Origin: Candidatus Zixiibacteriota bacterium
Lineage (GTDB): Bacteria > Zixibacteria > MSB-5A5 > UBA10806 > 4484-95
DNA length: 64,000 nucleotides
Reading direction: 5' to 3'
NCBI GenBank assembly: GCA_029932605.1
Contig: JAOZPT010000001.1
Coordinates: forward strand, 32,001-96,000
Of this stretch, positions 1-64,000 are shown one piece after another. Numbering within the stretch: position 1 is the first letter of the stretch; the number at the start of each line of letters is the position of its first letter. Position numbers and translations under genes: made by a program. The notes under the pieces are model-generated. The model did no database searches, was not told where the DNA came from, and was given only the letters and a program-made list of their open reading frames with translations.

Positions 1-34
1 GTTGGGATTGACGATAATGGTAAGAGGATAAATC

Positions 35-1012
35 ATGGCTGATAAGGTAACAATTCGCAAATTTCTTAAAAGGCATTTCAAACATTTTAATGCTGCGGTA
101 ATAGTTGGGGCCGCGGAGTCCTGGGTAACCCACCTTGAGAATGGGGGAAAGATGTTTTTGACTTTAGCGGGCGCGCTTAGCACCGGCGAGATAGGTATCT
201 CATTAGCGGAGATGATTCGTCGTGATAAGGTACATGGCATATGTGCTACCGGTGCCAATCTCGAGGAGGATATATTCAACCTTGTAGCCCATAGTCATTA
301 CCGCCGTGTTCCCGATTATCGAACACTTACTCCCAAACAGGAACAGGAACTGAAAAATCAGGGCCTGAACAGGGTAACTGATACCTGTATTCCTGAAAGG
401 GAGGCAATGCGCCGGGTGGAGAATAAACTTATCAAACTATGGCAAAAGGCTGAAAACAATAAAGAGCGGTTTTTCCCTTACGAATATATCTACCAGCTTA
501 TAAGAAGCAGGGAATTGGAAGAATATTATGATATAGAACCTGAGAACTCGTGGGTGTTGGCCGCCTGTCAAAAAAATATACCGATATTCACCCCGGGCTG
601 GGAGGATTCCACACTGGGCAATGTTTATGTAGCAAATGTTATTAAGGGAAACCTTAAGTCGTACAGGCCGATCAAGGGGGGGCTTGAACAGATGGCTTTT
701 CTGGTCGAATGGTATCGTTGGATCACCAATCGATGTTCTCTGGGCTTTTTCCAGATCGGTGGTGGCATCGCTGGCGACTTTGCTATATGTGTGGTTCCAC
801 TTATAATGCAGGACCTAAAAGAGGAATGCCGTCTCTGGGGATATTTTGCCCAGATATCGGATAGCACAACGTCATATGGTTCTTACAGCGGAGCTATACC
901 GAATGAGAAGATTACCTGGGGAAAACTGGATATAGATACGCCAAAATTTATTATCGAATCCGATGCCTCTATTGTCGCGCCGTTAATTTTTAGCTATGTT
1001 CTGGGTAGCTGA
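35..1012 (+). CDS. Deoxyhypusine synthase family protein (bacterial DHS-like, possibly homospermidine synthase)
   Basis: Motifs TGANLEED, NRVTDTCIPE, IGGGIAGDF and SYSGAIPNEKITWGK (catalytic Lys equivalent present); SD-like GAGGA upstream. Confidence 0.88.
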   Translation: MADKVTIRKFLKRHFKHFNAAVIVGAAESWVTHLENGGKMFLTLAGALSTGEIGISLAEMIRRDKVHGICATGANLEEDIFNLVAHSHYRRVPDYRTLTPKQEQELKNQGLNRVTDTCIPEREAMRRVENKLIKLWQKAENNKERFFPYEYIYQLIRSRELEEYYDIEPENSWVLAACQKNIPIFTPGWEDSTLGNVYVANVIKGNLKSYRPIKGGLEQMAFLVEWYRWITNRCSLGFFQIGGGIAGDFAICVVPLIMQDLKEECRLWGYFAQISDSTTSYGSYSGAIPNEKITWGKLDIDTPKFIIESDASIVAPLIFSYVLGS

Positions 1013-1080
1013 AAATGTGGATTGCTTAAAGTAAGGAATAAGTGTTTATAAAATATATCCACTACCACTTAAGCATATCA

Positions 1081-1431
1081 TCAATTTTTAGACCAGAGAC
1101 CTATTGTGTTTCCCTCAAGGTCAGAGAGCATGGCAAAATAACCGAATTCAGAGGATATTTGAGTTTTACCGACCGAGCACTTGCCACCGACCTCTTCAGT
1201 TTTTTTGATAGTTTCATCGATGCTGGCAACTTCAATATAAAATACTATACCTGGTTTTTGAGCTATCTCAAGGGTTCTTGAGAAACCACCGTTGACTCCA
1301 TCAGGAGTTTTAAAAGTGAGAAAATTCATTTCCTTGGCTTCATCGAACTGCCAGTTGAATACGTTGCCATAGAACTTTTTCGCTTTACCGAAGTCTTTCG
1401 AGGGGATCTCGATATGACAGATGCCGTTCAT
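1081..1431 (-). CDS. VOC/glyoxalase family protein
   Basis: ICHIEIP...AKKFYGNVFNW and DLEGNTIGLW patterns; start moved to ATG 1431, which follows GGAGG. Confidence 0.85.
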   Translation of the reverse strand: MNGICHIEIPSKDFGKAKKFYGNVFNWQFDEAKEMNFLTFKTPDGVNGGFSRTLEIAQKPGIVFYIEVASIDETIKKTEEVGGKCSVGKTQISSEFGYFAMLSDLEGNTIGLWSKN

Positions 1432-1663
1432 TTGTCCTCCCATGATTAGAGTTCAAATTTAAAACATGTTTTTAAAAATAGGAAAAAAAGCAATTGTCAA
1501 TAAAATAATTTTGAAAAGTTAGCATAAGATATATCTGGATATTAAAAATCTGCTTGTATTTGAAAGTGATTGAATATCTAAAATAGAAGATTGTTTGGAG
1601 CTGGTCTAAGCGATTTGAATTAAGTGAATTGAGCTGGATGATTTATTATCATAAGGAGAGATT

Positions 1664-2073
1664 ATGAAAGCTGTTGGTTACATGGAAGGAACAAACCGGA
1701 GTTATTGACAAACCTTATACTTGAGGGATACGATACTCTACCACTCTCAAATGGGTGGGATAACCATGGTAAATATATAGCACATATCAACCGCACCGAT
1801 AATCTGGTTTTGGTGGTTGGCTACCTTCATAAATTTATCCCTGTTATTAAGGAATACCCTGCAGGTGAGGATATACTATCATCGCTGAAAGCCTACAAAA
1901 TTTTTGTGGTATTCATCATTCCCGGCGGTAAGCAGGCTAAAGCGAAAAAGATGTTGGCAAGCAAAGGGGTGAGTTATAAACTTGCTTCTCCGGCAGGTGT
2001 GTCTAAAACAGTTATGAAAATATTAGAGCCTAAGCGCTCTGTTAAGAAAGCCCGTTCTCGTAAGAGGAGATAG
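1664..2073 (+). pseudogene. Hypothetical protein interrupted by a single -1 frameshift near 1696 (real lesion, recoding or sequencing error)
   Basis: AAGGAG SD + ATG 1664 reads MKAVGYMEGTN..., stopping at TGA 1706; a -1 shift at AAC/CCG joins it to the 1705..2073 ORF (MKAVGYMEGTNPELLTNLILEGYDTLPLSNGWDNHG...). Confidence 0.55.
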
Positions 2074-2198
2074 TAAAAACCTGGAATAACTTATAAATAT
2101 TGTCAGGTTATAAACATCTCTAATGTACCGTCGTTATTACTTGTGGCAAGTTACTTTTTTATGATAGATATTTGTAAATAATTTCTAATGTTTCATTG

Positions 2199-2561
2199 TT
2201 ATTTTGTTCCCACCAACAGCACGCCACCAAGTATAAGGACCAATCCGATCCATTTGGTCAAGGAAAAAGGCTCTTTGAACATAAAAAACGAGACCAGTAT
2301 AATGGCTCCGTAGGCAAGACTTGTGACAATGGGGTAGGCTATCGAGATGTCAATTTTTGATAAAAGCACCATGTAACCCCCGACAGATGATACATAGCAA
2401 AAAAGTCCAACCAGCACAGCTATATTTGTGAATATACGGGAAAAGTTCGTAAGGAAAGCTGTGGGCGTGATAGCACCCAATTGATTCATCCCGATTTTTA
2501 AAAAGACATGGCCGCAGATGTTAAAAGTAACAACGAAAAGCATTACCATATAGCGGGACAT
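2199..2561 (-). CDS. SMR/EamA-like 4-TM transporter (ArnE/ArnF-like flippase subunit)
   Basis: Four hydrophobic segments, LSKIDISIAYP and FKEPFSLTKWIG motifs; AAGGAG SD before ATG 2561. Confidence 0.75.
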   Translation of the reverse strand: MSRYMVMLFVVTFNICGHVFLKIGMNQLGAITPTAFLTNFSRIFTNIAVLVGLFCYVSSVGGYMVLLSKIDISIAYPIVTSLAYGAIILVSFFMFKEPFSLTKWIGLVLILGGVLLVGTK

Positions 2562-2694
2562 TTCAGGCTCCTTTAAAAGAAAAGATTCTAAATTTGTTAA
2601 CACTCCATAGAGATATTTTGATTGGGCTGATAAGTGTATTATAATGTATTTTTACGATGATGAACATGATGCTTGTATATTGGTTTCATGTTTA

Positions 2695-3780
2695 CTAATA
2701 TTTTTGAAAGAGCTGGCCCCAATCTGTTTCTTTCAGCCATTTATTAAAAATCTTTTTACCCTTGGTTGGATACCACAATTTATCATGGAAAAGAGCAGAG
2801 GCAAAAACGAATATATAAACGATAGGAGTGTGAAACATAAGTTTCTGGAGTACCTTAAGAGGAGAGAACCATAAAATATCACCTACTTTCGAGGCCATGT
2901 TATCACCGACCGAAAAGCCGAAATTCATCTTCGAGATATCCTCACCGATGATCTCTATTTGACTTACATCGCCACAGCCTAAGCCGGCATCGTGTCCCAT
3001 TCTTATATATTTAATTGACATTGGTTCAAACCCCATGATTTTGGTGGCGACTGCATCTATAGCTACTTGGTCGGCAGAGGCGAGGATGATATCTTTTTTG
3101 TGTGGCGTCATTGTCCGCGGTCCAGGTCCCGAGCCGGCTGTTGTACCATCCATGAAACAGAAAATACCTGAATGTATCTCTTTTTGAATTTGCAAAAGGT
3201 CAACCAGGGTCTCGTGTATAACAGAGTGGGTGTAATGGCGCTTGGTATTTAAAAGACCACCGAAAGCATTTTTCATAGCGCCGGTAGTGGTCGTGTAAAT
3301 ATGAGTTTTTACGGTGGGTAGGTGGACGATGTTTTTTCCTATGAAAAATTCAGGTATCTTTATACCCCTTGAGAAAATCTTGTCTAAAACGAGCATCTTT
3401 GCTTTTGGTTTATATTCTATCCATTTTAAATCGGATGGGTCGTTGTTATATCTTTCAGGGATAGAATATTTTTCATATACTGGTTTTAGTTTGAGGAGCT
3501 TACCGCCGGTATAGGGATTAGTAACCACGGTATCATTGTGAACTGCTACAATATCAGTAATACCGGCTTTTTTTAGGGCTTTAATTGTTCCCTCGACTTG
3601 CCAGGGAACTGAGTTTGCACCTGGAAACGGCAGATGCCACGAGATATTGTCTTTTAAAATGGTTGTATTATCAGCCACCAGAGAATCCTTCAATCCGGCA
3701 ACCTGCCCCGCCCTTATATAGTCATCTATAACTTTATCAGGAGAGGTTTTTAATACAGCGACTTTTGTTTTACTGCTCAT
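2695..3780 (-). CDS. DUF362 domain-containing protein
   Basis: HLPTVKTH, TTTGAMKNAFGG and SADQVAIDAVA motifs; overlaps the upstream UbiA-family stop codon by 4 bp. Confidence 0.75.
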   Translation of the reverse strand: MSSKTKVAVLKTSPDKVIDDYIRAGQVAGLKDSLVADNTTILKDNISWHLPFPGANSVPWQVEGTIKALKKAGITDIVAVHNDTVVTNPYTGGKLLKLKPVYEKYSIPERYNNDPSDLKWIEYKPKAKMLVLDKIFSRGIKIPEFFIGKNIVHLPTVKTHIYTTTTGAMKNAFGGLLNTKRHYTHSVIHETLVDLLQIQKEIHSGIFCFMDGTTAGSGPGPRTMTPHKKDIILASADQVAIDAVATKIMGFEPMSIKYIRMGHDAGLGCGDVSQIEIIGEDISKMNFGFSVGDNMASKVGDILWFSPLKVLQKLMFHTPIVYIFVFASALFHDKLWYPTKGKKIFNKWLKETDWGQLFQKY

Positions 3781-4658
3781 ACTTTACCCTCAAACTGTAA
3801 AATAATTAAAACAGTGGTTATCCATAGTGCCACACATATTAAAAGGGGTATGTCCGTAACAAGTAATTTTGTGGGATTGCCTCCCTGCTCTTTCTGGTGG
3901 ATAAGATACAGATATCTGAATATCCCATAGAGCACAAACGGCACTGTTAGAACTAGATTACCTGTCCCTAACTTTTCCTTTACATCAGGTGAAAGGGTGT
4001 AAAATGTGTACGCCACCACGGTGGAGGCGGTAACCACACTTATCATTTGGTCTAAAAAATATTTTGAATAATGTGCCAACGATTGCCGGTGCGAAACGGC
4101 TCCGTTTCCAAGAATCTCCAGTTCATGTCGTCTCTTGGAAAATCCTAAAAAGAGGGCTAAAAGAATTGTACATACTAAGAGCCAGGCCGAGATCGGCACT
4201 TCTATAGCGGCCGCTCCAGCAACGGCCCTTAGTACAAAACCCAGCGCCAAGCTCATGACGTCTATAATAACCACATTTTTCAAACCTATGTTGTAAGCTA
4301 GATTTAAAATGATATAGATACCAAGATAAATCATAAATGTTAAACCCAGGGAATAACCGACCAGTATACTGAGAGCAAGTAGAAATAAGATGGTTATAGA
4401 AGCTGTTTTTACAGGGAGTTGGCCTGATGCTATCGGTCTGTATTTTTTGGTTGGATGATGCTGGTCTTTGCTGAGGTCTGTGATATCGTTGACATAATAA
4501 ATTGCCGATACGGCGAAGCAGAATGCCAGAAACCCTTTTATAGCCAGCATCACCGAGATGGGTTCGCTATATTTTTTGGCAAATATTAAAGCTGCAAATA
4601 CAACGAGGTTTTTAACCCAGTGATGAGGCCTAGCGGTTTTGATGATAGCACTAAGCAT
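3777..4658 (-). CDS. Decaprenyl/polyprenyl-phosphate phosphoribosyltransferase (UbiA family)
   Basis: RPHHWVKNLVVF, YYVNDITD...HHPTKKYRPIASG and KRRHEL signatures; multi-TM. Confidence 0.85.
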   Translation of the reverse strand: MLSAIIKTARPHHWVKNLVVFAALIFAKKYSEPISVMLAIKGFLAFCFAVSAIYYVNDITDLSKDQHHPTKKYRPIASGQLPVKTASITILFLLALSILVGYSLGLTFMIYLGIYIILNLAYNIGLKNVVIIDVMSLALGFVLRAVAGAAAIEVPISAWLLVCTILLALFLGFSKRRHELEILGNGAVSHRQSLAHYSKYFLDQMISVVTASTVVAYTFYTLSPDVKEKLGTGNLVLTVPFVLYGIFRYLYLIHQKEQGGNPTKLLVTDIPLLICVALWITTVLIILQFEGKV

Positions 4659-4693
4659 AAACCGTTATTAATTAAAATTGGTTTTTATGTCAA
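4659..4693 (-). promoter_or_regulatory. Putative sigma70 promoter, probably leaderless, for the UbiA-family gene
   Basis: TTGACA-N17-TAATAA-N6-ATG on the minus strand; no SD; weak -10. Confidence 0.45.
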
Positions 4694-4833
4694 GAAATAA
4701 AAGGCATGTCTGTTTCGATTGTAATGTAAACACCTTGTTTAAAATGCGGGTCGGGTTCCTTTAGAAACCAGATGTAGGAACTATGGATTATTGTAATTAT
4801 TATCTGCTTAGTTTTCGGGCTGCTGTTTGTGGA

Positions 4834-5799
4834 TTATAGTTCTTCTTTATCGTTGTTGGATAATGGATTTTTATCAAAATTTATTTCACGTGTTTTTCCG
4901 AAATTAATGGTGAATGAAAAGAAATGCGTCTGGCCTAAGTCCTGGCCGGGGTTGAATGCATAATCGATACGTCCCCACATGAACTTTAGCCCGGCACCAA
5001 AATTAACCATGTTAGATTGGTTATCGATACCGAGGTCACCAAGACCTGTTCTTAAGTTTAAGGCATTGCCCAGATTGTATTCCATTCCAGCGGAAAAGCT
5101 TGTTTCACCTGTAAATGCTACTTTTGTTCCCACCATCATCGTTATAGGAATATTTATGGGGCTGAAAGAACTACCAACGGAGACCGAGGAGGGAAGCTTG
5201 TAGCTCTGCTCATCATATTTAACTTTGGGGCCAAGATTATTAACAACGAAACCGAACGTAAATGTATTAATCAAATATTGAATTCCCATATCCAGAGCAT
5301 AACCAGAGGCTTTAATATCTGCCAACTTTTCCTCTATGTATTTCCCGCTTAGGCCAAGGTATAAAGCTCCTGACAATCTCCGGCTATAAGAGGCGATTGC
5401 CGTTAAACTATAAGGTCTGATACTTCCATATTGCTGGTCATACATATTGTAAGTATCGATCTGTCCCATGTGAAGATAAGAAGCTGATACTCCGATTGTT
5501 GAGTTGGTTTTCATGGGAATAGCTACAGCTATAAATTCATATGATATATCCTGAAGCCATGAATTGTGCATAAAATTTAAGCCTGGTTGCTCAATTGAAG
5601 ATAAACCAGCTGGATTGAAGTATGTTGAGGCTATGTCATTACTTATCGCCCAGCTTGCTCCACCCAAAGCAGCATGTCGAGCAGATACACTTATGTTTAG
5701 GAAATCTGCGGAGGTAATACCTCCAGCGGTAGCTGTATTTATTAGGGTAATGCTCAGTATTATCGTAATAATAGAAATAAATTTCATTTGTTTTATCAT
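4834..5799 (-). CDS. PorV/PorQ family outer-membrane beta-barrel (T9SS-associated, FadL-like)
   Basis: Signal peptide, FLNISVSARHAALGGA and STYFNPAGL motifs, amphipathic beta strands, RIDYAF near the C-terminus; GAGGAGG SD before ATG 5799. Confidence 0.78.
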   Translation of the reverse strand: MIKQMKFISIITIILSITLINTATAGGITSADFLNISVSARHAALGGASWAISNDIASTYFNPAGLSSIEQPGLNFMHNSWLQDISYEFIAVAIPMKTNSTIGVSASYLHMGQIDTYNMYDQQYGSIRPYSLTAIASYSRRLSGALYLGLSGKYIEEKLADIKASGYALDMGIQYLINTFTFGFVVNNLGPKVKYDEQSYKLPSSVSVGSSFSPINIPITMMVGTKVAFTGETSFSAGMEYNLGNALNLRTGLGDLGIDNQSNMVNFGAGLKFMWGRIDYAFNPGQDLGQTHFFSFTINFGKTREINFDKNPLSNNDKEEL

Positions 5800-5827
5800 T
5801 AGAACACCCTCCTCTGATGATGGAATA

Positions 5828-5843
5828 TGCAAATGATATGCCA
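5828..5843 (-). promoter_or_regulatory. Putative sigma54 -24/-12 promoter for the PorV-like gene
   Basis: Minus strand TGGCATATCATTTGCA = GG-N10-GC, 28 nt upstream of the ATG. Confidence 0.65.
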
Positions 5844-6207
5844 TCAAGCAGACCCCCCTGGAGGTTGTTTGTAACATATTCTGTTACAACAAGATAAATG
5901 TTGCACCAAGATAACAGTTAGTCGGGGTGTTTGGGATGTATTTGGTTTAATATTTTGGCAATAATTAAGAACTAATGGCATTTTTAAAGACACAATCCTT
6001 TTGAACCTTATAACTCATTGATACTTATGGTGTTCAAGCCCTTTATCAAAACGATTTTTACTTGCTTAATTGTTGAACAAATCCATCTTTTGAACATATT
6101 TTTTTACTATCATGGTTATTGGTTAAAGTCAATAGTTAATTTATAAAACTCCCCAATTTTACCGGAAATACAATTATAGAAATGTAAGCATGGCGGTGTG
6201 TAATCAT

Positions 6208-7425
6208 TTATAGCCTGGAAGCTAATAGTTTTAAGAACAATCCAACGTCCGTAACGATACCGGTCGTTTGTTTTGATCCCCTGTCGGCAAGTTTTGTAAC
6301 AACTGAGGGATTGATATCCACGCAAATGGTACTTACCCAGGCGGGAATCATGTTACCGGTGGCAATTGAATGGAGCATGGAAGAAAGCATGATTACTAAT
6401 TCGACACCTTTGAGAGCCCTGGCATAAGCAGCTTGGGCCTGAATCATGTCATTTATTGTCTCCGGGAGAGGACCATCATCACGGAGCGAGCCGGCGAGAA
6501 CAAAAGGGACATTAAACTTAATACAACTATACATTATTCCGCTGTGAAGCACTCCGGCTTGAACCATCTTTTTTATTGAGCCATATTTATAAACCTGATT
6601 GATGGCCCTGATATGGTTTTTATGGCCCTCCTCGCGTGGCTTACCCGTTTTTATATCCACTCCCAGGGAGGTGCCGTAAAGAGCCTGTTCGATGTCGTGG
6701 ACAGCAAGGGCATTTCCCGATAGCAGAACATTTATGAAACCTTTCCTGATCAGCTTGCATATCGAATCACCGGCACCGGTATGTACAGCCACCGGTCCAA
6801 CCACAAATGCCACCTTCTTTTTGTTACTTTTTAGCAAATCGGCGATATTACTTACCGCCAGCTCCACCTTCTTCTCGGAGGAGACCTCTGCCGACATGAA
6901 TTGAAAATCGCTTCTTTCACGTTGTTTGAATTCTGGGGTGATTTTTATTCCGGATAGACCGCAAACTATCTTATCACCCTTTTTGATATCTCGAAGCTTA
7001 ATACATCGGGGGATTCCATTTTTGACAACAATCACTGAATCCATACGCTGGTTTCGCACCCTGCGCCATCTCCCGTTCAGGCGAATATGGGAAAGGTAAT
7101 TTGTGGTAGAATAGAAATCTTCAGGAGCACAACCATCCTTTGGAGCATTTTTTACAATTGCTGGTTTATTGTCAACGATAATACAACCGAGGTTGTGAAG
7201 CTGTTCAACGATGTATGAAAGTTTTTTTGAAGAAGTGGCTTTTACAAGTATAGAGGCTTTAGTTTCATCGGTGTTGGTTCGTCCCATGACAAATGAGGTT
7301 ATCTCAAATTTTCCACCCAGACCTATGATTTTGTCGAGGATATTGGACATTATGCCCGAATCAACCAGGTGTCCATGGGCGGTCACCTCGCGGCTATACC
7401 AGCGTTTGGGAGGATAAACTTTCAC
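6208..7425 (-). CDS. TIGR00300 family protein (AgrE/ArgZ C-terminal-type ornithine cyclodeaminase, DHS-like NAD-binding domain)
   Basis: GHLVDSG, PEDFYSTTN, NQRMD, FMSAEVSSEK, GNALAVHDIE, AGSLRDDGPLP and KLADRGS motifs; start uncertain (GTG 7425 preferred over TTG 7488). Confidence 0.82.
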   Translation of the reverse strand: MKVYPPKRWYSREVTAHGHLVDSGIMSNILDKIIGLGGKFEITSFVMGRTNTDETKASILVKATSSKKLSYIVEQLHNLGCIIVDNKPAIVKNAPKDGCAPEDFYSTTNYLSHIRLNGRWRRVRNQRMDSVIVVKNGIPRCIKLRDIKKGDKIVCGLSGIKITPEFKQRERSDFQFMSAEVSSEKKVELAVSNIADLLKSNKKKVAFVVGPVAVHTGAGDSICKLIRKGFINVLLSGNALAVHDIEQALYGTSLGVDIKTGKPREEGHKNHIRAINQVYKYGSIKKMVQAGVLHSGIMYSCIKFNVPFVLAGSLRDDGPLPETINDMIQAQAAYARALKGVELVIMLSSMLHSIATGNMIPAWVSTICVDINPSVVTKLADRGSKQTTGIVTDVGLFLKLLASRL

Positions 7426-7573
7426 ATCGTTGTTATCGGCGAGTTTATTTTTTTGATTAATAATGTGACTCACCAGCCAGCTATGCAAACGGTGATGTAT
7501 ATTTTAAAGGCAGAAAGGTTATAACAATAAACTCGTTAAAAAATATGATATCATCATCGATTCCTTTGGGATT

Positions 7574-8095
7574 TTATTTATTCAAACCGCTTTTATATTT
7601 TTCTCTGGTTTTTTCCAGAAAGGTAATGAATTCATTTTCAAGATAATCCGGATATGTCCATGGTAATTTCTGGAATTTGCCATCGGCGTAAATCAGTGTG
7701 ACCTCAGCCCAGATGCCCTGGCTGAGGTAAATTCGATGGGAGAAATTTTTAGTGGAGGCTAAAACAAATTTGGATGTCTCAAGGTATCCTGGGTCAAGGT
7801 TGACCTGGCGCTTGCCGTCTTTAGTGTAAATGTATTCTATATCGATAGTCGTGCGTTTGGCCAGCCAGAGATTATCTGCCAGGAAAGGTCTTTCGAAGCT
7901 GAGAAGTAGTTTTTTTAGATTTGGCCCCATCTCCTTTGTGTAATAATCAGTGTGAGTGAAATCGATTAGCTTTGATCTGTCCTCGACCAGGCCGAAAGCG
8001 TTTTCAAGGTTGGTGATGATATCCTCAAGGTTGACTTTCGGAGATATGGTCACACCACAGATCAGTTTCACCGTGGGCGGATTTAGATCAATCAT
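7574..8095 (-). CDS. DUF4416 family protein
   Basis: TDYYTKEMG, RQVNLDPGYL, LASTKNFSHRIYL and PWTYPDY motifs. Confidence 0.82.
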   Translation of the reverse strand: MIDLNPPTVKLICGVTISPKVNLEDIITNLENAFGLVEDRSKLIDFTHTDYYTKEMGPNLKKLLLSFERPFLADNLWLAKRTTIDIEYIYTKDGKRQVNLDPGYLETSKFVLASTKNFSHRIYLSQGIWAEVTLIYADGKFQKLPWTYPDYLENEFITFLEKTREKYKSGLNK

Positions 8096-8762
8096 TATTT
8101 ACTCCTTTGCAGGCCTTAATACACATACCGCATATCATTACACCTATGCCCCGTCTTTTTTCGAATTGCTTTAATAGCTCGAAGCAGGCTTTACCATTGA
8201 ACTTCTCAATACCATCGGGTGAAATCGCCTTTGCCGGGCAGGCGGTGATACATTCATAGCAGGCACCGCAGTCAGCTGTTACTGGCGAATCCGTTTTGAG
8301 GGGCATATCTGTCAAAAGGCTGGCTAAGCGGATAGCCGCGCCATACTCTGGATGCACGATTAGCCCATTTCTGCCGAGAAAACCAAGGCCAGCATGCAAG
8401 GCGGCGTGCCTTTGCGATAGATGCGAGCGCTGGTTGACCCAATCGGTGATTACACTGGCGGGGATGGGCAAGGCCTCGAACCCTTGTGATTGAATAAACT
8501 GGCCAAGACCGAATGTGATTTTATCCAAAAGATTATTTGCCTGCCGGTAGTGAGCTTTATAGATAAGATTAGGGCCGTCGATCAAGGTTTCTAAAACTTT
8601 TCGCTGTATTCGAACAGCAATACTTACTATGAATGGTAATGTTTGAGCCACCTCTTTAATTTCATCGTTGATATAGTCATATATTTTAGTTGTTTTTGTT
8701 ACGCCGAAGAGGTCGGCGCCAAGGTCTGTGGCTTTCTGTTTTAGCATATCGTAATTGTCCAT
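8088..8762 (-). CDS. Epoxyqueuosine reductase/reductive dehalogenase-like 2x[4Fe-4S] protein
   Basis: GADLFGV, AGLGFLGRNGL, PEYGAAIRLASLLTD, CGACYECITACP and CGMCIKAC; start set to ATG 8762. Confidence 0.75.
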   Translation of the reverse strand: MDNYDMLKQKATDLGADLFGVTKTTKIYDYINDEIKEVAQTLPFIVSIAVRIQRKVLETLIDGPNLIYKAHYRQANNLLDKITFGLGQFIQSQGFEALPIPASVITDWVNQRSHLSQRHAALHAGLGFLGRNGLIVHPEYGAAIRLASLLTDMPLKTDSPVTADCGACYECITACPAKAISPDGIEKFNGKACFELLKQFEKRRGIGVMICGMCIKACKGVNND

Positions 8763-8797
8763 ACAGAGAAAGTAAATGATTGAGTTAGGTATGTCAA
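8763..8797 (-). promoter_or_regulatory. Putative sigma70 promoter, probably leaderless
   Basis: TTGACA-N17-TACTTT-N6-ATG; no SD. Confidence 0.6.
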
Positions 8798-9040
8798 TTG
8801 GGATGTTGTTCCATTTCGTCGTAGGTAAAAACCGTAACCTTGCTGTTAGTATAAACACCTTTAAGTTAAAACTAAAAAGCTATTAACTTCCAGAACATAA
8901 GGGATATCGATTGGAATTATATATTATTCCCAACATATAATAATAACTATTTAACTTCCCTAATTTTTAGTTGATATATACACCCACTAATACTTAATTA
9001 ATGTTAGTGATATGTTATTTTAATGATTACTGGAGGTATC

Positions 9041-10729
9041 ATGGATTTAACAAAAATAAAAGCCCCGATCGGGACATCGATTACCTGCAAAAGCTGGCAG
9101 ACGGAGGGGGCATTAAGAATGTTATTAAACAACCTCGATTCTGAGGTTGGAGAAAACCCCAAGGAATTGGTTGTCTATGGTGGACGGGGCAAGGCCGCCC
9201 GAAATGTCGATTGTTTGAAGGCGATAATCAAGTCCTTAAGGGAGCTGGAATCGGATGAAACCCTTTTGGTTCAATCGGGCAAGCCGGTAGGTATCTTCAA
9301 GACTCATCCTTATTCGCCGCGAGTGCTTATCGCCAATAGCAATATGGTGCCGGCCTGGGCTACACCGGAGAAATTCCGTGAACTGGAGGAACTAGGCCTT
9401 ATCATGTTCGGTCAGATGACCGCTGGCTCGTGGATTTACATCGGCACCCAGGGGATTTTGCAGGGGACTTATGAGACATTTAACGCCGCCGGTCAGAAAC
9501 ATTATAATACCGACCTTGCCGGTAAATTTATACTTACCGGTGGCATGGGTGGAATGGGTGGCGCTCAACCGTTAGCGGCGACGATGAACAACGCCGTTAT
9601 TCTGGTGGTTGAGGTTGACCCTTCACGTATAAAGAAACGCCTCGATACCGGTTATTGCGATATCATGGAAACTGACCTTGATAAAGCCCTTGCCCGGATA
9701 GACAAAGCCAGATCGGCTAAACAGCCGTTGTCGGTGGGGCTTGTTGGCAATGCCGCCGATATCTTTCCTGAACTGTTGAAACGCAACATCGTCCCCGACT
9801 TGGTTACTGACCAGACCTCCGCCCATGATGAGCTAAACGGCTATATCCCCGCCGGTATAACGTTAGAGAAGGCACTGAAACTTCGACACAGCAACCCGGA
9901 TAAATATATCAAAATGGCTTATGAATCGATGGTTAAGCATACCGAGGCGATGGTTGGTTTCTCTAAGGCTGGCGCTCATGTTTTTGACTATGGCAATAAT
10001 CTCAGAGGACAGGCCTACAAGGCCGGTTATAAAGATGCGTTTGCATACCCCGGTTTTGTGCCGGCATATATCAGGCCACTTTTCTGCGAGGGTAGAGGCC
10101 CATTTCGCTGGGCGGCTCTATCGGGCGACCCTGAGGATATCGCGGTAACCGATGAAATGGTGCTGAAGATGTTTTCTTATAATGAGCCGTTGGTGCGGTG
10201 GATCGAGATGGCACAAAAGAAAGTTCATTTCCAGGGTCTGCCAGCTCGTATCTGCTGGCTGGGTTATGGTGAGCGCGATAAGATGGGGCTTGAGATAAAC
10301 CGCTATGTAAGAGAGGGCAAGCTTAAAGCTCCGATTGTCATCGGCCGCGACCATTTAGATAGCGGTTCGGTTGCCTCGCCATATCGCGAGACCGAGGGCA
10401 TGAAAGACGGCTCTGACTGTATAGCCGACTGGCCGGTTTTAAACGCCCTGTTGAACACAGCCAGCGGAGCCTCATGGGTGAGTTTCCATCACGGCGGCGG
10501 TGTTGGCATAGGTAATTCACTTCATGCCGGACAGGTATTAGTCTGTGACGGCACACCGGAGATGGATATCCGTATCGAGCGGGTGCTAACCAACGACCCG
10601 AGTATCGGAATAGCTCGCCATGTCGACGCCGGCTATGATGAGGCAGTCAAAGTGGCAGATGAAAAGAATGTGAAGATACCGATGAGGATGTATAGGGAGT
10701 TTGTTGAATCGGATAATAACTTAGTGTAA
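9041..10729 (+). CDS. hutU: Urocanate hydratase
   Basis: [49 protein letters not shown] and HHGGGVGIG motifs; GGAGG SD before ATG 9041. Confidence 0.96.
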
Positions 10730-10794
10730 GGGTATACTGATTATACACTTTAATGTGGGAATCCAATAACATGGATAAATAAAAGAGCAGTAAC

Positions 10795-11316
10795 TTGACA
10801 AAATCAACCACCGCTAAGGCATTGATACCAATCGAGATTATAGAACGGAAGATATTCCTCCTCCGCAGGCAAAAAGTTATGATTGATAAAGACTTGGCTG
10901 AACTTTATGGTGTAACAACCGGAAACCTTAACAAAGCAGTAAGCAGAAACATTGATCGATTCCCTGAGGACTTTATGTTTCAATTAACAAAGGTTGAGTT
11001 TGAAAACTTGAAATTCCATTTTGGAATATCAAGTTGGGGTGGTACTCGAAGGTTACCCAGAGCATTTACTGAGCAAGGTGTAGCTATGCTCTCCAGTGTG
11101 CTAAGAAGTAAACGGGCTGTTCAGGTTAACATTCAAATAATGAGGACTTTTGTTAAACTCCGGGAATTAATATCATCACATACGCAATTGGCTAAGAAGG
11201 TACAAGCTTTGGAAAAGAGATACAACTCCCAGTTCAAAGTTGTGTTTGATGCTATTCACAAATTGATTGAATCGCCCAAAAAGGATAAAAGACGTATTGG
11301 CTTTTACAGAAAGTAG
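10795..11316 (+). CDS. ORF6N domain DNA-binding protein
   Basis: VMIDKDLAELYGV, RNIDRFPEDFMFQLT, AFTEQGVAMLSSVL and C-terminal RRIGF. Confidence 0.88.
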   Translation: MTKSTTAKALIPIEIIERKIFLLRRQKVMIDKDLAELYGVTTGNLNKAVSRNIDRFPEDFMFQLTKVEFENLKFHFGISSWGGTRRLPRAFTEQGVAMLSSVLRSKRAVQVNIQIMRTFVKLRELISSHTQLAKKVQALEKRYNSQFKVVFDAIHKLIESPKKDKRRIGFYRK

Positions 11317-12018
11317 GTCAAAACCCCTGCGGTTTTGACATATATTATGAGATAATAGCCAATAGCACAAGGCTCGTGGCCTACGGCTCTACTAATAGCT
11401 ATTACAAAATATGGCATGTATTTTTTATTCTTTTAACTTTTCCTCAAATTCCGTAAAATAATTGTTTATAACCCTTAAATTAAATTTCGAAGGTACGGTA
11501 GGACAGACTTTTAGTCTGTCCGGTCAGACAGGAATGTCTGACCTACCAGCAATCTTGAATTTGGAGTTGTTGAGGTTTTCGTTTCACTCAGACACCGACC
11601 TACGATTACCCTCAACGATTCTGGACAGCATTTTTTGCTGACCCTACATGAATCTACACTTTTATATGATAATAGCCAATAGCACAAGGCTCGTGGCCTA
11701 CGGCTCTACTAATAGCTATTACAAAATATGGCATGTATTTTTTATTCTTTTAACTTTTCCTCAAATTCCGTAAAATAATTGTTTATAACCCTTAAATTAA
11801 ATTTCGAAGGTACGGTAGGACAGACTTTTAGTCTGTCCGGTCAGACAGGAATGTCTGACCTACCAGCAATCTTGAATTTGGAGTTGTTGAGGTTTTCGTT
11901 TCACTCAGACACCGACCTACGATTACCCTCAACGATTCTGGACAGCATTTTTTGCTGACCCTACATAAATCTACACTTTTATATGATAATAGTCAAGAGC
12001 ACAAGGCTCGTGGCCTAC
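11313..12018. repeat. Cluster of about 12 GTAG-type REP hairpins (BIME/REPIN-like) filling the spacer between convergent genes
   Basis: GTAG + stem-loop units at 11313-11339 (+), 11358-11384 (-), 11498-11521 (+), 11522-11546 (-), ~11569-11603 (-, degenerate) and 11623-11647 (-); the last five recur at +317; final unit at 11992-12018 (-). Confidence 0.8.
11351..12018. repeat. 317-bp tandem direct duplication (2 full copies + 34-bp partial)
   Basis: Copies 11351-11667 and 11668-11984 differ at one base by eye (G11650 vs A11967); partial third copy at 11985-12018. Confidence 0.93.
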
Positions 12019-12441
12019 TTATTGTTCCACTTTTACTGGTTTATAAATTGCGCCGACGATCAGCCCAAGAATGATCATTTCTATCATTCCGAATAATATC
12101 CATAGCCAGAGCAATGCTCCAGGAATAGGAAATATTGGCCAGCACATAAAGGAGCCAACCACTATATAGAACAGGCCTATATAGATACCATAGCGGAATC
12201 CTTCAATGACCCCTTTGCCTTTAACACCGTAAGTATATATCCATACGAATAACAAGGTGAAAAAGAAGGCGCCGATATAATAAGCCCACATTTTCGAGTT
12301 CATATCCGCTTCGCTGCGAAGTAGCGTGCCGGTGAGGGGTTTGTAAATTTCGCCAAGTATCAACACATGTATGATTAAATCCATCACGAACAAAGCTACA
12401 AAGCCTACGATTACGGCATTGATGAATCTTTTCCAATTCAT
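12019..12441 (-). CDS. Hypothetical 4-TM membrane protein (DUF1761-like)
   Basis: 140 aa, four hydrophobic segments, EGFRYG motif; AGGAG SD. Confidence 0.7.
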   Translation of the reverse strand: MNWKRFINAVIVGFVALFVMDLIIHVLILGEIYKPLTGTLLRSEADMNSKMWAYYIGAFFFTLLFVWIYTYGVKGKGVIEGFRYGIYIGLFYIVVGSFMCWPIFPIPGALLWLWILFGMIEMIILGLIVGAIYKPVKVEQ

Positions 12442-12574
12442 TTTTCTCTCCTAAATGTTTGATTTTTTCTGTCTGATTGTGGGAGTTTTTGCAGGGATTT
12501 TCAAGCGAAATTTTCGATATTTTCAGAGGATATTATACCGCCATGAATTAATATGCGGATTTAGATTTGTTCGT

Positions 12575-14176
12575 TTATAAAAGGTATTTCCTTGGGTCAG
12601 CAATAGCGCCCTCAAGGGCAGAGGCAGCCGCGGTAGCTGGAGAAGATAGATAAACTTCCGGATTCTTTGAGTTGGTTTGCCGGATTAAATCACAGCTGTT
12701 GGTAGTAAGGATTCTTTCATCTGCAGCAAGCATATCCTTGTGAGCTCCCGCACATGAGCCGCAACCCGGACTTAACATGACACACCCCGACCCAACTAAA
12801 GAACGGATATAACCTTTATCGATTGCGGCAAGATATGTTTTGCGGGAAGCGGGTACGATTATCATCCGGGTGTCGCGGTGGATACGTCTTCCCCGGAGTA
12901 TGGAGACAACCATTTCCAGGTCATCTAAACGACCACTTGAACATCCGCATAATACAATCTGGTCTATTTTCTTACCCGCTACATCTTCCACCGGTTTAAC
13001 ACAATGCTTTTTATTCAGACATGCGACCTGAGGTGTGAGATATGAGACATCTATTTCGATTTCGTTTTCGTATTTGGCATTGATGTCAGGAGCAATTGGA
13101 GAGAATCTTTCTTTGGTAATTTTTTTTAAGTATCTTTGAGATACATCATCAAAGGGAATTATGGCTGATTTTGCCCCGATTTCCAAGGAGGAACTGGTTA
13201 AAATAAGTCTTTGTGGCACCGTCATTGTGGAGACCGCATCACCATAGAATTCCAGCGCCTTATAATTTATATCCTCAAAATGAAGGTCTCGGGATAATTT
13301 AAGGATGATATCTTTTGCGAATACACCCCGGGTGGGTAAACCGTTTATAACCACCTTGATAGTTTTGGGTACTTTCAGCCAGATTCTGCCCGAGGCCCAT
13401 ACTACCGCCATATCCAGTGGGCTTATACAGGTTGAGAAAGCACCAATACTTCCGTGGGATGTGGCTTGGTTATCGGTTGCCACAATCAGGCGGCTGGGAA
13501 GTATTAATCCCTCTTCGAGGGTAATCTGGTATGGTATTCCCCAACCGATATCGTAAAATTTTTCTATTCTTTGTTTTTTAACAAATTTGCGGATTCTTTT
13601 GTGGACATCGGCAATCTTCCCAAATTCATTTTGTGTCCAGTCATTCAAAATTATAGTGATTTTTGAATTGTCCCACACTTTGGGAAAGCCTGTCAGTTTA
13701 AACTGTTTTATAATTTGTTCGGTATCGTCAACTGATACAGCTAGGTCGGGTCGGACGCTTATGACCTGACCCTCTTCTACTGATTTCAGCCCGGACTTTT
13801 TTGCCAGTAATTTTTTGATAAATGTTTCTCTTCGGGAATCTCTGCTTTTCCTGTAGGTTCCTCTTAAGTCCAGTTCAAGTTGTTCCATTTTCAGTTGAAC
13901 CGGTTTTTTCTTGATGCCGTATTTGATGCGCCATTGGCGGAAGCCGGGACCGGATATCCCCAGCTCTGCTCCGGCTAATCTATCATCACCATAGCGTTCC
14001 CAGAGTTCTATTATTTTCTCATGTGAATATTTTGAGAAGCTGTATTGTCCGATATTTTTCTTCGAGCGCCAGTATGCGACCAAACGGCTGGGCACTCCAT
14101 AGACCTCTGCAATTTTCTTGTCGGTTCGGTATTTCTTTTGAAGCTCTAAGAGCTCTTTTTTCTTGGGTATTTTCAC
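12575..14176 (-). CDS. Aconitase/3-isopropylmalate dehydratase large-subunit-like protein with two N-terminal HTH-like repeats and a degenerate active site
   Basis: LeuC/HacA scaffold (WLKVPKTIKV, GVFAKDIIL, YKALEFYG, EIGAK, YLSSPATAAASALEGAIADPR); Cys motifs LCGCSSGR and PGCGSC; about 110 extra N-terminal residues. Confidence 0.85.
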   Translation of the reverse strand: MKIPKKKELLELQKKYRTDKKIAEVYGVPSRLVAYWRSKKNIGQYSFSKYSHEKIIELWERYGDDRLAGAELGISGPGFRQWRIKYGIKKKPVQLKMEQLELDLRGTYRKSRDSRRETFIKKLLAKKSGLKSVEEGQVISVRPDLAVSVDDTEQIIKQFKLTGFPKVWDNSKITIILNDWTQNEFGKIADVHKRIRKFVKKQRIEKFYDIGWGIPYQITLEEGLILPSRLIVATDNQATSHGSIGAFSTCISPLDMAVVWASGRIWLKVPKTIKVVINGLPTRGVFAKDIILKLSRDLHFEDINYKALEFYGDAVSTMTVPQRLILTSSSLEIGAKSAIIPFDDVSQRYLKKITKERFSPIAPDINAKYENEIEIDVSYLTPQVACLNKKHCVKPVEDVAGKKIDQIVLCGCSSGRLDDLEMVVSILRGRRIHRDTRMIIVPASRKTYLAAIDKGYIRSLVGSGCVMLSPGCGSCAGAHKDMLAADERILTTNSCDLIRQTNSKNPEVYLSSPATAAASALEGAIADPRKYLL

Positions 14177-14194
14177 TTTTTTTGGTGTTTATCT

Positions 14195-14680
14195 TTACTG
14201 GAGTTTTTTTAGATGTTTTTTTAAAGAGTCGTATATATCCAGTAAAGCAAGCGATTGGACTTTTGTTAACCCCACAACTGGCATAAAATTGGTGTCTCCC
14301 TGGAAACGTGGTACAACATGTATATGCAGATGGTCAGTGATGCTTGAACCGGCCACCTCGCCGATATTGATACCGATATTTAAGCCGTCAGCCGGCATGG
14401 CGATATTGAGAAGTTTTGAGCTGAGAATCATGAGTCTAAACATCTCTGTATATTCAGCTTTAGTCAATTTATCAAGGTTGGATTTATGTTTATTGGGAGC
14501 TATCATTAAATGCCCACTGTTATAAGGGTAGCGGTTTAAAATGATAAAAGCATTTTTACCCCTGTATAAGATCAGATTTTGCCGGTCTCTTTTTTGTTTT
14601 AACCGACTGCAAAATATACATTCTTTTTCTTTTGAGCCAATAATATATTCAGCACGCCAGGGTGCCCAGAGCTCTTCCAT
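14195..14680 (-). CDS. HIT family hydrolase (Ap4A phosphorylase/Fhit-like)
   Basis: LWAPWR, CIFC, LNRYPYNSGHLM and HLHIHVVPR; start at ATG 14680. Confidence 0.9.
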   Translation of the reverse strand: MEELWAPWRAEYIIGSKEKECIFCSRLKQKRDRQNLILYRGKNAFIILNRYPYNSGHLMIAPNKHKSNLDKLTKAEYTEMFRLMILSSKLLNIAMPADGLNIGINIGEVAGSSITDHLHIHVVPRFQGDTNFMPVVGLTKVQSLALLDIYDSLKKHLKKLQ

Positions 14681-14715
14681 GTTATACAAGTTAAATAGAA
14701 TGATTTTAAAATCAA
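14681..14715 (-). promoter_or_regulatory. Putative sigma70 promoter, probably leaderless, for the HIT and aconitase-like genes
   Basis: TTGATT-N16-TAACTT-N7-ATG; no SD. Confidence 0.45.
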
Positions 14716-14831
14716 GAATTTTTTGAGAATTATTATTTCTTGTGAGAAGAATTGACAAAAAGTTGACATCCGATTTATTATAATAATATATTAATGTCAG
14801 ATGACTACTCCCCGATAGAATACAGAAGAAC

Positions 14832-14860
14832 TTGACATGGTAAAAGACAATGGTTATTTT
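14832..14860 (+). promoter_or_regulatory. Putative sigma70 promoter of valS
   Basis: TTGACA-N17-TATTTT. Confidence 0.5.
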
Positions 14861-14884
14861 GTTTTTTTATTGAAGGATTAAATT

Positions 14885-17560
14885 ATGACTGAGATTGCGA
14901 AAGCTTATAACCCCAAACTTGTAGAGGATGCCATTTATCAAAGATGGCTTAAAATGGGCATATTTCATGCCCGCCTTGATTCTGATAAGAAACCTTATTC
15001 AATTGTCATCCCCCCACCCAATGTAACCGATGTTTTACATTTGGGACATGCCTTAAACAATACTCTTCAGGATATAATGATACGCTGGAAGAGGATGCAG
15101 GGTTACGAGGTAGAGTGGCTTCCAGGTGTTGACCATGCCGGTATCGCCACCCAGGTTGTAGTGGAAAAAACCCTTGTGCGCGAGGGGCGTTCACGGCATG
15201 ATATTGGCCGTGAGAAGTTTGTTCGGAGAATCTGGAAATGGAAAGAGGAAAAGTTTAACATCATCATAAGACAGCTCCAGAAAATAGGTTGTAGTTGTGA
15301 TTGGGACCGTATTCGTTTTACTATGGATAAGCAACTTTCACGAGCCGTTATCGAGGTGTTTTGCAGGCTTTATGAAAAAGGCTTGATATATCGCGGCGAG
15401 AGGATAGTTAATTGGTGTCCCGAATGCCTAACCACTCTTTCTGACGATGAGGTTGAAAGGGAGGAGGTTGATTCGTTCCTCTGGTACATTAGATATAAAC
15501 TCAAAGGTTCAGATGAGTTTTTAACTGTTGCTACCACACGTCCGGAAACAATGCTTGGCGATACCGCAATTGCGGTTAACCCTGATGATGGGCGTTTTAA
15601 AAGATATATCGGAAAATCAGCAATATTGCCATTTCTCGACCGTGAATTGCCAATAATAGCTGATGATTACGTTGATCCGGAGTTTGGCACAGGCGTACTG
15701 AAGATTACACCTGCTCATGATGCTAATGATTTTGAGGTTGGTATACGCCATAACCTGGATAGAATTAATATCTTAAATAAAAATGGCACACTCAATGAAA
15801 ATGCTGGGAAATTCGCAGGGCTGGACAGGTATGAAGCCCGTAAGAAGATAGTTGAGGAGCTTAAACAGAAAGGTCATCTGGAAAAGATTGAGAACTATTC
15901 TTTGATATCTGGTTCTTGTTATCGTTGTCATTCAGTTGTTGAACCCTATCTTTCCAAGCAATGGTTTGTGAAGATGAAGCCATTGGTTAAGCCGGCCATA
16001 GAATCGGTCAAGTCGGGAAGGATCAAATTTCATCCGGAGCATTGGGTTAAAACGTATCTTCATTGGATGGAGAACGTACGTGATTGGTGCATCTCGCGCC
16101 AACTCTGGTGGGGACATCGTATTCCGGTGTATTATTGTAATGACTGCAACGAGATTATAGTTGAGCGAGAAAAACCGAGGGAATGTTCAAGATGTAAGAG
16201 TAAAAATATCGTCCAAGATGAGGATGTATTGGACACTTGGTTTTCCTCATGGTTATGGCCATTTTCAACTTTTGGCTGGCCGGAGAAGACAGCTGAACTG
16301 GATAAGTTTTTCCCGACAAATGCCTTATTTACTGCAAATGAAATTATATATTTATGGGTTGCCCGGATGGTGATGGCCTCACTTGAGTTTATGGGTAAGG
16401 AACCGTTCTATGATGTATATATTCATGGCACCGTGCGAGATGCTGATGGTATCAAGATGTCCAAATCACTTGGTAATGGAATTGATCCATTGGAAATTAT
16501 CGATAAATTTGGAGCTGATGCTTTGAGGGCTTCGTTGATTCTGACCACTCCTGAGGGGCAGGACCCATCCATATCAGAAAGAACTTTCGAGATAGGACGT
16601 AATTTCGCTAACAAGCTCTGGAGTGCCTCAAGGTTTGTAAGGCTTAATATTGGCGATTTTAAGCTTACTAAAGATATTAATGTTAATGCTAATTATCTGG
16701 AGATGTCTGATAGATGGATACTCTCACGTTTAGCTAAAACTATTGGCCAGATAAATAATTATCTTTCGGGATTTCGTTTTTGCACTGCTGCCAAAGCTGT
16801 TTATGATTTTACCTGGAACGACTATTGCAGTAATTACTTAGAGATGATTAAGCCACGGTTGGCTGCCGAGAGCAATGATAAAAATCCTCAATTGCAAAGA
16901 TCGAAAATGGCGGCGCGTCTGTGCTCAGGTTTTACCCTTCTGCAGATATTGAAAATCCTTCACCCCTTTATGCCGTTTGTCACATGTGAGATCTGGATGT
17001 TGTTATTAGGTGATGATAAGGCCGGAACGATCTCAATCGAGAACTGGCCTGAACCGCAGTTGAAATTCATTGATGATAACCTTGAAAAAGAGATGGAGAA
17101 AGTGATAAGGCTGGCCGAAGCTGTGAGAACGGCCTGTGCCGAGCTTAACGTTCCCCCCTCGAAAAAACCGCATATATTGATTAAGTGTGAGGATGGTAAA
17201 CTGGCTGATATATTTAATGCTCACCGACAGGAGATAAAAAATCTGGCTCGTTCGGGTGATGTAAGGGCAAATATCGACATTGCCAAACCACCGCTGTCTG
17301 CTTCAGCTGTTATACCCGGGGCAGAGGTATATATACCACTTGAGGGACTTATCGATATCGAACAGGAAAAGGTTCGCCTTGAAAAACAAATTGAGGAGAA
17401 ACGGATTTATTACGAGAAGCTCACCAAGAAGCTAAACAATAAGGATTTTACAGAACGTGCTCCATCTGAGGTAGTTGAGGCGGAGAAGGCTAAATTATTA
17501 AAAACTGAGAAGCTGATCGAGAAACTCAATAAAAACCTCGAATCGCTGGCAGGGTGGTAA
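14885..17560 (+). CDS. valS: Valine--tRNA ligase
   Basis: PPPNVT..LHLGH (HIGH), DHAGIATQ, DWCISRQLWWGHRIP, KMSKS and C-terminal coiled coil. Confidence 0.97.
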   Translation: MTEIAKAYNPKLVEDAIYQRWLKMGIFHARLDSDKKPYSIVIPPPNVTDVLHLGHALNNTLQDIMIRWKRMQGYEVEWLPGVDHAGIATQVVVEKTLVREGRSRHDIGREKFVRRIWKWKEEKFNIIIRQLQKIGCSCDWDRIRFTMDKQLSRAVIEVFCRLYEKGLIYRGERIVNWCPECLTTLSDDEVEREEVDSFLWYIRYKLKGSDEFLTVATTRPETMLGDTAIAVNPDDGRFKRYIGKSAILPFLDRELPIIADDYVDPEFGTGVLKITPAHDANDFEVGIRHNLDRINILNKNGTLNENAGKFAGLDRYEARKKIVEELKQKGHLEKIENYSLISGSCYRCHSVVEPYLSKQWFVKMKPLVKPAIESVKSGRIKFHPEHWVKTYLHWMENVRDWCISRQLWWGHRIPVYYCNDCNEIIVEREKPRECSRCKSKNIVQDEDVLDTWFSSWLWPFSTFGWPEKTAELDKFFPTNALFTANEIIYLWVARMVMASLEFMGKEPFYDVYIHGTVRDADGIKMSKSLGNGIDPLEIIDKFGADALRASLILTTPEGQDPSISERTFEIGRNFANKLWSASRFVRLNIGDFKLTKDINVNANYLEMSDRWILSRLAKTIGQINNYLSGFRFCTAAKAVYDFTWNDYCSNYLEMIKPRLAAESNDKNPQLQRSKMAARLCSGFTLLQILKILHPFMPFVTCEIWMLLLGDDKAGTISIENWPEPQLKFIDDNLEKEMEKVIRLAEAVRTACAELNVPPSKKPHILIKCEDGKLADIFNAHRQEIKNLARSGDVRANIDIAKPPLSASAVIPGAEVYIPLEGLIDIEQEKVRLEKQIEEKRIYYEKLTKKLNNKDFTERAPSEVVEAEKAKLLKTEKLIEKLNKNLESLAGW

Positions 17561-17623
17561 AAGTTTTGCTGTTTTAGCCATTACTTTAAGAACACAACTG
17601 AAATATCGCATAAATTATTTCCC

Positions 17624-17698
17624 TTGCATTTGAAATTCGTTTAAAATAAAATTTCTTAAAGAATATTATTTGACTCCTAAGCGTATCATCTATAAATT
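17624..17698 (+). promoter_or_regulatory. Two tandem putative sigma70 promoters upstream of the DUF4139 gene
   Basis: TTGCAT-N17-TAAAAT (17624-17652) and TTGACT-N17-TAAATT (17670-17698). Confidence 0.5.
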
Positions 17699-17723
17699 GA
17701 AAGATTTAAAAGAGGAGGAAAAG

Positions 17724-19106
17724 ATGAGAAAGTGGCTGGTTATTTTAATAGCGGTTGTTTTTATCGCCACCGTTAACGCAGGTGGTTCCAAAGAGGTGTC
17801 CATTACCATTTATAACAATGACCTAGGGCTTGTTAAAGATGTCCGAAGTCTCGAGTTTAAAAGGGGAATCAATAATATCGATTTCGATGAGGTAGCCTCG
17901 CGTATTGACCCAACCAGTGTTAATTTTCGCTGTATTGATGATAAGAATGTAGCGGTGCTCGAGCAAAACTTTTTATATGATTTGGTTTCAACCGATGCTT
18001 TATTGAAGCGTTACCTTGGCAAAAATATCGAGGTTATTGCTGAGGATGACAGACGCTATCGGGGAGAGCTTCTCTCTTTTGATGGTAAAAATGTAATACT
18101 GGGTAGTGATGATGGCGAGGTAATGATGGTGTCGTTGGCTAAAATCGCCGATTACACATTCCCCTCACTTCCTGAGGGGCTAATGTTGAAACCCACACTG
18201 TGCTGGTTAGCCGACTCGCCATCTGGGGGAGCGAAACGATGTGAGGTAAGTTACCTTACAAACGGAATCAACTGGCATGCCGACTACGTGGCGGTGGCTT
18301 CAGCCGATGATAGACAGCTTGACCTGTCAGGTTGGGTGACTATCAACAACAAAAGCGGAGCCACTTATGAAGATGCGACATTGAAACTGGTCGCCGGGGA
18401 TGTCCATCGGGTTGAAGAGCGCCGTCGCCCCAGGATGGATCTGGCGGAGGCTAAGTTTAAAGGTGGGGCCGGCAGGCCACAGTTTGAAGAGGAAGAATTT
18501 TTCGAATACCATCTGTATTCACTCTCCAGACCGGCAACGATTAATGACAAAGAGATAAAACAGCTTTCACTATTTCCATCCACTCGCACCAAGGTTAAGA
18601 AGGTGTATATATTTGATGCTGCCAGACAGGTGTATTTTCGCACTGATGGTGACAAGATTAAGATTAAAGTCAATCTTGAGTTTGAAAATTCTGAAGAGGC
18701 CGGACTGGGTATACCTTTACCAAAAGGCAAAATAAGGGTTTACAAGGCTGATTTAAAAGGAGCACTTCAGTTTATAGGCGAGGATTTGATAGACCATACT
18801 CCCAAGGATGAAAAGGTGCGGGTATATCTGGGTGATGCTTTTGATATCACCGGTACTCGAAAGAAAACTAATATAGAAGACCTCGGCAAAGATAGGGTTC
18901 GTGAAAGTTATGAAATTGTCTTGAAAAATCATAAAAAAGAAGATATAGTGGTCACTGTGGTTGAGCATACTCGAGGCTGGAGGGAATGGGAGATAAAAAG
19001 GAGTAGTCTGGAATACAGGAAAATAGATAATTATAGAATCGAGTTTGACGTTGAAGTTGCTGCTGAAAGTGAGGCAACGCTAACCTATACAATTCAATAT
19101 TATTAA
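17724..19106 (+). CDS. DUF4139 domain-containing secreted protein
   Basis: Signal peptide, SITIYNNDLGLVKDVR, LEQNFLYDL, SYLTNGINWHADY, GLGIPLPKGKIRVY and IDHTPKDE; GAGGAGG SD. Confidence 0.85.
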   Translation: MRKWLVILIAVVFIATVNAGGSKEVSITIYNNDLGLVKDVRSLEFKRGINNIDFDEVASRIDPTSVNFRCIDDKNVAVLEQNFLYDLVSTDALLKRYLGKNIEVIAEDDRRYRGELLSFDGKNVILGSDDGEVMMVSLAKIADYTFPSLPEGLMLKPTLCWLADSPSGGAKRCEVSYLTNGINWHADYVAVASADDRQLDLSGWVTINNKSGATYEDATLKLVAGDVHRVEERRRPRMDLAEAKFKGGAGRPQFEEEEFFEYHLYSLSRPATINDKEIKQLSLFPSTRTKVKKVYIFDAARQVYFRTDGDKIKIKVNLEFENSEEAGLGIPLPKGKIRVYKADLKGALQFIGEDLIDHTPKDEKVRVYLGDAFDITGTRKKTNIEDLGKDRVRESYEIVLKNHKKEDIVVTVVEHTRGWREWEIKRSSLEYRKIDNYRIEFDVEVAAESEATLTYTIQYY

Positions 19107-19119
19107 TTTTGGAGGGATA

Positions 19120-20175
19120 ATGAATCAAGGATTGCAAGTAAAAAGGGCGTTTACGCTTGGAGCTTCGATGGTGATTTTGGCGCTGATACTTGGTGGTTGT
19201 GTCCCAAAAGAGATTAGAACATCAAGGATTGAACTAGGTACTGTGAAGAAGCCAAGAAATAACCCTGACCTTAACCGTGTAAAAAGGAATCTTGAAGAAG
19301 CGATGAAATTGTATCCGGATAATGCTGAGGTTTATCATCTCTGGGGAAGAGTTTATGCTATGGAAGGCAAGTATAAAGACATGGACATTGCTTTTACCAA
19401 GTCGGAGGAGTTGGATCCTAAGTTTGAAAAGGATAATGAATTTATAAGGCAGATAAACTGGGAAAAACTTTTTAACCAAGGGAAAGCCCTTGCACAAAAC
19501 GACGAACTCGATTCAGCCCTGGTGAGTTTTGAAAACAGTGCTATTTGCTGGCCCGAGAGGTATGAATCTTTGATAAATGCGTCGGTTTTAGCTCACCAGC
19601 TTGGACGTAACGAGGAAGCATACGAATTAAGTAAAAAAGCCTACGACATAGATTCCAATACGGTATTGGTCATGGAACAATATGCTTCAATGTGTATGGT
19701 TAATAATAAATATAATGAGGCAGAACCGGTTTACAAGCGAATTCTTGAAAAGGATCCCACCAATGCCGAGGTTATGTTCCAGCTTGGCAATATCTACCGA
19801 ATTGAAAACGATACCACTAAGGCTATAGAATATTATACTCAGGCTCTTGATATCGATAAGAACAACTCCGATGGTTGGTTCAATCTCGGCCTTATATATT
19901 TCCATAAGAAAGATTTCTGCATGGCTGCTGAGTGTTTCGGCCGTGTTTGTTCGCTTATTCCTGAAGATACGGATGCCAGAGTGGACTATTTGCTGTCGCT
20001 TGTCCAGTGTGGTAAGTTGGATACTGCTCGGTCCGAACTGGAGAAATTTACAATGGAACATCCTGATAACTGTGATGGTTGGGACCTTCTCTCACAGACA
20101 TATCTCAAACTGAAGATGAAAAAGGAAGCTAACGAAGCTTATAAAAAGTTCGAGAGTTGCAAAAAAGAACATTAG
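19120..20175 (+). CDS. Tetratricopeptide repeat lipoprotein
   Basis: Lipobox-like LGGC after a hydrophobic stretch; multiple TPR motifs (DPTNAEVMFQLG, NSDGWFNLG). Confidence 0.8.
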   Translation: MNQGLQVKRAFTLGASMVILALILGGCVPKEIRTSRIELGTVKKPRNNPDLNRVKRNLEEAMKLYPDNAEVYHLWGRVYAMEGKYKDMDIAFTKSEELDPKFEKDNEFIRQINWEKLFNQGKALAQNDELDSALVSFENSAICWPERYESLINASVLAHQLGRNEEAYELSKKAYDIDSNTVLVMEQYASMCMVNNKYNEAEPVYKRILEKDPTNAEVMFQLGNIYRIENDTTKAIEYYTQALDIDKNNSDGWFNLGLIYFHKKDFCMAAECFGRVCSLIPEDTDARVDYLLSLVQCGKLDTARSELEKFTMEHPDNCDGWDLLSQTYLKLKMKKEANEAYKKFESCKKEH

Positions 20176-20498
20176 GTTTTGATGTTATTAATATTTCTGA
20201 GGTTGGAACGCTAACTGAGGTTAGAGTAGAAAAGGCAAATAAATTATGTAAGGATACCGATAGCGCGAAAGCGACATGTATCCTGGTAGATGGTGAGGGT
20301 TAAGAAATTACATCTTAAAACATTACGTAACTTATTCTAGTAAGTGGGCCTTGGTGGTCTTGGAAAAAACTTATTTCGATTATATGACTTCAGATGTGAA
20401 ATATGTTGATTTGAGAGACGTTGTATTTCAAATTGAAGGCATTAACTACAAATGAGTTAATTCTTGGCTATAAGGTACTTATATCTAAATAGACTTAA

Positions 20499-20526
20499 GT
20501 AGGGGCGTATTGCAATACGCCCCTAC
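20499..20526. repeat. 28-bp perfect palindrome, GTAG-type REP
   Basis: GTAGGGGCGTATTGCAATACGCCCCTAC is its own reverse complement; related copy at 56806-56833. Confidence 0.85.
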
Positions 20527-20535
20527 AGATTTATT

Positions 20536-22938
20536 ATGTATGCAGAGGTAGCATTACCCGGCACAGGTTTCAAGACCTTTACATATATCATTCCCCCAAA
20601 GCTGAAATCATCGATAAGGCCGGGTGTACCGGTGATGGTTCCTCTTCGGAATTACTCAGCGGTCGGCGTTGTAATGGCGCTGAGCGATAAGAATCCTGCA
20701 AAAGAAAAAGAGTTAAAGGAAATCAGCGGCTTAATCGATCCGGTCTTCACTTTGACAGCAAAACACCTTACTCTGATTAACTGGATTGCCGATTATTACA
20801 TTTGTCCTGTTGGTGATGTCTTAAAAGCCTCATTCCCACCTGATGTAATCGGGCGGACAAAAATGAGGGTTTTTGCAAGCAAAAAGATTCCACATGAACC
20901 AAAATGGAATTATGTTTATGAAAGAATAAGGTCTAAGACCGAAGGCTATGCTTATAAAAAGAGCAAACCTATTGTTTCGGGGGTGTCAAATGCCCTTGTT
21001 AATAAAATGATAAAGGCTGGTTTTCTATACTTATCCGTTGATTACAGGGTTCAGAAACCGGTTGCCAGATTATTCGCTTGTATTAAGCCTGATATCGATA
21101 TCTCATCTTCAGGGCAACAGTTATCTTCTCGAAGGAGAGAACTTCTGGAGCTTATGTGGGGTTACCCGTCAGGCATGGCTGTTTCAAAGCTGGTTGCTTT
21201 AGGTTTTTCGAGAGCCTTGATCGAGGCTATGGCAAGAGATGGATTTTTAGAGATTAAAGCACAGTACGATAGTGCGATTGTATCGCCAAAAGATGATTTC
21301 TTAAAAGATTTCGTGTTAAATAAAGACCAACAAAAGGCGGTTGAATCGATTAACGAATCGCTGGAGAAGAATATCGTCAACACTTACCTGCTTTTTGGAA
21401 TAACTGGCTCTGGAAAAACGCAGGTTTATATAGAGGTTGCCCGTAAGGCATTGACCATGGGCAAATCAGTGTTGATACTTCTGCCTGAGATATCGTTAAC
21501 CCCACAGGCAATTAAGAGATTTTCTGAGTCATTAAGATGTCCAATTGGGATATGGCATTCAAGAGTCACTGTTGCTCAGCGTGTTGATATTTATAAGCGG
21601 GCCAAAAAAGGTGAGTTGAGAGTTATACTCGGTGTAAGGTCAGCGGTTTTTGCCCCGTTAGAGAATCTTGGCCTTGTGGTAATAGATGAGGAACAGGATG
21701 ATTTGTATAAACAGTCGGATCCGGCGCCCCGGTATAATGCTCGTGATGTTGCTTTGATGAAAGCGAAAATCGAAGGGGCAACCACTGTGATGGGTTCGGC
21801 AACACCGTCGATGGAGAGTTTTTACAATGCCGAAATAGGAAAGTATAAGCTTTTAAGGCTTCCTAAAAGATATGGTGGGGCTAAACTCCCCCGTGCTTAT
21901 GCTATCGATTTAAAAAACGTTGAGGTGAATAAAAAATATTGGCCATTGTCCGAGCCTTTCATTGATAGGATTTGTAATAACATCGCTGATGGCAAACAGG
22001 TGATTATCCTTCTTAATCGCCGTGGTTACTCGGGGTTATTATTATGCAAGGGATGTGGTTATATTGCGACCTGTCCAGATTGCCAGGTGGCAATGACATA
22101 TCATAAACCAGGCGGGCAATTGCGTTGTCATTTTTGTGGCCTGGCGGTTAAAGCTCCTACTATCTGTCCTGAGTGTAAGGGTGTATCCTTTGATTATCGT
22201 GGTATAGGCACCCAGAAATTAGAGGAATTGTTGATTGAGATTCTTGGTGAAAAAGGGATTATAAGAATGGATTCCGATTCCACCTCACGCAAGGGTGCCC
22301 TGGAGAAAATAATATCAACCTTTGAGGTTGGTGAAAAACCAGTTCTATTAGGTACCCGGATGGTAACAAAGGGCCATCATTTTCCTAAGGTTGGTCTGGT
22401 TGGCGTTGTTTTGGCAGATACCGGCTTGCACCTGCCGGATTTCAGGGCTTCGGAGAAAGTGTTTCAACTGTTGGTCCAGTTTGCCGGTCGTGCCGGACGG
22501 TCTGGTAACAGTGATGGCCAGGGTGAGTTTATTGTTCAAACTTTTGACCCTTCCTCGGGGATTTTAGAATTTGCCACCGGTCAGGATTATGAGTTATTTT
22601 ATCGCAAAGAGCTGTTACATCGCCGTGAACTTGGTTATCCGCCGTTTGGTAAAATAATACGAGTTGTGTTTTCAGGTAGCGATGGTTCTTATACCCGGTG
22701 GGTGGCAAGGAAATCAGCCGATGAATTTACCTCTAATTTAAAGACGGGCAAAATATTAGGGCCAGCGCCCACAAGAGTATTTCGGCTTGGGAAAAAATAT
22801 CACTACCAGGTTGTTTTAAAAGGTAAGTTTTCTGCCGATTTCAAAGAGTGGTTGAAAGGTTTTTTAGGTGGTGGGCACTCATGGCAGAAAAAGTCGGTTA
22901 TTATTAAGATCGATGTCGACCCGAGGGAGATGATATAG
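20536..22938 (+). CDS. priA: Primosomal protein N' (replication restart helicase)
   Basis: GITGSGKT, LLPEISLTPQ, DEEQD, SATPS, LNRRGY, four CxxC pairs, GRAGR, YPPF and IDVDP. Confidence 0.95.
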   Translation: MYAEVALPGTGFKTFTYIIPPKLKSSIRPGVPVMVPLRNYSAVGVVMALSDKNPAKEKELKEISGLIDPVFTLTAKHLTLINWIADYYICPVGDVLKASFPPDVIGRTKMRVFASKKIPHEPKWNYVYERIRSKTEGYAYKKSKPIVSGVSNALVNKMIKAGFLYLSVDYRVQKPVARLFACIKPDIDISSSGQQLSSRRRELLELMWGYPSGMAVSKLVALGFSRALIEAMARDGFLEIKAQYDSAIVSPKDDFLKDFVLNKDQQKAVESINESLEKNIVNTYLLFGITGSGKTQVYIEVARKALTMGKSVLILLPEISLTPQAIKRFSESLRCPIGIWHSRVTVAQRVDIYKRAKKGELRVILGVRSAVFAPLENLGLVVIDEEQDDLYKQSDPAPRYNARDVALMKAKIEGATTVMGSATPSMESFYNAEIGKYKLLRLPKRYGGAKLPRAYAIDLKNVEVNKKYWPLSEPFIDRICNNIADGKQVIILLNRRGYSGLLLCKGCGYIATCPDCQVAMTYHKPGGQLRCHFCGLAVKAPTICPECKGVSFDYRGIGTQKLEELLIEILGEKGIIRMDSDSTSRKGALEKIISTFEVGEKPVLLGTRMVTKGHHFPKVGLVGVVLADTGLHLPDFRASEKVFQLLVQFAGRAGRSGNSDGQGEFIVQTFDPSSGILEFATGQDYELFYRKELLHRRELGYPPFGKIIRVVFSGSDGSYTRWVARKSADEFTSNLKTGKILGPAPTRVFRLGKKYHYQVVLKGKFSADFKEWLKGFLGGGHSWQKKSVIIKIDVDPREMI

Positions 22939-22941
22939 CCC

Positions 22942-22970
22942 TTGACTGGTAGGTAGTAACCTTTTACATT
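22942..22970 (+). promoter_or_regulatory. Putative sigma70 promoter for the HD-purM-gpmI-lnt run
   Basis: TTGACT-N17-TACATT followed by GGAGG SD. Confidence 0.6.
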
Positions 22971-22991
22971 GAAGTTCATTATGGAGGCAAG

Positions 22992-23651
22992 TTGATTACT
23001 TTAAATGACGTAAAACAAAACGAAAAAGTGGCTTTGTTGATATCCAAAGCTGATGAATTTCTGGGTATCATCGGTTACACGGAGCATGGTGAGAGGCACA
23101 GTTCGCTGGCATCCAATATTGCCTATAACATTATGATTCGTCTTGGCAAGGGGGAGAAACGTGCCCAGCTTGCCGCTATTGCTGCCTATTTACATGATAT
23201 CGGCAACGTTATCAACCGTGACTACCATGCCCAGACGGCCTCGATTATAGCTATGAATATCCTTGATGAGATAGGTATGGAGTATAGTGATATTATCGAG
23301 GTCATCGCTGCTATTGGCAATCATGATGAAAAGGATGGTAGCCCCATTTCGGATATTTGTGCGGCGGTTATTTTGGCTGATAAGTCCGACGTTCATCAGT
23401 CACGTGTGCGCAATCCCGAATTCATCAAGACGGATATTCATGATCGGGTAAACTGGGCTGCCAAATCGTCATTTTTAAGAGTCGATGAGGTTAAGAAAAA
23501 GGTGATCTTGGAGATAAAGATCGATACTTCCGTATCCTCGGTAATGGAGTATTTTGAGATATTTTTATCACGAATGGTGGTTTGTCGTAGGGCGGCTGAA
23601 TTTTTAGGATTAAAGTTTGAACTTGAAATCAACGGGTATAAACTTCTTTGA
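22992..23651 (+). CDS. HD-domain phosphohydrolase
   Basis: GYTEHGERH, LHDIGN, IGNHDE, LADKSDVH and DIHDRVN. Confidence 0.85.
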   Translation: MITLNDVKQNEKVALLISKADEFLGIIGYTEHGERHSSLASNIAYNIMIRLGKGEKRAQLAAIAAYLHDIGNVINRDYHAQTASIIAMNILDEIGMEYSDIIEVIAAIGNHDEKDGSPISDICAAVILADKSDVHQSRVRNPEFIKTDIHDRVNWAAKSSFLRVDEVKKKVILEIKIDTSVSSVMEYFEIFLSRMVVCRRAAEFLGLKFELEINGYKLL

Positions 23652-24691
23652 AAAATCCTGCTTCTGAGTACGCTAAATCAGGCGTTGATATAAAAGCCTC
23701 TGATAAAGCCAAGTTGCTGATGAAAAAGCTGGTGGAGGGCACCTTTAATGGTAATGTTATCGGTGGCCATGGGGGTTTCGGCGGTTTGTATTCAATTAAG
23801 GAGCTTACCGGTGTTGACAAGATATTGGTAGGTTCAACAGATTCTGTTGGTACCAAACTGAAACTTGCGTTTATGACCGGCCGACACGACACAGTAGGGC
23901 AGGACCTGGTTAACCATTTAGTCAATGATATCTTGTGCTGTGGGGCTAAGCCGATGTTCTTTTTCGACTACTTAGGGCTTGGGAGTATTTCGCCTGATAC
24001 GGTTGTTGATATCGTAAAAGGCTTGGTTAAGGCTTGCGAGGAAAACAACACGGTATTGCTTGGGGGTGAAACCGCCGAGTTGCCCGGTTTTTACAACGAG
24101 GGTGAATATGACTTGGCTGGTTTTATCATTGGCTGGGTGGATAAAGATAGAATTATTGATGGCAAGTTAATTAAACCCGGGGATAAAATAATCGGTTTGG
24201 CCTCGTCTGGTCTTCATACAAACGGTTATTCATTGGCCAGACGGGCTTTTTTCGATATCGCTGGAATGAAACATGGCGATAAAATCGAGGAAACAGGCAC
24301 TGAGGTTACCACAGAGCTTATGAAGGTCCATTATTCATATTTGGATGTCGTTACGCCTTTGCTTGATTTAAGATTAATCAAGGGAATATCCCATATAACC
24401 GGTGGTGGTTTTGAGGGAAATATCAGAAGAATTATACCTGATGGTATCTCAGCAGTTATCAAAACAGAAACCTGGCCGGTGCCTGGGATATTTAAGGCTA
24501 TCCAGAGAATAGCTTCAGTTTCAGATTCTGAGATGTACAGGGTGTTTAATATGGGTATAGGAATGGTTTTAGTTTGTAATACTCAGGACAGCGGTAAGGT
24601 AATTTCCTTTATAAAAGATGCAAATATTGACGTTTATGAGATAGGATTTTGTGAGAAAGGGAGGCGAAGAGTGGTGGTTGAATTTGGTTAA
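23648..24691 (+). CDS. purM: Phosphoribosylformylglycinamidine cyclo-ligase
   Basis: YAKSGVDI, TDSVGTK, GGETAELPG, SSGLHTNGYSL, HITGGG and FNMGIG. Confidence 0.96.
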   Translation: MKNPASEYAKSGVDIKASDKAKLLMKKLVEGTFNGNVIGGHGGFGGLYSIKELTGVDKILVGSTDSVGTKLKLAFMTGRHDTVGQDLVNHLVNDILCCGAKPMFFFDYLGLGSISPDTVVDIVKGLVKACEENNTVLLGGETAELPGFYNEGEYDLAGFIIGWVDKDRIIDGKLIKPGDKIIGLASSGLHTNGYSLARRAFFDIAGMKHGDKIEETGTEVTTELMKVHYSYLDVVTPLLDLRLIKGISHITGGGFEGNIRRIIPDGISAVIKTETWPVPGIFKAIQRIASVSDSEMYRVFNMGIGMVLVCNTQDSGKVISFIKDANIDVYEIGFCEKGRRRVVVEFG

Positions 24692-26246
24692 CGATTCTCA
24701 TACAATCAGGCGTCCGATTATGCTTCTTATAATGGATGGATTTGGTTTGAGCCAATCCGATTATTATAATGCTATAAAAGCCGCTAACACACCGAATTTT
24801 GATAGATTGTGGGCTAAATATCCTCATACGGCCCTGGGCGCTTCAGGATTATCGGTAGGTCTTCCTGATGGCCAGATGGGTAATTCTGAGGTGGGCCATC
24901 TTAATTTAGGTGCTGGGCGAATCGTTTACCAGGAGGTTACCCGTATTGATAAGTCAATCAGCGATGGCAACTTCTTTAACAATCCGGTGCTCGTTAATCT
25001 TATAGATAGACTTAAAAATCAGGATAAACCGCTTCATTTAATGGGTCTTTTATCTGATGGTTGTGTTCATTCATCATTAGATCACCTCTATGCTATACTT
25101 GAACTTTGTCTAAAAGAAGGTTTGAAAAAAGTGTTTATCCATGCTTTTCTTGATGGTCGAGATACTTCCCCATACGGAGGTGCCGATTATATCAACCAGC
25201 TAATCGGGAAATGTAAAGAGATAGGTATCGGCAAGCTAATGACGGTGATCGGTAGGTATTATGCCATGGATCGGGATAAGAGATGGCAGAGGACACAGGT
25301 GGCATATAACCTTATCTGTAAGGGTATCGGGGAAAAAACGGATGATTTTATAAAAACCGTCAAACAGCACTATGACCGGCAAAACACTGATGAGTTTATG
25401 GAACCTTTAATATTCTCAGAAGCCTTAGGAGAAAATGGTCTTGTGCGTTCGGGTGAAGGTGTTATTTTCTTTAATTTCCGTGCCGATCGTGCCCGTCAGT
25501 TATGCCATGCTATAACAGATGATAAGTTTGACAATTTTGTTCGCCGTCCGAAAGTTATCGTGAATCTTGTTTCTCTGACGCATTACGATGATACTTTAAG
25601 GGCGGAGGTGGCTTTTCCCCAGGTAAAATTGGAGAAGATATTACCGGAGGTCATTTCAGAGGCTGGCCTAAAGCATTTGAAAATTGCTGAGACGGAAAAG
25701 TATCCTCATGTTACGTTCTTCTTTAATGGTGGCGTAGAGCGCACTCTTGAGGGTGAGGACAGGGTTTTAATCCCCTCGCCTAAAGTAGCTACATACGATC
25801 TGAAACCGGAGATGTCGGCACTGGAAGTCACCCAGGAGGTTTTAAAACGCATTGAATCTGGCAAGTATGATGTAATCATACTTAACTTTGCCAACTGTGA
25901 TATGGTTGGCCATACTGGTATATTTAAGGCGGCTATTAAGGCAGTTGAGGTAGTAGATAAGGGGTTGGGCGAGGTTGTTAACGCTGTTAGAGACGAAGGC
26001 GGTGTGGTGATGGTTACTGCCGACCATGGTAATGCCGAGGTTATGATGGGAAAAGATGGTAAGCCTTTTACTGCACATACGACCTCGCCGGTACCGTTTA
26101 TTCTCGTAGATGATGAATACAATGGTCCACTTAGAAGCGGCGGGATTTTAGCCGACGTGGCTCCAACCATAATAGAATATCTGGGTTTAAAACAGCCATC
26201 AGTGATGACCGGGGGGTCGCTTATAGAGAAGGTTAAAGTATCTTAG
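24684..26246 (+). CDS. gpmI: 2,3-bisphosphoglycerate-independent phosphoglycerate mutase
   Basis: GQMGNSEVGH, DGRDT, GRYYAMDRD, NFRADRARQ, AETEKYPHVTFFFNGG and TADHGNAE; start TTG 24684 or ATG 24720. Confidence 0.96.
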   Translation: MVNDSHTIRRPIMLLIMDGFGLSQSDYYNAIKAANTPNFDRLWAKYPHTALGASGLSVGLPDGQMGNSEVGHLNLGAGRIVYQEVTRIDKSISDGNFFNNPVLVNLIDRLKNQDKPLHLMGLLSDGCVHSSLDHLYAILELCLKEGLKKVFIHAFLDGRDTSPYGGADYINQLIGKCKEIGIGKLMTVIGRYYAMDRDKRWQRTQVAYNLICKGIGEKTDDFIKTVKQHYDRQNTDEFMEPLIFSEALGENGLVRSGEGVIFFNFRADRARQLCHAITDDKFDNFVRRPKVIVNLVSLTHYDDTLRAEVAFPQVKLEKILPEVISEAGLKHLKIAETEKYPHVTFFFNGGVERTLEGEDRVLIPSPKVATYDLKPEMSALEVTQEVLKRIESGKYDVIILNFANCDMVGHTGIFKAAIKAVEVVDKGLGEVVNAVRDEGGVVMVTADHGNAEVMMGKDGKPFTAHTTSPVPFILVDDEYNGPLRSGGILADVAPTIIEYLGLKQPSVMTGGSLIEKVKVS

Positions 26247-26257
26247 GGTTAGCCTGA

Positions 26258-27763
26258 GTGGTTATATCCCAAATAAAAAAAAAGGTCTTACTGGCAGCCA
26301 TTTCTGCGCTACTTACAGTATTTGCCTTCCCTCCGTATAAAACCGGTTTTTTTATTTATCTTTCTCCGCTTTTGTTACTATATGCTCTTGATGATATTTC
26401 ATCTAAAACGTCTTTTGTTATTGGTTATATTTGGGGGCTTGTGTTCAATCTTGGCATTTTATACGGCGTATTCTGGGCGACCATTCCCGGAACATTTGGC
26501 ATTCTTGCCATAATGTCTTTACTGCCGGCTATTATTTGCGCTATATACAAGTTCGTCTCCGCCAGGTCGAAAGTTTTAAGTTATATTATGTGGCCCTTGC
26601 TCTGGGTTGCCTGGGATTACCTTCGAACATTAACCCAGCTTAATTTCCCATGGGCGGATTACGGTTACACTCATAGTTATTATCTTGCCATGATTCAAAT
26701 TGCTGAGATATTTGGCGTCTATGGTATTTCACTGATGATACATATTGTCAATATCCTGTTATTTATATCGTTTAAATCAGATGTGATAGTTGTCAGGCGG
26801 CGGATTGCCTTTATAGTAGCGGTATTGTTGCCATGCGCATTTCTGGTTTATGGTTTATTCCGTTTGCCAGGTGAAGCGGAGGATGGCACATTGAAAGTCG
26901 CCATAGCCCAGGGTAATGTTACTCGTGACATAAAATGGAAAAAGGGAGGAGTAGAGTACAGCCTTAACCTATTTTCCCAGATGACTCGCCAAGCAGCGGG
27001 TAAAGGAGCTGATTTGGTTATCTGGCCTGAAACTGCTATCCCGTTTTATTTATTGCATGAACCAAATAAATTAAACCGGGTAAAAAAGCTTGTGGATAGC
27101 GCTGATGTAAGATTGTTGACCGGCACTCCAGAGTATTATAAGGTTGGAAAAAACGAGTATATTTATTTTAATGCTGCGGTTATGATTTCCCCCGCGGAAG
27201 ATTCAATACCTGTTTATGAGAAGATGAAGCTGGTGCCGTTTAGCGAGCGGATACCTTTTTCCGAAAGGTTTAAGAAGCTGAGAGATATTCACCTTGGCCA
27301 GGCGGATTTTTCCCCGGGAAGGTATATGACGATTTTCTCATTTGACGATATTAAATATGCAACCGTGATTTGTTTTGAGTCAGTTTTTCCCGGTTATTGT
27401 GCTGAATTTTGCCGGAAGGGAGCCCAGTTTTTGGTGGTTATCACGAATGACATGTGGTTTGGTCCATCATCGCTTCCATACCAACATGCTCAGATGTCGA
27501 TCTATCGAGCAATAGAAAATCGTCTACCTCTGGTTAGATGTGCTAACACTGGGATATCGATGTTCGTTGATCGATGGGGGAGAGTTTACAATCGCACAAA
27601 GATGTTTGAGAGAAAGCTGATAATGGGTACTATCATACCTGAACAATCTACGAGTATCTATAACCGCGTGGGTGATTTTTTGCCAATTTGTTGTATATTT
27701 GGTAGTATTCTGGTAATTGCCGTTGTGGTTTTTATGAAGGGGAGATATGATGGGAAATTTTAA
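26258..27763 (+). CDS. lnt: Apolipoprotein N-acyltransferase
   Basis: TM N-terminus; WPETA, KMKLVPFSE and ICFES (E-K-C triad); ITNDMWFG and RAIENR. Confidence 0.93.
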   Translation: MVISQIKKKVLLAAISALLTVFAFPPYKTGFFIYLSPLLLLYALDDISSKTSFVIGYIWGLVFNLGILYGVFWATIPGTFGILAIMSLLPAIICAIYKFVSARSKVLSYIMWPLLWVAWDYLRTLTQLNFPWADYGYTHSYYLAMIQIAEIFGVYGISLMIHIVNILLFISFKSDVIVVRRRIAFIVAVLLPCAFLVYGLFRLPGEAEDGTLKVAIAQGNVTRDIKWKKGGVEYSLNLFSQMTRQAAGKGADLVIWPETAIPFYLLHEPNKLNRVKKLVDSADVRLLTGTPEYYKVGKNEYIYFNAAVMISPAEDSIPVYEKMKLVPFSERIPFSERFKKLRDIHLGQADFSPGRYMTIFSFDDIKYATVICFESVFPGYCAEFCRKGAQFLVVITNDMWFGPSSLPYQHAQMSIYRAIENRLPLVRCANTGISMFVDRWGRVYNRTKMFERKLIMGTIIPEQSTSIYNRVGDFLPICCIFGSILVIAVVVFMKGRYDGKF

Positions 27764-29966
27764 GTATAATATGGTTTTGGCATTGATATTATTAAGTTTT
27801 TTATTAGGCTCTTCGCTTCTTTTTTCCGCTATTGGCGATTGGCAAAGTTTTACTTATTCTGATGATAGCAAAGATATCATAGCCGATAGTCAATTTGTAT
27901 GGTGTGCTACTACCGGAGGTTTGATAAGGTGTGATATCGAGACTGGGGAGCTTAAGAAGTTTCTGAACTCCGATGGTTTGGGTGATATTGAACTCTGGTC
28001 GGTTGAAATAGATACTGCTGGTGCCTTATTTGCCGGAGGCAGTAATGGGACGATTACTAAGATTGCAACCGATGGAGAGATAACCGTTTATGATTTTGAA
28101 TACGACCCGGAGGTCCATTATGGCATTTTGGATATGGTCACTGATGGAGAAAAGTTATGGGTGGCTACCGAGGTCTGTGTGGCTGAATTTCTTATATATC
28201 ACTATGGAGGAGAGTTCAGAGATAAAGCGGTTCAGCTTGGTGAAATTCCACGGGGCATTCCCGTTAATACTGTTCAGATTGTTGGTGATTATTTATGGGC
28301 TGGTACTGACAGCGGTGTAGCCTTTATCGACAAAGATAACTATCTTCCTCAAGACCCGCAGAACTGGCGTTCCTATCGTCTTGATGAAAATGGTTTGACC
28401 GATGCCAGTATACATTCAATAACTTCTGTTGCGGATACCGTATTCATTGGCACAGGTGATGGTGTGTTTATGTTCGGGCAGGATTCAGTCTGGTATAATA
28501 TTGGTCCCATTTCTGGGGTGATTTATGCTCTGGAAAATTTCGGTGAAGAGCTCTATGCTGCAACCAACAACGGTATTTACCATCGTTACTTATCGGGTTG
28601 GGAGCTTTTACCCAATGATGGATTATTGAGTATCCAAGCTCGAGGGCTGGCTAAGGATAACCGAGGAGATATCTGGGCAGCTTTTCATCAGGGTGGGTTT
28701 TCTATGTATAACCAAACATCCTGGGATGTTTTTACTGTTCCGGGACCGGCGACAAACTTCATAATTGATATAGCCATCGACTCATCGAGAAATGTCTGGT
28801 TAGCTCATACCGTACCTGGTTATCTCTGTCTTGAGGGTGTTTCCAAATTTGATGGTTCAAATTGGTATATATATAATAGTTCAAATTCGGGAATCGGCAA
28901 TAATGGAGCTGTTGCAGTTGAATACGATGTTTTCCATGACCTTGTCTGGTTTGGTAGCTGGGGTGATGGTCTCTTCGGCTTTGACGGTGACACGCTTTGG
29001 GTAAATTACGATGAGACCAATAGTCCTTACAGGGGCTTGGTTGATGATACTTTTTATGTTGCCATCCCCGATATAGCTATTGATGAGCGAGGAAATATCT
29101 GGGGATTAAATCTCAAGGCGGCAAATCCTGAAGTTGTTATGGCCGTGTTTGACCCTGATGATTCTGTTTGGCTGGCTTATTATGAGAATCCTCAAGAGCA
29201 AATCCACAGGAATTATCAATTTGTAATGCATATAAATGATAATAATGTTTATGTTGGCGGTGAGTATGTATACCGTCTGGATTTTGGATATAATTCTACT
29301 GATACTACTGATGACGAGTGGTTTGATGCGTTGGTTAAGATTGTCGATGTCTCGGCTTTGGCTTTTGATCAATCGGGGAGACTTTTTGTTGGTAGCGCCT
29401 CCGGTTTGATTTACTACGATTTCTTATTTGGCGATACTTTTACGGTAGAGCTTCCCGATGGTTACCGTAGTTCGGTTAATACGATAGAAATCGATGGACT
29501 GGGTAACAAATGGATTGGCACCGATTCGGGGATTGTGGTATTAGCGAAAAATAATATAGCCTGGATAGATAGCTTCAAAACCTCAAATTCTTACCTTTTA
29601 GAAAATGAGGTTCAGGAGATAGAAATCGACAAAACGACCGGCATTGTTTATGTTGGCACATCAAGGGGGCTTTCGATCTATGAATCGGGTTATGCTGCGG
29701 CATCGCCTGATTTGGAGGATATGGATGTTTATCCAAATCCCGTAAAACCAGATGATAACAGAGTTAATTTTTTGCGTGTGCCTGCAGATGCCGAAATATT
29801 TATCTACACCACCGCCGGTGAATTAGTCAGGAGGTTTAAATATGAGAACACGAACTACTGGGATTTACTCAACGAGGGGAGACAAAAAGTTGCAGCCGGT
29901 ATATACATTTTTTATGTTCGGTCTGGCCAACGATCGGGAACCGGCAAGATTGCTGTAATAAGATAA
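27747..29966 (+). CDS. PorZ-like beta-propeller protein with a T9SS-type C-terminal domain
   Basis: Signal peptide then IGDWQSF; WCATTGGL; repeated propeller blades (IDGLGNKWIGT, VYVGTSRGLS); CTD VYPNPV...IYTTAGELVR...WDLLNEGRQKVAAGIY...GKIAVIR. Confidence 0.75.
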   Translation: MMGNFKYNMVLALILLSFLLGSSLLFSAIGDWQSFTYSDDSKDIIADSQFVWCATTGGLIRCDIETGELKKFLNSDGLGDIELWSVEIDTAGALFAGGSNGTITKIATDGEITVYDFEYDPEVHYGILDMVTDGEKLWVATEVCVAEFLIYHYGGEFRDKAVQLGEIPRGIPVNTVQIVGDYLWAGTDSGVAFIDKDNYLPQDPQNWRSYRLDENGLTDASIHSITSVADTVFIGTGDGVFMFGQDSVWYNIGPISGVIYALENFGEELYAATNNGIYHRYLSGWELLPNDGLLSIQARGLAKDNRGDIWAAFHQGGFSMYNQTSWDVFTVPGPATNFIIDIAIDSSRNVWLAHTVPGYLCLEGVSKFDGSNWYIYNSSNSGIGNNGAVAVEYDVFHDLVWFGSWGDGLFGFDGDTLWVNYDETNSPYRGLVDDTFYVAIPDIAIDERGNIWGLNLKAANPEVVMAVFDPDDSVWLAYYENPQEQIHRNYQFVMHINDNNVYVGGEYVYRLDFGYNSTDTTDDEWFDALVKIVDVSALAFDQSGRLFVGSASGLIYYDFLFGDTFTVELPDGYRSSVNTIEIDGLGNKWIGTDSGIVVLAKNNIAWIDSFKTSNSYLLENEVQEIEIDKTTGIVYVGTSRGLSIYESGYAAASPDLEDMDVYPNPVKPDDNRVNFLRVPADAEIFIYTTAGELVRRFKYENTNYWDLLNEGRQKVAAGIYIFYVRSGQRSGTGKIAVIR

Positions 29967-29968
29967 TT

Positions 29969-30931
29969 TTGCCAGAGCTTGAGATAATAAAAGCGGATAA
30001 GACCCAATATCGAAACTGGGTTACTTCGGAACAACTTGATTTTTCAGGCTCGATATTTTATCACCCCGATTTTCTGGAGGTCGCCGCTGATATTTTAAAC
30101 CTGCAGTTTAAACCGCTTATTTGCCTGTCATCGGGGAAGTTAACTGGTATCGTAAACCTCCTTATCGGCAACAGATTTAATGTCAAAACCGCTCTGATAC
30201 CAAGGCTTTTCCAATATTATGGACCTGTGGCTATTGCCGGTAATACCGACGTCTTTGAATACGTAACAAAAACAATCGAGAATGAAATTGACACGGCTGT
30301 TTTTTCTATCAGGCCGGAGGAAAGTTTAAAGCCTGATTTGTGCGGTTGGCATTTAAAAAATCGACTGACCTATTATCTTAGACCGGATACATTTGAAAAT
30401 ATGAAAAGCGATTGTTTTCCTGATGTAAAAAATAAAATCAATAAGGCTGTAAAGGTTGGAATCAAGGTTGAGAACATCTCGCAATTTCCATATGAAATTT
30501 ATCAGGCAAGCTTCAAAAGACAAAGAGCCACACCCCCTCTTGGAAAAGAGCTTTTGTCAGTTTGGGTGGAGCGTTTAACGAATTTGAATCTGGCCGCAAC
30601 TTTTATCGCTGTCTTTGAGGGCAAACCAGTGTCCTTCAGGACCCAGCTTGTTTGGGGTGGTTATGCTTATGATTGGTTGGCGGGAGCTTATCCTGATTAT
30701 AATCATCTCGGTGTAAATCAACTTCTAATTTTGAAAATCGGTGAACAGTTTTATCGCAAAAGTGTTAAAAATTGGGACCTGCTTGGTGGAGATATTAAAT
30801 CGATAGCTGGTTTTAAAAGATCTTTTGGCTCAATCCCCAAAACACATGTTCAGCTTGAAAAAAATTTCAGTATGAAAGGCAGAATTTACCGCTTGTTGAT
30901 GAGGTTGAAAGCGGGTTTGAGACGTTTTTAG
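29969..30931 (+). CDS. GNAT/FemAB-like acyl- or aminoacyl-transferase (VimA-like)
   Basis: SIFYHPDFL, QYYGP, KINKAVKVG, AYDWLAG and WDLLGG...IAGFKRSFG, typical of the Acetyltransf_6/FemAB fold. Confidence 0.75.
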   Translation: MPELEIIKADKTQYRNWVTSEQLDFSGSIFYHPDFLEVAADILNLQFKPLICLSSGKLTGIVNLLIGNRFNVKTALIPRLFQYYGPVAIAGNTDVFEYVTKTIENEIDTAVFSIRPEESLKPDLCGWHLKNRLTYYLRPDTFENMKSDCFPDVKNKINKAVKVGIKVENISQFPYEIYQASFKRQRATPPLGKELLSVWVERLTNLNLAATFIAVFEGKPVSFRTQLVWGGYAYDWLAGAYPDYNHLGVNQLLILKIGEQFYRKSVKNWDLLGGDIKSIAGFKRSFGSIPKTHVQLEKNFSMKGRIYRLLMRLKAGLRRF

Positions 30932-30935
30932 TTTT

Positions 30936-32312
30936 ATGTTTAAGCTGACCTGCAGTTTTTATTGCCCACCTCGGGCTGAAAAGATAGCAATATACATGCT
31001 CAATTTGATTGCTTCAGTAACTGGCATTCGTTTTCGGCGAGTTAACGGTCAGGCTGATATCGTTTATGGTGGGGTATCTAATAGTAATTCTTTTTATATA
31101 CCGTATAGGGAAACGGATAAAAGATTCGTCCATGGTGATATCGACAGCTGGTATCTACACGAGGATGGTGAGCTTAGGATTGCGTTGCCGAAGAGTATTA
31201 AAAAGATAAATATCCATAATAATGAAATTGATTTTGATATTTTTTCGGTGATGTTCAATTTTTTACAGACAGCACTTTCTGTTCATAACAAACATTTAGA
31301 ATTTTTTCGGAAGTTCAAAAATGACGACATATTTATTCCGCCTGTTTTTGATGATTACATCAGTTATTTTTTGCAGGTTTTAAAATCATGCCAGAAACTT
31401 CCCAATGATTTTAAGAGAAAATCACCCTGGCCAGAGGAGGCCGATTTTGCTCTGGGTATAAGCCATGATATCGATATTTTTAAAAGAAAGATTCCCGGAA
31501 GCGTGGCCATGTTGATGAAATCCTTGTTCTCAAATGAAGTCCCTGGAGGAGTAAGGGGTTCATTGAAAGGCCTTTTTAAATCTGTATCAACAGCTTTGAC
31601 AGGCGAGACAAATCCCTATAGTGCAATTGAAAAATGGTTTGATATTGAGAGTGAAAATACATTTTTTATTCATGCCGGGGTTAGGAGGTCGGTTGAGGAC
31701 CCGACCTATGCTCCTGAGGATATCCGGAGAGTTCTGGTGGGATTAGGTATGGACGGTATTGAGATCGGGTTACACAACAGCATTGGTTCCTGGACAGATA
31801 AAGAAGATTTAAAAGAGCAAAAAGATAGGCTGATGAATATTTTCAATACAGAGATAGAGGGGATCCGCCCTCACTATCTTGATTGTCGGTATCCGGATTA
31901 TTGGAGAAACGCTGAGTCATTTAAGTATTCGTCATCGGTTGGTTCGGATGCCATTGCTGGTTTTACCTGCGGTATCAATTTTCCATTTTTTGGTTTCGAT
32001 TTTGATACTGCCAATGTTTTGGATATTCTTGAGATACCCATCGGATTGATGGATTGTGCCCTTTTTTCGATATGTGAGAAAACTTCAAAAGAGAAGACCA
32101 TAGACAAGCTTATAGATATCTGTGTTTCAAACCATGGGTTGCTGGTTTTAGACTGGCATACAAGGACTGTGTATGAGCCTGATTTTCCCGGCTGGTTTGA
32201 TACTTATTGTATGATACTTAAAAAAGCTAAATCGGCAGGTGCGTTTATCGCCCCACTGGGCAAGATAAGCAGCTATTGGAAAAACCATTGCACATCGTTT
32301 TTTTTATCTTAA
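30936..32312 (+). CDS. Polysaccharide deacetylase family protein (VimE-like)
   Basis: WPEEADFALGISHDID, EIGLH, GIRPHYL, LEIPIGLMD and LVLDWH (CE4-like metal motifs). Confidence 0.75.
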   Translation: MFKLTCSFYCPPRAEKIAIYMLNLIASVTGIRFRRVNGQADIVYGGVSNSNSFYIPYRETDKRFVHGDIDSWYLHEDGELRIALPKSIKKINIHNNEIDFDIFSVMFNFLQTALSVHNKHLEFFRKFKNDDIFIPPVFDDYISYFLQVLKSCQKLPNDFKRKSPWPEEADFALGISHDIDIFKRKIPGSVAMLMKSLFSNEVPGGVRGSLKGLFKSVSTALTGETNPYSAIEKWFDIESENTFFIHAGVRRSVEDPTYAPEDIRRVLVGLGMDGIEIGLHNSIGSWTDKEDLKEQKDRLMNIFNTEIEGIRPHYLDCRYPDYWRNAESFKYSSSVGSDAIAGFTCGINFPFFGFDFDTANVLDILEIPIGLMDCALFSICEKTSKEKTIDKLIDICVSNHGLLVLDWHTRTVYEPDFPGWFDTYCMILKKAKSAGAFIAPLGKISSYWKNHCTSFFLS

Positions 32313-33391
32313 ATCCATTTGATTATGATTCGCGGGCGCAGTTGATTTGCCATGACATACTATCCTCAGGCTGGCGTCTTGATATAATCGCTACAATCGG
32401 TGGCAAGATTCCATCGTTTGGGAATGCTGATATCCATCGATTGCCCCAGCCGGTCTGGCCGACAAGGAAAAGGCGGTTTATTGAATACAACATTAGGGCG
32501 ACCTCATTGGCAAAGAGATTAAGAGCTGACATTTACCATGCGGTTGACCTTGATACCCTGTGGGCGGCGGTTAATGCGGCAAGGGCTGTGGGGGGAAAAG
32601 TGGTTTATGAATCGCGTGAGTTATATACCGAGCTTATGTCCTTATCTGGAAGGCCTATCGTTAGAGCGTTCTGGAGCATTCTTGAGAAAAAGTTAATCCG
32701 GAAGGTCGATGTTGTGGTGACGGTAAATCAGGCTATCGCCGAGGAGATGACGAAACGTTATAGAATAAATCCACCGGAGATTGTAATGAATGTGGCTCGA
32801 TCAGGGGAATCCATCGAACCAATTGACCTTCGTAAAGAGTTTAACCTTCAAAGTAAATTCGTATTGATTTTCCAGGGAATTTTACGGCCGGGGCAGGGAA
32901 TACTCAGAGCTATCGAGTTGATAGTATATCTTCCTGAGGTTAGCCTTGTGTTTATAGGGGATGGTCCGTTAAGGGATACTATCGAAAAAAGGGCAAATGA
33001 TCTTGGTATCAGTAACCGTGTGCGGATTGCTGGAAAGATTGAACCCGGTCGGTTGGCACATTATACCAGTGGTGCCGATGCCGGTTTGATTTTGATAGAA
33101 CCGGTAGCATTGAACAATCGTCTGGCTCTACCTCAAAAGCTTTTCCAGTATATCTCTGCTGAAACGCCGCCCATAGTCTCCGACCTTCCCATGTTGCGGC
33201 AGATAGTGCAGGAAGATAAATTGGGCTTGGTGTTGAAAGATGGTTTACCTAAAGAAAGTGCCGAGGCCGTACGTGATTTTTTGAACAACGGGCTTGAAAT
33301 GGCTATCGGCCAGTGCCGTATAGCAAAAAGGAAGTATTGCTGGGAAATCGAGGGCAAGAAGTTTATTAACTTGTACAGGAATCTCGTTTGA
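32276..33391 (+). CDS. Glycosyltransferase family 4 (VimF-like)
   Basis: YDSRA, DIYHAVDLDTL, VYESRELY, LPQKLFQY and SDLP; GT-B fold. Confidence 0.82.
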   Translation: MEKPLHIVFFILNPFDYDSRAQLICHDILSSGWRLDIIATIGGKIPSFGNADIHRLPQPVWPTRKRRFIEYNIRATSLAKRLRADIYHAVDLDTLWAAVNAARAVGGKVVYESRELYTELMSLSGRPIVRAFWSILEKKLIRKVDVVVTVNQAIAEEMTKRYRINPPEIVMNVARSGESIEPIDLRKEFNLQSKFVLIFQGILRPGQGILRAIELIVYLPEVSLVFIGDGPLRDTIEKRANDLGISNRVRIAGKIEPGRLAHYTSGADAGLILIEPVALNNRLALPQKLFQYISAETPPIVSDLPMLRQIVQEDKLGLVLKDGLPKESAEAVRDFLNNGLEMAIGQCRIAKRKYCWEIEGKKFINLYRNLV

Positions 33392-34317
33392 TGATTGAAA
33401 CGAGTATAATAATACCCGTTAGAAACCAGAAAAAGTCGTTGCTTATGACATTAAAAACTCTTAAGCGGCAGATTAGAAATCTGAAGATTTTCGAGGTCAT
33501 AATTTGTGATGATGGTTCCACTGATGGTACAGAAGAGGAGGTAAAAAAGCTTCGTTATCCGATATTTTTAAAATATTTCAGGAATGCCCCACCGCTGGGC
33601 AGAGCGGTTAATCGCAATTTGGGATATGAACGTTCAAGCGGACAAAACCTTATATTTCTCGATGGTGATATGGTGCCGACCGAAGGATATATCGAGGCTA
33701 TGCTTACAGCCACATCCACTGATATAGTAAAACTTGGTAATGTTAAACACCCACCTGCAGAACAAACAGGTCGTTTGGAAAAATACCTTTATTCACGAGG
33801 CCGTTTTGGCTCTCGATATAAAAACACCCCTCTTCCAGGAAGGCTATTTACTAGCAATAACTTCTTTATAAGCAAACGAAATTTTACTAGGGTTGGTGGA
33901 TTTGACCCGAATTTCAAAAGCTGGGGTGGTGAGGATATCGATTTTGGCTTGAGGCTTGAAGATTTAGAAATTCCCATAAGAATCGAGCCGGCAGCTTTAA
34001 CTTACCATTACCATAAACGCACTGTTGAATCGTTGATGAAGGATTTTTACAGTTTTGGAAAAAACTCTTTCGAATACCTGATTAAAAAACATCCCGCCTT
34101 TTTAGAACAATTGCCAGCTCATTTCCTTGGATTAAAAAATGCTCACCTGATATATAAATTAATCTCTAAGCTTACCGTTAACAAAACCGCTCTTGGCATT
34201 GTTAGCAAAACCGTATCGTCCTTTGAAAAATTTAACTGGCCAGATTTCATATTTGATTATTTATTCTGGGGAAACCTTGTATTGGGTTATAGAAAAAGTG
34301 AGAAGTCGATTGGATAA
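33388..34317 (+). CDS. Glycosyltransferase family 2
   Basis: SIIIP, DDGSTDGT, FLDGD, GGFD and WGGEDIDFGLR. Confidence 0.88.
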   Translation: MMIETSIIIPVRNQKKSLLMTLKTLKRQIRNLKIFEVIICDDGSTDGTEEEVKKLRYPIFLKYFRNAPPLGRAVNRNLGYERSSGQNLIFLDGDMVPTEGYIEAMLTATSTDIVKLGNVKHPPAEQTGRLEKYLYSRGRFGSRYKNTPLPGRLFTSNNFFISKRNFTRVGGFDPNFKSWGGEDIDFGLRLEDLEIPIRIEPAALTYHYHKRTVESLMKDFYSFGKNSFEYLIKKHPAFLEQLPAHFLGLKNAHLIYKLISKLTVNKTALGIVSKTVSSFEKFNWPDFIFDYLFWGNLVLGYRKSEKSIG

Positions 34318-35845
34318 AAAAGCGATTGTTTTAATCGTTTTGGTAATGGTAATAGCTGTGGTTTACTGTCTTCTGTTGTTTGGTGGATATTCGGGTACAA
34401 GCGATACCTGTGATTACGGAGGGCTGGCATTAAATCTTATTTCAGGAAAGGGATTTACTGTCAACCATGTTTTACCATTGTCGCTGGTTTTTATTCCCAA
34501 TGTTCCTCAGCCGAACTGTACCTGGGCACCCGGGTATCCAGTTTTTCTGGCAGGGGTGTTTACGGTTTTAGGCGTTTCGGATTATTCAATTTTAGGAGCA
34601 AACCTGTTTTTGTTTCTGATGGTGATTATCTCGGGTTATTTTTTAACTAAAAAATATGTTAATTATGAGGCCGCTCTGATTTTCGTGCTTTTTATGGGTT
34701 TGAATCAGTACTCTTATTATACAATCCTTTATGGTTCGCCTGAGATGCTGGCGGCCGCTTTGTTAACTTTTTCACTTCTTTTGTGGGGTGATAATTACAG
34801 ACGGGTGATCATAGCGGGTCTTTTTTACGGACTGGCGGTTCTTACACGTTACCAGATGGTAATTTTGTTGCCGGTATATCTCGTGTTTTTTAAAAAGATA
34901 AACAAAAAATACATCGTTTTTATTGCGGTAGTTGTTATTGTATGTGCTGGCTGGCTGGTGCGTAATATTGTTCTTTTTGGTGACCCCTTGTTTTGCCTGC
35001 AACGTTATGGGGAGTTTACCAAGGGGATGGGTATCGGGGATGATTTTTACTACACGTATCGTTCACTTGAACCTGCCGGGTTTTTTTATGTGATATCTAC
35101 ATATCCGTTGCTGTTTTTGCGCAAACTGGCGGTTGGTGTAACGTATTTTTTAAGAACGCTTCCAGAACACCTTAATTCTTTTGGCCTGTTTCTTGTTTTC
35201 TGGGCGATAATTTATCGGGAAAAGTTAGCTACTTTGAATTCTAATAAATCTCGAATGGGAGTTAATCTCTGGCGACCGGCAGTTAGGTTTTTGATTATAG
35301 GTGTTGCATTAACTGTTATTATATGCCTGTTCGATGGCCAGCATCATCGGCACCTTTACATATTCAACCCTCTTATGATTATGATATCATCCGCTGGTTT
35401 TAACGATTTCGCTTTGAGAACGGGTATTATGAAAAAAAGGTTCTACTATCTCGTTTTGCTTTTATTTTTCTTGATACCCTTACAATTTCCCCAGCAGGAG
35501 GTTTGGTTGAGAGATCTCAAGGTTAGGATTAAAGCCGAGATTCCTGTTTATAGAGAGGTGGCTATAAATTTATCCTGCTATGGCCCGGTTGCTTCTGATG
35601 CCAGCGATGCCTTGTGGTGGTATAGCGGTCTGAATACCGTCTGGATGCCAACTAACTATGAGACGTTTGTGAAAGTCGATTCGCTGATAGACATAAAGGC
35701 TGTTTATTTTCAAAAGGACGATTGGCTGAAAAAACTTGACAAAGAGGAAAGACGAAAGTTTATGATTTCCTTTCCAGAAATAAGGCGTTTCAATGATGGC
35801 TCTGTATTATATATCAAGAGCTTGGTTGACGGAAGATTAGAGTGA
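34310..35845 (+). CDS. GT-C fold membrane glycosyltransferase (ArnT/PMT-like)
   Basis: N-terminal TM then DTCDY loop, APGYP, GLAVLTRY and WLVRN..FGDP; many TM helices; start TTG 34310 (or GTG 34298) inferred. Confidence 0.7.
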   Translation: MDKKAIVLIVLVMVIAVVYCLLLFGGYSGTSDTCDYGGLALNLISGKGFTVNHVLPLSLVFIPNVPQPNCTWAPGYPVFLAGVFTVLGVSDYSILGANLFLFLMVIISGYFLTKKYVNYEAALIFVLFMGLNQYSYYTILYGSPEMLAAALLTFSLLLWGDNYRRVIIAGLFYGLAVLTRYQMVILLPVYLVFFKKINKKYIVFIAVVVIVCAGWLVRNIVLFGDPLFCLQRYGEFTKGMGIGDDFYYTYRSLEPAGFFYVISTYPLLFLRKLAVGVTYFLRTLPEHLNSFGLFLVFWAIIYREKLATLNSNKSRMGVNLWRPAVRFLIIGVALTVIICLFDGQHHRHLYIFNPLMIMISSAGFNDFALRTGIMKKRFYYLVLLLFFLIPLQFPQQEVWLRDLKVRIKAEIPVYREVAINLSCYGPVASDASDALWWYSGLNTVWMPTNYETFVKVDSLIDIKAVYFQKDDWLKKLDKEERRKFMISFPEIRRFNDGSVLYIKSLVDGRLE

Positions 35846-35993
35846 GAGCAATTATAGAAGATAAGTTTCGGAAACGGCCGAGAAAAAACCTGAAAGAATT
35901 GTTTATATTTAGTTATCTGCTTATAGCTTTTGGAGCCTATTTCCTTTCGTTGGTACTTTCACGTATAGAAAGGATAAAAGCGTTATTTGGCTT

Positions 35994-37880
35994 ATGAAGT
36001 TTATTATTGATTTACTTTTTGGCATTCTATTTAGCATGTCGTTAGGGGGGTTAGGGGTTGTTTTCTTCAGGCGGATTTTAAAGACCGAGATCGATTTCTT
36101 CAGGGGATTTTTTACTGGATGTGGGATAGCGGTAGTAGTGTTATTTGTCGGTGGTCTTTTGGGCTTATTCGGCAGGACTTTCTTTTTTATATTTATAATT
36201 TTAATTTTTATTTTTGCCATACCGGGGAGGAGAAAGTTTTTCACTTACAAGTTTATTGTTAACCGGAAATACATTTTGCCTTTGATATTGTTAGCATTGG
36301 TTTTGGTTATCACCGGCTTATCATCTCTTTCTCCGCCTATCAAGAACGATACTTTGTATTACCATCTGGGATTGCCGAAACTATGGTCGATTGATGGTTA
36401 TTTCAATTTTTACCCGACCATAGTTTTTTCCGCAACCGCCTTGAACTCGGAGCTTTTGTTGACACCTATTCTGTCAGTGGTTTCTCCTGAGGCGGCTCAG
36501 TTCTTTGTATTTTTAGTTGGTTTGATGGTCATTTTTCTTCTTGGCGATGGTTTTTCCCGCTTTACCGGTGGTTCCAAGGCGCTGGCTGTTTTATCGCTTT
36601 CCGTGGTTCCCCTTTTCATAAGTGGCATGGCAGATGCTAAAAACGATTATCTTGCCGCTGGTTTTTCCCTTATGTCAGCACTGTTTTATTTTGATTATCT
36701 GAAAAGATATAATCCTGGATTTATTTTGTTGGCTGGCATCTTTGCTGGCCTGGCAGCGGGGACCAAGACCAATGCTTTAATCTTCGTCATGGCTATGTTC
36801 ATCGTGATTGTCCTTTCACGTCATCGATTAAAGGATATTATTCTTTTTCTGGTTGGAACATTGGTCTTCGGTTTCCCCTGGTATCTCAAAGCATACATCG
36901 AAACCGGAAACCCGTTTTTCCCTTTCTATGACAACATATTTCATTCTCCATATTGGCGCGAGATTTTCGACGGTTTCAATAGAGTCACATTGCCCGAGGT
37001 TGAACATAAAAGCATCTTGAACTTTATAACTTCTCCGTTCAGGTTGGTTTATTTTCCAGATGTTTTCAGGGGGAGATTGGGGCCCCTGTTATTTATGCTT
37101 TTACCTTTATTATTATTTATCAGGAAAATACCGGGAGTGGTTTTCAAAGCCCTGTTTATTTCAGCTGCATTTTATATCCTGTGGTATCTGGTTTCCGCCA
37201 ATGCCCGATACATGATGCCTATTGTACCTCTATTAGCCCTGTTAGCTGCATATGTCATGGACAGGTTTATAAGCATAAGCAGATCGTCTGGCTTAGTTAT
37301 CATTTGTACTTTAACCCTGTTATTGGCAGTAAACGGCGTTCAGGTATTCCGTGATGGATTTAGTCGAGCAAAGGCTGCTGTTGGGATTATTGAATACGAT
37401 GAGTTTTTGCACAAGATAGAAGTGTTAGATCCGAATGACGTTTCATCTTCAACAAGATGTCTCGCCATACCTTATTATGATATATGGCAATTTATCAACG
37501 TCACCGCTGGGGATGATGCTGTTGTAGGAATATTGTGCTCAAACTGGAACCGGGCTGATGGTTTTTACCTCGATCGTCACTTTCTTCTTTTAAACCCCAC
37601 TGAACAGGTTGAGGTTGATTTTTCTGGACGTAGATATAACCTAATATCGTCGTTAGTAAAGCATAAAGTGAATTATGTTTTGATAGACAATCTTGTAGTT
37701 GAGGAGTTTTCTGCCGGGTCAACTTTTACTGAGGCACCGGGCTTTAAAATTTTTAAGCAGGGGGTTACAGATTTCGTTGACATTGTAAAAGAAAACGGTC
37801 AATTGGTTTATTTAACTGACCGCTTCGAGTTATACAAATTATCAATGGAAAACGTTATTTTAAAAGCAACATCTTCTTGA
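35994..37880 (+). CDS. GT-C fold membrane glycosyltransferase-like protein
   Basis: PPIKNDTLYYHL, AKND, GLAAGTK, PWYLK..TGNPFFP and ARYMMP; multi-TM. Confidence 0.68.
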   Translation: MKFIIDLLFGILFSMSLGGLGVVFFRRILKTEIDFFRGFFTGCGIAVVVLFVGGLLGLFGRTFFFIFIILIFIFAIPGRRKFFTYKFIVNRKYILPLILLALVLVITGLSSLSPPIKNDTLYYHLGLPKLWSIDGYFNFYPTIVFSATALNSELLLTPILSVVSPEAAQFFVFLVGLMVIFLLGDGFSRFTGGSKALAVLSLSVVPLFISGMADAKNDYLAAGFSLMSALFYFDYLKRYNPGFILLAGIFAGLAAGTKTNALIFVMAMFIVIVLSRHRLKDIILFLVGTLVFGFPWYLKAYIETGNPFFPFYDNIFHSPYWREIFDGFNRVTLPEVEHKSILNFITSPFRLVYFPDVFRGRLGPLLFMLLPLLLFIRKIPGVVFKALFISAAFYILWYLVSANARYMMPIVPLLALLAAYVMDRFISISRSSGLVIICTLTLLLAVNGVQVFRDGFSRAKAAVGIIEYDEFLHKIEVLDPNDVSSSTRCLAIPYYDIWQFINVTAGDDAVVGILCSNWNRADGFYLDRHFLLLNPTEQVEVDFSGRRYNLISSLVKHKVNYVLIDNLVVEEFSAGSTFTEAPGFKIFKQGVTDFVDIVKENGQLVYLTDRFELYKLSMENVILKATSS

Positions 37881-40290
37881 TAAGCTCTTTATTTTCGGTT
37901 TTTAATCTGTATAGATATGTACCGCTGGCAACTTGCTTTCCGCTTGAGTTATTGCCATCCCATTTGATGAGGTGATTGCCGGATGGGTAGGTGTTATCTG
38001 CTAAAGTTGTAACTTTTCTGCCAGCGATGTCTAATATATCTATCTTAATATGTGATGGTTCACCTGTTGCGAATCGAATTTCCGTGCAGTAATTAAAAGG
38101 ATTGGGATAATTTTTCCCAAGGTATATTTCACCAGGGATAATGTTTTTATCATCGGTATTTGATTGGTTGCTTACATTAATGGTATCGACATCAGGAACC
38201 ATGTCCTTGGCATCAGCGGTAAGATACATCTGTCCGCCATAAGCCAAGACAAAGGGAATCTCAATTTCTCCATTGGCATCGGTAGTACCCCGATAGTAGA
38301 GCTCACCAGGTTTCCAGGCGCAGACCATTACATCGGTTGCTGGGCCATTTGGAGTGGATACTGAAACGGTTATGGAGTTACAGTTTATATCGATTTGATT
38401 GGGAGCATTGATTGTAAGCGGAACGGGGGTTTTAGTCCATATCTCCATTTCAGGATCGCCGAATAGGTTATGACCATAGGTGATATCCCGATAGCTCGAA
38501 TAATATATTTTCGATAATGCTTCAGCGATAGCCAAGTGGCTGGCGGAATCGGAGAATACATATTCAATAAATTTACCTTCCATACGGAATGATGCTAATA
38601 CCCAGCCCCACCGGGTATTGCCAAGATATCCCACACCAGCGCGATGCGGTAAGAGTAAAAAAGATTCCATAAGCGTATTTTCTGAAAGGAATGGTCCAGG
38701 GCGGAGGATCTCTTTGTCAAAATCGAAAGCTGCGTTTTCACAGCTGATTGAGTAATGTATAGAATATTTGTCACTCTCATCCAATAGCGCTAGGGCACAT
38801 GAACCATCACCATCGGGGATAAAGTCTCCAAATAGGAAGGAACGAGGTGGTATGTTATATCCGGGAGCCATTGTTGTGTAATGGTATGGAGACCCGTGAT
38901 TAAGGTTTGATGTAAAGCCCCAACCTTCATTAAGAACCTCGATAACCATTTCAGCGGTTGGTTGGGTAGGGTTTTGCGAGCCACCACTTGGTTCTTCGGC
39001 ACAACTTGAGATGTCAACAAGGAAATTATCCGGCATCAGACCAGCCAACGAGACATGTTCATTTAAATCTCTCATCTGGTCGGCTACGATAATGAGTCCC
39101 TTTGTGAGGTAAGAAAAATCGCCATTGCCCGGGTTCTGTTCATATAAAAGTGCTTTTTCCACCCATGTTTCCGCTTCCTCCAAACTAACTACAGGGACTC
39201 TTCCCACATACAATTCAGGGTAAATATCCGGCTGGTCATGATTCGGTTCACCGTAAACACCATCGCCATCATAATCCCAATTTCCGGTAAGGTCAGAGTA
39301 GTATAAATCACAAATCTGCTGATTGCTTAATGGCGGAGTTGAGATAACATTGCCGTGATAGGCATAACGGATGGGGATGACATCCTCATCACCGCCCAGT
39401 AATACCCACATTGCACCATTATTGTAAGCCTCCTGAAGATACGCTCTTAATTGGGCTGGTTGATCCTCTCCTGAATAGTTTTGCAGGATTTCCTCTATCA
39501 GCACAAGCTCGGTTAGGAGTCCTTTCTGGTTTTTCCAGGCTGCATATGGATAAAAAGCTGGAGCAATCTCAGCTGAGGTTATAATCAGATATTCAGCTCC
39601 AATACCTAATGTGAATTCCCCGGGAATACCGTCATCGCCTTTAAAGAAAGAACCAATAATTGGAGTTTGGAAGTCAGCGGGGTTGTCAAGCATATTCCTA
39701 ACCTGATTTGCGGCCTTAGGTAACGATCCGGTTAAGTTTGTGAAATGGTCAATAAGATCGATATGGATGTTGATTTCACCAATTAAGAACATCTCACCTT
39801 TAACAGGATTGAACTGAAGAGGATATACAGCTATTGCGGTTAAGTGTTGTGGTCCCATCATACCCTCGTTTATTAGTTCAGCATACTTTCCGGGGAAAGT
39901 CTTATTGGACATGTAAATGTCCTGATTTTTTAAGGCTGGTTTGAATTTCTCAATGGTTCCGGTTTTAATGTCTCCTTCAAACCAAGCATATTCAATTCCC
40001 TGGGCTAATCTGCTAATATTTGAACCGGTAGCTGAAATAGAGCTGATTTTAGTATTTTCAGGTAGAGCTAATCTGATTATTTTGTATGGGATTTCGGGAG
40101 CGCCTTCAATTTCTATGAAGAAATCATCCTTTAGATTGTATCTAACCCCCGTATCAGTACTTTCAACGGAAATTTCATTTTGATCAGTTGTAACTCTGTA
40201 GTCAAATTTATCTTTAGCAGAGGCTGAGAGCGCTAATACGTTGATTATTATAAAGATATTTATAATGTAATTTTTAAATCCGCTAAACAT
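37855..40290 (-). CDS. C25 (gingipain family) cysteine peptidase with propeptide and T9SS/FlgD-type CTD
   Basis: Signal peptide, GAPEIP propeptide, YLIIT, LLGGD, DLYYSDL, YVGRVP, catalytic NHG and SISC, NLFGDP; CTD NYPNPFN...WDG...VASGTYLY...KKMLLLK. Confidence 0.88.
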   Translation of the reverse strand: MFSGFKNYIINIFIIINVLALSASAKDKFDYRVTTDQNEISVESTDTGVRYNLKDDFFIEIEGAPEIPYKIIRLALPENTKISSISATGSNISRLAQGIEYAWFEGDIKTGTIEKFKPALKNQDIYMSNKTFPGKYAELINEGMMGPQHLTAIAVYPLQFNPVKGEMFLIGEINIHIDLIDHFTNLTGSLPKAANQVRNMLDNPADFQTPIIGSFFKGDDGIPGEFTLGIGAEYLIITSAEIAPAFYPYAAWKNQKGLLTELVLIEEILQNYSGEDQPAQLRAYLQEAYNNGAMWVLLGGDEDVIPIRYAYHGNVISTPPLSNQQICDLYYSDLTGNWDYDGDGVYGEPNHDQPDIYPELYVGRVPVVSLEEAETWVEKALLYEQNPGNGDFSYLTKGLIIVADQMRDLNEHVSLAGLMPDNFLVDISSCAEEPSGGSQNPTQPTAEMVIEVLNEGWGFTSNLNHGSPYHYTTMAPGYNIPPRSFLFGDFIPDGDGSCALALLDESDKYSIHYSISCENAAFDFDKEILRPGPFLSENTLMESFLLLPHRAGVGYLGNTRWGWVLASFRMEGKFIEYVFSDSASHLAIAEALSKIYYSSYRDITYGHNLFGDPEMEIWTKTPVPLTINAPNQIDINCNSITVSVSTPNGPATDVMVCAWKPGELYYRGTTDANGEIEIPFVLAYGGQMYLTADAKDMVPDVDTINVSNQSNTDDKNIIPGEIYLGKNYPNPFNYCTEIRFATGEPSHIKIDILDIAGRKVTTLADNTYPSGNHLIKWDGNNSSGKQVASGTYLYRLKTENKELIKKMLLLK

Positions 40291-40345
40291 TTTCCCCTCC
40301 TTAAGCCAGTTTGGATTGCTAATGCGTTTTTACTTAGGGGTTATT

Positions 40346-40361
40346 TGCAAAGGTTATGCCA
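40346..40361 (-). promoter_or_regulatory. Putative sigma54 -24/-12 promoter for the C25 peptidase
   Basis: Minus strand TGGCATAACCTTTGCA = GG-N10-GC, 55 nt upstream of the ATG. Confidence 0.65.
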
Positions 40362-40546
40362 TGAGAAGAATTACTGTTTTAAAATGGAACATTATGTAAG
40401 TTTATGTTATTTGGTGTGATATAAAGGAATTTTTTGATAGAATTTGGTTTTTAATGATATGAACCTCTAAAAATATTGGGTGGTTACAATACTTTTTGTT
40501 GTAGCCCTATATCTTTAAATAGACTATAAGATATATAATTTTTTTC

Positions 40547-40591
40547 TTGACAGTTGTGGTTTGTAGGAATAGTATTGTGGGAGTTTGTGGG
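40547..40591 (+). promoter_or_regulatory. dcw promoter with MraZ-box-like direct repeats
   Basis: TTGACA(40547)-N17-TAGTAT; TGTGGG at 40576 and 40586 (10-bp spacing) plus TGTGGT at 40555. Confidence 0.7.
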
Positions 40592-40611
40592 TTAAAAAGG
40601 AGATTTTTATC

Positions 40612-41046
40612 TTGGCTGGCTTTAAGGGTTCATACAAACATATAATCGACCAAAAAGGGAGGATAAATATACCTGCAAAGTTTCGTCGGGCGCCTGGTAC
40701 ACCGGAGAGTTATGTTGTAACCAGAGGTCTAAACGGGTGCTTATATGTTTTTCCTGTTGACGAGTGGGAGAAAGTGGAGGTTAAGCTTCGTTCTCTTAAA
40801 CAGACGGACCCTGATGCTCTTTATTATTTAAGAAAAACCCTCCCCAATACAAATGATGTCCAGGTTGACAAGCAGGGCCGAATCAACATTCCCTCGAATT
40901 TAATAAAGTTGGCAGGTTTAGAAAAAGAAGTACTGATTATTGGGGCACTTGACAGGATGGAGATATGGTCTCCTGATAATTTTAAGAAGTATTTAGAGGA
41001 ATGTCCTAAAACCTATGAGGAGGTGGCCAGAGAAATACTTATCTAA
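40612..41046 (+). CDS. mraZ: Division/cell wall cluster transcriptional repressor MraZ
   Basis: Two DxxGR repeats (DQKGRINIP, DKQGRINIP), TRGLNGCL and EIWS; TTG start after AAGGAG. Confidence 0.94.
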   Translation: MAGFKGSYKHIIDQKGRINIPAKFRRAPGTPESYVVTRGLNGCLYVFPVDEWEKVEVKLRSLKQTDPDALYYLRKTLPNTNDVQVDKQGRINIPSNLIKLAGLEKEVLIIGALDRMEIWSPDNFKKYLEECPKTYEEVAREILI

Positions 41047-41050
41047 AAGA

Positions 41051-41974
41051 GTGCATCTTCCAGTAATGGCAGGGGAGGTTGTTGGTTTACTTAAAAACTG
41101 TCCAAGTGGGGTATTTATTGATGCTACCATTGCTGAAGGTGGCCACACATTAGCAGTATACGATGCTTATGGTGACCATTTTAGATATTTCGGATTTGAC
41201 CTCAACAGTAGGGTTCTTGATTTTGCACGAAAAGAATTTGACTCTGTTTGTTTGGATGCCGAGCTGGTCAAGCTGAATTTTTCTGAAATTGCTTTATTTT
41301 TACAAAGGAGGGAAATAGACTCGATAAGCGCAGTTTTATTCGACCTTGGAACAAGTTCGTATCAAATCGAGAAACCAGGGCAGGGATTTTCCTACCTTAA
41401 AGATGGGCCACTAAATTTGTCATTTAACGACGATGAAAAGATGGCAGCGGCAAACCTTATAGAGAATTTAAGTGAGAAGGAACTAACCGATGTTATCAGG
41501 TTATATGGACAAGAGGTAAAAGCGAAAAGATTGGCCCAAGCCATGAAAAGTTCACCTAAAAAAATAAAAACTACCGCTCAGCTTTCAGGAGTAATCCGTT
41601 CTGTTGTCGGAGACAGGTATTTTGTAAAAACCGCCGCCAGAGTATTTCAGGCTTTGAGGATCAAGGTCAATGATGAGCTTGGAAATATACAAAAAAGCCT
41701 TGAAAGCATCATTCCGATTCTGGTGACGGGAGGGAGGGTGATTGTGATATCTTATCACTCACTTGAAGATGGCCTTGTTAAAAAGATATTTAAGAAATAT
41801 TCTGGTAGATGTGTTTGTCCATCGAATGTTTTAGAGTGTCGGTGTGGCAAACAGAAGCTTGTCCGACCTGTGCATTCTAAACCTCTTTATCCTAGCCGGG
41901 TTGAGGTTGCAAGAAATCCCAGGGCTAGGTCTGCGAAATTGAGGGTAGTTGAGAAAGTTGCGTTTACATCATAA
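41051..41974 (+). CDS. rsmH: 16S rRNA (cytosine1402-N4)-methyltransferase
   Basis: HLPV, DAT..EGGH, DLGTSS, FQALRIKVN, ISYHSLED and NPRARSAKLR; start GTG 41051 inferred. Confidence 0.93.
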   Translation: MHLPVMAGEVVGLLKNCPSGVFIDATIAEGGHTLAVYDAYGDHFRYFGFDLNSRVLDFARKEFDSVCLDAELVKLNFSEIALFLQRREIDSISAVLFDLGTSSYQIEKPGQGFSYLKDGPLNLSFNDDEKMAAANLIENLSEKELTDVIRLYGQEVKAKRLAQAMKSSPKKIKTTAQLSGVIRSVVGDRYFVKTAARVFQALRIKVNDELGNIQKSLESIIPILVTGGRVIVISYHSLEDGLVKKIFKKYSGRCVCPSNVLECRCGKQKLVRPVHSKPLYPSRVEVARNPRARSAKLRVVEKVAFTS

Positions 41975-42335
41975 AAAAAACAGGTTTTTTAAGCAATTTA
42001 GATTGATAATTCCGGCAATATTTGCCCTGGCGATTGTATGGGTCTGGAAATCGACTATGGCTGATAAATTCTCTCGCATGCTGACTGAACTTGACCAGAC
42101 AAGAAAGGAATTAATTGAAGAAAATAAACGGTTAAAGGTTAAGCTTGAACGTTACAGCTCTATTTCTTGGATAGATAGCTGTGCTTGCTACAAGTATGGT
42201 ATGACATATAATGTGAAGAAGCGTATTGTTGTATTTGATAATCCTAAAGAAGAAACAAAAAAAGATCGGAGCCTTTTTGCAGGATTGGGTAATGTAGCGG
42301 GTGAAATATTGAAGAAGTTAAAAGGTGAAAAATGA
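41949..42335 (+). CDS. ftsL: FtsL-like cell division protein
   Basis: Position between rsmH and ftsI; basic N-terminus, one TM, coiled coil. Confidence 0.6.
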   Translation: MRKLRLHHKKNRFFKQFRLIIPAIFALAIVWVWKSTMADKFSRMLTELDQTRKELIEENKRLKVKLERYSSISWIDSCACYKYGMTYNVKKRIVVFDNPKEETKKDRSLFAGLGNVAGEILKKLKGEK

Positions 42336-44317
42336 GCGGCCTGAGAGGTTCGATATCTAAATCAAGAATCCTTTTTTTAAAGATAACGATAATTGTAGCT
42401 TGGGCGGTTTTCATTGGGAGGTTGATATGCCTTCAATTTATAGACAGAGAAAAATTTATTCAGGCTGCCAATGACCAACAAAATCTTGTTATCGATATTC
42501 AGTCCAAACGAGGAATCATTTATGACCGTAACTATAGAGTTTTAGCCCAGGATATCGATTCTTATTCGTATTATGTTGTTCCTGAAGAGATTAATGACAG
42601 AAAAAAAGCAGAACGGCTTTTGAGAGAAATAACTGGAAAATCTGGTTGGGAAAAGAAATTTGAAAAGTATCCGAAATTTCTATGGGTTGCCAGAAAGACC
42701 TCCCCCGAATTAAAAGGTTATTTTGATAGTTCCGGCATAGAGTCTTTAAATTATGTTATTGAGCCCAAAAGGATATACCCATCCGGTAATCTGGCTTTTT
42801 CTTTGTTGGGCAGAGTAGATATAGATAACAACGGTCTTTCTGGACTTGAATTACAGTATAACGATATACTTTCTGGTAAGAGTGGGAAAGATATTTTACG
42901 TCGTGATGGTTTGGGATATAGTTACTTGTTCAATGAAAAGCCCCTGGTTGAACCGCATCCGGGTCTAGACATGGTAACGACGATAGACCTTGACCTTCAA
43001 CAGATAGTTGAGCAGGAATTGGTGACCGCTCTTGCAGAAAACAACGCTGCTTTTGCCATCGGTCTGTTTATCGAGGTGGGTACGGGAGAGATCCTTGCTT
43101 GCGCAGTTTTAGATAGCCTGGGAAAGCACTCGTCGCGCAACAGAACGATTACCGATCAATATGAACCCGGTTCCACCTTCAAAATCATTACGGCGGCTAT
43201 AGCTCTTTCGAGTGGATTGTTTGAACCAGAAAACAAATTGTGCGTAGAAAACGGTAGGTTCCGGATCGGCGGGAGAATAATTAGAGATGACCATGAGTAT
43301 GATACCCTTACTGTTGAGGATATCATTGTTTTTTCCTCTAATATTGGCGTGTCTAAAATAGCTTGCAGATTAGGTGACCAACGTCTTTATAAGGCTATTA
43401 AGGAAGCTGGCTTCACGGTGCCTCAGGGAGTGGATTTCCCTGGTGAGGCTAAAGGATTTATTCAACATCCTGGTTGGAGGAAACATTATTTAGCCAGTAT
43501 AAGTTTCGGACATGGAATTTCTGCTACGCCATTACAGATCGTTTCATTATACGGTGCTATCGCCTCGGGTGGAGACCTTTACCGGCCGTATTTCGGCAAA
43601 CAGATAATATATGAGGATGGCCATAAAGAGAGATTAAATCATGTTCACAAGGTCAGGAGTGTTTTTGATTCCAAAGTAGCAGCTACCTTAGCGGATTTCC
43701 TAAGACAAGTGGTAACAAGAGGTACTGCTACAAAGGCCTCTTCGGATATTGTCTCAATTGCCGGTAAGACCGGAACAGCCTTAAAATTGAGAGATGATTT
43801 AAAGGGGTATGACCACCGCAAAGCTCAAGCTTCATTTGTAGGTTTTTTCCCTGCGGATTTTCCTCGAGTGGTGGGGATTGTGTTTTTTGATGAACCAAAA
43901 AACTCTCGTTATGGGGGGATAACAGCGGCGCCGGTTTTTAAAAGGATTGCTGAGAGGTATTGCACTTTACCCCGACAGATGGCACGATGGGCTATGGAGA
44001 TGGAAAGTTGCAAAAGAAAAACATCGCCGAACGACAAAGTTGAATATATAACCGACAGGGTAAATTCAACAAACGATTGGCGCGGAGAGATGGTTAAACT
44101 TATCAATATCTCCGCTCGCTATTATGAAAATCAAGGAGATAAAAACCTTATCCCCGATTTCAGAGGATTGACCCTCAGGCAGGCACTGACTTTGGCGGCT
44201 GATAAGGGTCTTAGATGTAAGTTCAGCGGTTCCGGGATTGTTACCGAGCAATTTCCTAGTGCCGGTAAAATATACAAGCCGGGGACGGTATTGGAATTGA
44301 GGTGTAAAAGCGGATGA
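42332..44317 (+). CDS. ftsI: Class B penicillin-binding protein (PBP3) with PASTA domain
   Basis: RGIIYDRN, RIYP, GLSGLE, EPGSTFK (SxxK), SSN, GKTGT and C-terminal IPDFRGL PASTA. Confidence 0.9.
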   Translation: MSGLRGSISKSRILFLKITIIVAWAVFIGRLICLQFIDREKFIQAANDQQNLVIDIQSKRGIIYDRNYRVLAQDIDSYSYYVVPEEINDRKKAERLLREITGKSGWEKKFEKYPKFLWVARKTSPELKGYFDSSGIESLNYVIEPKRIYPSGNLAFSLLGRVDIDNNGLSGLELQYNDILSGKSGKDILRRDGLGYSYLFNEKPLVEPHPGLDMVTTIDLDLQQIVEQELVTALAENNAAFAIGLFIEVGTGEILACAVLDSLGKHSSRNRTITDQYEPGSTFKIITAAIALSSGLFEPENKLCVENGRFRIGGRIIRDDHEYDTLTVEDIIVFSSNIGVSKIACRLGDQRLYKAIKEAGFTVPQGVDFPGEAKGFIQHPGWRKHYLASISFGHGISATPLQIVSLYGAIASGGDLYRPYFGKQIIYEDGHKERLNHVHKVRSVFDSKVAATLADFLRQVVTRGTATKASSDIVSIAGKTGTALKLRDDLKGYDHRKAQASFVGFFPADFPRVVGIVFFDEPKNSRYGGITAAPVFKRIAERYCTLPRQMARWAMEMESCKRKTSPNDKVEYITDRVNSTNDWRGEMVKLINISARYYENQGDKNLIPDFRGLTLRQALTLAADKGLRCKFSGSGIVTEQFPSAGKIYKPGTVLELRCKSG

Positions 44318-45840
44318 ACCTTGCCTCGATAAATAATATGAAATCCGATTATAACCCTGTAAGCCTGGCAAAGTTGTTTGCCGGTCTTGATTGTGTTGTT
44401 GCCGGTGATTTTTCAGAGATGATGGTTACCGGCCTGGCAAACGATTCTCGCAAGGTGAAACCTGGAGATTTATTTTTCGCGGTGCCGGGTTTTGTTACCG
44501 ATGGTAAAAAGTTCATTCCTGAGGCGGTATCGCTTGGAGCCACAGGGGTTGTTGTTCAATCTGATGTTTCTGGTATCGAAGGAGTACCGGTAATAAAGTG
44601 TAAAGATATAAAGAGAACGATGTCGGTGGTGGCAAATCGCTTTTTCGATTTTCCCTCTACAAGTTTACACATCGTTGGTGTTACAGGCACCAATGGCAAA
44701 ACCACGGTCAGTTACCTTTTCACTCATATCATGGATTGTTGCGGAGAAAGATATGGTAGAATAGGAACTGTAGAATATTACACGGGCAAACGCACGGTTA
44801 ACGCCTTGAATACTACACCCGATGCTTTGGAACTGCAAACGCTTTTGGCAGAGATGAGAGATTTCGGGATGAGCGGTTGTGTTATGGAGGTATCGTCCCA
44901 TGCGCTCGAGCAGGGTAGATGCAATGATATGGAATTTACCGGAGCAGTTTTTACGAACCTGACCCAAGACCATCTAGATTACCATAAGGATATGGAGAAT
45001 TACCTTAAGGCGAAATCGATTTTATTTTCTGACCTTTTAAAAGAAGATGGCTTTGCAATAATAAATATTGATGATCCGTATTCTGGGAAGATTAAAAGCC
45101 TTTGCCGTGGTAAGATCCTTACGTTTTCAGTGATTGGAAGTTCGAACCGGGCTTCAACAGCTGATATAAAATTGATAGATGGTGGTTGCAAGGATAACAT
45201 CCGGTATTTCGAGGTGACGTTTGGAAATAGAACGCTTAGCGGAAGCATGCCACTTTTGGGGAGGTTTAATTTGTCAAATGCAGCAGCGGCGATTGGAACT
45301 GCCATAAGTAGTGGATGCCATTTTGATGAGGCAATTGAGGCACTGAAAACCTCTCCCCAGGTTCCCGGGAGAGTCGAAAGAATTGATCTTGGTCAACCTT
45401 TCGAAGTGGTCGTGGATTACGCTCATACACCCGATGCCTTAAAAAACCTTCTTACGGGAGTTGAATCATCCGGCGAAAAGATCCTTGTTTTTGGTTGTGG
45501 CGGAAACCGAGATAAAACAAAACGTCCTATCATGGGCAAGATAGCGGTTGAGTTTGCTGATAGGGTAATCATAACCTCCGATAATCCTCGAAACGAGAGT
45601 CCGACGAGAATAATAAATGACATATTAAAAGGCATTTCGCAAAAGGAGGATTGTATCGTTGTTGAAGATAGGAATAATGCTATCAGCGAGGCTTTAAAGA
45701 AAGCTAAACCTGATGATTTGGTAATTATCGCTGGCAAAGGACATGAGGATTACCAGGTGGTGGGCAATAGAAGGATTTATTTTTCTGATGTAGATGTAGT
45801 AAAGAAATACCTGAAAAAAATGAGTCATGCGGGTTCTTGA
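44314..45840 (+). CDS. murE: UDP-MurNAc-dipeptide--diaminopimelate ligase
   Basis: GVTGTNGKTT, MEVSSH, NLTQDHLDYH, DYAHTPD, SDNPR (mDAP-type) and AGKGHE. Confidence 0.95.
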   Translation: MNLASINNMKSDYNPVSLAKLFAGLDCVVAGDFSEMMVTGLANDSRKVKPGDLFFAVPGFVTDGKKFIPEAVSLGATGVVVQSDVSGIEGVPVIKCKDIKRTMSVVANRFFDFPSTSLHIVGVTGTNGKTTVSYLFTHIMDCCGERYGRIGTVEYYTGKRTVNALNTTPDALELQTLLAEMRDFGMSGCVMEVSSHALEQGRCNDMEFTGAVFTNLTQDHLDYHKDMENYLKAKSILFSDLLKEDGFAIINIDDPYSGKIKSLCRGKILTFSVIGSSNRASTADIKLIDGGCKDNIRYFEVTFGNRTLSGSMPLLGRFNLSNAAAAIGTAISSGCHFDEAIEALKTSPQVPGRVERIDLGQPFEVVVDYAHTPDALKNLLTGVESSGEKILVFGCGGNRDKTKRPIMGKIAVEFADRVIITSDNPRNESPTRIINDILKGISQKEDCIVVEDRNNAISEALKKAKPDDLVIIAGKGHEDYQVVGNRRIYFSDVDVVKKYLKKMSHAGS

Positions 45841-47221
45841 ACTTATGAAAATAACCAGTCTTGAGGTGCGAGAGGCTTTGGGTGTTGAGCCCTTACGGGC
45901 AAATACCAACAATGGGTTGCCGGCTGAGTTGGTTGATGAGATTTCCTTTAATGGCGTGTCCACTGATAGTAGAACGGTTAATGAAGGCGACCTCTTTTTT
46001 GCCCTTATAGGTGAAAGGTTCGATGGACATAGTTTTGTCGAAGATGCTCTAACGAAGGGCGCTGTTGGGGTTGTGATAAGCAAAGACATCCACCCCTCCA
46101 GGGGTATCGTTTTTAAGGTAAAGGATACGCTTAAGGCTTTAGGCGAACTGGCTAAATCCTACAGACGTAAGTTTGATATCCGGTGTGTTGCCATTACCGG
46201 TTCTAATGGCAAGACCACCACTAAAGAGATTCTGGCAACCTGTTTGGAAACATGTTTTCATACTCTAAAGACAACGGGCAATTTTAACAACTTAATTGGA
46301 CTGCCATTATCGCTTTTCAACCTTGATGACGAATATAAAGCTGGGGTTTTTGAACTGGCTATGAGTGCGCCGATGGAGATAGCACGCCTGGCTGAAATCT
46401 GCCAACCTCAAGTGGGAGTTTTTACTAATATAGCCCCTGTTCATCTTAAGACAATGAAGTCTATAAAAGATATTGCAAAAGCTAAATTTGAGCTTGTGGA
46501 AAGTTTGCCGCATGATGGGGTTGTGGTTTTAAATGCAGATGATAAGTATCTGGCAGGTTGGCGAAATTTGATAACACAAAAAGTGATAAAATACAGCCTG
46601 GAAAATGAGGCTGATTTCCGTGTGGAATCTGTTGAAAGTTCTTCTGGTGGTGCAAGTTTATTTAAGTTGAAAGGGGTTAAATATAAAATCAATCTCCCCG
46701 GGATACATAATATCTATAATGCTGTTGCCGCTATAGCTACTGCATCATATTTTGGATGTGACCTCCATAGATTAGTTGAGCCAATAGCCAATGTTAAAGC
46801 ATACCATCTACGGTCAGAGGTCTTTGAAAGCTCGGGGGTTATTTTTATTAACGATTGTTATAATGCCAACCCGGTTTCGATGCGATTAGCTGTTGATACA
46901 CTTGTAAATTACCCTGCAAGGGGAAGGAAAATAGTAGTATTTGGCGATATGCTTGAGCTGGGAGATGATGAAAAAGATTTTCATGTAGAGGTGGGTGAAT
47001 ATTTGAATTTTAAAAATATCGATGTCCTTTTTGCATTTGGTAACCTTGCCCGTTATTACCTTGAGGGATTTAAGGGTGGCTTGGGGAAACATTTTAGAGA
47101 AAAGGTGAAACTGGCTGAAAGCCTTAAAAGTTTTTTGCGTGCTGGTGATGTTGTCCTTGTTAAAGGTTCAAGGGCAATGGCTTTGGAAGAGATTAGCGAG
47201 ATGTTTAAGGAGAAAAGCTGA
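45827..47221 (+). CDS. murF: UDP-MurNAc-tripeptide--D-Ala-D-Ala ligase
   Basis: ITGSNGKTTTKE, GNFNNLIG, NDCYNANP, GDMLELG and VKGSR; start may be ATG 45845. Confidence 0.95.
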   Translation: MRVLELMKITSLEVREALGVEPLRANTNNGLPAELVDEISFNGVSTDSRTVNEGDLFFALIGERFDGHSFVEDALTKGAVGVVISKDIHPSRGIVFKVKDTLKALGELAKSYRRKFDIRCVAITGSNGKTTTKEILATCLETCFHTLKTTGNFNNLIGLPLSLFNLDDEYKAGVFELAMSAPMEIARLAEICQPQVGVFTNIAPVHLKTMKSIKDIAKAKFELVESLPHDGVVVLNADDKYLAGWRNLITQKVIKYSLENEADFRVESVESSSGGASLFKLKGVKYKINLPGIHNIYNAVAAIATASYFGCDLHRLVEPIANVKAYHLRSEVFESSGVIFINDCYNANPVSMRLAVDTLVNYPARGRKIVVFGDMLELGDDEKDFHVEVGEYLNFKNIDVLFAFGNLARYYLEGFKGGLGKHFREKVKLAESLKSFLRAGDVVLVKGSRAMALEEISEMFKEKS

Positions 47222-48306
47222 TGCTTTATCATCTGCTCTATCCATTAATAGAATATTTCAGCGGATTTAATATTTTTAAATATATAACTTTCCGCACAGC
47301 ATATGCCACTATTACAGCTATGCTGATTAGCTTCGTTTTCGGAAGCATGTTTATTCGGTATTTGAAGCGAAAACAGGTGCAAGAGAAAATCCGTGAAGAT
47401 GGACCTAAAACTCATTTTGCTAAAGAAGGTACCCCGACGATGGGCGGTCTTTTGATTTTAATATCTATCTTGGTTCCGACATTGTTATGGGCTGACCTGA
47501 CAAACACTTATATTCTTCTGATTCTTTTTGTGACGGTATGGATGGGACTTCTTGGTTTTCTGGATGATTATCTTAAAGCGGTTAAGAACCAAAAGAAAGG
47601 AATAGTGGCAAGAAAGAAATTTGTTGGACAGATATTGCTGGGATTAATATTGGGAGCTATTCTTTATTTTAAACCTCCTGACCCCATGTTCACCACAGCT
47701 ACCGGCTTACCGTTTTTTAAGAATCTTTATTTGGATTTTGGCTTGTTGTATATCCCCTTTGTTGTTGTGGTGATTACCGGTTCATCCAATGCTGTAAATC
47801 TTACTGATGGTCTTGACGGTTTGGCCATTGGTCTGGTGGGGATATGCGCCCTTGGCTTTGCCGGCTTATCATACATTACGGGACGTGTCGATTTTACCAG
47901 TTATCTTGATATCGAATATTTCAAGGGGGCTGGGGAGTTAACTATTTATTGCGGTGCTCTGGTAGGTGCCTGTCTTGGGTTTTTGTGGTTCAACTCAAAC
48001 CCGGCACAGGTTTTTATGGGAGACACCGGTGCGCTTGCTCTTGGGGGTGCTTTAGGCGCAATTGCTCTTTTGCTGAAAAAAGAGATAATTCTGGTAATCA
48101 TAGGGGGTGTGTTTGTAGCTGAGGCGATTTCGGTAATCATTCAGGTGCTGTATTTCAAGTTGACCGGTAAACGGGTATTCAAAATGGCGCCGTTACATCA
48201 TCATTTTGAATTGTGCGGATGGCCCGAACATAAGGTGACCGTTCGTTTATGGATAGTGGGTGTGATATTTGCCTTGATCAGCTTGAGCACGTTGAAGATA
48301 AGATGA
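47221..48306 (+). CDS. mraY: Phospho-N-acetylmuramoyl-pentapeptide transferase
   Basis: KEGTPTMGG, LDDY, NAVNLTDGLDGL, FMGDTG and MAPLHHHFE. Confidence 0.97.
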   Translation: MLYHLLYPLIEYFSGFNIFKYITFRTAYATITAMLISFVFGSMFIRYLKRKQVQEKIREDGPKTHFAKEGTPTMGGLLILISILVPTLLWADLTNTYILLILFVTVWMGLLGFLDDYLKAVKNQKKGIVARKKFVGQILLGLILGAILYFKPPDPMFTTATGLPFFKNLYLDFGLLYIPFVVVVITGSSNAVNLTDGLDGLAIGLVGICALGFAGLSYITGRVDFTSYLDIEYFKGAGELTIYCGALVGACLGFLWFNSNPAQVFMGDTGALALGGALGAIALLLKKEIILVIIGGVFVAEAISVIIQVLYFKLTGKRVFKMAPLHHHFELCGWPEHKVTVRLWIVGVIFALISLSTLKIR

Positions 48307-49667
48307 TAAAATTTGAGGGGAAAAAGGTGAGTGTTATCGGGGCGGCTCGCTCAGGGTTAGCCTCGGCGGTAGCATTAAAAGAGCTGGGTGCAAGAGTATT
48401 TTTATCGGAGTTAAAGGATACAGGTGATTATGGCGAGATGGTCAGGATTCTCAAATACCGCGATATAAAATTTGAATTCGGTAAGCACAGCGATGATGTG
48501 TTCGATTGCCAGCTTATGGTGACAAGTCCGGGAGTACCATTCGATGCAGAGGTTTTAAACCGCGCCCGTGAGAAAAATATCAAAATCATTTCCGAGTTGG
48601 AACTTGGGTTTTTGCTTTGCCCGGGTAAGATAATAGCTATCACAGGTTCCAATGGAAAAACTACAACCACTTCCCTTATAGGGGAGATATTTTCGCATTC
48701 GGGAATAAAGTACCGGGTTGCGGGCAATATCGGAAAACCATTTGTCGCTATCGCTGCTAATGTTAGCCATGACGGTTGGGCTATACTTGAGGTGTCAACG
48801 TTCCAGCTTGAGTGGATAGACAGATTCAAACCCAAGGTGGCAGCGGTGCTGAATATCACCCCGGACCATCTCGATCGACATCGCAGTATGGAAAATTATA
48901 TTGCATTGAAGTTCAAGGTTTTTTCAAATCAGAACGGTACAGATCTGGCAGTTTTAAATGCGGATGATAAAAATTTGCAGAATTATAAACCGGTATCAGA
49001 GGTATTGCGTTTTTCTGTCTCCGGCGAAGTTGAAAATGGGTGTTATGTTGAGAAAGGCGCACTGTTTTTGAATAGACATGGTCATAAAAAGGTCATAACC
49101 AGCGTTGATAAGATTAGTATTAAAGGGCTGCATAATCTTTCTAACGCCTGCGCTGCGGCAGCATGTTCTTCTGTAGCTGGTGTCGATACCGAGTCTATTG
49201 CTGCCGGTTTGAGGTCTTTTAAGGGAGTGGAACACCGGCTGGAGGAGGTGGGGCTCATTGGAGGGGTGAGCTTCATTAATGACTCAAAAGCAACTAATGT
49301 AGATGCTGTTTATCAGGCGCTTCAGTCGGTGTCCCCTCCTGTTGTTTTGATTGCTGGAGGGTTATACAAAGGCGGTGATTTTTCCATCTTGAATGATTTG
49401 GTGAAAAAATATGTAAAGGGTATTGTTTTAATTGGAGAAGCCTCTGGTATAATCGCAGATACATTTGAGAGTATCACACATCTCTACAATGCAGGTTCGC
49501 TTGAAGAGGCGGTTAGGACAGCTTATGAGGTTGCCGGGTCGGAGGGGACGGTGTTGCTATCACCCGGTTGCGCCAGTTTCGATATGTTTGAGAATTTTGA
49601 ACACAGGGGACATATGTTCAAGCTGGCTGTAAATAAACTGGAAACGGAAGTTGGGTCAGCATGTTGA
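48303..49667 (+). CDS. murD: UDP-MurNAc-L-Ala--D-glutamate ligase
   Basis: GAARSG, SPGVP, TGSNGKTTT, LEVSTFQL, PDHLDRH, NDSKATN and LSPGCASFD; ATG 48303. Confidence 0.96.
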   Translation: MIKFEGKKVSVIGAARSGLASAVALKELGARVFLSELKDTGDYGEMVRILKYRDIKFEFGKHSDDVFDCQLMVTSPGVPFDAEVLNRAREKNIKIISELELGFLLCPGKIIAITGSNGKTTTTSLIGEIFSHSGIKYRVAGNIGKPFVAIAANVSHDGWAILEVSTFQLEWIDRFKPKVAAVLNITPDHLDRHRSMENYIALKFKVFSNQNGTDLAVLNADDKNLQNYKPVSEVLRFSVSGEVENGCYVEKGALFLNRHGHKKVITSVDKISIKGLHNLSNACAAAACSSVAGVDTESIAAGLRSFKGVEHRLEEVGLIGGVSFINDSKATNVDAVYQALQSVSPPVVLIAGGLYKGGDFSILNDLVKKYVKGIVLIGEASGIIADTFESITHLYNAGSLEEAVRTAYEVAGSEGTVLLSPGCASFDMFENFEHRGHMFKLAVNKLETEVGSAC

Positions 49668-50794
49668 AATCGCCAGAAAAAGCAATAATGATTTCTGTTG
49701 TTTTGCTGATGGCAACCGGTTTGGTGTTTATATACAGTGTCTCGGGACCATATAGCCAATCTAAGGGGCTTTCGGTTTGGTATTATTTTTTACGACAGGG
49801 AATCTGGGCAGGTTTGGCACTGGTCGTTTTGTTTATATGTTCTACTTTAAACTATCGCAAGTTCTTGAGATTGTCGCCCGTGTTTTTAGTCGGTTCGTTA
49901 TTGTTGTTGTTAGTGGTTCTGTTTACACCGGCAATAAATAATGTACACCGCTGGTTGAGGTTTGGTTTTTTGTGGGTTCAACCGTCGGAAATTTTCAAAA
50001 TTTCGCTTTTAATGTATTTAGCTTACTCTTTTGGTAATAAAAAAATGAATCTGAAAGACGGAAAAAAGTTGTGGCCAAAACTTGTGATTATCGGTATCGG
50101 TCTTCTTTTAATAGCCAAAGAGCCTGATTTAGGTACTATGATGTTAGTGTTTTTGACGACCGCTTTGGTTTTGTTTATAGCCGGGATTGATATCAGGTAC
50201 CTTTTGGTTGCAGGTGTAATGGTTATGGTTATAGGATGTGTTATGGTTTTTGGTTTTGGTTATGAAAAAGATCGACTCAATGATTATATTTCCTCATTGA
50301 AGGATCCACTTAGGACTGATATCCCCGCTTCTCGATCTGGGGGATACTACCAGACCCGTCAGTCCCTCATAAGTATTGGCTCAGGTGGTTTAGCTGGCAG
50401 AGGGTTAGGCGGTGGTTGTCAGAAAAACCTTTTTCTTCCTGCTCCCCATACCGATTTCATATTGTCCGCCTCAGCCGAGGAGGGTGGATTTCTATTTTGC
50501 TTATATTTATTAAGTTTAATGTTAATTTTTTCAATGGGAACCCTTAAAATAGCAACCATGGCAGTAGACCTGGAGGGATTTTTACTGGCGGCTGGTTTGG
50601 GAAGTATTATAACCTTTCAGGCGGTTATTAACATAGGTGTCGCATTGGGACTGTTGCCGATTACCGGTATGACCTTACCATTTTTCAGCTATGGTGGGTC
50701 ATCTTTAGTAATCTGCAGTGCCGCCACCGGTATGATTCTGTCGGTTGCTCGTTATGGTAGAATTCCGAAGGTGAGGTTTATAAAAGCGCTATGA
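49661..50794 (+). CDS. ftsW: SEDS peptidoglycan polymerase FtsW
   Basis: HRWL, QPSEIFK, EPDLG, LPAPHTDFI, PITGMTLPFFSYGGSS and dcw position. Confidence 0.93.
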   Translation: MLKSPEKAIMISVVLLMATGLVFIYSVSGPYSQSKGLSVWYYFLRQGIWAGLALVVLFICSTLNYRKFLRLSPVFLVGSLLLLLVVLFTPAINNVHRWLRFGFLWVQPSEIFKISLLMYLAYSFGNKKMNLKDGKKLWPKLVIIGIGLLLIAKEPDLGTMMLVFLTTALVLFIAGIDIRYLLVAGVMVMVIGCVMVFGFGYEKDRLNDYISSLKDPLRTDIPASRSGGYYQTRQSLISIGSGGLAGRGLGGGCQKNLFLPAPHTDFILSASAEEGGFLFCLYLLSLMLIFSMGTLKIATMAVDLEGFLLAAGLGSIITFQAVINIGVALGLLPITGMTLPFFSYGGSSLVICSAATGMILSVARYGRIPKVRFIKAL

Positions 50795-51882
50795 GAATTT
50801 TATTTGCAGGTGGGGGGACCGGCGGTCATTTGGTACCAGCTATAAATATTGCCAACGCCCTGAAAGACAAACTCGAGGATGTACAATTTCTGTTTGTTGG
50901 AATTAAAGGTGGTATGGAAAAACCCCTGTTAGCAAAAAGTGGTTTTCCAACCGAGGAGATAGAGGTTGTAGGATTAAAAAGAAATTTTTCGGGGATGTTG
51001 GATTTTTCCAAAAAGATTATGCGAGCTTATGCCCAATCTGATAAGCTGGTTCGTGGTTTTGGGCCGGAGATAGTTGTTGGCACGGGGGGTTATCTTTCTG
51101 CACCGGTGGTGCTTGCTGGTAAAAGGCGTAGAGCTCGCATACTTATCCAGGAACAGAATATCTTTCCCGGTTTGGCAACGAGATTTTTAGCTCGTTTCGC
51201 CGATAAAATCTGTTTGGCATTTGAAAGTTCAAAAAAGTACTTTCATGGTATCAGGAATATTGTGGTCACCGGCAATCCTCTTAGAGATGATTTAAAACTG
51301 CCTAAGGGTAATGGTTTCCTTAATGAGTTTGGTTTGCAATCGGGTAAAAAGGTGTTACTTATAACCGGCGGAAGCCGTGGAGCGCATTCGATAAACAAAG
51401 GTATTGCCGGTTTTCTTAAAAAGGGGCTTTTGCCTCCGGACTGGCAAGTTCTCTGGCAAACTGGCAGTGTCAAATTTGATGAGACTGCGAATATGGTTAA
51501 AGATATAGATTTTGCTGGCCGCTTAGTACCATTTATTGAGTTGATGCCCAAGGCTTATGCCATATCCGACCTTGTTGTATGCCGGGCTGGAGCGATGACA
51601 TCATCAGAGTTATTAGCGCTGGGCCTTCCGGCTATTCTTGTGCCATATCCACATGCAGCGGGTAACCATCAGATGAGAAATGCTCTTGATTTAAAGAACA
51701 AGGGTGCGGTAGAGGTGATTGCCGATTCGAAATTGCAATCTGATGAATTTGCCAATTTGTTGAGGGGTCTTTTAAATGATGAGTCAAGGCGCGATAAACT
51801 GGCCTTAAAAGCGTGTTCGCTGGGCAATACAAGCGGCACCGAGGCAATTACCAAGGAGATTATTAAGCTATATGAAGTTTAA
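50791..51882 (+). CDS. murG: Lipid I N-acetylglucosamine transferase
   Basis: GGGTGGH, GTGGY, EQN, TGNP, GGSRGA, CRAGA and HQMRNA. Confidence 0.96.
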   Translation: MRILFAGGGTGGHLVPAINIANALKDKLEDVQFLFVGIKGGMEKPLLAKSGFPTEEIEVVGLKRNFSGMLDFSKKIMRAYAQSDKLVRGFGPEIVVGTGGYLSAPVVLAGKRRRARILIQEQNIFPGLATRFLARFADKICLAFESSKKYFHGIRNIVVTGNPLRDDLKLPKGNGFLNEFGLQSGKKVLLITGGSRGAHSINKGIAGFLKKGLLPPDWQVLWQTGSVKFDETANMVKDIDFAGRLVPFIELMPKAYAISDLVVCRAGAMTSSELLALGLPAILVPYPHAAGNHQMRNALDLKNKGAVEVIADSKLQSDEFANLLRGLLNDESRRDKLALKACSLGNTSGTEAITKEIIKLYEV

Positions 51883-53257
51883 GCGGATAAAGAAGCTTCA
51901 TTTTGTGGGCATTGGTGGAACAGGAATGTGTGGAATTGCCGAAGTGCTTTTCAATCTTGGTTATTCGATATCCGGCTCGGATTTAAAGAAAACCGAAGTA
52001 ACACAACACTTGGAAAGTCTGGGAATCAACATAAATTACTTTCATAAGGAAGAAAATATTAAAGATGCTGACGTTGTTGTTTATTCCTCGGCGATAAAGC
52101 CTGACAATCCCGAGTTAATCGTTGCTACGGCAAAAAAAATCCCTATTATCCCACGAGCTGAAATGCTGGCCGAGCTGATGAAATTGAAATTTTCGATAGC
52201 TGTGGCCGGCACTCATGGTAAAACAACGACCACTTCTCTTATAGGGCATGTATTAAGTAAATGCGGTTTTGACCCTACCGTTATTGTTGGTGGACGGGTT
52301 CTGGGTGTGGGAACGAATGCTTATCTTGGCAAAGGTGATTATGTAGTAGCTGAAGCTGATGAGTTTGACCGCTCACTTTTACGTTTTTATCCAACTATGG
52401 CGATTATCACCTCGATTGAACCGGAGCATATGGAATGTTATGATAGTATTGATGATCTGTATAATTGTTTTGTCGAGTTTGCTTCGAGAGTGCCGTTTTA
52501 TGGTAGCATTATCTATTGTCTGGATGATTCCGGCCTTCAGCAGGTAAGAGAACGTTTCACCAGGCCAAGTATATCCTATGGTTTCTCCCGTCATGCTGAT
52601 TTACATGCCGGAGAGCTGTCTTATTCGTCGGGTGGTATATCTTTTGTCTGTTATTCAAACAACAATACCCTGGGAAGGGTTAGGGTCCCTCTTTACGGTA
52701 AACATAACGTTTTAAACTCCCTGGCTGTTTTGGCCGTGGCGTTAGACCTTGAGATACCATTTGAGAAAGCAACATCTGCGCTTGCATCTTTCCCGGGCGT
52801 GAGCAGGCGGATGGAGCTTGTGGGCCAGGTTGATGGTGTTAAAGTGTATGATGATTTTGCACACCATCCTACCGAGATAAAGATTACCCTCGAAGGTGTG
52901 CGCAATAGTTTTACTGGTAGAATTGTGGTTGTTTTTCAACCGCATCTTTACTCGCGCACTAAAACTTTTTATAAAGAATTCGGTTCTTCTTTCTTTGATT
53001 CTGATATGCTTATCGTAACGGACATTTATCCCTCGCGTGAAAAACCAATCCAAAACGTTACCGGTGAGCTTGTAGCAGAAGCGGCTAAAAAGTCGGGACA
53101 TAAACAGGTAGAATATATAAAGGATAAAAGCAAAATCGCTGGTTTTCTAAAGGAGAAATTAAAAGCAGGTGATCTGGTGCTGGTTATGGGGGCAGGAGAT
53201 ATATATCATCTATCGCCACAGATAATAAAAGAAATCGAGGTTGGAAAGAGAAGATGA
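51872..53257 (+). CDS. murC: UDP-N-acetylmuramate--L-alanine ligase
   Basis: GIGGTGM, AGTHGKTTT, EADEFD, DDFAHHPTE and FQPHLYSRT. Confidence 0.96.
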   Translation: MKFKRIKKLHFVGIGGTGMCGIAEVLFNLGYSISGSDLKKTEVTQHLESLGININYFHKEENIKDADVVVYSSAIKPDNPELIVATAKKIPIIPRAEMLAELMKLKFSIAVAGTHGKTTTTSLIGHVLSKCGFDPTVIVGGRVLGVGTNAYLGKGDYVVAEADEFDRSLLRFYPTMAIITSIEPEHMECYDSIDDLYNCFVEFASRVPFYGSIIYCLDDSGLQQVRERFTRPSISYGFSRHADLHAGELSYSSGGISFVCYSNNNTLGRVRVPLYGKHNVLNSLAVLAVALDLEIPFEKATSALASFPGVSRRMELVGQVDGVKVYDDFAHHPTEIKITLEGVRNSFTGRIVVVFQPHLYSRTKTFYKEFGSSFFDSDMLIVTDIYPSREKPIQNVTGELVAEAAKKSGHKQVEYIKDKSKIAGFLKEKLKAGDLVLVMGAGDIYHLSPQIIKEIEVGKRR

Positions 53258-53994
53258 AAAAACTTCTGGGTGCATTTATCATAGTTTCATTGGCTGTTGT
53301 CACCGGTCGGTACGTATATCTTGAATTGAGTCGGTTACCGTTTTTTAATTTATCTGAGGTTGAAATAAAATGTCCTGAAAATATTGACCGGGGCGATGTA
53401 TTGGAGATATCCGGATTGAAGATTGGTGAGTCGATTTTTTATCAGGACCTTAATAAAGCTACTGATTCACTTCTGGAGATAAGGGGAGTGCAATCAGTTA
53501 AGATTAGAAGATTATTACCGGCGTCGATAAGGATAAATCTTGAAACGGATGAGTTAGTTCTTTTTGTTAAAACCGACAAAATATACGGTTTGACAAAAAG
53601 CCAGAAACTTTTAAGAGTAGCAAATCCTAAGAATATTCTTCCAGTGGTGACAGGACTTAGTGTTGTGAAATCACAGAATGTTCGGGATGGTAATATAAAA
53701 TCAAACATGCTTGACTATTTTGATAAGGTTAAGCTCTGTTATGCTATAGATGTTTACGAAGAGATGAGGATGTTATCCGAAAATCTGGCAAATCGGCTAT
53801 CGGAAATTCACTTTACAGGTTCCGACCGGATTGTTTTGTATTTCGATCCGGGTGGCGTGAAGGTTTTACTTCCCTTACAGGGTCGACGGAAAGCACTCTC
53901 CAGGCTTTCGGTATTAGATTTCAATGGAATTCTGGGCAATTCCGGTTCATTTGATATGACAGGGGGCAGGATGGTTGTCAGAAGAAGGATTTGA
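53254..53994 (+). CDS. ftsQ: Cell division protein FtsQ/DivIB
   Basis: N-terminal TM, POTRA-like region (VKIRRLLPASIRI), LPVVTG and position before ftsA. Confidence 0.75.
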   Translation: MKKLLGAFIIVSLAVVTGRYVYLELSRLPFFNLSEVEIKCPENIDRGDVLEISGLKIGESIFYQDLNKATDSLLEIRGVQSVKIRRLLPASIRINLETDELVLFVKTDKIYGLTKSQKLLRVANPKNILPVVTGLSVVKSQNVRDGNIKSNMLDYFDKVKLCYAIDVYEEMRMLSENLANRLSEIHFTGSDRIVLYFDPGGVKVLLPLQGRRKALSRLSVLDFNGILGNSGSFDMTGGRMVVRRRI

Positions 53995-53996
53995 GC

Positions 53997-55226
53997 ATGT
54001 CTAAGGATAATCATATAGTTGGTCTTGATGTAGGTTGTTCGAAGGTGGCGGTAGTGGTAGCCGAACCGGGTGATAATGGTGGTTTGAGACTTTTAGGTAT
54101 CGGGAAAGCTCCGACCGAGGGTTTGAAACGTGGTATAGTAGTGGATCTGGAGAAGATGGTTGGTTCTATTCATTCTGCTGTAACAGATGCCGAGATGGTT
54201 TCCGGTTGTAAGATAAATTCTGTGAATGCCTGTATATCTGGAGAGCATATTAAAAGTATCAACAGCCGGGGAGTTATCGCTATTGGCAAAGGGTCCTCGG
54301 AGATAACAAGGTCGGAGGTTGAAAGGGTTATCGAAGCGGCTCGAGCTGTAGCTATTCCTGCCGACCGGGAGATAATTCATGTTTTGCCCCAGGAGTTTAT
54401 CGTTGATGACCAAAATGGAATAGTTGACCCGATCGGGATGTCGGGCATTCGCCTTGAGGTAAGTGTTCATATGGTAACCGGTTCGGCAGCGGCTATTATG
54501 AATGTAGTCAAAGCAATCGAGAAGGCAGGTCTTGAGATAGAGGAGCTTATACTGGGGCCGCTTGCTGCCGCTTATGCTGTGTTGAATCCTGATGAGAGGG
54601 AACTTGGTTGTGTATTGATTGATATGGGAGCGGGAACAACCGGGATTGCAGCATTTTTAGATGGTGCAATTAAACATACAGCTGTACTTGGTATCGGTGG
54701 TAAAAACGTAACTAATGATATCGCAATTGGTTTGCGCACTCCTTTAGAACAGGCTGAGAGGATAAAATGCCAATATGGTTCTGCTCTTTCGACTATCGTT
54801 GCTTCCGACGAGTTAATTACCGTTCCCGGTGTAGTGGGACGCCAGTCAAAGGAGGTTTCACGCTCGGTTTTGGCAGCTATAGTTGAACCCAGGACAGAGG
54901 AGATTTTTTCGCTTGTGGCTCGGGAATTAAAGAAAGCAAACCTTGCGGAATCCTTGGCATCAGGTATAGTACTAACAGGTGGTGCTTCACAACTTGAGGG
55001 TATCCCTGAACTTGCCGAGCAGTTATTCGACCTTCCCGCAAAACTTGTCCGTCCAGAATGTGTAATAGAAAGTGGCCAACAGTTACCCGGTCCCGAATTC
55101 ACGGCCTCGGTTGGTCTGGTGAGATATGCTCTTATGAGTGAGCAACCCGTTAAAACCAGGGCTATCAAGAAGCGAGGTCTTAAGGTGTTTGAGAAAATAA
55201 AAAATATATTTTCTGAATATTTTTAA
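53997..55226 (+). CDS. ftsA: Cell division protein FtsA
   Basis: GLDVGCSK, GLKRGIV, PIGMSGIRLE, IDMGAGTT, VTNDIA and VLTGG. Confidence 0.96.
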   Translation: MSKDNHIVGLDVGCSKVAVVVAEPGDNGGLRLLGIGKAPTEGLKRGIVVDLEKMVGSIHSAVTDAEMVSGCKINSVNACISGEHIKSINSRGVIAIGKGSSEITRSEVERVIEAARAVAIPADREIIHVLPQEFIVDDQNGIVDPIGMSGIRLEVSVHMVTGSAAAIMNVVKAIEKAGLEIEELILGPLAAAYAVLNPDERELGCVLIDMGAGTTGIAAFLDGAIKHTAVLGIGGKNVTNDIAIGLRTPLEQAERIKCQYGSALSTIVASDELITVPGVVGRQSKEVSRSVLAAIVEPRTEEIFSLVARELKKANLAESLASGIVLTGGASQLEGIPELAEQLFDLPAKLVRPECVIESGQQLPGPEFTASVGLVRYALMSEQPVKTRAIKKRGLKVFEKIKNIFSEYF

Positions 55227-55260
55227 CTTCCTCTACTGGAGGGGATAGGAAGGAAGTACC

Positions 55261-56460
55261 GTGATTGAATTAGATGTTGAAAGCGAGGCCTATGCAAGGA
55301 TGAAAGTTATTGGCATAGGTGGTGGAGGTGGAAATGCTGTCAACCGCATGATCGAGGCTGGTCTGTTTGGAGTTAAGTTTGTCTCCATAAATACAGATCG
55401 CCAGGATCTTGATTTTAGCCGTGCGGACGACAAGGTTCAAATCGGTAAAAAGTTGACTAAAGGGCTTGGTGCAGGTGCTAATCCGGATATAGGAAAGATG
55501 GCAGCTGAGGAGGATATCGATAACATTAGAAAAGCTGTCAGCGGTGCCGACATGGTTTTTATAACATGTGGTATGGGCGGTGGTACCGGCACTGGCGCTG
55601 CACCCATCGTCTCTAAATGTACTCGGGAACAGGGTGCTCTTACAGTAGGCATAGTAACCAAGCCATTTAATTTTGAGGGACCTAGGAGGATGTCTCAGGC
55701 TATGGCTGGTATCGCTAAGTTAAGGGAAAGTGTCGATACACTTATAATAATTCCCAATCAGCGCCTGTTGCAAATCCTTGATCCTACAACCGCTTTTGAG
55801 GAGGCTTTTCGCAAAGCTGATGAGGTGCTGTATTCGGCCACCAAAGGTATCGCCGATTTGATAACTCGTCATGGCTTGATAAATTTAGATTTTGCGGATG
55901 TCAGGACTGTGATGTCTGAGAAAGGTGATGCCCTGATGGGCACCGGTTTCGGTTGTGGTGAGAGCGGCGCGGAGCTGGCTGCAAAAATGGCCATAAGTTC
56001 ACCGCTGTTAGAAGACATCGATATCTCGGGAGCTAAAGGAGTGTTGGTTAATATCACCGGTGGCAAGAAAATAACTATCACAAATGTTAATGACGCCATG
56101 GAGGCTGTTTATGCGGCTGTTGGCGGTAATGCTAATATCATTTTCGGCGCCGTTATCGATGACAACCTTGATGATGAAATTTACGTAACCGTTATCGCCA
56201 CCGGATTTGGAAAAAAGGACGAGTTTATAACAAAGCAGGTTGTTCCGGGTGAGCTTTTCGCAGGCGAGAATGGAGGTCTTAAACCGCCCGTTAGTCGTAA
56301 GAGAAAACCAGCTAAATATCAAAGACCTATTTATAGGGAGATCGTTAACAACGACCGTTATCCTGAAAATATCGAAAAACCTACTTTTGAAAGGTTTCCC
56401 AAGACGGATCAGGTTGAGGAGAACTGGCACAAGGAGGATTTAAGCGACCAGCCAGAATAA
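55261..56460 (+). CDS. ftsZ: Cell division protein FtsZ
   Basis: [35 protein letters not shown] and INLDFADV. Confidence 0.97.
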
Positions 56461-56805
56461 CACATAAGCATGTTTCAGTATTTAAGTGAAGGGTTTCTGT
56501 TTAATTTAAATGTAATATACTATCGTAAAGGAAGTATAATCCATTAGAATTATAATGTGTTTTTGATCTTGTAAAAGAATTTAATTGTCAGCAACATAAC
56601 GCTCCTACTCCTGTTATGTGTGATTCTTTAGCAAGATGCCCAAGCCACTTCTTAAAATGAAAAAGTTTATGACCTATACAACCTAGATGAGGTGATATTT
56701 TAGTGTAATTGCCAGGGATGGTTTGAAATTTATTTTTGAGATTTAAGTTGATGTAGTAAGTTATATTTTTAGAATGTCAGGGAATGGATTCTTAGCAAAT
56801 GAAAG

Positions 56806-56833
56806 GTAGGTGCGTATTGCTATACGCTCCTAC
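56806..56833. repeat. Degenerate copy of the 28-bp GTAG-type REP palindrome
   Basis: GTAGGTGCGTATTGCTATACGCTCCTAC; 3 mismatches to 20499-20526. Confidence 0.8.
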
Positions 56834-56874
56834 AGTGTGAATGATTTTTATATAATCTTACCATGTCAACATCA

Positions 56875-56909
56875 TTGATTTAATACTCATAAAGTTTTAA
56901 ATTGTATTT
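56875..56909 (+). promoter_or_regulatory. Putative sigma70 promoter, probably leaderless, for the ABC-F gene
   Basis: TTGATT-N17-TAAATT-N6-ATG; no SD. Confidence 0.55.
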
Positions 56910-58793
56910 ATGATTATCGCCTCGGTTTCCAATGTCTCAAAGAGTTATCCGTCTATTACTGTTCTGGATGATGTTTCTTTAGCTATAAAGAAGGGGGAGA
57001 AGATAGGGTTTGTTGGTGCCAACGGTACAGGTAAAACAACTCTACTTGAGATAATCTATGGCACTATTGAGGTTGATTCAGGAATCATTAACAAAGTAAG
57101 AAATCTGAAAATTGCATATCTTCCTCAATCACCATCGGCTACATTAAGAAGGCAGAGTCATGCAGATATCACTGTATTTGACTTCATTAAAGCCGGTCAT
57201 GGTGAGATATTTTCGCTTAAGAGTGAAATCAGCGAACTTGAGCAGAAAATATCATCAGGACGAGCCACGCGAGCTGATAGGGAACGTTATGGTAAGGCCC
57301 TGGACTTATTTGAGAATTTGGGTGGTTATGGAATCGAGGCTAAAAGCGAAAAAATCGCCGTTGGTGTAGGGCTGGCAAAGGAATTATTGGATAGACCGGT
57401 AAGAAAGCTTTCAAATGGACAGATGAACCGCACTACATTAGCGCGCCTGTTGATAGCCAACCCCGATTTGATGCTTTTGGATGAGCCGACCAACCATCTC
57501 GATATTGAAGGTATCGAGTTTCTTGAGAACTATTTAAGTACATGCTCGGCAGCAGCGGTCATAGTATCTCACGATAGGAGGTTTTTGGATCGGACAGCTG
57601 AAAAGATCTGGGAAATTTATCCCCCGAAGGTGAAAGTTTATCCTGGCAATTACAGTGCCTATTTGGAGAGAAAGCATAAGCAGGATGAACAGGCTTTAAG
57701 GGCATATATCCGACAACAGGAATTTATTGTCAGGACAGAGTTTTTCATTCGCAAATATATCGCTGGCCAGAAGACAAAGCAGGCAAAATCAAGGCGCAAA
57801 ATGCTTGAAAAGCTGGAACGTTTAAAGAAACCACACGGGGCAGACAAGAGCATCAAGCTTAAATTTTCCGATGTTGGGCGGTCAGATCGAATAGTCTGCC
57901 GATTTGATGATGTCGATTTTGGGTATGACCAAAAACCGTTGCTCAAACAATTGAGTTTTACGATTGAGCGTGGCGACAAAGTTGGTCTTCTGGGTAAAAA
58001 CGGCACGGGTAAAACGACCATCCTTAAGTTGATAACGGGTAACCTGAAACCTGACGATGGACAAATTTTGCGGGGTAAAAAAATAAATATGGGTTATTTT
58101 CGCCAATCTGGTCCGCGGTTTAATCCTGAAGATCAGGTTATCGATGTTGTCAAGAGAGTCTTGCCTGATTATAGCGAGGGCAGTATTCGGGATTTTTTAG
58201 CGAAATTTTTATTTACGGGTGAGGATGTTTTTCGGCCAGTGAAAACTTTCTCCGGTGGCCAGCTAAGCCGACTTGTCTTAGCCACTCTTATGGCTACAAA
58301 ACCGAATTTTCTAATCCTCGATGAGCCAACCAATCACCTTGATATCCCATCGCGAGAGGCTCTTGAAAATGCCCTTGAGAACTACACTGGAACACTTCTC
58401 GTAGTATCACACGACCGGTTTTTCTTGGATGCAATCGTCAATAAAATCCTTCTGCTGGAGGATGGGAATATTACCACTTATCTTGGTAATTATTCTTACT
58501 TTGAATCAGGAAAGCAAGAGATATCAGAAGTTACAAAAACGGTTGAGCGACTAGGTAAGAAGTCAATACGAAAACCAAAAAGCAAAAAGGTTAACCCCTT
58601 GATTATAAGAAAGATAAAAGAAGAAATAAAAGTCCTGGAAAAGGATTTGATAAAGGTTGAGGATAACTTGAAGTCTGGTAAATATAAATACAACTGGGAG
58701 AAGCTCCATATATTGCAGGATGAGAAGACCGAGCTTGAAAATCGACTTCTTTTGTTATACGAACAGCTTGAAAATATTTCGGCAAAGGAGTAA
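56910..58793 (+). CDS. ABC-F family ATPase (Uup/YdiF-like) with C-terminal coiled coil
   Basis: Two ABC domains (GANGTGKTT...LDEPTNHLD; GKNGTGKTT...FSGGQ...LDEPTNHLD), QAKSRRKML linker and no TM segments. Confidence 0.92.
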   Translation: MIIASVSNVSKSYPSITVLDDVSLAIKKGEKIGFVGANGTGKTTLLEIIYGTIEVDSGIINKVRNLKIAYLPQSPSATLRRQSHADITVFDFIKAGHGEIFSLKSEISELEQKISSGRATRADRERYGKALDLFENLGGYGIEAKSEKIAVGVGLAKELLDRPVRKLSNGQMNRTTLARLLIANPDLMLLDEPTNHLDIEGIEFLENYLSTCSAAAVIVSHDRRFLDRTAEKIWEIYPPKVKVYPGNYSAYLERKHKQDEQALRAYIRQQEFIVRTEFFIRKYIAGQKTKQAKSRRKMLEKLERLKKPHGADKSIKLKFSDVGRSDRIVCRFDDVDFGYDQKPLLKQLSFTIERGDKVGLLGKNGTGKTTILKLITGNLKPDDGQILRGKKINMGYFRQSGPRFNPEDQVIDVVKRVLPDYSEGSIRDFLAKFLFTGEDVFRPVKTFSGGQLSRLVLATLMATKPNFLILDEPTNHLDIPSREALENALENYTGTLLVVSHDRFFLDAIVNKILLLEDGNITTYLGNYSYFESGKQEISEVTKTVERLGKKSIRKPKSKKVNPLIIRKIKEEIKVLEKDLIKVEDNLKSGKYKYNWEKLHILQDEKTELENRLLLLYEQLENISAKE

Positions 58794-58850
58794 TAGATAA
58801 ACATTGTAACGAAACTCAATAAAATCCACTTTCCGATTCTGATATTCATC

Positions 58851-60353
58851 GTGGTCTTTTCACTTTTTCCAAACAACGATCAGTGGTTCGATTCTTATAC
58901 TTATGCTTTAAATGTTAGGGATGGTGTTGATTTATTTCATCCACATCATCTGCTTTACAATGTGCTGGGGTATTTATTTTACAATGCATTCAAATTTACA
59001 GGCATTGGAAGTTTGAAGCTTCTTTCTTTTGTAAATTCGATTTTTGGTGTATTTACATTGGTGCTGATTTTTTTGATTGTAAAAAGTCGAAAAGGTTCGA
59101 TATCAGCAACACTTTCAACCCTGATAATCGGTTTTTTATATTCATTCTGGTATTACTCCACCTCAGTTGAGGTTAATATGCCGGCTTTGATGTTTTTATT
59201 CATTGCCCTATACCTGTTAACGGTTAAGCCACAGTCAAGAACAAACACAATAGCCGTCTATATTTTTATTTCAGTCGGCGTCCTTTTCCATCAATTGTTG
59301 ATATTAAGTTTAATTCCTATTTTTATTTATGATATAAAGAAATACCGTTCATTTGCTAAACCTGTTTTATATGTTTTGCCCGGTTTTGGGATAATGGCAC
59401 TGACATATATCATAATCGGGATATTGAAGGCACCCGAGAAAAGCATAAATGGATTGTATGAGTGGTTGACATTGTATAGCCACTATGGCCAATGGGGTAA
59501 AATTAGAACCGAGAATTTAATAATCGGTTTTTGGGGAATAACAAAAACTATATTCGGAGGAGATAGCCTCAGGCGGATTTTTTATGATGGTAGGTTATCC
59601 TGGTTAAATATGATTTATTGCATGGCTGTAGTTATTGTAACTGCAGGGATGGTCTGGCTTTTATTGACTTCCATAATATTGTTTTGGCGTCATCACAATC
59701 AACAAGGGTTGTTGATGTTGGGCTTTATCTTCGTTTTTGGAGTATTTGCTTTCTGGTGGGCTCCCAGCGATGATGGTTTTTGGCTTTTCCCCGTTATTTT
59801 GGTTTTGCTTTTTGCGTTTGGAGAGAACAGTTATAGATATCAAAGGCAAAAAATAACTAATGTTGTTCTGATTTTACTTTTAGCGATAAACATTGGTTAC
59901 GAGATTATCCCTGCCTCACAAAAGGAGAACTCGATTGCCCGACAGGGAGCGAGTGCTTTGGCAAGGTTTGAACTTGCAACCAGTGATCTAGTACTGACTA
60001 ATTTTAACCAGATACGCTTAGCGTTAGATTATCATCACCGGATAAAAGTACCTACTGCAAGTCTTGTATATTTAGAAAGCGGTGATAAAGATATTGTGAT
60101 CTCAAATTACCAAAAACGTATTAAAGAAGTTCTTTCAAGGGGAAAAGTTCTATTATTTGAAGATGAGATTAGGCCTGAACCCCACAGGCGATTTCTTTAC
60201 GAACGGTTTTCCCCTGATGATTATTCCAAAACGTATAGCCCTTTTATTCCTTATTTAATACCTGTAGACTCTATTAAAGCTTACGGTAGAAATGTAATTA
60301 TATATCGGATCGATCCTGAGATAATATCCGCTGGTAAGATTACATCAGAATGA
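58851..60353 (+). CDS. Polytopic membrane protein, probable GT-C/PMT-like glycosyltransferase (DUF2723-like)
   Basis: DSYTY, HPHHLLY, SFWYYSTSVEV and LFHQ motifs with many TM helices; true start may be slightly upstream (frame open from 58797). Confidence 0.6.
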   Translation: MVFSLFPNNDQWFDSYTYALNVRDGVDLFHPHHLLYNVLGYLFYNAFKFTGIGSLKLLSFVNSIFGVFTLVLIFLIVKSRKGSISATLSTLIIGFLYSFWYYSTSVEVNMPALMFLFIALYLLTVKPQSRTNTIAVYIFISVGVLFHQLLILSLIPIFIYDIKKYRSFAKPVLYVLPGFGIMALTYIIIGILKAPEKSINGLYEWLTLYSHYGQWGKIRTENLIIGFWGITKTIFGGDSLRRIFYDGRLSWLNMIYCMAVVIVTAGMVWLLLTSIILFWRHHNQQGLLMLGFIFVFGVFAFWWAPSDDGFWLFPVILVLLFAFGENSYRYQRQKITNVVLILLLAINIGYEIIPASQKENSIARQGASALARFELATSDLVLTNFNQIRLALDYHHRIKVPTASLVYLESGDKDIVISNYQKRIKEVLSRGKVLLFEDEIRPEPHRRFLYERFSPDDYSKTYSPFIPYLIPVDSIKAYGRNVIIYRIDPEIISAGKITSE

Positions 60354-60457
60354 CATTTAGCTCCTTACGGTGGGAGTAGTATTATTGTTCAACCGGTCCG
60401 GGGCGAATTGTGGACTGATGGTACGATAGATGCAGGCTGTATTTGTCTATTAAGAAG

Positions 60458-62452
60458 CTATTTCAAAATATGGTCCATGAAATAGACATAATAGCTGGTG
60501 TATTCGTCGATAACTTTTTGTTTGGTGGTTGGTCCGTGACCGGATGTTGTATCCTCGAAATATAAAACATCCTTGCCTAGTTTGCCGAGGAGATATCCGA
60601 AGCGACGTGGATCTCCAGCGAAAACTCGGGGGTCATTGAAACCACTGGTTATGAATATCGGTTTTTTGAGATTTTCGGATTTGAAGATGGGTGATAAGTC
60701 ATGTGTCAGATCACTACCTATCTTGCCGAATTCGAGTTCCCAAATCTTCAGGCCGCCTTTGTCACCATGGATTTGGCAATAATCATGGTCGGCGACTCCT
60801 ACTTGGCTTATGGCACAGGCGAACTTTTCCGGAGCTGTTACAGAAAGGTAGTTTACTGTATAACCACCATATGAAGCACCCCAGATACCGATTTTATCGG
60901 GATTAGAGTACCCTTCATTAATCAGGTAATCTAAGGCGGCTTCGGCATCGCCCAAAGCAGCATATCGTCCCTCGAGATTATCAGCCTTTTCCCAAGCGGG
61001 ACCATATCCCGTTGAACCTCTGACATTGGGGCGCAGAATAATTATACCTTTTGATAAGGCAAAAGCGAGATTTCTCTGGAAGTATGGATGCCATTGTTCG
61101 GGAGGCCCACCATGATAATCGACTATAGCGGGGTTGTTGCCGTCTTTTTTAACGTTTGTTGGAACGTAAAGAAGTGCTGGTATCATTGTGCCATCTTTGG
61201 ATGGATAACGAATAACTTTGACTTTTATATTGGAAAAATCGAAACCGAACGTGGAAACAGAAGCCAAAGGTATAATTTCATTTACACCTAAGCGGAAATA
61301 ATATATTGATGGTTGAATGTTTGGTGAGCTGAAACCGTAAACAAATTCGCCATAATCGTTGACGAAACCATTTTCATCAAAGGGGCCTTCGCCTGAGAGG
61401 TAACCCACTGGTAGTTTGGGCACATTCAACTTATTACCATTGAGATCAAAAGCCTCCAGTTCGGAATAACCATCCTTGTTTAGGGTTATGATAGCCGATC
61501 TTACACTTTTAACATATTCAAAACCAGCCGATTCCATTTTGGGGTCATAGACAAGGTGCATTTTTTTCGGCTTTTTCAGTTTTATATAGACAACTTTATT
61601 GAATTCATCCGGCATGGAGAGAGCGTCGGTAATAAATACAACACGGCCATCTCCGGTAAAGAGTGCATTTTCAAAATTGCCACGTTTAGTGAGGTTTTTG
61701 GTTTTCAGGGTGTTTTCATCTAAAATGAAAAGTTGGTTTTCGGAAAAGGAGAAGAATCGGCCGCAAAGGAGCAGACCATTTTCGTAATCGTAAATGCCAG
61801 CCCATTCTTTATCTTGGTAAAGCGTGTCTAACTTATCGGTTGGAATAGTGTATTTACAGAAGAACTGGTTTTGCCGGTCGTCGATTGTTAAGAAAAACTC
61901 GTCTTTGTTCTTAAAGACGATGTTAGCGTATCTAACATCAGGATTAACCAAAAGCGGTTTGAAGCTGCCATCGCGGTTGAACATGTAAACATCGTGTCGT
62001 TCGCTACCGTGATACATAACCAGAACCAGAACGAATTCACCAGAAGGATAAACATCATAACCCCATATCGAATAACCTTCTTCAGCCCAGTTGTTTGGTG
62101 AAAGCTGTTTTGGCCACCCCATTGGTTTATCGATATAAAAGAGGTGGCTGATTTCGCCGGTGATTCTCATCATGAAATATATTCTACCTGTGTTATCTAT
62201 CTGGGGGTAGCTGACATGATCTATTCCCAGAAGGAAGGAAAGGTCTTTATAGGTTTTTTCCCAGTAGGGGGAACTTTCGAGTTTTTCCTTGGTTGCCTGA
62301 TTACAGCTGTCAATGTAAGCCATCATACGGCTGGTGTCGGAGATAATCCAGTTATCTGCTTCCTTGAGAATATCCTCTATCTTTCCGGCAAATCCTGTAG
62401 CTGTATAATATCCTAATATTGCCAAACATACGAAAACAATGCATCTTTTCAC
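60458..62452 (-). CDS. S9 family (prolyl oligopeptidase/acylaminoacyl peptidase) secreted serine peptidase
   Basis: Signal peptide, propeller region, HGGP, PNVRGSTGYG, GASYGG, NDPRV and GHG triad. Confidence 0.9.
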   Translation of the reverse strand: MKRCIVFVCLAILGYYTATGFAGKIEDILKEADNWIISDTSRMMAYIDSCNQATKEKLESSPYWEKTYKDLSFLLGIDHVSYPQIDNTGRIYFMMRITGEISHLFYIDKPMGWPKQLSPNNWAEEGYSIWGYDVYPSGEFVLVLVMYHGSERHDVYMFNRDGSFKPLLVNPDVRYANIVFKNKDEFFLTIDDRQNQFFCKYTIPTDKLDTLYQDKEWAGIYDYENGLLLCGRFFSFSENQLFILDENTLKTKNLTKRGNFENALFTGDGRVVFITDALSMPDEFNKVVYIKLKKPKKMHLVYDPKMESAGFEYVKSVRSAIITLNKDGYSELEAFDLNGNKLNVPKLPVGYLSGEGPFDENGFVNDYGEFVYGFSSPNIQPSIYYFRLGVNEIIPLASVSTFGFDFSNIKVKVIRYPSKDGTMIPALLYVPTNVKKDGNNPAIVDYHGGPPEQWHPYFQRNLAFALSKGIIILRPNVRGSTGYGPAWEKADNLEGRYAALGDAEAALDYLINEGYSNPDKIGIWGASYGGYTVNYLSVTAPEKFACAISQVGVADHDYCQIHGDKGGLKIWELEFGKIGSDLTHDLSPIFKSENLKKPIFITSGFNDPRVFAGDPRRFGYLLGKLGKDVLYFEDTTSGHGPTTKQKVIDEYTSYYVYFMDHILK

Positions 62453-62574
62453 TTAACTTTCCTCCTTAAACATTTTCCATTTTTACATTTTTGTAAACGT
62501 ATTTTCATTGATATAGTTACGATTAAAGATAAAAATTGATACAATAAGTTTTTCATAGCATTTATTGTAAATAC

Positions 62575-63363
62575 TTAACCTTCTTTAACATCGTAGTTGT
62601 AAAGGATTTTGCTTAACAGTTTATCTATTTGGTTAATTCTGAAAGGCTTGGCGATATAGCCGCTGGCACCTTCCTGAATTGCTTTCTTGGGAGGATATGC
62701 TAAAGGATAGCCTGTTATAATTACAACTGGCAGGTCCGGATATTTGGATTTTATTGACTGCAAGAGTTGTATACCATTTATCCTGGGCATCATTATATCA
62801 GTAATGACGAGGTCGTAGTTGTTATTATCGATCGTCTCTAATGCTTCCTTTCCATCCTTTGCCCCATCGGCCTGGTAACCTAAGGCATCAAGGGAGTCAA
62901 GCATGGTTTTTAGAATTGATTGTTCATCATCGACAACCAGGATTTTTTTGCGTGTAGGTAAATGTCTTGATGCAACAAAATCATAACCCTTTAAAGTTTT
63001 TTCAATCAGCTCCTCCACTTTGCCGATTCTAAACGGTTTTACCAGAAAACCATCAGCTCCAGCTTCAAGAACATTTTTTTCTGGAACACCTTTACCTGAA
63101 ATCGCCAATACAGGCATTTGAGGATATTCCTCTTTGATTGTTTTTATCAAATCGATACCTGATTTATCCTTTAATATGACATCGGTTATGATGACATCGA
63201 TATTTTCGGATTTTAAAATACCCAGAGCCCGTTGGTAATCTTCAGCGGTAATAGTATTATATCCGATGGCTTCAAGCGTATCACCCAGTAGTTCGCGAAT
63301 CATCTTTTCGTCGTCCACCACCAGTATTTTTATAGAATCGATGTCATATGATAAGTTATCCAT
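62575..63363 (-). CDS. Response regulator made of two tandem receiver domains
   Basis: Two ILVVDDE...ITD...(S/T)G...KPF repeats; no output domain. Confidence 0.88.
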   Translation of the reverse strand: MDNLSYDIDSIKILVVDDEKMIRELLGDTLEAIGYNTITAEDYQRALGILKSENIDVIITDVILKDKSGIDLIKTIKEEYPQMPVLAISGKGVPEKNVLEAGADGFLVKPFRIGKVEELIEKTLKGYDFVASRHLPTRKKILVVDDEQSILKTMLDSLDALGYQADGAKDGKEALETIDNNNYDLVITDIMMPRINGIQLLQSIKSKYPDLPVVIITGYPLAYPPKKAIQEGASGYIAKPFRINQIDKLLSKILYNYDVKEG

Positions 63364-64000
63364 CAACGTTTCCCTTGTTTTCTGATAATAGTTAAAACCT
63401 TATCTGTGTTTTTTCTCATGATTTGTTCTGATTCTGCTTCAAGGTTAAGCCTTAAAAGGGGTTCGGTGTTTGATGGCCTGACATTGAACCAGAAAGAACC
63501 GGCATCAATAGTTATACCGTCTAATGAGTCTATTTTTGCTTTGGGAAATGCCTCTGTCAACTCCTTTAATTTGCCTGGTATGTCACTGACTGTTGAGTTG
63601 ATTTCACCTGAACGGTAATATTTATCGAATGTAGCTACAAGCTTTGACAGTTTCGCTTTACCGTTGATATCTATCGGGCTTTTACTTAAGAGCTCTAGGC
63701 AGACCGTAAAGGCGATCAGTCCAGAGTCGGCATACCAGTTATCCCTGAAATAAAAGTGCCCTGAATGTTCACCCCCGAAGATAGCTTTATGTTTTTTCAT
63801 AATTGGTTTGATGATGGCATGTCCTACTTTCGTGCGGATTGGTTTACCGCCATTTGCTTTGATGACTTCCGGCACCGCTTTTGAGCAGATAAGGTTGTAT
63901 ATGATAGTAGAGCCTGGGTGCTTTTTTAGCATCGACTGGGAGACCAGGGCTGTTATCATGTCCCCACCAAGAGGCTTGGCATTTTCATCGACGAGGAACA
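63363..64000 (-). CDS. Phosphomannomutase/phosphoglucomutase (5'-truncated by the window edge)
   Basis: KVGH, GGEHSGHFYF, SGEIN, DGITI and VRPSNTEPLLRLN; frame stays open to the window end. Confidence 0.92.
   Translation of the reverse strand, partial: FLVDENAKPLGGDMITALVSQSMLKKHPGSTIIYNLICSKAVPEVIKANGGKPIRTKVGHAIIKPIMKKHKAIFGGEHSGHFYFRDNWYADSGLIAFTVCLELLSKSPIDINGKAKLSKLVATFDKYYRSGEINSTVSDIPGKLKELTEAFPKAKIDSLDGITIDAGSFWFNVRPSNTEPLLRLNLEAESEQIMRKNTDKVLTIIRKQGKR

Follow-up and report, generated by a model that had tools for sequence, protein, structure and literature searches.

The stretch of 64,000 nucleotides analysed here (the window) encodes, at 12575..14176 on the reverse strand, a 533-aa protein composed of two predicted helix-turn-helix (HTH) units, a clamp-binding-type motif and a LeuC/HacA-type pseudoenzyme body, as delineated from the open reading frame, profile matches and AlphaFold models. 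We read it, with a probability of about 0.5, as a single-copy core protein of its phylum that binds DNA through the HTH units and docks on DnaN through the motif QLELDL, the aconitase body serving as a scaffold. Clamp docking and the scaffold role are candidate functions, likely ones on the evidence given below. Because the protein combines predicted HTH units and a candidate clamp motif with the loss of its catalytic residues, it likely works on the chromosome, rather than in catalysis or in iron sensing across the family. The open-access literature searched gave no description of it.

Distribution, tandem HTH head and operon

The reading frame opens with GTG and contains no internal stop. 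Its N-terminal head has been found in 265 of 285 genomes of the phylum, including 194 of the 198 of high quality, as a single match in all but four. The best 120 protein matches are all full-length fusions, and every one of them that is named by taxon belongs to Zixibacteria. The genome scan gave 211 loci, 80 of which are listed, and the locus counts in this text refer to the listed ones; their titles are mostly those of Zixibacteria or of uncultured assemblies labelled Ignavibacteria. The metagenome scan gave five loci, none of them a full-length close relative.

The initial annotation had described two similar helical repeats with an HTH-like pattern at the N-terminus, and both the repeats and the fold are recovered. 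The repeats share 26% identity across 34 aa (E 8e-4), and each is predicted to form a three-helix HTH unit. Unit 1 (aa 6-39; 14060..14161, reverse strand) comprises helices at residues 6-16, 19-26 and 30-39 of the AlphaFold model and is indicated also by the VIA structure search and by Pfam; unit 2 (aa 52-85; 13922..14023, reverse strand) is defined by AlphaFold and by VIA matches to 2m8g (Z 4.4) and Fis 1etk (Z 4.3). In the head-only AlphaFold model both units adopt the three-helix fold with a pLDDT of about 90. The top VIA matches of the head are mostly HTH DNA-binding domains with Z 4-6, led by the phage repressor 7tz1 (Z 6.2, rmsd 2.1, 44 aligned) and including GcrA, FapR, TyrR, NtrC and Fis; the modest Z values are expected, since only 44 residues are involved. 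Pfam HTH_23 is recognised in 36 of 40 family members with E values of up to 1, the lowest being 3.7e-6; the window's own head reaches only E 0.12. The head profile found no match below E 0.05 among PDB sequences, and a tblastn search with the head found none in phages. Residues 1-116 carry 30 Lys or Arg against 14 Asp or Glu. DNA binding by the tandem HTH head is, on the strength of these models, very probable.

The head profile also matches proteins built of 4-10 head-like repeats, which score strongly as HTH. Such proteins (P0152, P0159, P0164, P0168, P0142, P0162) consist solely of tandem HTH repeats resembling the head and are possibly modular DNA-binding arrays. In P0152, P0159, P0164 and P0168 the repeat unit is very similar to that of the head (E down to 2e-37) and strongly HTH_23-positive; in contrast to the window protein, these are uncharacterised singletons with four or five repeats and no enzyme body. 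Judged by the repeat sequences, proteins of this kind are the likely source of the aconitase-fused head.

Directly upstream on the same strand lies the gene of a 161-aa HIT protein (14195..14680, ATG at 14680; PF01230), which is Ap4A-phosphorylase-like, with an intact HxHxH motif and a best PDB match to the Ap4A phosphorylase 3ano (E 6e-29). The HIT gene ends 18 bp before the 533-aa frame, and it occupies the same position in 79 of the 80 listed loci, frequently with a 4-bp overlap; this same-strand arrangement agrees with the co-transcription proposed in the initial annotation. HIT is present in 60 of 61 sampled genomes; in the exception (G107) the head is missing as well, a pattern consistent with an assembly gap. 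The remaining neighbours differ by lineage. A weak sigma70-like promoter, TTGATT-16-TAACTT (14688..14715, reverse strand), was recognised by eye 7 nt before the HIT ATG. The promoter scan made no call at these positions; in many relatives a clearer sigma70-like promoter is visible by eye immediately before the HIT start. The HIT-led mRNA is likely leaderless. No RNA data set was listed as containing positions 12000-15000, which has no bearing on expression.

Three other loci of the window may be mentioned. Three strong promoters of the sigma70 type, matching at 10-11 of 12 positions, are located at 14752-14860 on the forward strand; they face the valyl-tRNA-synthetase-like gene, divergently from the HIT operon. 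At 10795-11316 (forward strand), outside the conserved neighbourhood, an ORF6N-domain DNA-binding protein is encoded (E 3.5e-33), just after a gene that is presumably urocanate-hydratase-like. The frame at 6208-7488 (reverse strand) encodes a protein with LOR/SDH and ArgZ-like C-terminal domains.

The clamp-binding-type motif

The most conserved element of the protein outside the HTH units is a six-residue beta-clamp-binding-type motif, QLELDL (aa 99-104; 13865..13882, reverse strand), which was identified by conservation and AlphaFold and was absent from the initial annotation. It belongs to a family pattern placed right after HTH unit 2, K-P-x-x-L-[KR]-x-x-Q-L-E-[LF]-x-[LF]. Conservation was counted in 197 overlapping sequences (the 120 best proteins and 77 listed loci), which are kin and partly duplicates: Q99 is present in all 197 and L100 in 196, every sequence has a hydrophobic residue at 102 and at 104, and position 103 varies freely. 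The strict form Q-aliphatic-x-[LM]-x-[FL] occurs in 159 of the 197, and all of them conform when F at position 4 and I or M at position 6 are admitted. At no other column is a match seen in more than 5 of 197 sequences, and QLE[LF]x[LF] is found in each of 30 further genomes. A lone match would be weak, since 80 of the 1595 long open frames of the genome (5%) contain the strict pattern.

The passages cited here give Q-aliphatic-x-[LM]-x-[FL] as the definition of six-residue clamp motifs, QLxLxF as a high-affinity form, LQLELDF as the top clamp binder in phage display and QLNLF as the motif of Pol V (PMC11139829); Phe at position 4, seen in 35 of the 197 sequences, is outside that definition. 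In the cited parts of two other papers, QLSLPL of Hda is tight-binding (PMC12309361) and six-residue clamp motifs are functional in transposases (PMC3971601). QLELDL itself has the strict form and lies in a segment predicted to be disordered, with a pLDDT below 50 at aa 97-112 of the full-length model and at aa 99-101 of the head-only model; residues 93-101 are drawn as a helix in the full-length model. On the side of the clamp, 16 of 17 DnaN pocket positions, listed after the cited part of PMC11139829 with numbering mapped by motif, are invariant in 30 of 30 clamps of the phylum. The genome's DnaE carries QTLLF. A second DnaE-type polymerase frame of 1034 aa (contig C36, 44010-46880) has no match to the clamp-motif patterns used.

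The motif persists in relatives whose body barely scores as an aconitase, and also where a 3-residue insertion precedes it (P0161). In three relatives of 33-35% identity the Gln is lost and a five-residue QLNLF appears two positions on. These distant proteins (L152-L154, from position 1501) are full-length, read HLQLNLF and have no cluster cysteines. The argument for a clamp motif therefore draws on its unique conservation, the low-confidence linker, its persistence with eroded bodies, the tolerance of an insertion and the turnover to QLNLF, and from such sequence patterns QLELDL is probably, though far from certainly, a functional one. The protein resembles known six-residue clamp ligands (Hda QLSLPL, Pol IV QLVLGL, transposases), as presented in the cited portions of the sources, in carrying Q-L-x-L-x-[LF] in a low-confidence linker next to a predicted DNA-binding part (PMC12309361, PMC11139829, PMC3971601). 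It differs from them in lacking an AAA+, polymerase or transposase domain, the cargo being an aconitase-type body. A search for Hda in the window genome gave nothing above the cut-off, which leaves room for a role in replication control and is not evidence for one.

The same features can be read in terms of an ordinary transcription regulator or nucleoid protein derived from an enzyme. KPxxLKxxQLELxL would then be a dimerization or packing element that merely resembles a clamp motif, and the body would oligomerize or bind a small ligand, perhaps in connection with Ap4A turnover by HIT. The evidence for a tandem HTH, the tight HIT coupling and the chance occurrence of short motifs suit such a regulator, as do K91, P92 and L95, which are conserved upstream as strongly as the motif itself and beyond what clamp binding alone explains. 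However, the linker is modelled at low confidence and not packed, QLNLF turnover and insertion tolerance are more easily explained by a linear motif than by a structural strand, and the former ligand pocket drifts further than the body as a whole (28% against 44% pairwise identity). Moreover, no conserved operator was recognised by eye in the 61 of 81 regions upstream of HIT that were inspected. We consider this alternative rather unlikely and prefer docking on DnaN.

The aconitase-type body: catalysis, selection and Fe-S ligands

The LeuC/HacA-type large-subunit body (aa 117-529; 12590..13828, reverse strand) has been identified by profiles, alignment to MJ0499 and Foldseek. Residues 118-529 match the LeuC-like profile PRK00402 (E 1e-119; 399.7 bits vs the cut-off of 385); the hacA_fam model gives 378.7, under its cut-off of 385.7, and the LEU2, HacA_Meth and IPMI_arch models also stay below theirs. 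The body aligns with MJ0499 and MJ1003 of M. jannaschii, with 36% identity to the former, and matches 4kp1 in Foldseek (TM by target 0.93).

The residue numbers of aconitase are taken to map onto the LeuC/HacA motifs of this protein. In the cited part of one source the cluster and catalytic residues of aconitase are Cys358/421/424, His101, His147, Asp165, His167 and Ser642 (PMC8184944). The active site was scored at 24 positions, chosen by alignment to MJ0499 and by comparison with intact homologues. Only seven remain in the window protein (D150, Q217, D235, C412, R416, C472, C475), against 23-24 in intact relatives; substitutions have removed the histidines at 179, 216 and 237 as well as the N-R-N-x-x-R set, and the catalytic and substrate-binding His/Asp/Ser/Asn/Arg residues are thus not retained as a set. 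Every motif change quoted in the initial annotation is present in the sequence, two of them in a register shifted by one residue against MJ0499: D-H corresponds to N178-D179, and N-R-N-F-x-G-R to S494-C495-D496-L497-x-R499-Q500. Its statements that catalysis is lost in this copy, that the three Fe-S cysteines and an unbroken 533-aa frame nevertheless remain and that no small subunit adjoins the gene are likewise correct. The ligand positions found by alignment are C412 (12941..12943, reverse strand) and C472-x-x-C475 (12752..12763, reverse strand); sequence comparison adds a new cysteine, C495 (12692..12694, reverse strand), at the position of a substrate-site Arg in intact members. The window protein is almost certainly a pseudoenzyme in its genome.

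Two states of the active site were found among 77 full-length loci, L033, L055 and L068 of the 80 listed having been dropped as short. In 26 of them 23-24 of the 24 positions are held and in 51 only 5-16, with a gap between. Downstream of the intact copies, leuD is present in 24 cases and the contig edge in two, and GSSRE is found in 23 of these 24 leuD genes, the other being cut by a contig end. Around the 51 eroded copies, 33 have no leuD within at least 1 kb, eight lie at an edge, and ten have a leuD, always without GSSRE. Fusion to the HTH head is therefore independent of catalytic loss, and the co-occurrence of the two, for which the initial annotation suggested a check, is not found. On the tree the intact copies form a single group and the eroded ones two, the window protein belonging to eroded group A; two separate losses of catalysis rather than one are suggested, weakly, by support values of 85/80 with a single outgroup on a long branch.

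The window genome, which is 99.96% complete, has two PF00694 small-subunit domains, and both belong to other aconitase-family genes. One is part of an intact LeuC and LeuD pair amid TCA genes (contig C28), so the separate pair sought after the initial annotation does exist; the other is part of a fused 660-aa enzyme (contig C3). The intact LeuC-type aconitase of the TCA cluster (C28, 15395-17182) and a SucD-like neighbour (C28, 8865-9962) carry Lys/Ala/Thr-rich, histone-H1-like C-terminal tails, which in the former is possibly a second DNA-binding add-on to an aconitase in this genome. One might suppose that the window protein is still an active dehydratase, its fold and three cysteines being intact and a LeuD being encoded on C28. 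Against this stand the substitutions of H179, H216, H237 and the N-R-N-x-x-R set, the position of the C28 leuD beside its own intact leuC, and the absence of GSSRE from 10 of 10 leuD genes remaining beside eroded copies in the listed loci, and an active enzyme is extremely improbable. A role in leucine or lysine biosynthesis in the window genome has been ruled out, as no PF00682 match is present. In 50 genomes (of 74 first chosen; MAGs and possibly incomplete) a PF00682 synthase match is absent from 18 of 20 with the intact type vs 8 of 30 with the eroded type, so the intact HTH-LeuC/LeuD pair is probably not an enzyme of either pathway. In 18 of the 20 intact-type genomes there are about three aconitase-family genes and no matches of the homocitrate/isopropylmalate-synthase type.

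The eroded body has been relaxed, yet it is still constrained. Among the eroded copies of the listed loci, mean pairwise identity falls from 69% in the head to 44% in the body and 28% in the active site; among the intact ones the corresponding values are 72%, 79% and 99.7%. Pooled dN/dS in eroded and intact copies, respectively, is 0.04 and 0.07 for the head with the motif, 0.13 and 0.08 for the body, and 0.18 and 0.004 for the former active site; these values (Nei-Gojobori counts, own script) describe sister pairs of relatives with dS < 1.5, 7 of 15 eroded and 8 of 11 intact, the nearest pair of the window protein being saturated. The pocket has thus been released about forty-fold, and, because the eroded body is under purifying selection (dN/dS about 0.13), the protein is a maintained pseudoenzyme and not a decaying one. 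The initial annotation had named two signs of simple decay: same-head homologues with intact motifs do occur, whereas decay under relaxed selection is not seen in the sister pairs of relatives.

It could still be argued that the head alone matters and that the body is a decaying passenger persisting by inertia. The active site, LeuD and the cysteines do erode stepwise, some relatives match aconitase at merely E 1e-5 to 1e-14, and the copy L068 (5989-7359) is cut at 456 aa, with the 72-aa frame that comes next belonging to the family too, through a frameshift or a sequencing error. Besides the dN/dS of the body, which already weakens this view, the length remains within about 480-590 aa, the most diverged members included, and many scaffold residues are at least 85% conserved across 134 eroded sequences. 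A search for shorter forms produced nine matches, four of them from contigs no longer than about 1 kb and two without a contig record. A mere passenger is therefore very unlikely.

In the initial annotation the protein was proposed to be a sensor, and it may be asked whether cluster state (iron or redox) switches DNA binding at least in this lineage, with C495 possibly as a fourth ligand. The triad C412/C472/C475 is shared with the three closest homologues (80-87% identity) while nearby sites vary. In 134 eroded sequences the ligands have also been lost more slowly than substrate residues: C412 is kept in 95, C472 in 77 and C475 in 95, vs 33 for H179, 21 for S236 and 9 for R500, and the substrate residues H149, H179, S236, H237, N494, R495 and R500 together range from 9 to 48. 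New cysteines at 494 (25 of 134) and 495 (31 of 134) are exclusive to eroded copies (0 of 63 intact), and where an eroded protein has three ligands, an additional Cys lies at 492-498 in 33 of 54 cases.

The wider family speaks against this proposal. Three ligands are present in 17 of the 51 eroded listed loci, two in three, one in 15 and none in 16, the head being as well conserved in eroded as in intact copies (69% vs 72%), so conservation of the three cysteines across homologues is not borne out. The three-Cys state switches nine times on the tree, and of the eight tree members in the window's own clade only two have the triad; at the level of loci, 10 of 18 in the window's clade retain the three cysteines. 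The non-ligand C215 is kept about equally often (73 of 134), H216, D178 and D235 are retained in 89-103 of the 134, and the extra Cys occurs likewise in 13 of 29 copies without a complete triad. A change of Arg to Cys is, moreover, a single common transition. The ligands of an IRP-type switch would be conserved wherever the regulator is kept, and here they are often lost, which makes a family-wide Fe-S switch unlikely. The chances that the window protein holds a cluster are about even, and from the sequence comparison a cluster in its lineage, and C495 as its fourth ligand, are possible. Control of DNA binding by the cluster is doubtful, and the sensor proposal as a whole is unlikely.

Proposed origin, role and relation to known systems

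The ancestor was likely bifunctional, combining the head with an active LeuC-type hydro-lyase and its LeuD, a state that one clade would have kept. The remaining clades would have retained the head, the motif and the fold, but shed catalysis and LeuD and, in many cases, the Fe-S ligands. In the proposed mechanism the leaderless HIT-led operon would supply a housekeeping protein, which would be recruited through QLELDL to clamp-loaded DNA and grip it with the tandem HTH, the aconitase body acting as an oligomerising or ligand-holding scaffold. Our guess is that it may act in the wake of the replication fork, either in chromosome maintenance or as a replication-coupled regulator. More tentatively, a LeuC-type aconitase may have been converted throughout the phylum into a clamp-riding core DNA-binding protein that follows the replisome via DnaN, the body (with Fe-S in some lineages) and the co-translated, Ap4A-degrading HIT coupling metabolic or stress state to replication, in the window's case in a genome lacking Hda.

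With the LeuC/HacA enzymes (MJ0499, MJ1003; PRK00402, TIGR01343) the window protein shares the three Cys positions as well as a fold that extends across about 420 aa, at 36% identity and a TM by target of 0.90-0.93, and one clade of the HTH-fused family has the full active site together with leuD. In contrast to them, it adds an HTH pair and a clamp-type motif, its active site is eroded and no leuD is adjacent. IRP1, whose structures are among the matches of the window protein in sequence and Foldseek comparisons, and the RNA-binding bacterial aconitases likewise link an aconitase scaffold to nucleic-acid binding. However, binding by IRP1 takes place in the aconitase cleft and requires loss of the cluster, whereas the window protein has a dedicated HTH pair and the ligands are dispensable across its family. 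The closest functional analogy is offered by yeast mitochondrial Aco1p, an aconitase located in nucleoids, where, as stated in the cited part of the source, it is required for maintaining DNA independently of catalysis (PMC6124551). Unlike the window protein, Aco1p is an active TCA enzyme, and that part of the source mentions neither an HTH nor a clamp motif (PMC6124551).

Across the phylum the family provides a natural series: some members have an intact active site, others are partly eroded, and at the far end the pseudoenzyme can hardly be recognised, while the non-enzymatic parts are fixed throughout. The series therefore reveals the job kept by selection, and the steps from moonlighting to pseudoenzyme can be tested with real intermediates. 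If the motif binds DnaN, the protein would represent a new type of clamp client, being neither a polymerase nor a repair enzyme, a transposase or an AAA+ protein, and it would give yeast Aco1p a counterpart among bacteria in the maintenance of DNA.
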